Origin: Promethearchaeota archaeon
GTDB lineage: Archaea; Asgardarchaeota; Lokiarchaeia; Sigyniarchaeales; SOKP01
DNA: 34,214 nucleotides
Assembly (NCBI GenBank): GCA_048938025.1
Contig: JBHLMP010000038.1
Location: forward strand, 2,112-36,325
Reading direction: 5' to 3'
Shown here: piece by piece, positions 1 to 34,214 of the stretch
How the letters are laid out: each line of letters begins with the position of its first letter
Position numbering within the stretch: position 1 is the stretch's first letter
Notes under the pieces: generated by a model
Database searches by the model: none
What the model saw: the letters and a program-made list of their open reading frames with translations, nothing else
What the model was told of the DNA's origin: nothing
Position numbers and translations under genes: made by a program

Positions 1-715
1 ACTTTCTGGGTTATTTGGTCTTATAGCGGTGTTAATAGCTTGGTTTTATGGGAGTATTGTACTCTATAAAGCTATAAAGGAAAAACAAGAAATACTTTAT
101 TATTTCTTTTTTGCAGTTATATTTACAATGTCACCTTGGTATCCTAGTGGCTTGGGATACTTGTATTGGCTATTTACACGTGAGGTATTCGATTATCCAT
201 TTTATGTTCTTTTAGGTACAATTGGAGTTCCTTTTGCTCTATACGCATGGCTCCAAATATATTTACCCGCTTTACATCCTAGTAAGAAAAAAGTAGTTAC
301 ATTAAGTATAATAATTTTTTCAATCTTTTTTTACATATATCTTATATTTTTCCTATTCATTGCTCCAGGAGCTCCTGTAGATGAACTAATCGGTATTAAA
401 AGAAATGCAATCGATATAGATTATAAAGGTTTTGTCATGGTTTTCTTAGCTATTTCTTTATTAATAAGTACAATAACCGGAAATGAATTTTCTATTGCTT
501 CGCTAAAAGTAAAAGATCCCGCAATTCGTTGGAAAGGCAGGTTCTTGATTCTATCATTTAATTTTTTTGCAATTGGAGCTATAGGAGATGGATTTATTCC
601 ATTGACACATATAACATTAATAATTTTCAGATCATTTATGGTTCTTGCAAGCACATTTTATTATATAGGATTTATAATGCCTAAATGGATGAGGAAAATA
701 CTTTCATTAAAATAA
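1..715 (+). CDS. Stand-alone 7-transmembrane protein (HisKA_7TM-like), probably 5'-truncated by the window edge
   Basis: Frame is open back to position 2 (LSGLFGLIAVLIAWFYG...). About seven hydrophobic segments, no soluble output domain, ends GFIMPKWMRKILSLK. Confidence 0.7.
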   Translation, partial: LSGLFGLIAVLIAWFYGSIVLYKAIKEKQEILYYFFFAVIFTMSPWYPSGLGYLYWLFTREVFDYPFYVLLGTIGVPFALYAWLQIYLPALHPSKKKVVTLSIIIFSIFFYIYLIFFLFIAPGAPVDELIGIKRNAIDIDYKGFVMVFLAISLLISTITGNEFSIASLKVKDPAIRWKGRFLILSFNFFAIGAIGDGFIPLTHITLIIFRSFMVLASTFYYIGFIMPKWMRKILSLK

Positions 716-779
716 ATCTATTCTTAAATCTTTTTTTTTAATTAATCATCCAAGATGTATATTATAGCCTCTTTCATTA

Positions 780-1718
780 TCAAGTTTCCTCGTGGGATAT
801 AATAAGGACAGCAATTAATACAATTATTCCGCCTATTACATTCCACAAAAGAATTGTTTCACTTCTTTGAAATAGGAAAGAAAATAGGAGCGTCAGAAAA
901 GGCTCAATATATAAAAATGAGGCAACTATTGACGATTTCAAAAGTTTCTGTGAATTCTGCCATATATAATACCCTAAAATATAACAACCCAAACCTAAAT
1001 ATAAAGCGCAGAGAAATAATAAAATATTTAGGAAATTAATGATAAAAATTAAGAGTTTGCCACTAAGCATTAAAAAAATTATTAATTCAATTGTCCCAAA
1101 ATAAGCAATATACTTATTCATAATTATACTTGAACTTGAACTGCTTTTTGTTATTTTTTTTGTTGATGTAGAATAAATAGCCCATAATAATGGAGTTATC
1201 AACGCAAAAAGATAACCTAAAAAATTTTGCGATTTAGGAGATAAACTATGTAGATTTCCTCCAGTGATTAATAAAAATCCTCCTACTGTGGCTATAATAA
1301 ATCCCAGAATTTTTAGGATATTTAATTTTTCTTTAAAGAAAGCTAAAGCTAATAATGCTATGATTACAGGGGCTAACAAGCAAACAAATAAAGCAGGAAG
1401 TGAAGGACCTATTAATTCAATTGAGGAATATTGAGCAAAAAAAAATAATGAAATGCCTGTAAAGCTTGCTAAAAATATTAAAATCCATTCATTCTTAGAA
1501 AATTGTGAATTAATTGCATCTTCTATATTTTCACTTGATCTCCTATAATTTTTAATTTTTTTATAAATATCAATCATTATAAATATAATTGAGACGATAA
1601 TGAATCGATACAAAGCAATAGCTAATGGTGGGATGAAATCAACAGAGATATCTACAATAATAAATGAAAAGCTCCACACAAGAACCATTAGAATTAATTC
1701 TAAGTAAATAACTAGCAT
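780..1718 (-). CDS. DMT/EamA family transporter
   Basis: About 10 TM in two repeats with EamA-type motifs: VWSFSF..PPLAIALYRF, LAPVIIALLALAFFKEKL, FLYIEPFLTLLFSFLF..ET. Confidence 0.9.
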   Translation of the reverse strand: MLVIYLELILMVLVWSFSFIIVDISVDFIPPLAIALYRFIIVSIIFIMIDIYKKIKNYRRSSENIEDAINSQFSKNEWILIFLASFTGISLFFFAQYSSIELIGPSLPALFVCLLAPVIIALLALAFFKEKLNILKILGFIIATVGGFLLITGGNLHSLSPKSQNFLGYLFALITPLLWAIYSTSTKKITKSSSSSSIIMNKYIAYFGTIELIIFLMLSGKLLIFIINFLNILLFLCALYLGLGCYILGYYIWQNSQKLLKSSIVASFLYIEPFLTLLFSFLFQRSETILLWNVIGGIIVLIAVLIISHEET

Positions 1719-1825
1719 ATTCTAACTAGATTCTAATATATTTTAAATCAATGATCAATTTAATCAAGATTTTATACTAAAATGATTTATAATTAATAAT
1801 AAATTAAGAACTGCAATTATTATTT

Positions 1826-2464
1826 TTGGAAAGAGACTATTTGAAGAAAATTAGTTATAGTCTGCGTATTGGGCTCATTGGAAGCCGCAATTCTGGAAAG
1901 GAACTTTTATTAAACTATTTAGATGATATTGCGATAGAAAAGAATCATTCTGATGAGAAATTTGAAGTATTACTAGTTCATAAAGGGATTCCTTTTAAGA
2001 TAAACGTATTTCTTGCCGAGAATCTTATAGAAGTAATTTCAGAGCAATCTATAAATTTTGGAAAACTTGATGTTTTAATTATAATACTAAATCTAAACGA
2101 TTTGAATTCAATAAAAGAATTTGAGAAAGAGATCTTTGAAGAGTTTCGCCAATTTTTTCTCTTTCAAGGATTATCAATTCTTGCTGGGATGGATGTAGAA
2201 CAAATATTAAAAGGCTCCTCTTCTAATAATGTGAGAATAAGTAGGTTTAATCTGATTAAGAAGGCAAAAGAGCTAAATATATTATACTGTTTTGAAATCC
2301 ACAATAAAGAAAGAGATATTTCAGAGATTTACAATAAATTATTGAATGATTTTATATTTAAATTCCAATATTCTACACCTGAATTGTTTGAGCAAGCAAA
2401 AATTTATGGAAGAGAACTTATTAAGTTAAATAGAAGTTTTTTAAAAAATCTAAATAAGAGATAA
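1826..2464 (+). CDS. Degenerate Ras/Rab-like small GTPase-fold protein
   Basis: G1-like LRIGLIGSRNSGKE followed by Ras-like strand order (LDVLIIILNLNDLNS; SILAG; YCFEI). G3 DxxG and G4 NKxD are not recognisable. Confidence 0.6.
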   Translation: MERDYLKKISYSLRIGLIGSRNSGKELLLNYLDDIAIEKNHSDEKFEVLLVHKGIPFKINVFLAENLIEVISEQSINFGKLDVLIIILNLNDLNSIKEFEKEIFEEFRQFFLFQGLSILAGMDVEQILKGSSSNNVRISRFNLIKKAKELNILYCFEIHNKERDISEIYNKLLNDFIFKFQYSTPELFEQAKIYGRELIKLNRSFLKNLNKR

Positions 2465-2608
2465 GTTATAAAAAGAATATAAAACATTTTAAAATAATAA
2501 TCTTAAAACATGATTATTTATCATAAAAAAATCTTAAAATCTATTAAATAAATTATATTAAGGTAAATTATACTATTTTTAAAAAATAGATGAGTTGATA
2601 ATATAAAA

Positions 2609-2803
2609 ATGTCAGAAAAACCAAATGATATTTTAACTATTGAGAAAACTGAAGGGCGAAGGAAATGTCCCAGCTGTGGAGAAGAAAATATGAATATGAT
2701 TCATGAATCAACAGATAAGGCAAACATAATAAGTGATTATCCTCGTGTTTATGGAAAGAAATATCGCTGTGGCCGATGTGGCCAGGAATGGCGTGAAAAA
2801 TAG
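2609..2803 (+). CDS. Small zinc-ribbon protein
   Basis: 64 aa with CPSCG ... CGRCG, ATG start, followed by a T-rich tract. Confidence 0.8.
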   Translation: MSEKPNDILTIEKTEGRRKCPSCGEENMNMIHESTDKANIISDYPRVYGKKYRCGRCGQEWREK

Positions 2804-2807
2804 ATAA

Positions 2808-2838
2808 GTTTTATTCTTTTTATTACTCCTTTTTTTTA
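2808..2838 (+). terminator. T-rich tract between convergent genes, putative archaeal terminator
   Basis: Several oligo-T runs (ttttattctttttattactccttttttttt) right after the stop at 2803. Confidence 0.4.
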
Positions 2839-2844
2839 ATCTAG

Positions 2845-5577
2845 TTAATGGAGATTTTTTAAGTATTTCTTAGTTAAGTAGTCGTCTATTGTCTTAGCTG
2901 CTACTTTTCCTGCACCCATAGCAGATATGACAGTAGCACTTCCAGTAACTATATCCCCCCCCGCAAATACTCCTTCCAAATTTGTTTGCCCATTTTCATC
3001 AGTTTCAATATATCCCCACTTATTCAATTTTAATTCCGGGATAGATTTTGTAAGAATTGGATTTGCTTTTGTGCCAATAGCTATAATAATTGTATCAGTT
3101 TCTATTAAAAATTCTGAGTTTTCAATAGGAATTGGTCGTTTACGCCCTGATTCATCGGGTTCTCCTAATTGCATTTTAATAACCTCCATTTGTTTAACAT
3201 TGTCATTTTCATCCCCTATAAATCTCAATGGGTTTGTTAAGAATTGAAATTCAATACCTTCTTCTACAGCATGATGATATTCTTCCCTTCTAGCAGGCAT
3301 TTCTGCTTCCGATCTTCTATAGACAACAATTACTTTTTCTGCGCCTAACCTTAATGCTGTTCTGGCTGAATCTAAAGTAACATTGCCTCCTCCAATAACA
3401 GTCACAATTTTTCCGATTTTGATAGGTGTATCATATTCAGGAAATTTATAGGCTTTCATTAAATTTGATCTTGTTAAGAATTCATTAGCAGTGAGAACTC
3501 CATTTAAGGTTAACCCAGCTACTTTAAGAAATATTGGAAGTCCCGCCCCAACTCCAATGAAAAAAGCTTTAAATCCAATCTCCTTTAAATCATCAAGAGT
3601 TAGAGTTTTTCCAATAATTGTATTATACTCTATTTTTACATTTAGCATCTTCAATGTCCCAATTTCATTTTCTACAATTTCTTTTGGCAACCTAAACTCT
3701 GGAATTCCGTATGTTAGAACTCCCCCTCCAGCATGGAATGCCTCAAAAATAGTAACATCATAACCCCTCATTGATAATTCTCCAGCACATGCTAATCCTG
3801 CAGGTCCTGAACCTATAACTGCAACTTTCACACCTTTAGGAGCTGCACATTCGGGACATTCTTTTAATTTATTTTTTCTTTCCCAATCAGCAATAAATCT
3901 TTCTAAATAACCAATTGCTATCGGTTCTCCAAGAGAGTTTAATAAACAACTTTTTTCACATTGTATTTCTTGAGGACAAACTCTTCCACAAATGGCAGGT
4001 AATAGATTATCTGTTTTGATTTTATAAAGAGCCTCAATAAATTTATCCTGTTTTAAAAGTTTTATAAATTCAGGAATTTTTATATTAACAGGACACCCTG
4101 AAACACAACTTGGCAATCCACACTGTAAGCATCTTTGAGTTTCTTGTTTAACCAATTCAGTCGTTAATCCTTTTGGCACTTCTTCAAAATTAGTGATTCT
4201 TATTTTTGGATCTTGCTCAATCATTTTCACAGGACGTTGATCAACGTAATTTTTTAATTTAGACTTAGCTATTCTACTCAGTTCTTTGAAACTTTCACTG
4301 TCCTCTTCGATTTCTTTTTTTACAATTTTATTTGAGTCTAATGCCTTTTGAAAGAAATCAGCACCTTGTTTTGTACGTATAATTACTGTTGACCAACCGG
4401 GTTCAGAACCAATGGATCCAACTGAAAGATCTGCATGTATAGCTGTTAAATCATCACAGAAAAAGCAACCAAATCTTCCATATTTGTTTATCCTTTTTAA
4501 TGGAACTTTAAAAATTTCATTTTTTTGATCAGATATAATAAATTTACCCTTATCTATATCCATCTTTTTAACATCAGATGGATTCATTTGGAATTCATTC
4601 CTTAAAATTTCAACAATTTTATCATAATTAAACGATTCCATGCAAAATACGCCAATTTTTATAAAAACATTATCATAAAAAGGCTTATTTAAAGGATAAA
4701 AACTGATTTTCTTAAGAGCTTTCATGATACAAGGTGTACCTACTATCGCTATTTTATTATAGTCTTTAGCATCATGAAAAATTTTCAATACTGGAGTATT
4801 TGTATATTTTGTGCCTGCAGTTTTTAGGAGTTCTTCACCACTTTCAACTAAAACTGGCAATGGCTTTAAGGGTTCATCTCCTATAGTAACAGCAAAAGAA
4901 CCATCAATAAATTCTTGTTCAAATGCAGTTTTAAATAATGTAGTGACTATTCCTCCGTCTTGTCCTACTTTTTTTATACGTGGATATGTTGTCTGAGCTG
5001 TATAAATATTACGATAATAGTTAAATTCTTCTAAGAATTTAACATCATGATCCTGATTTTCTTCAAAATCTTCTAAAACTTTAGGAAAAAATGATCTCGG
5101 ACAAGCTGAATAACATAATCCACATTCAATGCAGGATTCATCATCAATTTCAAATGTTCCTTCAGAATAATCAATTGCATTAACAGGACAAATTGAAACA
5201 CATAAACCACAACCAGAACAAATTTTCCTCTCTTTTATCAGATTTACACTAGGAAAAACACCTTTTTTTTCAGAACTTTCAATTACATCTTGGAAAAATC
5301 TAGGCTTTTCACCTATAAACCCCAATAATCCTAATTCTTTTAGGTATTCTATATTACATAAAATAATTTCCTTAGATAATTGCAGTTCTTTACTTAACCT
5401 CTGAATGTCAATAGTTCCTAATTCTTTAATTTTTTTTAGAATTCCTTGTCTATCCTTTTCTGCTATAGATAATGATTTAATCAGTTGTTCAAAATTGGCT
5501 TCATTATATTTGCCAATTTTTAAAATATTAGCTTTGTTATTAAGTAAAGTTTCAATTAAAGGGGTTTGCACGTCCAT
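2845..5577 (-). CDS. Fusion protein: wHTH + 2x[4Fe-4S] ferredoxin + FrhB/FpoF-like F420-binding domain + NfnB/SudA (GltD-like) large subunit
   Basis: Ferredoxin motifs CSGCGLCVSICP and CIECGLCYSACP. FrhB motifs GQDGGIVT, AGTKY, VGTPC, IGVFCMESF, GCFFCDDLTAIHADLSVGSIG. NfnB motifs RCLQC..CVSGCPV, CGRVCPQEIQCEKSC, GSGPAG, YGIPEFRLPK, GGGNV, YRRS..EMPAR, FAGGDIVTG. The ATG at 5577 lies 1 nt after the upstream TAG, so it is preferred over 5598. Confidence 0.9.
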   Translation of the reverse strand: MDVQTPLIETLLNNKANILKIGKYNEANFEQLIKSLSIAEKDRQGILKKIKELGTIDIQRLSKELQLSKEIILCNIEYLKELGLLGFIGEKPRFFQDVIESSEKKGVFPSVNLIKERKICSGCGLCVSICPVNAIDYSEGTFEIDDESCIECGLCYSACPRSFFPKVLEDFEENQDHDVKFLEEFNYYRNIYTAQTTYPRIKKVGQDGGIVTTLFKTAFEQEFIDGSFAVTIGDEPLKPLPVLVESGEELLKTAGTKYTNTPVLKIFHDAKDYNKIAIVGTPCIMKALKKISFYPLNKPFYDNVFIKIGVFCMESFNYDKIVEILRNEFQMNPSDVKKMDIDKGKFIISDQKNEIFKVPLKRINKYGRFGCFFCDDLTAIHADLSVGSIGSEPGWSTVIIRTKQGADFFQKALDSNKIVKKEIEEDSESFKELSRIAKSKLKNYVDQRPVKMIEQDPKIRITNFEEVPKGLTTELVKQETQRCLQCGLPSCVSGCPVNIKIPEFIKLLKQDKFIEALYKIKTDNLLPAICGRVCPQEIQCEKSCLLNSLGEPIAIGYLERFIADWERKNKLKECPECAAPKGVKVAVIGSGPAGLACAGELSMRGYDVTIFEAFHAGGGVLTYGIPEFRLPKEIVENEIGTLKMLNVKIEYNTIIGKTLTLDDLKEIGFKAFFIGVGAGLPIFLKVAGLTLNGVLTANEFLTRSNLMKAYKFPEYDTPIKIGKIVTVIGGGNVTLDSARTALRLGAEKVIVVYRRSEAEMPARREEYHHAVEEGIEFQFLTNPLRFIGDENDNVKQMEVIKMQLGEPDESGRKRPIPIENSEFLIETDTIIIAIGTKANPILTKSIPELKLNKWGYIETDENGQTNLEGVFAGGDIVTGSATVISAMGAGKVAAKTIDDYLTKKYLKNLH

Positions 5578-5578
5578 T

Positions 5579-6463
5579 CTAAGATGCCTCACTTTCAAAT
5601 TTCTCTAAAGCTCTGCACTCCTCATCATAACATTCTAAAGATTCATTTTCCTGATCTAGAAATCTATTAGCACGCTTTAATAAATTATCAAAATCTACAA
5701 TATGTCCATCTACATCAGGACCATCCACACACGCAAATTGGATATCTCCATCAAGGGTTGAAAAACGACAACCTCCGCACATTCCAGTTCCATCAATCAT
5801 GATAGTATTTAAAGAAACATAAGTTTCTACTTTAGGTAAATCGCCAGATCCGTCAGTAGTAAGAGCAACAAATTTCATCATAATTAGCGGTCCAATCGCA
5901 ATAACAATACTGATTTTTTTCTTTTTTAATATATCCTTAAGTGGATCGGTAACTACCCCTTTCCTTCCTTCGGTTCCATCATCAGTGCAAATAATTAATC
6001 TATCACTAACAGAACGCATCCTTTCTCTCCAAAATAGTAAACTAGTATTTCTTGCACCCATTATTGTTATTATTTCATTTCCTGCCTCCTTTAATTCTTT
6101 TGCTTGCGGATAACAAGGGGCAATTCCAACACCACCACCAATTATCACTACAGGAAAGTCATATTTTTGAATGTGAATTTTGTTTCCTAAAGGTCCAACA
6201 ACATCAAGAATTTTATCTCCTACATTTTGATGCGATAATAATTTAGTACTTTTTCCTACAACCTGAACAACAATAGTTATTGTTCCATTTTCCCTGTTAT
6301 AATCTGCAATTGTCAATGGAAATCGTTCCCCAGTATCATTAACCCGTAATAATAGAAAATTACCAGCATAGGCTTTTTGGGCAATTAAAGGAGCTTTTAT
6401 TACCATTTCGAATAATAAACCACTTGTTCCAAGCTCTATTTTCTCTAGAATTTCATATGGCAT
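5579..6463 (-). CDS. nfnA: NfnA/SudB small subunit (NADH-dependent reduced ferredoxin:NADP+ oxidoreductase / sulfide dehydrogenase beta)
   Basis: ERFPLTIAD (FAD), GPLGN, GGGVGIAP (NAD), TDDGT.GRKG, and the [2Fe-2S] motif MIDGTGMCGGCR...ACVDGP. Confidence 0.88.
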   Translation of the reverse strand: MPYEILEKIELGTSGLLFEMVIKAPLIAQKAYAGNFLLLRVNDTGERFPLTIADYNRENGTITIVVQVVGKSTKLLSHQNVGDKILDVVGPLGNKIHIQKYDFPVVIIGGGVGIAPCYPQAKELKEAGNEIITIMGARNTSLLFWRERMRSVSDRLIICTDDGTEGRKGVVTDPLKDILKKKKISIVIAIGPLIMMKFVALTTDGSGDLPKVETYVSLNTIMIDGTGMCGGCRFSTLDGDIQFACVDGPDVDGHIVDFDNLLKRANRFLDQENESLECYDEECRALEKFESEAS

Positions 6464-6962
6464 TTTGAAATCATCGAAAGTTTTAGTTTTGAGAGTTAAA
6501 ATTCTCTTCTTTATAAATTCAGAAGAAACATAATTTTTTTAAATTATTGTTTATGAATTAGAGGATAAATTTGAATTCAATACTATTTTTTAGAAATTAA
6601 CAGTTTAAATAATAAAGTATGAAGTGAAAATTTAAAGAAGACTTAGAGATTCTTTATAATTAGAATCTCAGTGTATTTTTTTTTTTATTATAGTAAATCA
6701 ATATTAAATGTTTTATATGTTTCTTTATTTTAGATTGAAATAGTTAATTATTTCCTTATTAACTTTATTTTCCTTATATTTTGTCTGTTATAGATTAGTT
6801 TCAGGATATAACCATAAAGATTTGCCTATTTTTTATATGGTTATTATTGGTAAGCCATGATTTTATCTAAAGATTTAAAAATAACAAACTTAATTATTAA
6901 ATAATTATATTGAAATAAAACTAACTTACATTAGAAATTTTTTAAAAATTAATTTCATTAGA

Positions 6963-7706
6963 GTGGATGAATGGATGGTGTTATATAACGAACCATTAGA
7001 TAGCCCTATGAGAGTACTAACTATTTACGTAGCACAAGGATTGGCTTGTATTTTCCTTATTTTTATAGCGTACAAGATTCTTAAGCGAGATCGGAAGCGA
7101 TTAAACCTTATATTCTCAGGAACTTATATATCTGCTGCAATTGGACTAATTATCAATATGATATATGCTCCTATTGCGAATGAGGACATTGTTCTTATCC
7201 TTAACTACCTTACGAATTTTGGCATTTTTTATTCTCCAATTTTTCTTGTAGTGTTTAATTTAATATTACTAAAATCTGAAAAAGTAATTACTACAACTAA
7301 GCAATTAGCAATCTTAATAGGTTATGGAATTGTGATGTTTTGCATGATTTTTTTCGTTGTTACGGAGGATTGGGGAGTCACAATTAATGAAGACACTAAA
7401 TGGTCACCTGTATGGGAGTTACCCTTTTTTTTGTATTTAGTAATAATAGAATCTATTGCAGTTATCCCATTATTATACTTATCATTTCAAATTTTTCAGA
7501 AATTTGAAGATGACCAATTGAAGAAAAAATGGAGATATTTTATATTTGGATTTTGCGCATTTATTATTTTTATGTACGCGATATTTCTCTCAAATTTCTT
7601 AGATATATCAATAATTAGAACATTAATGGGCGGAATAGGTTTGATATTGGCAATTGCAGGTGGATATTTAATGTATAATGGCGTTGGACGCCAATTAGAG
7701 AAATAA
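6963..7706 (+). CDS. Stand-alone 7-transmembrane protein (HisKA_7TM-like)
   Basis: Seven clear hydrophobic helices with a longer polar loop between TM4 and TM5. No output domain and no Lys in TM7. Confidence 0.75.
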   Translation: MDEWMVLYNEPLDSPMRVLTIYVAQGLACIFLIFIAYKILKRDRKRLNLIFSGTYISAAIGLIINMIYAPIANEDIVLILNYLTNFGIFYSPIFLVVFNLILLKSEKVITTTKQLAILIGYGIVMFCMIFFVVTEDWGVTINEDTKWSPVWELPFFLYLVIIESIAVIPLLYLSFQIFQKFEDDQLKKKWRYFIFGFCAFIIFMYAIFLSNFLDISIIRTLMGGIGLILAIAGGYLMYNGVGRQLEK

Positions 7707-7872
7707 TTTTCTTTTTTTTATTTAATTTTTCCCATCTTAAATTTTATTTTTACTAATTAACATTATTATATATAATATTAATAAAGAATCAGTCGCAATT
7801 TTTATATTAAAGTTCGAATATTCAAAACATTCTCTTATAACTAGAAAACCTAAAACCAAAACCGTTAACCAT

Positions 7873-8229
7873 GTGTCGATAATGATAGAAGAACTAATCA
7901 GAGTACGAGGTATTGGCCCCACAGGAGCAGATCGATTAATAAAAGCAGGGATTAAGACAATCGAAGAAATAGCACATTCTAGTCCGGAAGAGTTGGCATG
8001 GATTAAGGGGATTGGCATGATATCAGCAAATAAAATAATAGTAAATGCTAATGAATTAATCAACTTAGAACAAGGAATACAGATAGTTCTGGATTCAATT
8101 AAAGAAACTTTTGCTAGCAGCTGTCCTAAATGTGGAGGAGAAATGTTAGAAAAACTTATAATATTAGGTCCAGAAAGGAGATTAAGAGCAAATCAGTGTA
8201 AATTATGTAAATTTTACATGCCTATATAA
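7873..8229 (+). CDS. Helix-hairpin-helix protein (RadA N-terminal-like) with C-terminal zinc ribbon
   Basis: Tandem HhH motifs VRGIGPTGADRL..AGIKTIEEIA and IKGIGMISANKI, then CPKCG...CKLC. Confidence 0.8.
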   Translation: MSIMIEELIRVRGIGPTGADRLIKAGIKTIEEIAHSSPEELAWIKGIGMISANKIIVNANELINLEQGIQIVLDSIKETFASSCPKCGGEMLEKLIILGPERRLRANQCKLCKFYMPI

Positions 8230-8325
8230 AAATTCTCACATCTGGTTGCGACACTTCACCTGAGATGGATATACCCTGGGAAAAATATTTTACATGCTTA
8301 TTCTATGTTGTTTTTGTTTTAAATA

Positions 8326-9291
8326 TTATATACGCATCCAAAAAGTAAAGAGAAATATATAAGACATAAAATATAGCGTTATAAATATAATACCTGATTT
8401 TTTATCTACTTTTCTTCGTACTGCAGTCGTTATAAAAACTATAAAACTTGCTGCAAGAGTATAGAGAACTGTAGGGATTGCGAGTTTAGCAGTAACTGCT
8501 TGTGGAAAAAGTGCCTGTCCAATTCCGATTGACAAAGTAGAATCAACAATGCAACTTCCAATAATATCTCCTATAGCAATTTCATGATGTTTTAATCTGA
8601 GGGCATTAATATCAACTGCCAGCTCTGGAAGAGAAGTTCCAATGGCCACAATAAAAAAACTTATAATATATTCATGAATCTTTAAAACACTTGAAATTAC
8701 TATAACAGATTCAACAATCATAAAAGAGCTAATCGTCACACCCCCAAATCCTAAGGCTGCGATTAATAAATGATATTTTTTTTTTTTAGGAGCTTCAATT
8801 TTTTCGATCATCTCTAACCTTTGTAAAAGACTATCTTTATTAGCATTATAAATTAACCAGATATAGATTCCTAAACATCCGATCATGAAAATTGCATCCA
8901 ACCTCGTAAAATATCCTTTTTCTACAACCGTAAAGATTAATACTAGTGATAAGATTTCGCATGAACCTAAAATGATAATATCTCTTCTATGAACATAAAA
9001 CATTCCAGAAACTAATGGTAATAAACCAAATATTAATGTAAGTTGAGTCAAGTCTGAACCAACACTATCACCCACATCAATATCTCCATGACCTAATGCA
9101 CATGATATAATTGAGTTAAAAATTTCCGCAATATCTGTTCCAATAGAGACTAATGAGACTCCAATTATTAATGGAGATACACCTAATGCGGCAGCGAGTA
9201 TAGCAGAATGTCTAACAGCTACAAGGCTGGAGTAAACAATTAAAAGTAAACCAACAATAAGAATGAGTATTGCTAATATGAATTCAAGCAT
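8326..9291 (-). CDS. Calcium/sodium antiporter (CaCA, YrbG-like)
   Basis: Two alpha-repeats: VSIGTDIAE..GDSVGSD and VAIGTSLPEL..AIGDIIGS. About 10 TM. Confidence 0.9.
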   Translation of the reverse strand: MLEFILAILILIVGLLLIVYSSLVAVRHSAILAAALGVSPLIIGVSLVSIGTDIAEIFNSIISCALGHGDIDVGDSVGSDLTQLTLIFGLLPLVSGMFYVHRRDIIILGSCEILSLVLIFTVVEKGYFTRLDAIFMIGCLGIYIWLIYNANKDSLLQRLEMIEKIEAPKKKKYHLLIAALGFGGVTISSFMIVESVIVISSVLKIHEYIISFFIVAIGTSLPELAVDINALRLKHHEIAIGDIIGSCIVDSTLSIGIGQALFPQAVTAKLAIPTVLYTLAASFIVFITTAVRRKVDKKSGIIFITLYFMSYIFLFTFWMRI

Positions 9292-9515
9292 AAATTTTTA
9301 AAATTCTATTATTTAAATATATTTTTTTGAAATTTTTACTCCAATCCCCTATACTGTTTATAACTGTATTGCTGAATTATACTAATCTGTCAAATAAATA
9401 TTAGATTTATCCCTTAACTAAATTTGAATTGAACTTAACTGCAATTTTTAATATTACATTAAAAATATTTAAACATTATTAATTTACAAATAGTTTTTAA
9501 CAACGAAAAAAGAAC

Positions 9516-10271
9516 TTAATTAATTACTCTTTTCATTATTTCTGTGAATATTTCACCCGCAACTCCTTTTAAAAATACATCAGCTATATCATCCATAATA
9601 GTATTATCTCTATTTATAAAAATAAGCTTCGCACCAAATTGTTTAGCTATTGATGGTAAAAAATTTGCTGGACTTATTAAAAGTGATGAACCAACCATAA
9701 TAAAACAATCACAATTTCTACAAGCATTCATTGCTCCTTCTAATACGCCAAATGGAAGAGACTCACCAAATAGCACAACCTTAGGCTTTATATAACCAGA
9801 ACAATCACATACAGGATAATCAACATTTTTCGTATCAATTTCATCGTATCTGAATTCTTTTCCACACTTTATACAATGAAGGATACCATATTCACCATGT
9901 AATTGGTAAATTTTTGCTCCATGCTTTCCGCTTCCAGCTTTTTGATGTAACATATCGATATTTTGAGTTATAACTGCCTTAATTTTACCTATTTTTTCTA
10001 ATTCAGCAATAGCTTGATGAGCAGCATTCGGTTCTGCATCACCAACTGTATCTTCTAATTCCTTATGCATTTTCCAAAATTTTGAAGGATCCTGTAAAAA
10101 ATGGTGATAACTAGCAAAAATCGAAGGATCATAACGATCCCACAAGCCCCCCGGACTTCTGAAATCATCAATTCCTGATTCTGTTGATATTCCAGCACCA
10201 GAGAAAGCTACAATGTAATTGGATTCTTTAATAATTTTTGCTGCCTTAGTTAACTTTTCTAGATCTATCAT
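9516..10271 (-). CDS. cobB: NAD-dependent protein deacylase, Sir2 family
   Basis: GAGISTESGIDDFRS, ITQNID.LHQKAG, HG, zinc ligands CIKC..CDC, KPKVVLFGE, VGSSL. Confidence 0.93.
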   Translation of the reverse strand: MIDLEKLTKAAKIIKESNYIVAFSGAGISTESGIDDFRSPGGLWDRYDPSIFASYHHFLQDPSKFWKMHKELEDTVGDAEPNAAHQAIAELEKIGKIKAVITQNIDMLHQKAGSGKHGAKIYQLHGEYGILHCIKCGKEFRYDEIDTKNVDYPVCDCSGYIKPKVVLFGESLPFGVLEGAMNACRNCDCFIMVGSSLLISPANFLPSIAKQFGAKLIFINRDNTIMDDIADVFLKGVAGEIFTEIMKRVIN

Positions 10272-10334
10272 CTCATAATTTTGTTTAAAAATTATTAAGA
10301 GGTATCATTAATGTAAAAAAAAGAATATTTTATT

Positions 10335-10640
10335 TTATAATTTAGTAAAATCAACAAGATCTTGCTGAAAACCTAGATTTCCAAGTAAAATTTCAGCGTC
10401 CTTAATAATATTTTTTATTATCTCCTCAGCTGAAATAATTTTATCAATTGTTCCAGCAGCTAAGGAAATTGGAGCTACTTTGGGTTGATTTGATTTAAAA
10501 AGACATAAAAAGATATAAAATGACATATTTTTTCTATTTTTTCTGGATCAAAACAATCTGCATCAACTATATTTTGTTTCCAATTATTTGCAATAGAACT
10601 TTCTTCTATTGCAAGAAATGCGGTACATAAATGAATTGCA
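10335..10640 (-). pseudogene. Frameshifted C-terminal remnant resembling nitronate monooxygenase / FabK family
   Basis: Two short overlapping frames: AIHLCTAFLAIEESSIANNWKQNIVDA (cf. GVQMGTRFLATEES...WKQ.I..A) and ISLAAGTIDKIISAEEIIKNIIKDAE (cf. the family's C-terminal helix). No N-terminal part is present. Confidence 0.5.
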
Positions 10641-11570
10641 TTATGATAAAATTTTTTCAAGCCATGGAATAATACTGTCTAATACATCTTGAATATTTTC
10701 TTGAAGTATTAGATGCGAAGCACCTTTTAAGATTTTAAGATTTTTATTTTTACATGTAAGTCTATTGTATAATTCATTCATATAGTCGACAGAAAATAAG
10801 AAATCTTCCTCTCCATTTATTATCATAATAGGTGATTTTATATCTTCTATAGGTTTTGGTAAAGGATCTCTCATCTGAGCTTTAAGTGTTGTTACCGTAT
10901 ACTTGAGACTAAGAAGTGGGTCCTTTAAAAGGATATCTATTCTTTCTAAAATCTTTTCTGTTTTAGCCAATTTATTAAAATCTAAATATAATGTTGTACT
11001 CAACTTAAATTTGGGAATAATTTTAGCGATTATTGGGACCAAAGGTATTATTGATCTCAAGAATAGGTTCATTTTAATTATTTTTTTATAAGCTTTTTCA
11101 TTGAATATCGCAGCGTTATGGCATATAGCACCTTTAAACCTATTATCATAGGCAATAGAATAAAGTGCAGTTATACCTCCTAGACTTGAACCCATAACAA
11201 GATTGTTGTCACCATATTTTTCAATAACATATGAGTTTACATCATACACAGCTTTCACAAATTGATTCATTGTGAAATGCCCTCTAAGACCTTCACTTAA
11301 ACCATGACCTATCATGTCAGGAGCTATAATTCGATATCCCTTTTTGAAGAAATTATATAAAAATTCCGTATAAAATCTACTATATACAGATGTCCCATGT
11401 AAAAATATAATTGTCCTATTAAACGATATCTCTTTACTATCATATATATCTAAGTGAATTTTTAGTCCTTGGGAAGTTATGTACTCTTCTCTAATAAGGT
11501 TTTTAATTTCCTGAGGATCTATATCAAAACAATAATTAAACCAGTAATCATTATAATTCAATTTGGTCAT
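10641..11570 (-). CDS. Alpha/beta hydrolase, lysophospholipase / monoacylglycerol lipase-like
   Basis: FLHG, DMIGHGLSEG.RGH, nucleophile elbow GSSLGG, acid in NGEED, His in GASHLI. Confidence 0.9.
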   Translation of the reverse strand: MTKLNYNDYWFNYCFDIDPQEIKNLIREEYITSQGLKIHLDIYDSKEISFNRTIIFLHGTSVYSRFYTEFLYNFFKKGYRIIAPDMIGHGLSEGLRGHFTMNQFVKAVYDVNSYVIEKYGDNNLVMGSSLGGITALYSIAYDNRFKGAICHNAAIFNEKAYKKIIKMNLFLRSIIPLVPIIAKIIPKFKLSTTLYLDFNKLAKTEKILERIDILLKDPLLSLKYTVTTLKAQMRDPLPKPIEDIKSPIMIINGEEDFLFSVDYMNELYNRLTCKNKNLKILKGASHLILQENIQDVLDSIIPWLEKILS

Positions 11571-11601
11571 AATAAATTAACTAATTTCAATAAAGAGAAA
11601 A

Positions 11602-13011
11602 TTATTCAATCTTTCGGCAAATATTTTCAATATTTTGAATAGTTCCATCAACAATTTCATCAGAATGTAATATACAGGTGTAAAATCTGCTTCCGGCAAC
11701 AGAAATAATTTCTTGGTCAACCAACGCTGCCCCCATATGCTCCATAAATTCTTTACGTTGTTTGATTTGAGGACCTTGTTCAGGATCAGTAATATTCAGT
11801 CCGAAAACGCACGAAGAATGGAAATGTACAGTACCCCCATAATTATACGAAAACCAAGGTAAATCATAATTTTCAAAGACTTCATTTAAACCAGTGGAGA
11901 GTCGTAAGGCTGCCTTACCTGCAATTTCAGTTGCGTTAGTCTCTTCAACAAATTTCATAGCCCAATATGCTGCTGCGCAAGTTAGAGGATTTGCTGCTAG
12001 TGTTCCACCACAATATGCTCGTTTCACGCCCCCACCTACTCCAGCAGCAACCGTTGCCATGATATCAGCTCTTCCACCTAATGCTGCAGCAGAAGGATAT
12101 CCATGACCCACAATTTTCCCAAAAATAGATAAATCAGGAGTATAGCCAAAATATGCTTGACCTCCTCCCATATGTAATCTAAAAGCACACACTACCTCAT
12201 CAGAAATAAGGAGTGTACCATTTTGATGACAAAGTTCTTCTACTTCCTTATTAAATTCTGGTCTTACAGGAATTGCACCAGATTCACCACCCATAGGTTC
12301 AATAATTACCGCAGCAACTTTTTTCTTTTCCTTAAACATTTCTCTTAAGGCAGAAATATCATTTGGAGGAACTGAATCTATAAATTTAAAGATCTCCCTT
12401 GGAATCCCATGTGATTCCATTCTTTTCGTACCTGGTATATGCAAATCATAAACCAGCTGATCTGACCAACCATGATAACTTCCTCCTACTTTTATGACAT
12501 GCTTTTTTCCTGTAAATACACGTGCAACTCGAATAGCTAACATATCTGTTTCTGTACCACTTTGAAGCCACCTAATGCGTTCGCAGGAAGGAAAATGTTT
12601 TTGTAATTCTTCAGCAGCTAAATATTCATATTCACTTGTTATTCCATGACAAGGTCCTGATTCCTTTATGAGTTCTAAAATTTTTTCTGTTAATCCTGGA
12701 TGATTATGTCCTAAGATTATTGGTCCTCCATCCATTAAATAATCTGTTAACAGAATATCATCTATAGTTTCCATATAACAATCAAATACTTTTTTACTTG
12801 TTAATGGAAAAGGATAATTAAAAGCTAAGTTATGTTCAACCCCCCCCGGTATGATTTTTCGCGCCCTTTCAAATGCTTCCTTTGATTTTACATGATTTTT
12901 CTCATATCTATTTACAATCTCTTTTAATTCTTCAGGTTTAAATTTTCTGAGTGGTTGGCTAACAATGTTTTGAATTTTAGCGTTCATTTCTTCATATTTC
13001 ATACTAGACAT
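11602..13011 (-). CDS. Class III PLP aminotransferase (glutamate-1-semialdehyde aminomutase-like)
   Basis: IIPGGV, GPIILGH, SGTE, GSYHGWSD, IIEP, LISDEVVCAFR, PDLSIFGKIVGHGYP (PLP Lys), GTLAANP. Confidence 0.88.
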   Translation of the reverse strand: MSSMKYEEMNAKIQNIVSQPLRKFKPEELKEIVNRYEKNHVKSKEAFERARKIIPGGVEHNLAFNYPFPLTSKKVFDCYMETIDDILLTDYLMDGGPIILGHNHPGLTEKILELIKESGPCHGITSEYEYLAAEELQKHFPSCERIRWLQSGTETDMLAIRVARVFTGKKHVIKVGGSYHGWSDQLVYDLHIPGTKRMESHGIPREIFKFIDSVPPNDISALREMFKEKKKVAAVIIEPMGGESGAIPVRPEFNKEVEELCHQNGTLLISDEVVCAFRLHMGGGQAYFGYTPDLSIFGKIVGHGYPSAAALGGRADIMATVAAGVGGGVKRAYCGGTLAANPLTCAAAYWAMKFVEETNATEIAGKAALRLSTGLNEVFENYDLPWFSYNYGGTVHFHSSCVFGLNITDPEQGPQIKQRKEFMEHMGAALVDQEIISVAGSRFYTCILHSDEIVDGTIQNIENICRKIE

Positions 13012-13193
13012 TTTAGATCATAGCTATTAGTTTTAAATGGTAACTCTCATAATTTTATTAATTAAATATGTAAAGTAGATATTAAAAAAGAAGTTATCGT
13101 TTAATTTGGATTCCATGGATTTTTTATATTTTCAAATAGAATTATAACATTGCTTGAAGGACAATTAAAAGTATAATTTTTTATCTCCAAAAA

Positions 13194-13671
13194 ATGATTG
13201 AAGATCTATTTTATTCAGTGGAACTTAATATAAAGAAGATATATTCCAATTTAGAACTCAATTTATATCGTCTTTTTCGCAAAAAAGTTAGAATTTATCC
13301 TGTAACTATAATTGTTCGAAGAGATTTCCTATTTTTTTTTTGTAAAAAATGAAGATTATTTTAAAGCAAAGTCACGCTTAAAATTTATTAGAAATTATTT
13401 ACCTAATAAGAAATTATTGATCATTCGATTAGAAAAAACGATTATTAAATTGATTTTTGGATTTTTTCCAGATGTATATATCTATGATATCATATTTGAA
13501 ATTGATAATAAAACAGCTGATATCAATATGATAATAATCGTGTTAACTGATAAGGACAGAAAAATAGCAATCGGTGCTAAATGTTCCTATATTAAAGCCG
13601 TTAATGAGGTTTTCGATAATTATATCTTTCTTGTGAAGATAAAATGTGAAGTTGGTGAACTTTTATCCTAA
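13194..13671 (+). pseudogene. Archaeal NusA-like KH-domain gene split by a frameshift in a T10 run
   Basis: The frame from ATG 13194 stops at TGA 13350. Removing one T from 13332-13341 joins it to the 13312..13671 frame (…RRDFLFFFVKNEDY…DRKIAIGAKCSYIKAVNEVF), which resembles the NusA KH motif AIGxxGxxIK. Confidence 0.55.
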
Positions 13672-13700
13672 GAATAAAGAATTGTATAATAATTTTATAT

Positions 13701-15872
13701 TTAAAAAGTAACAGGATAAATTAATTTATGTTTAATTAAAGACTCAAGAGCATCAATTATTAATTCTTCATTTTTTCCACTAACTTTTTCCAGCAAATTC
13801 ATTAATTTAATATAACTATTTTCTTTCGAGATCGAGTAAACAATTTTGAGGATTCGATATTCATATTTATTGAGCTTAAATTGATTTTTAACCTTTTGAA
13901 TATTAAGCTCTCTATTAGTTAATTTAAAGAAATCTTTATAATATAAGTCAAAGTATTGGTTTAATAAAGGAGGGATAATTTTCTCATATGGTTTTACATC
14001 ATGATTCCAATGTTCTAAACTTTTTGAAATTTGTAGATATGCAGCAAATGCAAAATGAGTCATTTGTCGTTTGAGTCTTTTAGAAGATTTATTCTCAAGA
14101 ATAAGAACAGTTCTTAATTCATTAATATTTAAAACAAGACATTGAAAATATTTTAAATCTAATTCTATTATCTTCTGAAATTCACGTATATGTTCGGATT
14201 CATCTAAATCGGTTTTTTTGGGTTCTTTATTAAAGATTTCTTCACTCACAATTGATAAAGCTTGGATGAATCCTGAAAATATAGTTTTTTTACCTTTCAT
14301 CAAATTAGTATAAGTTCGAGAAAAGATAGGGAGTCCACTTTCACTGTGCATTAGGAATATGGCCTGAATATTTCTTACATCCTTAAATTTTTGTGTCCTC
14401 AATAGTAAATTTAACTGTCTTTTCTTTTTTTGTGGTAAAAGTACGTAAGATCTTAAACTTAAAATACTCAAAATACCAATTATTATAAACAATATACTAA
14501 TAATCGTTAATAAAATAAAAGATGAATGATCTTTTGAAGGAATATATTCAATATATGATATATTTAGAAATACATCATCGATAGAAATTTTAATTATCTC
14601 ATCTAATTCGAATTCATCTGCAAGATAAAGTTGAATTGAAACTGATATATTTTCATTTTCAGAAATAAAGGATTTCACATTAAATCCGTCTATTTTTGCT
14701 GCTTGAAAATAAGAGGTGTAATTATATTCAATCAATTCAACTGGTTCTGGAACTCTTATATTATTAATAAAGATCCTAATTTCAGTATTTGGGGAAGATT
14801 GAGTCCAGTTTTGATCAATTTTGTATTTGAAATTAAATTCTGCATCCAATAATTCGACCTTATGTGAGCTTATATCACAAAGTTTAGATAAATTTTGATT
14901 CCATGATATGAAACTAGATTGATCTATTTTTTTCTCAAAACTAAATGTTAAATTAACTTTTTTTATAATTAATTCATTAAATTGATCATAATCCCAATCA
15001 GCTATAATATTATCTTCGAAATGAAGTAGCATTCCTAATGTTAAAGTGAAATTACTGTAGTCTGTGTTCAAAACTGAAGAAAGGTAAAAGATTAAGTCTT
15101 CTTCAGGATAGCTAATCATATATGTGTTTGGTAAAATATCCTCCCCTGGCGGTCCTCCAGGAGGATCTCCTGTTCCTAAGTCTTCTGGTTGAAGATAAGC
15201 AATTTCATATATCTTTTCTTTCTTCAAATCTGAAATCAATACATAGAATCGAACATAATCTCCAACATCGTATGTGTCTAGTGACCTAAGTAGATCATTT
15301 CTCGCTTCAGTATCACCAGCGCGATCTATATCCAAGCTAGCATTTGCATAAACAATTGCCTTGATAGACGCTGACGTAATTATAAAATCTGACATATTGA
15401 GAGGTAAACTGACATTTCTATCCCAGTGTATACTTGGATTTGTAACCGCAGTCTGATCATTGTAAAGATGAGACACACTACAACCTTCGGTCGTAATGTC
15501 ATAATACTGAGGGCGATTTGGATAATCAGGATTATCACATTCAGTCCAATTCAATGCTAAGGGAGGATCTGAGATTAATGAAAATGTATTTTTCTTACCT
15601 AATATCTCAAAATGGGCTTGCTCTGAATGAATGGATGCATTTGTATCTGAAGTGTCTCCACCTTTAAGGTAAAACCATGATTCTTGAGAGCTAAAATTTG
15701 AATTTTTAATCCATTGTGTTGAATACTGCTTATTTCCAGAAATATTGAGATTTAATTTTTGATTTATCCTAAAACTTTTAAAGAGATTTCTATCAAAGAT
15801 ATTAAAATTTAATGTAATTAAGATTATACTAACGAGTAAAAATACTATAAACTTAATTTTTTTTTGATACAA
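13701..15872 (-). CDS. Membrane protein: N-terminal signal/anchor, large extracellular domain, TM helix, cytoplasmic longin-like domain and wHTH-like tail
   Basis: N-terminal KKIKFIVFLLVSIILITL and a second TM FILLTIISILFIIIGILSILSL followed by KKKRQ. Then IQAIFLMHSESGLPIFSRTY...IFSGFIQALSIVSEEIF, a longin/roadblock-type pattern. Confidence 0.7.
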   Translation of the reverse strand: MYQKKIKFIVFLLVSIILITLNFNIFDRNLFKSFRINQKLNLNISGNKQYSTQWIKNSNFSSQESWFYLKGGDTSDTNASIHSEQAHFEILGKKNTFSLISDPPLALNWTECDNPDYPNRPQYYDITTEGCSVSHLYNDQTAVTNPSIHWDRNVSLPLNMSDFIITSASIKAIVYANASLDIDRAGDTEARNDLLRSLDTYDVGDYVRFYVLISDLKKEKIYEIAYLQPEDLGTGDPPGGPPGEDILPNTYMISYPEEDLIFYLSSVLNTDYSNFTLTLGMLLHFEDNIIADWDYDQFNELIIKKVNLTFSFEKKIDQSSFISWNQNLSKLCDISSHKVELLDAEFNFKYKIDQNWTQSSPNTEIRIFINNIRVPEPVELIEYNYTSYFQAAKIDGFNVKSFISENENISVSIQLYLADEFELDEIIKISIDDVFLNISYIEYIPSKDHSSFILLTIISILFIIIGILSILSLRSYVLLPQKKKRQLNLLLRTQKFKDVRNIQAIFLMHSESGLPIFSRTYTNLMKGKKTIFSGFIQALSIVSEEIFNKEPKKTDLDESEHIREFQKIIELDLKYFQCLVLNINELRTVLILENKSSKRLKRQMTHFAFAAYLQISKSLEHWNHDVKPYEKIIPPLLNQYFDLYYKDFFKLTNRELNIQKVKNQFKLNKYEYRILKIVYSISKENSYIKLMNLLEKVSGKNEELIIDALESLIKHKLIYPVTF

Positions 15873-16195
15873 AATTAAACCTCTGGTTAAAATAAGCTAT
15901 TAAAAAATTAAATTGAACCTAATAATACCTTATCCCTTCAAAAAAATGATCTTATTTTTTATATTTATATTTAAGCAAATTCAATATAATCGTATGAAGA
16001 ATTAGAATTAATTTTAGTGAAGCATCCGATATTATAACCAAAAATTTTAGCGATATAAACAGGGTGACATAGATATTCAATATGATTAACAATCTGTTTA
16101 TAAGAAAATGCTCCTAAAGTACTAATAATTATTTTTTAATTTCAAAGTATTTGATTAAAGAACCTTTATTTAGTTTTACAACATTTAATTTAATT

Positions 16196-17821
16196 ATGAC
16201 ATTTAGTGAAAAAAAATATATACTTGCAATTGACCATGGTACAGGAGGACCTAAAAGTGCCATAGTTTCTGTTGAAGGAGAAGTAATTGATTGGGCATTT
16301 GAAGAGGTTCCTTTGTATGTATATAAAGGTGGAGGGGTAGAACAAGATCCAAGTGATTGGTGGAATGCTATATTAAAAACAAGTAAGCAAGTTATTGATA
16401 ATGGAAGAGTTTCAGTTGATGATATAGTTGGTGTTTGTAATACGAGTCAATGGAGTGGGACTGTAGCAGTTGATAAGGAGGGAAATCATTTAATGAATTC
16501 AATTATCTGGATGGATACTCGAGGAGCTCCATATATAAAGAAAATTTATAAGGGTTTATTAAAGTTTTCAGGGTTTAATATAAGAAAAGCACTAACATGG
16601 TTAAAAAGAACTGGTGGAGCCCCAACTTTAAGTGGTAAAGATCCAATAGCTCATATGTTATGGATAAAACATGAACACCCAGATATCTATGAAAAATCTT
16701 ACAATTTCTTGGAACCTCAGGATTATATAAACCTAAAATTAACAGGCAAATTTGCTTCTTCATATACTACTATTGGGCTTAATTGGCTGACAGATATAAG
16801 GGATATTAACAATATAAAATATTCAAAAAAATTAATTAGAATGGCAAAAATTGATAAGAATAAATTACCAGCCAATTTGGTAAATTCTACAGATGTTATT
16901 GGCAATATAACAAAAGAAGTAGCTGATACATTAGGATTAGATAGAAATACTAAGGTGATTGCTGGAGCTGCCGATGTTCCAGCAGCAGCAATAGGATCTG
17001 GTGCTGTTAGAGATTATGAAACCCATATTTACATAGGTACTTCAGATTGGGTAATTTGTCATATACCTATTAAAAAAGTGGATATGTTTCATAACATTGG
17101 ATCAGTAGCATCTGGAATCCCTGGAAGGTATATGATAGTTAACGAACAAGAAATAGCGGGAGGTACCTTATCTTTTCTAAAAAATAATATTTTATATCAT
17201 AAAGATGAACTCCTAAAAGAAGAGGCTGTACCTGACGTCTACAAAATTTTTGATCGAATCGTAGAAAAAGTTCCTGCTGGCTCAAATAATCTCATTTTTA
17301 CTCCATGGTTAATAGGGGAAAGATGCCCTGTCGATGACCATACAATTAGAGGAGGATTATACAACATATCTTTGGAAATGACACGTGAGCATTTGATAAG
17401 AGCAATATTTGAGGGAGTTGCATATAATGTTAAATGGGCTTTTACTTATGTAGAGAAACTAATTAAGAAATTAGTTATGAAAGAACATCGGGAAATGACA
17501 AAGAAGAATGTGATTATTCCAGAAATAAATATAATTGGCGGTGGAGCTCAGAGTAATATTTGGTGTCAAATTTTTGCAGATGTTTTAAACAGAAAAATAA
17601 AGCAGGTGAGGAATCCAATTCAAGCAAATGCCCGTGGTGCTGCTTTTATTGCATCAGTAGGACTAGGGTATCTCAAATGGGATGAAATTCATAGATGTTG
17701 TGAGATCGCCAACATATTTACTCCCAACCCAGAAAATAGGAAAATATATGATAAACTCTTCGAAGAATATCTAAACATTTATAAAATTATGGGAAAAATG
17801 TATAAACGTTTAAATAAATAG
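16196..17821 (+). CDS. FGGY-family carbohydrate kinase (xylulokinase-like)
   Basis: LAIDHGTGGPK, EQDPSDWW, IIWMDTRG, YIGTSDW, PWLIGERCP, RAIFEGVA, GGGAQS..WCQIFADV, ARGAA. ATG 16196 is preferred over TTG 16151. Confidence 0.92.
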   Translation: MTFSEKKYILAIDHGTGGPKSAIVSVEGEVIDWAFEEVPLYVYKGGGVEQDPSDWWNAILKTSKQVIDNGRVSVDDIVGVCNTSQWSGTVAVDKEGNHLMNSIIWMDTRGAPYIKKIYKGLLKFSGFNIRKALTWLKRTGGAPTLSGKDPIAHMLWIKHEHPDIYEKSYNFLEPQDYINLKLTGKFASSYTTIGLNWLTDIRDINNIKYSKKLIRMAKIDKNKLPANLVNSTDVIGNITKEVADTLGLDRNTKVIAGAADVPAAAIGSGAVRDYETHIYIGTSDWVICHIPIKKVDMFHNIGSVASGIPGRYMIVNEQEIAGGTLSFLKNNILYHKDELLKEEAVPDVYKIFDRIVEKVPAGSNNLIFTPWLIGERCPVDDHTIRGGLYNISLEMTREHLIRAIFEGVAYNVKWAFTYVEKLIKKLVMKEHREMTKKNVIIPEINIIGGGAQSNIWCQIFADVLNRKIKQVRNPIQANARGAAFIASVGLGYLKWDEIHRCCEIANIFTPNPENRKIYDKLFEEYLNIYKIMGKMYKRLNK

Positions 17822-17842
17822 ATTTTTTACTCTTCTTTTTTA

Positions 17843-18703
17843 TTAACCTTGAATTTTATTTGCTATAGTAGCAGAAATTCTATGAATAATAAAATCCTTA
17901 ATTTCATTCACACGATTTTTAGTAATAGTAGAAGTTAATAATTTTGCTTTTAATTGCTTAGTTAGTTCTTTTTTAGAAATTTTTTTAACTCCTTCTAAGA
18001 TAGACAGTGTAAACTCTACATCTTCTATAAATTTAGCAATGTAATATGCTAAAAATTTTAATTGTTCATTTTGATTTTCTTTTTCTAAGGCAGAATTAAT
18101 AATTGATTTTTCGAGTTCTAAATCTATTTCCCATGGCATTTGAATTATATGTTTGCGAGGATTCATTAGAAATGCATTTCTTCTTTGCCTTTTAACCAAA
18201 CTATAAAAGTAGGTTGCCGTAGGAAAAGTCTCATCATCGAATTCAATAGTTTTTAAAGATCTGCTATTTTTATACATTTCAGGGATCAATCCATCTAAGA
18301 TCTTGTTGATTTCATCCAAATTCACTTTAGCTCCGTTGCTCATAATCAAATATGATGGATAATTGAATAATTTTGCATGTATTAAACCTACGACACAATT
18401 GAAACCTAAAGATTTAATTAAGTTTACCAATGACATTGTTTTTATAGATTCATCTATAATTTCTTCTTTAGGTTCCTCGATTGTGGTTGAAATTGATAGA
18501 TCAATAGCCTCATATCCGATAAGTCTTCCTTTAACATCAAGAAAAACAACAAACATGTGATCTTGACATACTGCACCTTGCGGGATTTGAACCTTTATAT
18601 GTCCAAATTTTTTATCATAAAAAAGGGATTCTGGAATATTTACGGTTTTTATCGCACCACAGCTTGGACATGATAATTCAAGTGATTTAAATCGCTCAGC
18701 CAT
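17843..18703 (-). CDS. Hypothetical protein with N-terminal Zn-binding module (CPxC...CxxH)
   Basis: CPSCG...GAVCQDHMFVVFLD. ATG at 18703 (MAERF) is the likely start. The rest is unassigned. Confidence 0.7.
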   Translation of the reverse strand: MAERFKSLELSCPSCGAIKTVNIPESLFYDKKFGHIKVQIPQGAVCQDHMFVVFLDVKGRLIGYEAIDLSISTTIEEPKEEIIDESIKTMSLVNLIKSLGFNCVVGLIHAKLFNYPSYLIMSNGAKVNLDEINKILDGLIPEMYKNSRSLKTIEFDDETFPTATYFYSLVKRQRRNAFLMNPRKHIIQMPWEIDLELEKSIINSALEKENQNEQLKFLAYYIAKFIEDVEFTLSILEGVKKISKKELTKQLKAKLLTSTITKNRVNEIKDFIIHRISATIANKIQG

Positions 18704-18964
18704 AATTCTACCCCGCCTAGATATAATAAATATAAAAAATTGCACTTAATACATAAAAATTCCCTAATTTAAACTTTTTTTATTTTATGAAATAGAAATA
18801 GAAAAAGACGATTAATAAGAATAAAATCATCAAAAAGTTAAATTCTCTTAATTATAGAGTTAGATTCGGATTTTCATCTATTTTCTTCCTTCTCATGATG
18901 TAACATTACAACAAATAAAATAGAAAGAAAATTAAAAAAAAATAATAAAAAAAATCTTAAATGT

Positions 18965-20827
18965 TTAACCCTTTATGGCTTTACCACTATCTAATTTATC
19001 TAAATCTTTTTCTTGAAGTTCACGTCGTTGTACTTTACCCGTCGCACTAACTGGCATTCTGCGTACAATTTCAATATATTTTGGTGATTTCCATTTAGCC
19101 ATGTTATTCAGACACCATTCTTTTAATTGGTCAATTGTGATATCTCTGTCTATCTTATAGCCTTTCTTTAAAGTTACCCATGCTTTTACAGCTTCTCCAG
19201 TCATTTCATCTGGAAGTCCAGCTACACCTACCTCATCTACCATTTCATGATGCCCCATTAACTCTTCCACTTCTTTTGGAAAAACTGAATGGCCAGAAAC
19301 CTTTATTAAGGATTTTTTACGATCACGGATTTCTACGAATCCATGCTCATCCATAAATCCAATATCTCCAGTCAAAAGCCAACTCTTACCACCCCAATTT
19401 TTTAGATTATCTTCCTGTTCTTTTTGTACACCTAAATATCCTAGCATTATATGTGGACCAGCACAACATATTTCTCCGGTATTTTCAATCCCAAAACCTC
19501 CTTTTTCTTTAGTTCCATCAGCCAAAGGACCAGCCTCAAAATTATCAGAAGGAAAGATAGCCCAATCTGCACCAGGTATAGGTAGTCCTAATTTTCCTGT
19601 TTTATATGGACCCCAATAAGGAGCTACACTATGGATAGGCGAAGTTTCTGTTAATCCATAGCCTACTCGTATTGGACAGAAGACCTCTTCAAATGGTTCA
19701 CGTACATAAGTATGTAAGGGACCAGCACCGCTCGAAGCGTATTTCAGCTTTTTCCAAAAATCATATTTGTTCTTAAATTCTTCAACACCCATCTCTTGTA
19801 CAAAATCTGCTAAACGCTTAAACAACATTTCTACGCCAACGTATATCATTCCTTGTGGAGCATCTAATTTATTTATTGTTTCGCATAATGCCTCATCATT
19901 TGGTGGTTTAGGGAAAAGAAGCATCTGCATTCCTAAATTTAAAGCTCCATTCATTACACAAGTCATTCCAAAACTGTGAAAAAATGGGAGACTTCCAATC
20001 GTGATCATACCCGGAGTTAATTTCACCCATTCTTTAATCATATAGATATTAGAGACTAAATTCGCATGACTGAGCATTGCAACTTTAGGTAATCCTGTAG
20101 TACCACCAGTCATAAGATACACAGCTGGAGTAGTCCATGGATCAATTTCAACCTTGATTTCTTTAGGTTCTGTATTTTCTATTATATCACCCATCCAATA
20201 TACTTTATAGTTCTCGGTCTCATCAGGTATCTTATCTTTTGCGTTTGGAATCCCTAGTTTTTGAATTGTTTCTTCATCAGCAGTGAGGAAATCTACAAAA
20301 TTTGTTGGGATTAAATATTTAACACTTGATTTTGGGAGAACGTCTTTAGGACCTGCAATATAGAGCATATCCATCATAACAAACACTTTAGCGTTAGTCA
20401 TTGTTAAGGAGTGTAAAAGTTCCATTGGTCGATAAGTTGGATTAATACCTTGCGCTATTGCCCCTATATATTGGCAACCCATATAAGCGACGACAAAATT
20501 AATAGAATTTGGGAGATCAATTGCCACAACATCTCCTTGTCTAATTCCTAAATTATCGTAGAGAAATGTACCAAATCTTTTGGCTAAATTAAAAAGAGTT
20601 CTAAGTTTTACACGCTCTATATATGGTCCATATACAAATACACAAATATCAAAATCCCAAGTCCCATAATAATCAGCTGAGTTCAAATAACCCTCCCACA
20701 TCGGAGTAATATCAATACCGTCGACGTCTTTTAGTTGTTTTGGAACGCCTTCTGGCCAGTAACCCTCCGTAAACCATACTTTATTCTCATCAACTAAAAA
20801 GTCTTCTAAACTTGTCACTTTTCTCAC
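18965..20827 (-). CDS. Long-chain fatty acid--CoA ligase (AMP-binding family)
   Basis: MTGGTTGLPK, LPFFHSFG, GYGLTETSP, TGDIG, DRKKSLIKVSG, GEAVKA, MPVSATGKVQRREL. Confidence 0.93.
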   Translation of the reverse strand: MRKVTSLEDFLVDENKVWFTEGYWPEGVPKQLKDVDGIDITPMWEGYLNSADYYGTWDFDICVFVYGPYIERVKLRTLFNLAKRFGTFLYDNLGIRQGDVVAIDLPNSINFVVAYMGCQYIGAIAQGINPTYRPMELLHSLTMTNAKVFVMMDMLYIAGPKDVLPKSSVKYLIPTNFVDFLTADEETIQKLGIPNAKDKIPDETENYKVYWMGDIIENTEPKEIKVEIDPWTTPAVYLMTGGTTGLPKVAMLSHANLVSNIYMIKEWVKLTPGMITIGSLPFFHSFGMTCVMNGALNLGMQMLLFPKPPNDEALCETINKLDAPQGMIYVGVEMLFKRLADFVQEMGVEEFKNKYDFWKKLKYASSGAGPLHTYVREPFEEVFCPIRVGYGLTETSPIHSVAPYWGPYKTGKLGLPIPGADWAIFPSDNFEAGPLADGTKEKGGFGIENTGEICCAGPHIMLGYLGVQKEQEDNLKNWGGKSWLLTGDIGFMDEHGFVEIRDRKKSLIKVSGHSVFPKEVEELMGHHEMVDEVGVAGLPDEMTGEAVKAWVTLKKGYKIDRDITIDQLKEWCLNNMAKWKSPKYIEIVRRMPVSATGKVQRRELQEKDLDKLDSGKAIKG

Positions 20828-20965
20828 TTTTTAATAGTAAATTTTAATTTTATAAAATGATAGGTAAATTTTCTATTATTATAATAATGATTGATATACT
20901 ATTATATAATAATTTAACTTGATTTATCCATAAGATCTTAATTGAATTAACATTTTTGAAAATAA

Positions 20966-21823
20966 ATGGGTTTTAAAGAGAAATTTAAGGAAAAGTTAAA
21001 AGATTCGTTAACAGAAGAAGAATTATCCGTTCTTCCAAGGGGATTTCAAACTTTAGGAAAAGTTATAATTTTTAAATTAAATCCAAGATTGATTCAGAAA
21101 AAAGAAATTATCGGAAAAGCATATTTAGAATTGTTTCCGAATATTAGATCCATTTATATTAATCTAGGTAGAATTATAGGGCCATTTAGGGAACCAGAAA
21201 AAATTGAATATATCGCGGGAATAGAAGATCCTATTGTCGAACATAAGGAGCATGGAGTAATTTATAGATTTGACATTACAAAAATTATGTTTAGTAAGGG
21301 TAATGTTAATGAAAGAAAGTATTTATCCACTTTAGTTAAAGATGGAGAAACTATTGTTGATATGTTTGCGGGTATAGGTTATTTTTCATTACCAATTGCT
21401 AAACACTCATCACCTAAAAAGATATATAGTATTGAAATTAATCCTGTTTCTCATAAATTCTTAGTGGAGAATATAAAGATTAATCATCTAGAAGATATAA
21501 TTATTCCAATTCTAGGAGACAGTAAAAAAGAGGTTCTTAACCTTAGCAGATCAAAAATAAAGGCTGATAGAATAATAATGGGCATTCTACCTTCTCCAAA
21601 AGATTTTATAAATGAAGCATTATCATTAACAAATGATAATGGGAGTGTAATTCATTATGAAGGTGTAGTGAATAAAGAAGAGTTTATGTCACTATTTGAA
21701 GATTTCAATGAAGAAGCGAAAAACATTGGATATCAAACCGAATTAAAAGCTAATAGAATTATAAAAAGTTATGGTCCAAATTTGTTCCATACAGTATTGG
21801 ATATACTTGCTTATAAAGAATAA
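20966..21823 (+). CDS. taw2: Trm5/Taw2(TYW2)-family tRNA modification SAM-dependent transferase
   Basis: HKEHGVIYRFDITKIMFSKGNVNER, VDMFAGIGYFSLP, IEINP, ADRIIMG, IHYEG, IKSYGP. Confidence 0.8.
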   Translation: MGFKEKFKEKLKDSLTEEELSVLPRGFQTLGKVIIFKLNPRLIQKKEIIGKAYLELFPNIRSIYINLGRIIGPFREPEKIEYIAGIEDPIVEHKEHGVIYRFDITKIMFSKGNVNERKYLSTLVKDGETIVDMFAGIGYFSLPIAKHSSPKKIYSIEINPVSHKFLVENIKINHLEDIIIPILGDSKKEVLNLSRSKIKADRIIMGILPSPKDFINEALSLTNDNGSVIHYEGVVNKEEFMSLFEDFNEEAKNIGYQTELKANRIIKSYGPNLFHTVLDILAYKE

Positions 21824-21947
21824 AATATTTATTTCATATTAAAAAGTTAGATAATTTTATTTATTGAATAAAAGAACTAGATATTATAGATTAATAAGAT
21901 ATAAAAAATTTAGATTGTTCGAAATCAAAGTTTGGAATTGAATAAAA

Positions 21948-23207
21948 TTGCAAGAAATGATTACTCTTGGTCTTGATTATAGTCATAATAATATATTAAC
22001 GCTTGAAGCTTCAAGTTATGCCGATTTCACTCAATTTTTATTTACTTCTGGTTTTAAATTAGGCAAAATTGAAGCTGGTTTTGATTTATTAGTTAATTTT
22101 GAAAAATATGATGCTATTATCCTCTCAACACCAAAAAATATAAATTTGAGACCAAATGAAATTGAGAATCTTGAAAATTATGTTAAAAATGGAGGCAGTC
22201 TTCTGATCTTTAGTTCAAGTGGTGGAGATTATACAAATAAGACTAATTTGAATGAATTAACTCAAAGGTTTGGATTTGAGTTTGAATCAGATGAAGTTAA
22301 TGATTCAATGAATTATGTTTTTCTACAAAAAAGACCAATTCTAACTAAAATTAAGCCACATTTTACTACTGAACAAGTAAAAAAGATAGTTTTTTCCAGT
22401 AGTTGCTCAACTAAAATTTTTGACTTTATTGAAGATGATAAAAATATCAAAATTGAAAAATTAGTAAGACTAGGAATAAATGGTTGGCGTAAGAAATATG
22501 ATGGAGAGAAATGGATTGAAGAGGACAGTCCTAAATTACCATTGATGGTTGTTATTGAATATTTTAAAGGGAAAGTTGTAGCTTTTGGTAATTCAAGCAT
22601 ATTTTCTTCTTTAGGACAAGAATATGGATTTACTGCTTTTGATAATAATATATTAATCGCAAATATTATAAGATGGCTGGTAATGGATGTAGAATCTAAA
22701 GGAAAAATAATTACTGTAGAATTAGATTTGGATTTATTCTATTGGGGTAAAAGTGTTATAGAGAAGGATAATTGGAGTAATTTCTCAGATCTTATTAATG
22801 TTGGTCTTAAAAATTTCAAAGATAATTATAATGATATAATAGATACAATTAAAAAGATGAAAAAAGAAAAATTAGAAAAAAGAAAAGCATATGAAAAAGC
22901 GAGGGCGATAGAGGAAATTACTGATGAAAAAATCCTTGAAAAAATACCTGAACCTGTTAGAAAACGAGAAGATCTTGAAGATATTATGAGTGCATTAGAA
23001 GAAATTACTGGAGAAACATATGAACTTTCTATTGATTTTGAAGATGAACAAGAAGAAGAAGAGATGAGTTTGCCATCAGGATTAACTTATTCCAACGATG
23101 ATATTATAGAATTTGAAAAAGGTTATCCTAAAAAAGCTATCTGGCACGGTAAAGCAACAAAAGCTTTTATAGAATGGTTAAAAAAAAAGGATGAGGATTC
23201 AAGCTAA
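21948..23207 (+). CDS. GIFT/DUF4350-like (IFT52 N-terminal-like) domain fused to a ribbon-helix-helix, a charged linker and a short C-terminal motif
   Basis: LDYSHNN, YDAIILSTP, EIENLENYVKNGGSLLIFSSSGGD..TNLNELTQRFGFEFESDEV, GKVVAFGNSSIF, FDNNILIANIIRWL. Then ITVELDLDLFYWGKSVIEKDNWSNFSDLINVGLKNF. Confidence 0.65.
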   Translation: MQEMITLGLDYSHNNILTLEASSYADFTQFLFTSGFKLGKIEAGFDLLVNFEKYDAIILSTPKNINLRPNEIENLENYVKNGGSLLIFSSSGGDYTNKTNLNELTQRFGFEFESDEVNDSMNYVFLQKRPILTKIKPHFTTEQVKKIVFSSSCSTKIFDFIEDDKNIKIEKLVRLGINGWRKKYDGEKWIEEDSPKLPLMVVIEYFKGKVVAFGNSSIFSSLGQEYGFTAFDNNILIANIIRWLVMDVESKGKIITVELDLDLFYWGKSVIEKDNWSNFSDLINVGLKNFKDNYNDIIDTIKKMKKEKLEKRKAYEKARAIEEITDEKILEKIPEPVRKREDLEDIMSALEEITGETYELSIDFEDEQEEEEMSLPSGLTYSNDDIIEFEKGYPKKAIWHGKATKAFIEWLKKKDEDSS

Positions 23208-23280
23208 GAGAAACTTTTCTTCTATAATCATAAAATAGAAATAAAATGAAATATTTTCTTTTTCAGGAAATTCTGTTCGC

Positions 23281-24687
23281 TTGATTATGGATGACTTTTT
23301 ATTTGTTTTAGGAAGTAATTGGCAATTATCATTAGCGGAACTTGATAATTGTCTCAAAAACTCAGAATTTAAAGGTAGGATAAAAGATTATTCTGCGAAT
23401 ATTGCAATAGTAGAATTTGATAGTCTGATTAGAGATAAATATTATGTAAATAAATTAATGGAACTTCAATTTATGTTAGGTGGTTGCCAAAAAATTGGTA
23501 AAATCTATGAATTTATCAATATTCACACAATTTTCAATGCCTTTCCATTTAAAATAGAAAAATTCAAAGAGGTTGATAGAACCAGATTTAAAATATTAAA
23601 TGTCATGGAAAAAGTTCTTACTGAGATATTTCCAAAAATTCAGAGTAAAAATCTTTTTTATGCAGTCTCTATTTACCCAAATCTTTTTGATGATGATTAT
23701 TATTCAAAAATTTTGGTGAAATATTTTTTACCTTTCTTAAATAAAGAAATAATGGGACTTTTGAAACAAAAAGGCGCACAAAAGGCACTATATTATCAAT
23801 ACCCTGAAAAAAATATAAAATCAGGGAACCTAAATCCAATATTCCCTCATATTGTAATTAAATATGGTTTACTAAACGAAGATAGAGCAGAAATAATTTT
23901 TGGGTTTACTGAAGAGGGTTTATATATAGCAAGAACTTTCACAACTGATGATCCCAATTTTAAGAGAAAAATTGATGAAGAAAGACCTTTTAAGGAGTTT
24001 AAAAGTAGTATATCGCCAAAATTAGCACTAATGATGCTGAATTTCTTGAATTTATTTGAAAAACGAGAAGAGAAGAAGATTCTAGACCCATTTGTTGGCA
24101 ATGGGACTATTCTATTGTTTGCCTTAATACAGGATTTTCAAATATATGGTTCTGATAATGATCCTCAAAAAGTAGAAAACACAATCCGAAATATTAATTG
24201 GTTACTAGAAGAATTAGAAGAACCTATTCCTCTTTTATTAGATGAGAGAATTAAGAGAATAGATGCTGAGAATTTATCTGAAAATTTTAAACCTAACTTT
24301 TTTGATGGTATCTCTACTGAGCCTACATTAGGTCCCTATTATCATAAACAACCTTATTATAGTCAGGTAAAAGAATTAATAGAAACTGAATTAGAACCGT
24401 TATATAATGTAATTTTTAGAGAAGCATATAAGTTATTAAAGTCTAACAGAAGAATTTGCATTGTAGCACCAATTTTTAGCACTATGGATGGAGGAGATAT
24501 TCAAATAAATATCAATAAAATTGCTATAAATAATAGATTTAAATCAATACCAATGATAGATGCTAATAGAATTATTAACAAATCAAATCAAAAGTTACAA
24601 TTTCGAAAGCAGAGTATGAGAAATCTAATTGATGCTAAAAAAGATCAAGTTATTAAAAGAAAAATTTATGTTTTCGAAAAAAAATAG
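23281..24687 (+). CDS. Trm11/TrmG10-like RNA methyltransferase (THUMP-type N-terminus + class I MTase)
   Basis: LSLAEL, DEERP...SISPKLALMMLN, ILDPFVGNGTIL, IYGSDND, DGISTEPTLG. Confidence 0.75.
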   Translation: MIMDDFLFVLGSNWQLSLAELDNCLKNSEFKGRIKDYSANIAIVEFDSLIRDKYYVNKLMELQFMLGGCQKIGKIYEFINIHTIFNAFPFKIEKFKEVDRTRFKILNVMEKVLTEIFPKIQSKNLFYAVSIYPNLFDDDYYSKILVKYFLPFLNKEIMGLLKQKGAQKALYYQYPEKNIKSGNLNPIFPHIVIKYGLLNEDRAEIIFGFTEEGLYIARTFTTDDPNFKRKIDEERPFKEFKSSISPKLALMMLNFLNLFEKREEKKILDPFVGNGTILLFALIQDFQIYGSDNDPQKVENTIRNINWLLEELEEPIPLLLDERIKRIDAENLSENFKPNFFDGISTEPTLGPYYHKQPYYSQVKELIETELEPLYNVIFREAYKLLKSNRRICIVAPIFSTMDGGDIQININKIAINNRFKSIPMIDANRIINKSNQKLQFRKQSMRNLIDAKKDQVIKRKIYVFEKK

Positions 24688-24698
24688 TAATTCGAACA

Positions 24699-25373
24699 TT
24701 GATGTTAATGAAATATTCAGAAATCTTAGATAAAGTTGAAACTGCATTAGAAGGAGAAGCTCATTTAGATGAGCTAGCTAGGGAAAGACAAGATCCATTT
24801 AAAATTTTGATTTCAACAATACTTTCAGCAAGAACTAGAGATGCTAACACAAGGGAAGCAACTGAAACTTTATTTGCGAAATTTAATACCCCCAAAAAAA
24901 TAGCAGAAGCTGATATTGAGATACTTGAAAATTTGATCTATAAGTCAGGTTTTTATAAAGTTAAGGCTGCTAGAATAAAAGAAGTATCTCAAGTTTTATT
25001 AGAAAAATACAATGGAAAAGTTCCTGATAACTTTAAAGAATTAATGAGCCTTCCCGGAGTTGGTGCGAAAACTGCTAATTGTGTACTTGTTTACGCTTTT
25101 AAAATTCCTGCAATACCTGTTGATACACACGTACATAGAATTAGTAATCGAATTGGATGGGTTAATACCAAGAATCCAGAAAAAACAGAAAATGCTTTAA
25201 AAGATCTTATTCCTAAAAATCAATGGATCAGATTGAATCGGATCTTCGTTAAATTTGGGCAGGAAATTTGCTTACCTAATAACCCCAAACATGAAATCTG
25301 CCCAATAGAAGATATATGCCCAAAAGATTTTTCAATGGAATTAGCATTAAAGAAAAAAAGAGAAAAAAAGTAA
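24699..25373 (+). CDS. nth: Endonuclease III
   Basis: DPFKILISTILSARTRD, GFYKVKA, HhH LPGVGAKTA, PVDTHVHRISNRIG, and a C-terminal cluster motif. Confidence 0.93.
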   Translation: MMLMKYSEILDKVETALEGEAHLDELARERQDPFKILISTILSARTRDANTREATETLFAKFNTPKKIAEADIEILENLIYKSGFYKVKAARIKEVSQVLLEKYNGKVPDNFKELMSLPGVGAKTANCVLVYAFKIPAIPVDTHVHRISNRIGWVNTKNPEKTENALKDLIPKNQWIRLNRIFVKFGQEICLPNNPKHEICPIEDICPKDFSMELALKKKREKK

Positions 25374-25432
25374 ACTAAAAGTGTTAAATACTATGGAAAA
25401 AAACTATGATTCTTATTATGGTTTATATTGTT

Positions 25433-26014
25433 TTAATAATGGTTTAAATCTTTATCTTTCTGCTTAAAAAGTAAACCAAATAAAACACCGCCAAGTAATC
25501 CAAATAAGTGAGCCCACAAATTAATCTCTGGTGCTAATGAAGTGGCTATAAAAAATAAGATATAAAGAAGTGCTAGAAAAAGAAGAGATCTATCCTCAGT
25601 TACAACTAAAACAAAGGTTGCACCTATTAACCCAAAAATTGCTCCTGATGCTCCTAAACTGATACTATCTAAAGGCAATAAAATTAAAGAAAAGAGATTT
25701 CCAATTACTCCTGAAATAAAATAGATAAATATATATTCAACTTTCGAATAAACACGACTATTCTCAATTGTTGCACCGAATAATAGTAGACCAATCATAT
25801 TTGAGAATAAATGAATAATATCTATATGAAGAAATATTGGTGTGAAAATTCTCCAAATTTCATGATCTTCAATAATATTTCTATTTATTTGAACAAATAG
25901 GATAAGATCTTGTTTTAGAATTAGGTTGAAAGTGATATAGCAAAAAATATTAATAAAAATTAGAAGTACTGTAATTTTAGCATCCTTTAAGTTCTTTGGA
26001 TCTAAGACTAACAT
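25433..26014 (-). CDS. Rhomboid family intramembrane serine protease
   Basis: WRIFTPIFLH..IIHLFSNM, catalytic GASGAIFG and AHLFGLLGG. Confidence 0.93.
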   Translation of the reverse strand: MLVLDPKNLKDAKITVLLIFINIFCYITFNLILKQDLILFVQINRNIIEDHEIWRIFTPIFLHIDIIHLFSNMIGLLLFGATIENSRVYSKVEYIFIYFISGVIGNLFSLILLPLDSISLGASGAIFGLIGATFVLVVTEDRSLLFLALLYILFFIATSLAPEINLWAHLFGLLGGVLFGLLFKQKDKDLNHY

Positions 26015-26100
26015 GATTATTATGTCATATAGAAAATCTTAAAAATAATTATAACAAAATATAATAATTTAAATTGACATTATATTTTTAGTAATAAAAG

Positions 26101-27303
26101 TTGATTAATTTGGACAAAAGCGTAAAATTTGTCGAAAAAAAAAGAAGGTTATTAGATTCTTTAATTAAGAATGAGATTCTAAGAGATAAGAGACTCTATA
26201 AGGCTTTTTTAGAAGTTCCCCTCGAAGAATTTATTCCAAAGAAATTCATGCCGTATGCTAAACTTTATTACGATGTTCCAAATGTTTTTTATTATAATGA
26301 GAGTAATCCAAAAAGTTATAGAACTATTTCTGCCCCCCATATGATTACCATCATGCTTCAAGGTTTGGCATTGGAGCCTTCTGATGATCTATTGATATTA
26401 GGGGCTAAAAGTGGATATATTTCTGCTCTCGCACATAAATTAGCACCTAAAGGTGAAATTATTGTACTTGAAGCAAATTCAGACATAGCAAAAGTTACTT
26501 CTGACAACTTAGAAAGATTGAAATTAGATAATAATATAACCGTAATAGTAAAAAATCCACTTCTTGGCATGCCCGAATTATGTCCTTGGCAGAAAATTTT
26601 AGTAACTGGAGCAATAAAACAATCAAAAATACATCCTTTATTAAAACAACTCGATCCTAATGATGGTGTTTTATATGCCCCAATTGGAGAAGATTTTGTT
26701 CAATTCTATACTCAAATCTTAAGAATGAATGAAGAATTCTTTGGAAAAAGACAACTTCAGGTAAGATTTACCCCTTTAATAACGCAATTAGAATTGAATG
26801 AATTAGAATTAATAACTGATTTTGACGAGTTGGAAATTAAAGAAGAACATTCTAAAATTGATCAACCTGAAAGAATAGAAGTAAAATACGCTTCAAAAAT
26901 TTTTGAGAATGTAAAATTACAACCAGAGCCCGAATTCAAACCAGTTGATATTAAACAGCGTGATAATGTAATCTCTCATTTAGAAGATATAGAAAAAAAT
27001 GTTAAGAATTTGAAAAAAGAAGGAGATATTGAAAAATGCTTTAGTTATGTTGAAAATATCGAATCTAACTTGGAAATTCTTAAAAATTACAAAAAAAATT
27101 TTGAAATAAAACTAAAAAAAATGCAAAATATATTGAATCAGATAAGATCATATAATATTATAAGAAAAGAATTAGAGAATAGAGAAATAGATGATTCTAC
27201 AGTTATAGACAAAAAAATTGAAATTATAAATAAACAGATTGCAGAAATTAATAATTTAGATGAAATATTGAGAAATGAGGTTGAGCGAATTAAATCTCTT
27301 TAG
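26101..27303 (+). CDS. pcm: Protein-L-isoaspartate O-methyltransferase-like protein with long C-terminal coiled-coil extension
   Basis: AFLEVPLEEFIP, TISAPHM, LILGAKSGY, PWQKILVTGA, LLKQL..GVLYAPIG, VRFTPL, followed by about 170 E/K/I/L-rich residues. Confidence 0.75.
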   Translation: MINLDKSVKFVEKKRRLLDSLIKNEILRDKRLYKAFLEVPLEEFIPKKFMPYAKLYYDVPNVFYYNESNPKSYRTISAPHMITIMLQGLALEPSDDLLILGAKSGYISALAHKLAPKGEIIVLEANSDIAKVTSDNLERLKLDNNITVIVKNPLLGMPELCPWQKILVTGAIKQSKIHPLLKQLDPNDGVLYAPIGEDFVQFYTQILRMNEEFFGKRQLQVRFTPLITQLELNELELITDFDELEIKEEHSKIDQPERIEVKYASKIFENVKLQPEPEFKPVDIKQRDNVISHLEDIEKNVKNLKKEGDIEKCFSYVENIESNLEILKNYKKNFEIKLKKMQNILNQIRSYNIIRKELENREIDDSTVIDKKIEIINKQIAEINNLDEILRNEVERIKSL

Positions 27304-27391
27304 ATTCTTTCTATATTAATTTATTTTTAATATTTTCAACCATTTTCAAAATATTTAATCTATTATTTAAAAGAAATAAAAAAGAAAATTT

Positions 27392-27904
27392 TTAATCCTT
27401 TAAAAATGCTAAAACAGCTTTCATAAATTCTGGTAAGTCATCAGGCATTCTTGATGTTATCAAATTATTATCGATAACAACAGGGGAATCTTCAAATTTA
27501 GCACCTGCATTTATCATATCATCTTTTATTGCAAAGTAACTTGTAGCTCTTCTGTCTTTAACAATCTTTGCAGAAATTAAAACCCAACCTGCATGGCAGA
27601 TACTTCCAATTAATTTTTTGGTCTCATTGATTCTAACTACAAAATTCAAAACATCTTTATCTCTTCTCAAATAATCAGGATTTTTTGTACCACCGGGAAT
27701 TATTACTCCATCATAATCGTCTGGATTTACCTCTCTTATTAATTTATCAGGTTTAATTGGATATCCATGTTTACCTTTAATTTCTCTTCTATGTAAGCTA
27801 ATTAATTCCGTTTCGTAGCCAGCTTCATTTAATCGAATACGAGGATAATGCAATTCTAAATCTTCATATCCATCAGTAGCTAAAATTGCTATTTTCTTTA
27901 CCAT
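27392..27904 (-). CDS. pfpI: PfpI/DJ-1 family protease/deglycase
   Basis: DGYEDLEL.YP, YDGVIIPGG, ICHAGW (catalytic Cys-His), LITSRMPDDLP. Confidence 0.93.
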   Translation of the reverse strand: MVKKIAILATDGYEDLELHYPRIRLNEAGYETELISLHRREIKGKHGYPIKPDKLIREVNPDDYDGVIIPGGTKNPDYLRRDKDVLNFVVRINETKKLIGSICHAGWVLISAKIVKDRRATSYFAIKDDMINAGAKFEDSPVVIDNNLITSRMPDDLPEFMKAVLAFLKD

Positions 27905-27912
27905 TTTCCAAT

Positions 27913-27920
27913 ACCTCCTT
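27913..27920 (-). promoter_or_regulatory. Shine-Dalgarno sequence of pfpI
   Basis: Minus strand AAGGAGGT, 8 nt upstream of the ATG at 27904. Confidence 0.7.
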
Positions 27921-28061
27921 GATTTATTTTAAAATTTTTTTAATACTTCAATTTTATATTACAGAGGATTTCCTTTTTTATTTTATAGGTTATAAAATAT
28001 TATCATTACATTTCTTTTATCCAATAAAGCATAGGTTCAACAGAGGATTTAGATAACAGTA

Positions 28062-28700
28062 CTAATTAAAATTTAAAAAGCCTATATATGCTATTATAAG
28101 CGCCATAATTATCAAAAGAAGATTCATAGGAGCTGGTATAATTCGATTTGGTGTTTTTCTTTTATAATCTTCATAGCTTTTGCCATAGTTTGGAATTAAG
28201 ATTAATTTTTCTTCAAGCATAGCATGTATTTCTAACATAATTAAAACTAAAGGACTTACTAATAAACAAATAAATGAATCTGAGATTATGGCGGCTCCTA
28301 AAAAAATAATACCCCATGCTGAATATATAGGATGTCTTATTAGTTTAAAGATTCCTTTAGTAGTTAATTTAGAGCTAGTTTCATCTATAGCTTTAACTTT
28401 ATATACTTTTCTTGCTCTTTTGGCAAAATTTATACCTATGATAATGAGTGTAATGCCAAATAATGCGAAAAAGATCCAATATTGCTGAAAATAACTAAAA
28501 TTATTAGGGAAATACAATATTAAAAAACTTGAATTAATAATGGGTATTGGTACTATAGATAGTGTCCATATTAGAGGAAATAATTTATAAAATACTTTAA
28601 CCGATTTTCTTTCTTTATCCTTTACTTTTAGTAATAAGATCCAATAAAGGATAAGGTTGAAGATGAAAATTATTAGTAAAATAATCGTTATTAGTAGCAT
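28062..28700 (-). CDS. Isoprenylcysteine carboxyl methyltransferase / PEMT-like membrane methyltransferase
   Basis: LTTKGIFKLIRHPIYS, EEKLIL..YGKSYEDYKRKTPNRIIP, multiple TM segments. Confidence 0.85.
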   Translation of the reverse strand: MLLITIILLIIFIFNLILYWILLLKVKDKERKSVKVFYKLFPLIWTLSIVPIPIINSSFLILYFPNNFSYFQQYWIFFALFGITLIIIGINFAKRARKVYKVKAIDETSSKLTTKGIFKLIRHPIYSAWGIIFLGAAIISDSFICLLVSPLVLIMLEIHAMLEEKLILIPNYGKSYEDYKRKTPNRIIPAPMNLLLIIMALIIAYIGFLNFN

Positions 28701-28774
28701 AGTGTTAATTAATGTAAATTTAAATTTATTTTAATGAATATCCATTCCGTTTTATAATTTCTGATATTGGTATA

Positions 28775-29857
28775 TCAATATTTCCCATATTTTTTAGCAG
28801 CACTTAGGAAGATTCTCAAATTTTTCAGTGGAATTTCTTTAAAAATTACAGTACTAGGCCCTATGATGAAATGCCGATTTTCTTGTAAAGCGTTCATTAA
28901 TACTTTTACATGATCAACAATTTGTTCTTTAGTACCATAAGGAAGTATATAGCTGACATCACCAAAGCCTATAACGACAAAATCGGGAAAATTTTCATTA
29001 ATAAAATATGGGTCTGCACCGCCTTCCCAACCTTGCAGACCTTGAAAACCTGCTTTTTGATAAAGAGGGATTAATTCTGTAATATCACCATCAGTATGAA
29101 TTTGAGGAATCATACCTGCATCTGAAATTATAGATGTAATTTGTTTATAGCAAGAGGAAAAATCTTGATTCCAACGTTCCGGTGATATCATAGTTCTTCC
29201 TTTATATGCAACATCATCTAAAATATTAACAACTTTTCCGCTCCCAGCAGTGGCTTCAATTAATCCTTGAATGTTTACTTTTGTAATCTCAGCATAAAAC
29301 TTAATTAATTCTCTATAAAGCCTTGTCTTTTTTTTAAAATTCTTGCTAAATAAAGTCATTCCCATACTTTTCCAGACTTTATCAAAAATACCATCAACCA
29401 TTAATACAGGAAAAATAATAGGTGATATCTTTTCATAATACTTGATAGTCTTTTTAATTTGTTCGCTTTTATCAACTCGCTTTAATGATGTACGTAATTC
29501 TTCTAATATTTCCAAAGTATGAATATATCCTCCTTGATAATAAGAAGATTTATCTATTACTTTTTGTCCGTCTTGTCCTATTCTAATCTTTTTTCCCTTT
29601 CCATTATTTACCTTTATTGATTTAATTTTTATGCTTGCAGGGAATGGAGCAAAAACAGAGTCAAATCCTAAAATTAAAGGTATTTTAAAATATAGAGAAT
29701 TTAATGATTTTCCTCCATATTTATTTGTCAACTCATCCTTATGTTGGTTAATAAACTCCTCTCTTATATATTGAACATGTGTGGGGACTTTATCTAATTT
29801 ATTTCTTTCTGAATCATTATACACCGCGAGATAACGTGTACGAGCATTCATAATCAT
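28775..29857 (-). CDS. Uroporphyrinogen decarboxylase / MtaA-CmuA family protein
   Basis: MNARTRYLA, DDVAYKGRTMISPE, HTDGDIT, GFGDVSYILPYGTKEQI, FIIGPS....IPLKN...AKKYGKY. Confidence 0.8.
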   Translation of the reverse strand: MIMNARTRYLAVYNDSERNKLDKVPTHVQYIREEFINQHKDELTNKYGGKSLNSLYFKIPLILGFDSVFAPFPASIKIKSIKVNNGKGKKIRIGQDGQKVIDKSSYYQGGYIHTLEILEELRTSLKRVDKSEQIKKTIKYYEKISPIIFPVLMVDGIFDKVWKSMGMTLFSKNFKKKTRLYRELIKFYAEITKVNIQGLIEATAGSGKVVNILDDVAYKGRTMISPERWNQDFSSCYKQITSIISDAGMIPQIHTDGDITELIPLYQKAGFQGLQGWEGGADPYFINENFPDFVVIGFGDVSYILPYGTKEQIVDHVKVLMNALQENRHFIIGPSTVIFKEIPLKNLRIFLSAAKKYGKY

Positions 29858-30019
29858 GAAATCAATGAAATTTCATCGATTTTATTATGTTTCCTTTATT
29901 ATATTATTACTGTTATTCAAACAGATTAAAACGTCTAATTATAAAATTTTTAATAGAAGTCCATCTTAAAAAAATTCTTGAAGTTATATAAAGAAAATGA
30001 GGATTTAAATTAAAAAAAT

Positions 30020-32155
30020 TTAACTATATTTATCTCTAAAATCTTTAAGTTTAGCTAAAATCTCATCTCTAAGACTTCCAACAAGCACTTTTTCATGAGA
30101 TTTTACTTCTTTAGCAAATTGCATAAATTGATGAAGAACTGGTCCGGGAGGAAAATCATCTCTCATCTTTTCTATAAAATTACTAAGATCGTTCCCAGTG
30201 ACAGCTTGATTAAGTTTTTTAAAGATCTTTGAGAATAACTCATAAACATGCGCCCTTTTTTCTTTACTTAAGCTAGTTACGGCACCAGATACGATTTGAC
30301 GGGGCCTTAAAGCGTCTTCAAGAGGGGCACTTGTCGACTCAGTTCCTTCTCTGCCTTGAACAATAACTTGAGGTTCGTATCTAGGATAATCACCTGTACC
30401 TGAACAATTATAATTGATTGTAATTGACTCATTTCCTTTTAACTCAGGAATTTTTACTTGCAATTCTGATTCCTGATCAATCTTAACAATTTCATGAATA
30501 GAACCTTCAGGAGGAGTGAAACCAGCTAAACTAAAACCCATCGGAATTTTATCTTTAACCATAATATTTTCTAATTCTACGCTTCCTTTATTTTGAATTC
30601 GTACATTTATGCTGAAGTCGCCCTCATTTATTCCTGGTTTTATACTTTTTAAAGTTTTGAGCTTTCTTTTTACATATTTGATCTTAATATTTGGAGTTAC
30701 AACTGGAGAAATTATAAATGCTTTTCCAGGAATTAACGAATTTACATTTATTGTAATTGGGGTATTATATGAAACTTCGGGTTTTGGATTTTTTGCCAAA
30801 AGAGCATAATTTACTGTTATTTTTGCTTCTGGCGGTAATTGACTTTCTAAATTGAATAATTCTATATGAATTCTATGATCTTTATCAGGGTCTAAATCAT
30901 CTGGGACAATTTCAAATTTTCGTGTAAATTCTTGCCTAGAACTAATATCCACAGTTTTAGAAGCACTAAATAATTTGACAGTAATACTTTTTAGTTCAGG
31001 AGGAACAAAATCCCTAGGGATCTCATCTATAATAATGATAGTATCAATATTTACTGTTCCATTATTAACAATTATATTTTGTACTGTCATATATGTGTTA
31101 GCATAAGCATCGACTTCAGGAGGATTGAGTATTTTATCAATTGTTGCGGTTAATACTGGATAGATAGTAGATTCTTTATTAATTTCACCAATTACTCTTG
31201 TAATTACTAAAAATAAAGGAGTAAATTCTATTGATGAACTTAGTTCTGGAACGTTTTTATTTTCAACTTGGAAATCAAAACTCCAAGGTTGTTCAGGATT
31301 TAAAAGTTTATTAGGAGTTTGAGAGACCACAGTTTCAGTTCCTGTCGTAATTCTGTGAGAAACCTTTACATCTTCAAGACGCACTTGAAATTCAGATTCA
31401 TTAATAAATTCTACATTGCAATCCCATATTCCCGGTTGCGATCCTTCATCTCTGTCTATTCCGCTCATAGAATCAGTAAGACCTCTAACTTCAGGATTAA
31501 TCATTGTTAATTTATAGTTATTTATTAAATAACTTACATTTAAAGTTCCTAAAGATTGTTCTTTTGTATTTTGCACATTAACTGTACAAAGTATATTTAA
31601 TTCAGCACGAGATTTGCCTTCTAAAGAAACAATTTCCCAAGATAAATATCTCTTTTCTCCTTCTTCTTTAATGTTAATAATTCCTAAATTTGGGGTGGGA
31701 ATTTCAATATCCTGAAAAATAGTAGGCATTTCTCTATTCAATTTTATATCTAAGATGGGTAAATCTAAAGGGTTGCTAAGTATTAGTTTTAATTTACATT
31801 TATTATCCCTTAGATAAAGAAATGTGTTATTAATTTTATCAGATATTGATGTTTCTGTATCGAAAGTTTCATTTATTATTAAATTTGGTCGTTTAAGATT
31901 TTGTATTTCATACTCTTGTATGAATTCCTGTGTAGGATTTAGAGTTCCTATGTCTAATTCTCTGGATTTGATAGATGTATTTACCGTTTCCTTCAAGTCG
32001 CAAGAGAGATTCCATAACCTGCTTTTTTGTGAAGGATTTTTTAAAATTAATTTACCATTACCTCTTATTTCTTTTTGCTTTAATGACCTATCTAAAAGGA
32101 TTTTCTCATTCTCAGTGATGTCTATTACAATTAAATCTCTCATAGTTTCGCTCAA
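30020..32155 (-). CDS. Soluble beta-rich protein: N-terminal mu-homology-domain-like region, DUF11/Ig-like repeats, C-terminal helical bundle
   Basis: No signal peptide or TM. MHD-like strands IVIDITENEKILLD..IRGNGKLILKN, YLSWEIVSLEG, GTLNVSYLINNY. Ig-like NNGTVNIDTIIIIDEIPRDF and QNKGSVELENIMVKDKIPMGF. Confidence 0.6.
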   Translation of the reverse strand: MSETMRDLIVIDITENEKILLDRSLKQKEIRGNGKLILKNPSQKSRLWNLSCDLKETVNTSIKSRELDIGTLNPTQEFIQEYEIQNLKRPNLIINETFDTETSISDKINNTFLYLRDNKCKLKLILSNPLDLPILDIKLNREMPTIFQDIEIPTPNLGIINIKEEGEKRYLSWEIVSLEGKSRAELNILCTVNVQNTKEQSLGTLNVSYLINNYKLTMINPEVRGLTDSMSGIDRDEGSQPGIWDCNVEFINESEFQVRLEDVKVSHRITTGTETVVSQTPNKLLNPEQPWSFDFQVENKNVPELSSSIEFTPLFLVITRVIGEINKESTIYPVLTATIDKILNPPEVDAYANTYMTVQNIIVNNGTVNIDTIIIIDEIPRDFVPPELKSITVKLFSASKTVDISSRQEFTRKFEIVPDDLDPDKDHRIHIELFNLESQLPPEAKITVNYALLAKNPKPEVSYNTPITINVNSLIPGKAFIISPVVTPNIKIKYVKRKLKTLKSIKPGINEGDFSINVRIQNKGSVELENIMVKDKIPMGFSLAGFTPPEGSIHEIVKIDQESELQVKIPELKGNESITINYNCSGTGDYPRYEPQVIVQGREGTESTSAPLEDALRPRQIVSGAVTSLSKEKRAHVYELFSKIFKKLNQAVTGNDLSNFIEKMRDDFPPGPVLHQFMQFAKEVKSHEKVLVGSLRDEILAKLKDFRDKYS

Positions 32156-32326
32156 CTATATTATCTTTTTAAAAAATTATATTATAACAAAATTTTATTA
32201 AGTAATAAAAAAATAAAGTTTTGGCAATTTAAAATTAATTAGATAAAATGCCAACTTATTAATACTTATAAAATAATAAGGTATCTAAAACAAGAAGAAA
32301 TACTATTTAAGAAGGTATCTAGTAGA

Positions 32327-33148
32327 ATGGCTAATGAATTATTTTGGAAAATTGTGAAAGAATTCAATTATTTAATGAGATCTGCAATTGAAGGACCGAT
32401 GTGTATTGATCCATCCATCTGCCATGGAGATTGTTGTTCAATAAAAATAGATGTTCCTAAAGTCTTAGCAAAAGAATACATTAAACGGGGATATGCTACT
32501 AAGGAAGACTTTATAAGAAGTAATGTTTTTAGCTTCCACTTAAGATTTGATGAGGAAAAAGGGAAGTGTTTTTTGTTTGATAAAAAGATTAATGGGTGTA
32601 GTGTACATAATTCAGAAATCAAACCACTACAATGTTATATCTATCCAACTAATTTTTCAAATCCAGGGTTCAAAGCTATTAACTGTAAAAAAGCAGGGGG
32701 TTGGAAAATAATAGATTCTGAGAAAACAAAAAAAGCAGAAGAATTACTACAAAAATATGTTTTTCTGTGTCAGATTGAAGCAAAAAAAGAAATGAAAAAT
32801 ATCAAGAAAAGAGTTAATAAAATAAATAATTTGCTACACCAATTCAATTCAATTCCCCCAAGTCAATTAGCAGGATTTAAAGATAGCTGGAATTGTTTTG
32901 AATTCTTATCAGCCGAAGGAATATCATTACAAATGAAAAAAATTTGTTATATATACAATAAAAGTTGTAAATTCATTTCGAATAATAGTTTTTTACAATG
33001 TAAATCCATTTGTGATCCCATTAAAAATCAATTATTAAAATTTCTACAAGAAAATCTTTATCAATATATAAAAAAAAATGGGCTTGATCATGAAGGTGCA
33101 TACCCTCTTCATAAACTATTTAAATTTATTGAGATCGTAGCTATATAA
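32327..33148 (+). CDS. YkgJ/CxxCxxCC cysteine-cluster protein
   Basis: CIDPSICHGDCC, KCFLFD....CSVH...KPLQCYIYP, plus further Cys residues near the C-terminus. Confidence 0.8.
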   Translation: MANELFWKIVKEFNYLMRSAIEGPMCIDPSICHGDCCSIKIDVPKVLAKEYIKRGYATKEDFIRSNVFSFHLRFDEEKGKCFLFDKKINGCSVHNSEIKPLQCYIYPTNFSNPGFKAINCKKAGGWKIIDSEKTKKAEELLQKYVFLCQIEAKKEMKNIKKRVNKINNLLHQFNSIPPSQLAGFKDSWNCFEFLSAEGISLQMKKICYIYNKSCKFISNNSFLQCKSICDPIKNQLLKFLQENLYQYIKKNGLDHEGAYPLHKLFKFIEIVAI

Positions 33149-33310
33149 AGATAAGATTAAATTGGTGGCTTTTTGGCATTAGAATTTAATTAAACAATCT
33201 TCATTCTAGTTGGTGTATATTCTCTCGATAATACATATTTTTAAGTAATATGTAGATGGTTATTGAAGTATTATTTAAATGATACTTTAAAAGGTCTTTA
33301 AAAGTTAAAA

Positions 33311-33688
33311 ATGGTGTTTTATATGTCTTTAGGAGATAAAAGTTTATCTGAATTAACTAAAAATGTTTTTTCAGATAAGTATGAATTTATTGAAGGTCCC
33401 CGAAAAGTAAAGGGCAAATCTGGGAAAATTTGGATTTTTGATGCATTAGTTAAAAATGAAAATTCTTTATATGGTATGTTTATACGTGATTGGAAAAGAG
33501 AAATCTCCATTACACAACTACGACAATTACATAAAGCATGTATAGATACAAAAGTTAAAGGAGGTATTATGATTTGTAATATAGTTACTGATTTTTCTCG
33601 CGATTACAGTTCTCAATTTGGAATTCAACTTCTCTCTAAAGGACATCTAATTTCTAAATTAAGAAGGAAGAAATATCAAAATATATAG
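33311..33688 (+). CDS. Mrr-like PD-(D/E)xK restriction endonuclease-fold protein
   Basis: VKGKSG..WIFDALV..GMFIRDWKREISITQLRQL..GGIMIC..FS...FGIQLL. Confidence 0.7.
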   Translation: MVFYMSLGDKSLSELTKNVFSDKYEFIEGPRKVKGKSGKIWIFDALVKNENSLYGMFIRDWKREISITQLRQLHKACIDTKVKGGIMICNIVTDFSRDYSSQFGIQLLSKGHLISKLRRKKYQNI

Positions 33689-34010
33689 TATGAACAATTT
33701 TTTAAATCAATAAAGAAGATTAATACGATTTTGAAACCGTTCATTAAGTTCTGTACCGTAACTAGGACAGAAGTTTTTCATAGTACTCTTTTTATTTAAT
33801 TTGATAAATTTATGAGGAAAATAATCCCAAGAAAAATGAAAGTTACCCTAAAATTATATATGATAATTTTCTACGCTAATTATGTTCTTTCTCATATTTA
33901 AATTTAGGAAGATAAGAAAATTTTAATTAACTACTAAAATATATATTAAAAATTTATAAATTAAAAATTCTAAATATGACATAATAAGATGAAAAAGAGA
34001 TTCAATACCC

Positions 34011-34214
34011 TTGATTAAGGTATATGAACTTAACAATCAATTAGAAGAATTTAAAGATTTAAAAATTGAAGAAAATATTCCTTTATTTGAATTATTAGAT
34101 TCAAATAAAATTCTACTTTTTATTGATGTTCATAATCAGAAAGTATGGGAATGGCAAGGGAGAAATACATCCACAAGAATGAAATTCATATCTACTCAAT
34201 TAGTAGCAAATATC
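34011..34214 (+). CDS. Gelsolin-like domain protein, 3'-truncated by the window edge (absent from the ORF track)
   Basis: TTG at 34011 opens a frame running to the end: MIKVYELNNQLEEFKDLKIEENIPLFELLDSNKILLFIDVHNQKVWEWQGRNTSTRMKFISTQLVANI. This matches the gelsolin pattern L.S..vfllD....v..W.G..ss..ek..a. Confidence 0.7.
   Translation, partial: MIKVYELNNQLEEFKDLKIEENIPLFELLDSNKILLFIDVHNQKVWEWQGRNTSTRMKFISTQLVANI

Follow-up and report, generated by a model that had tools for sequence, protein, structure and literature searches.

An uncultured Loki-type Asgard archaeon carries, on the minus strand of the window (the whole 34,214-nucleotide stretch of DNA that was analysed), a two-gene operon that encodes NfnA and a large subunit in which a ferredoxin domain and an FrhB-type domain are fused to NfnB. 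The two genes would specify an NfnAB-type (NfnSL-type) flavin-based electron-bifurcating transhydrogenase with an F420-oxidoreductase module placed covalently on its large subunit. We lean toward reading this enzyme as an Nfn with its low-potential exit wired to F420, which probably takes the place of ferredoxin as the third Nfn partner or is used in addition to it. The initial annotation had viewed the locus in the same way and is partly supported: every sequence-level check was favorable, and we infer that the FrhB domain binds F420, that the modules are connected electronically and that NADH, NADPH and F420 are coupled, together with stoichiometry and direction.

The two genes and all features described below lie on the minus strand. 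nfnA (5579–6463) encodes a 294-residue small subunit that consists of an FNR-like FAD/NAD(H)-binding domain and an Asp/3-Cys [2Fe-2S] motif. The fusion ORF (2845–5577, stop codon included) encodes 910 residues that comprise the N-terminal, ferredoxin, FrhB and NfnB parts without an internal stop. The earlier description of one uninterrupted ORF of about 910 residues, whose ATG lies 1 nt beyond the end of nfnA, is borne out by direct reading of the sequence: the nfnA stop codon TAG occupies 5581–5579 and is separated by the single base 5578 from the fusion ATG at 5577–5575. A GAGG ribosome-binding site (5587–5590) is located within the 3' end of nfnA, 9 nt 5' of the fusion ATG, an arrangement indicative of translational coupling. 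An alternative in-frame TTG at 5598 would add seven residues upstream; the 33 aligned homologues begin at the ATG-type N-terminus. The fusion is not a misassembly, as both of its junctions are bridged by independent contigs from four of four other runs.

Pfam recovers the anticipated order of ferredoxin, FrhB and complete NfnB, with every domain above its curated cut-off. On the TTG form of the protein, from which 7 is subtracted to obtain the ATG numbering used elsewhere in this text, the matches are a Fer4 dicluster at 121–170, FrhB_FdhB_N at 198–273 (E 8e-20), FrhB_FdhB_C at 281–432 (E 4.9e-42), Fer4_20 at 467–577 (E 1.4e-39) and Pyr_redox_2 at 591–897 (E 1.3e-37). The 2x[4Fe-4S] ferredoxin domain (residues 113–172; 5062–5241), which is also matched by Fer4_7, Fer4_10 and related models, contains two CxxCxxCxxxCP motifs at residues 120–131 and 149–160, and all eight cysteines (120/123/126/130 and 149/152/155/159) are invariant among 33 sequences. 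The FrhB-type flavin/[4Fe-4S] oxidoreductase domain (residues 191–445; 4243–5007) retains Cys 283, 312, 371 and 374 in the same 33 sequences, and this conservation suggests that the four cysteines are cluster ligands. The NfnB N-terminal cluster domain (residues 460–570; 3868–4200) displays CxxCxxxxCxxxCP at 483–496 and CGRVCPQEIQCEKSC at 530–544. Its Cys 483, 486, 491, 495, 534, 540 and 544 and Glu 537 are likewise invariant (n=33); the glutamate belongs to the CPQE motif (534–537) and is presumably a cluster ligand. The FAD- and NADPH-binding domains of NfnB (residues 584–890; 2908–3828) follow with GSGPAG at 589–594, YGIPEFRLPK at 623–632, GGGN at 729–732 and YRRS at 753–756. Thus, the motifs named in the initial annotation were located, and its approximate nucleotide ranges (about 5230–4250 for the ferredoxin and FrhB part and about 4240–2845 for NfnB) agree with the module boundaries of 5241–4243 and 4242–2848. 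The ferredoxin domain is preceded by a conserved domain (residues 1 to ~110; 5248–5577) that is predicted to be all-helical and winged-HTH-like. In an AF2 model of moderate overall quality (pLDDT 78.1, pTM 0.61), this domain reaches a pLDDT of about 90 over residues 11–80, with helices at 6–13, 15–21, 26–53, 58–65 and 69–81. HTH models match it below threshold only (HTH_11, E 0.0046), its score of 0.81 against wHTH clusters in the Atlas serves only as a lead, and it is kept in 33 of 33 aligned fusions.

Both Nfn subunits are complete and close to characterized enzymes. NfnA scores 356.7 bits with NCBIfam NF004862 (cut-off 220) and matches the structures 5jca_S (265 bits) and 4ylf_A (250 bits) with its [2Fe-2S] motif aligned. 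This motif, DGTGMCGGCR (residues 224–233; 5765–5794), conforms to the DGTGMCGxCR definition of the Nfn small subunit given in a review (PMC6405883). The fusion passes TIGR01316, a model of the NfnB/SudA type, at 588 bits (cut-off 471.75). Its NfnB part scores 570 bits with Thermotoga maritima NfnB (4ylf_B) and 520 bits with Pyrococcus furiosus NfnI-L (5jca_L), aligning residue for residue with both at the cluster and NADPH-region motifs, and 483 bits with 5vj7_A, deposited as Xfn. Foldseek comparison of the modeled NfnB part likewise suggests this fold, with TM-scores of 0.87–0.89 on the target at 54–58% identity. As in characterized NfnAB, nfnA is followed within a few bases by nfnB, and the NfnA motif, both NfnB cluster motifs and the FAD and NADPH domains are shared, whereas only the fusion carries a 445-residue N-terminal extension (helical, 2x[4Fe-4S] ferredoxin and FrhB) on NfnB. 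In the same review (PMC6405883), such an extension is absent from all four Nfn architecture patterns (A–D), and the words F420 and FrhB have zero occurrences in the text.

What is the likely partner of the fused module? At E <= 1e-10 the FrhB part matches 13 distinct PDB sequences, and every one of them is a protein that reacts with F420, namely FrhB, FdhB, Fsr, an Fsr-like 613-residue chain (9tn7_A), CODH zeta and FwdI; scores include 176 bits for FrhB (6qgr_B), 176 bits for 8riu_B and 151 bits for Fsr (7npa_A). The module scores 253 bits with NF006807 (F420-reducing hydrogenase beta subunit), just below the cut-off of 269, and falls below the equivalog frhB model (223 vs 331.5 bits) and far below the NCBIfam FpoF models (162–168 bits vs cut-offs of 444–475). 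Two additional ferredoxin-type [4Fe-4S] centers N-terminal to FrhB place it in the Fsr-N subtype, since the Fsr-N/FpoF architecture is described as two ferredoxin clusters followed by FrhB (PMC3448663); the FrhB, FpoF and Fsr-N family is termed FDRC elsewhere (PMC8498797). FrhB homology extends to about residue 443 and is followed from residue 448 by homology to NfnB, and the module is thus tethered directly to the NfnB N-terminal cluster domain, near whose distal cluster ferredoxin is predicted to bind (PMC6405883, PMC5861303).

The closest precedent is provided by CODH zeta and FwdI of Ca. Ethanoperedens thermophilum (8RIU, 8RJA), which share a two-cluster ferredoxin domain and an FrhB-like FAD/[4Fe-4S] F420 reductase with the fusion (residues 113–443, E 1.2e-50). 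According to the structures and assays described for this organism, the module attaches to the distal cluster of CODH or Fwd through its N-terminal ferredoxin domain and turns these normally ferredoxin-linked enzymes to F420 reduction (PMC11493965). The Ethanoperedens module is a separate subunit on CO dehydrogenase or formylmethanofuran dehydrogenase and has been assayed, whereas the fusion is known from sequence, forms one chain with NfnB and has the extra N-terminal domain. Fsr of Methanococcales (7NP8, 7NPA) is similar in being one polypeptide with an N-terminal ferredoxin and FrhB half (fusion residues 112–429, E 2.6e-43) and a C-terminal catalytic half; its F420H2-oxidase half is reported to feed an iron-sulfur relay into the catalytic half (PMC10229431). 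However, the catalytic half of Fsr is a siroheme sulfite reductase and that of the fusion a bifurcating-type flavoprotein. The Fsr-N architecture is also described as a modular point of F420 entry or exit (PMC3448663), but FpoF/Fsr-N-type modules are free-standing components of membrane complexes or of putative glutamate synthases and sulfite reductases. NfnB-like modules have been recombined with other redox modules in HdrA of ANME-1 and in NfnABC/StnABC (9N5U, 9BOV, 8OH5; PMC9012536), although the partners there are HdrA or NuoF/Fdh-like rather than FrhB and identity to the NfnB part is 37–41%. The combination of nfnA with a ferredoxin/FrhB-NfnB fusion, for which the initial annotation knew of no characterized counterpart, was not found in the searched literature or the PDB.

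We propose that a hydride from NADPH would reach the bifurcating FAD of the NfnB part, from which one electron would travel through NfnA's [2Fe-2S] cluster and FAD to NAD+. The second electron would enter the proximal and then the distal [4Fe-4S] cluster of NfnB. The fused 2x[4Fe-4S] ferredoxin domain would accept it from the distal cluster in place of the free ferredoxin of canonical Nfn and hand it on to the FrhB domain's [4Fe-4S] cluster and FAD; this FAD would gather two electrons and reduce F420. The overall equation, possibly reversible, would read 2 NADPH + NAD+ + F420 <-> 2 NADP+ + NADH + F420H2.

The host genome appears able to make and use F420. It contains, as the initial annotation had suggested checking, F420 biosynthesis genes above cut-off (cofG, 372.7 bits; cofH, 463.6 bits; cofE, 261.9 bits) and a CofD-family gene, in addition to two genes for F420-dependent Mtd (360 and 352 bits); F420 production in Asgard archaea is itself described as predicted (PMC8498797). 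No FrhA hydrogenase scores above cut-off in this genome (best 143 vs 392.5 bits), and an npdG-like gene is full-length but sub-threshold (77 bits vs a cut-off of 149.8). The genome encodes a second, paralogous nfnA-fusion operon, which is preceded by an MtdA/B-type (Mpt_N) gene here and at 5 of the 12 foreign loci with long upstream flanks, linking this operon to C1/H4MPT metabolism. The F420-wired enzyme would likely connect the NAD(P)H pools with those steps of the H4MPT Wood-Ljungdahl branch that depend on F420H2, in a host that lacks an F420-reducing hydrogenase.

The fusion is a conserved architecture. Full-length copies occur in 53 genomes, all from one Lokiarchaeial family; the fusion was found in none of 265 genomes from other Asgard families. 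For 90 of the 120 database clusters listed, the match spans 94% or more of the query with 58–90% identity, and the 33-sequence alignment has a mean column identity of 72%, which places the architecture far beyond chance. nfnA lies directly upstream at both loci of the host and at all 24 foreign loci examined. Unfused NfnBs that are 72–82% identical nest within the fused clade, a careful tree has four changes between the fused and unfused states, of which the starred branches force at least three, and the AU test rejects a single fused clade (p 0.000345). The F420-type module was thus gained or lost at least three times, and the nesting of the unfused forms indicates that it is dispensable for the NfnB core.

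These unfused relatives are presumably ferredoxin-dependent, and the core of the fusion probably retains ferredoxin chemistry. It is possible but not likely that free ferredoxin is still used at or near the fused ferredoxin domain and that FrhB adds a ferredoxin:F420 oxidoreductase branch, such that reduced ferredoxin, F420H2, NADH and NADPH are interconverted by one enzyme and F420 supplements ferredoxin. Consistent with such an exchange among four pools, stand-alone Fsr-N/FpoF-type modules are described as F420 entries for the iron-sulfur chains of several enzymes (PMC3448663), soluble FqoF is discussed as a ferredoxin:F420 oxidoreductase (PMC10667645), and the 2-oxoacid oxidoreductases of the host genome point to ample production of reduced ferredoxin. 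However, the ferredoxin domain of the module fills the ferredoxin docking site in the solved Ethanoperedens precedent (PMC11493965). In addition, the host genome has no unfused close NfnB for purely ferredoxin-linked work, its next best NfnB-like match being 44% identical.

Does the FrhB-type domain react with F420 at all? PF04432 also matches the control genomes of Synechococcus elongatus and Bacteroides thetaiotaomicron, organisms that are not known to use F420 as a redox coenzyme, and F420 binding therefore cannot be read from sequence. The domain could instead hold FAD and a cluster without reacting with F420 and act as a relay or as the entry site of another acceptor or donor, which could be a small redox substrate or a protein recruited by the winged-helix-like domain, whose ~110 conserved residues lack an explained role. 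Many FrhB paralogues are reported to cluster with enzymes that are not expected to use F420 (PMC9012536). Moreover, a cofH match at E <= 1e-60 is absent from 7 of 57 fusion-bearing genomes with completeness of 69–99%, one of which is 99% complete. Nevertheless, we regard an F420-independent relay as rather unlikely: the nearest characterized relatives by sequence are all F420-reactive, the NF006807 score is close to its cut-off, F420 biosynthesis and Mtd genes are present in the host, and cofH is found in the other 50 of the 57 genomes.

The energetics of an F420 outlet are puzzling. The E0' of F420 is quoted as -340 mV (PMC11493965) and the potential of the Nfn proximal cluster as -718 mV (PMC6405883), so the low-potential branch would dissipate several hundred mV. 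F420 and NAD(P)H have almost the same potential, which leaves the energetic rationale weak, and a plain Fno-type enzyme would suffice for F420/NAD(P)H exchange. With three nearly isopotential couples and no obvious gain from bifurcation, the complex might be a plain F420H2:NAD(P)+ oxidoreductase in which bifurcation at the NfnB flavin has been lost and NfnA provides no more than a further NAD(H) site or structural support. P. furiosus NfnII is described as having NAD+-independent ferredoxin:NADP+ activity (PMC6405883), and Nfn-like enzymes thus need not all bifurcate. However, the loss of bifurcation is improbable, given that the CPQE glutamate, the Asp ligand of NfnA and the cluster motifs are strictly conserved, that nfnA is kept at every locus examined and that the NfnB part is nearer to T. 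maritima NfnB and P. furiosus NfnI than to Xfn.

Most databases name such proteins as GltD: homologues of the fusion are annotated at source as 'glutamate synthase (NADPH/NADH) small chain' or 'NADPH-dependent glutamate synthase', and putative F420-dependent glutamate synthases derived from Fsr-N homologues have been proposed (PMC3448663), but there is hardly any chance that the fusion is a glutamate synthase small subunit (GltD) serving a GltB-type partner with F420H2 as the reductant, like the proposed FGltS: both GltD models fail (TIGR01317, 266.4 vs 447.7 bits; TIGR01318, 360.6 vs 482.95 bits) where TIGR01316 passes, GltD structures score 272–274 bits against 570 for NfnB, the GltB model PF01645 yields three partial matches, none convincing and none above 24.3 bits, in a genome that is 96.7% complete, and the conserved neighbor is nfnA, all of which agrees with the original assignment to NfnB.

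Elsewhere in the same host genome, an FrhB::PyrK-like fusion is located directly behind 2-oxoacid:ferredoxin oxidoreductase genes, which suggests that this host habitually wires ferredoxin-type enzymes to FrhB modules.

The operon lies on the minus strand of the window, which has a G+C content of ~29%. The nfnA ORF (5579-6463, 294 aa) ends with a TAG stop codon at 5581-5579, and a direct reading of the sequence confirms the one-base spacing and the single uninterrupted ORF described by the initial annotation: the ATG of the fusion lies at 5577, follows a GAGG located 9 nt upstream, and opens a 910-aa frame that runs unbroken to 2845. All of the sequence motifs quoted in that annotation were found in place, and the Pfam families Fer4 dicluster, FrhB_FdhB_N, FrhB_FdhB_C, Fer4_20 and Pyr_redox_2 all score above their cut-offs in the long ORF. 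The FrhB homology stops about five residues short of the start of the NfnB homology. What is the N-terminal region of ~110 residues, on which the initial annotation is silent? This region has no family match at threshold, is conserved, and is predicted to be a five-helix bundle in the AF2 model (pLDDT about 90). Its feature-space neighbours are winged-helix proteins (score 0.81), and a winged-helix-like nature is only a lead.

Judged from sequence, the best-supported reading of the operon is an Nfn whose low-potential branch would be wired to F420 via the fused ferredoxin and FrhB domains; we infer each step from architecture to function. Fusion residues 113-443 match the FrhB of M. barkeri (176 bits) and the CODH zeta subunit and FwdI of Ca. 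Ethanoperedens (176 bits each) among PDB entries, with the FrhB of M. marburgensis and Fsr as further solved matches. The cluster ligands of the FrhB domain are putative assignments made by conservation. The zeta and FwdI modules provide a precedent, because crystal structures locate their N-terminal ferredoxin domain at the distal cluster of CODH and Fwd, and both enzymes reduce F420 in assays once the module is bound (PMC11493965). In Nfn, ferredoxin is predicted to dock by the distal cluster, in the N-terminal cluster domain of NfnB (PMC6405883, PMC5861303), and PMC3448663 defines the 'Fsr-N' architecture and lists its modular uses. For Fsr itself, the passages of PMC10229431 examined describe neither density for F420 nor the residues that bind it. 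A complex prediction for the FrhB module (113-445) and the NfnB module (446-910), which was run without controls, gave a score of 0.01 (mark 0.32) and thus speaks neither for nor against contact between the two.

The main objection to F420 wiring is energetic. Most of the energy in the bifurcated low-potential electron would be dissipated on transfer to F420 (about -340 mV), and for F420/NADP exchange a plain Fno would suffice. However, the Ethanoperedens enzymes tolerate a similar loss as a thermodynamic pull (PMC11493965), and the objection is thus not disqualifying. A further doubt comes from cofH, which has no match in 7 of the 57 fusion-bearing genomes. Since cofH is general to the family of the window (50/57 fusion-bearing versus 66/78 other genomes), a correlation between the fusion and F420 biosynthesis is not informative. 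Moreover, membership of the FrhB family does not by itself imply F420 use, given that PF04432 also occurs in Synechococcus elongatus and Bacteroides thetaiotaomicron, neither of which is known to use F420 as a redox coenzyme. For Asgard archaea, F420 production is so far a prediction rather than a chemical observation (PMC8498797).

An alternative identity for the large subunit, a GltD that works with a GltB partner, fares worse. Fusion residues 448-904 match T. maritima NfnB with 570 bits, P. furiosus NfnI-L with 520 bits and 5vj7_A (deposited as 'Oxidoreductase' under the title Xfn) with 483 bits in the PDB, whereas GltD reaches only 272-274 bits, far under the NfnB-type matches. A Foldseek search with the AF2 model ranks the relatives in the same order. 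The alignment with characterised NfnBs shows no differences in the two cluster motifs or in the YRR(S/T)xxEMPAR stretch. The large subunit is thus of the NfnB type, and a GltB partner was not seen: PF01645 yields three partial matches of at most 24.3 bits in the host genome. The small subunit matches those of P. furiosus NfnI (265 bits) and T. maritima Nfn (250 bits), with its Asp/Cys motif aligned in both.

The host genome (3.52 Mb, 88 contigs, 96.7% complete) contains cofG, cofH and cofE above their cut-offs together with a CofD-family gene, and thereby bears out the F420-biosynthesis genes that the initial annotation had suggested looking for. It also harbours two genes for F420-dependent Mtd. 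Scores below cut-off were obtained for its Mer-like genes (155 and 146 bits), for an npdG-like gene (77 bits) and, with the FrhA model, for the large subunits of its [NiFe] hydrogenases (143 and 122 bits), and neither Fno nor an F420-reducing hydrogenase scores above cut-off in this genome. A second operon on contig C87 (L001:4631-9395) comprises an Mpt_N/Rossmann gene of the MtdA/B type, nfnA and, after a one-base gap, a 928-aa FrhB-NfnB fusion. Identity between the two fusion paralogues falls from 78% over the NfnB part to 61% over the FrhB part and 45% over the N-terminal domain, and no further close NfnB or NfnA was found in the host genome beyond the two operons. The Mpt_N gene resembles NAD(P)-linked methylene-H4MPT dehydrogenase, and of the 12 foreign loci whose long upstream flanks were examined, 5 likewise have an Mpt_N neighbour. 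The C87 operon has CDC48 downstream and, upstream, a divergent gene for an HdrA-MvhD fusion that carries DUF7347 at its N-terminus; a [NiFe] hydrogenase gene is nearby. Four other genomes retain the whole cluster, with identities of about 89-98%.

Related modules are found elsewhere in the same genome. On contig C15 (L003:4094-8614), one base separates the alpha, beta and gamma genes of a 2-oxoacid:ferredoxin oxidoreductase from a downstream gene whose 605-aa product joins an FrhB domain to a PyrK/NfnA-like FAD/NAD and [2Fe-2S] domain, and this oxidoreductase is another ferredoxin-type enzyme with a possible link to F420 or NAD(H). Contig C85 (L002:1524-3014) encodes a free-standing 496-aa protein that shares 41% identity with the fused module and has two ferredoxin clusters and FrhB preceded by a long N-terminal extension; a 459-aa polyferredoxin-like gene is nearby. 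A third gene, truncated by the end of contig C29 (10419-11051), opens with the fusion-type N-terminal domain (HMM E 5e-12) and enters the ferredoxin domain; it may continue in one of the FrhB fragments at the ends of C11 or C30.

Misassembly of the fusion is excluded because full-length relatives are common and contigs of other sequencing runs bridge both of its junctions. Among the 120 clusters listed at 90% identity, 90 have lengths of 855-935 aa, are 58-90% identical to the query and cover 94% or more of it. Named sources in the list are MAGs of Lokiarchaeota or Promethearchaeota, except for a 635-aa fragment labelled Hermodarchaeota. The FrhB/NfnB junction (~nt 4243) and the nfnA/fusion junction (~nt 5578) are each bridged in 4/4 other public runs from three studies. 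Two of these runs come from the same study as the possible source sample, and the other two, which are independent, show 33-73 letter differences across the bridging pieces. Among the 20 holders of the locus listed (13 studies), none is on record as RNA.

The fusion appears to be confined to the family of the window. A HMMER search of 1.84 billion representatives at 50% identity returned one full-length relative only (P0034, 72% identity, 1498 bits), followed by a match of 641 bits to the NfnB half alone; one 420-aa representative matches only residues 1-420. The taxonomic range, which the initial annotation had left to be mapped, was addressed in 400 genomes of the phylum by scoring the two best candidates per genome, with 150 of 722 matches listed. 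Matches at E <= 1e-30 occur in 388 of the 400 genomes and are nearly all NfnB-only. Among the matches listed, the full-length fusion accounts for 58 matches in 53 genomes, plus four contig-end fragments, all in the window's own family, where it occurs in 57/135 genomes and 7/13 genera, together with one 862-aa shortened form; on the same basis of two candidates per genome, it is found in 0/265 genomes of the other 32 families. The best 80 loci of a pattern search with the NfnB half are ordinary bacterial and archaeal NfnBs and do not bear on how widely the fusion occurs.

Two apparent variants were rejected. An Acetothermia MAG locus (L049) that seemed to match residues 118-905, as a fusion or split form, actually contains an HdrA-like gene with a C-terminal ferredoxin domain, then nfnA, then an unfused nfnB. 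A split form with an FrhB gene just upstream, hinted at by stop codons in NfnB-only matches, was likewise dismissed, and the unfused loci with an NfnB match that were inspected are plain nfnA-nfnB in 8/8 cases.

How did the module spread within the family? A maximum-likelihood tree was built from 56 NfnB domains (40 fused, 8 unfused Asgard and 8 outgroup), with the fused and unfused groups set by architecture ahead of tree building. Four unfused NfnBs are nested within the fused clade. The tree needs four state changes, at least three of which are forced by the starred branches, and a single change suffices in 0/200 bootstrap trees. Monophyly of the fused sequences is rejected by the AU test (lnL difference 129.6, p 0.000345); the long branches in the tree are an unfused Asgard sequence (G092) and the outgroup sequences of Methanothrix, Thermotoga and C. 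difficile. The fused modules have their junction and N-terminal domain in common, which makes a single gain with several later losses the simplest reading. Gene conversion between fused and unfused copies is a possible alternative history. Whichever history holds, the NfnB core can do without the module.

Nfn is the simplest model for flavin-based electron bifurcation, and to our knowledge ferredoxin alone has so far been its low-potential partner. In Asgard archaea, an F420-dependent H4MPT Wood-Ljungdahl branch is predicted. The fusion bears on Asgard physiology, given a host genome that lacks an F420-reducing hydrogenase or Fno above cut-off. A natural Nfn with a hard-wired F420 reductase would, if true, widen Nfn chemistry and offer a well-defined case of a low-potential electron being delivered to a carrier that obligately takes two electrons. 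We tentatively propose, at less than even odds, that the enzyme is the first flavin-based bifurcating or confurcating enzyme to join NADPH, NADH and F420H2 in one complex; that it is the organism's sole Nfn, present as two paralogues; that it provides the missing F420H2 supply or drain route for the H4MPT Wood-Ljungdahl branch in Asgard archaea without F420-reducing hydrogenase; and that the F420 module is a plug-in, repeatedly lost or gained, that toggles the low-potential partner of Nfn between ferredoxin and F420.

The initial annotation knew of no characterised enzyme with this architecture, and indeed no PDB chain covers both halves. The literature searched holds no description of an FrhB-NfnB fusion, and Asgard supplementary tables or subscription papers may mention the gene. 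A review of Nfn (PMC6405883) gives four architectures, with F420 and FrhB absent from its text, and a review of F420 (PMC8498797) never mentions Nfn or transhydrogenase and confines the FrhB-type 'FDRC' family to Euryarchaeota. Databases currently name the fusion protein glutamate synthase, so that both nitrogen assimilation and redox balancing may be wrongly assigned in metabolic models of Lokiarchaeia.

Several relatives depart from the standard arrangement. One genome carries two full-length fusion genes in tandem (G175:C211:65351-70849), the first with two in-frame stops in its match, and three genomes of one genus (G145, G146 and G149, genus g2) each have one TAG inside the full-length match, with an open frame of 918 aa reported; recoding, a sequencing error or an artefact at the alignment edge may account for it. 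In a relative with unfused nfnAB, a 920-aa ORF (L101:2355-5117) adjoins nfnA upstream and contains an NfnB-like region with 35% identity over residues 136-583. The 821-aa representative P0164 is a chimera unlike the fusion, in which the flavoprotein module sits inside FrhB: FrhB_N is followed by Fer4_20 and Pyr_redox_2 (NfnB-like, 40% identity) and then by FrhB_C.
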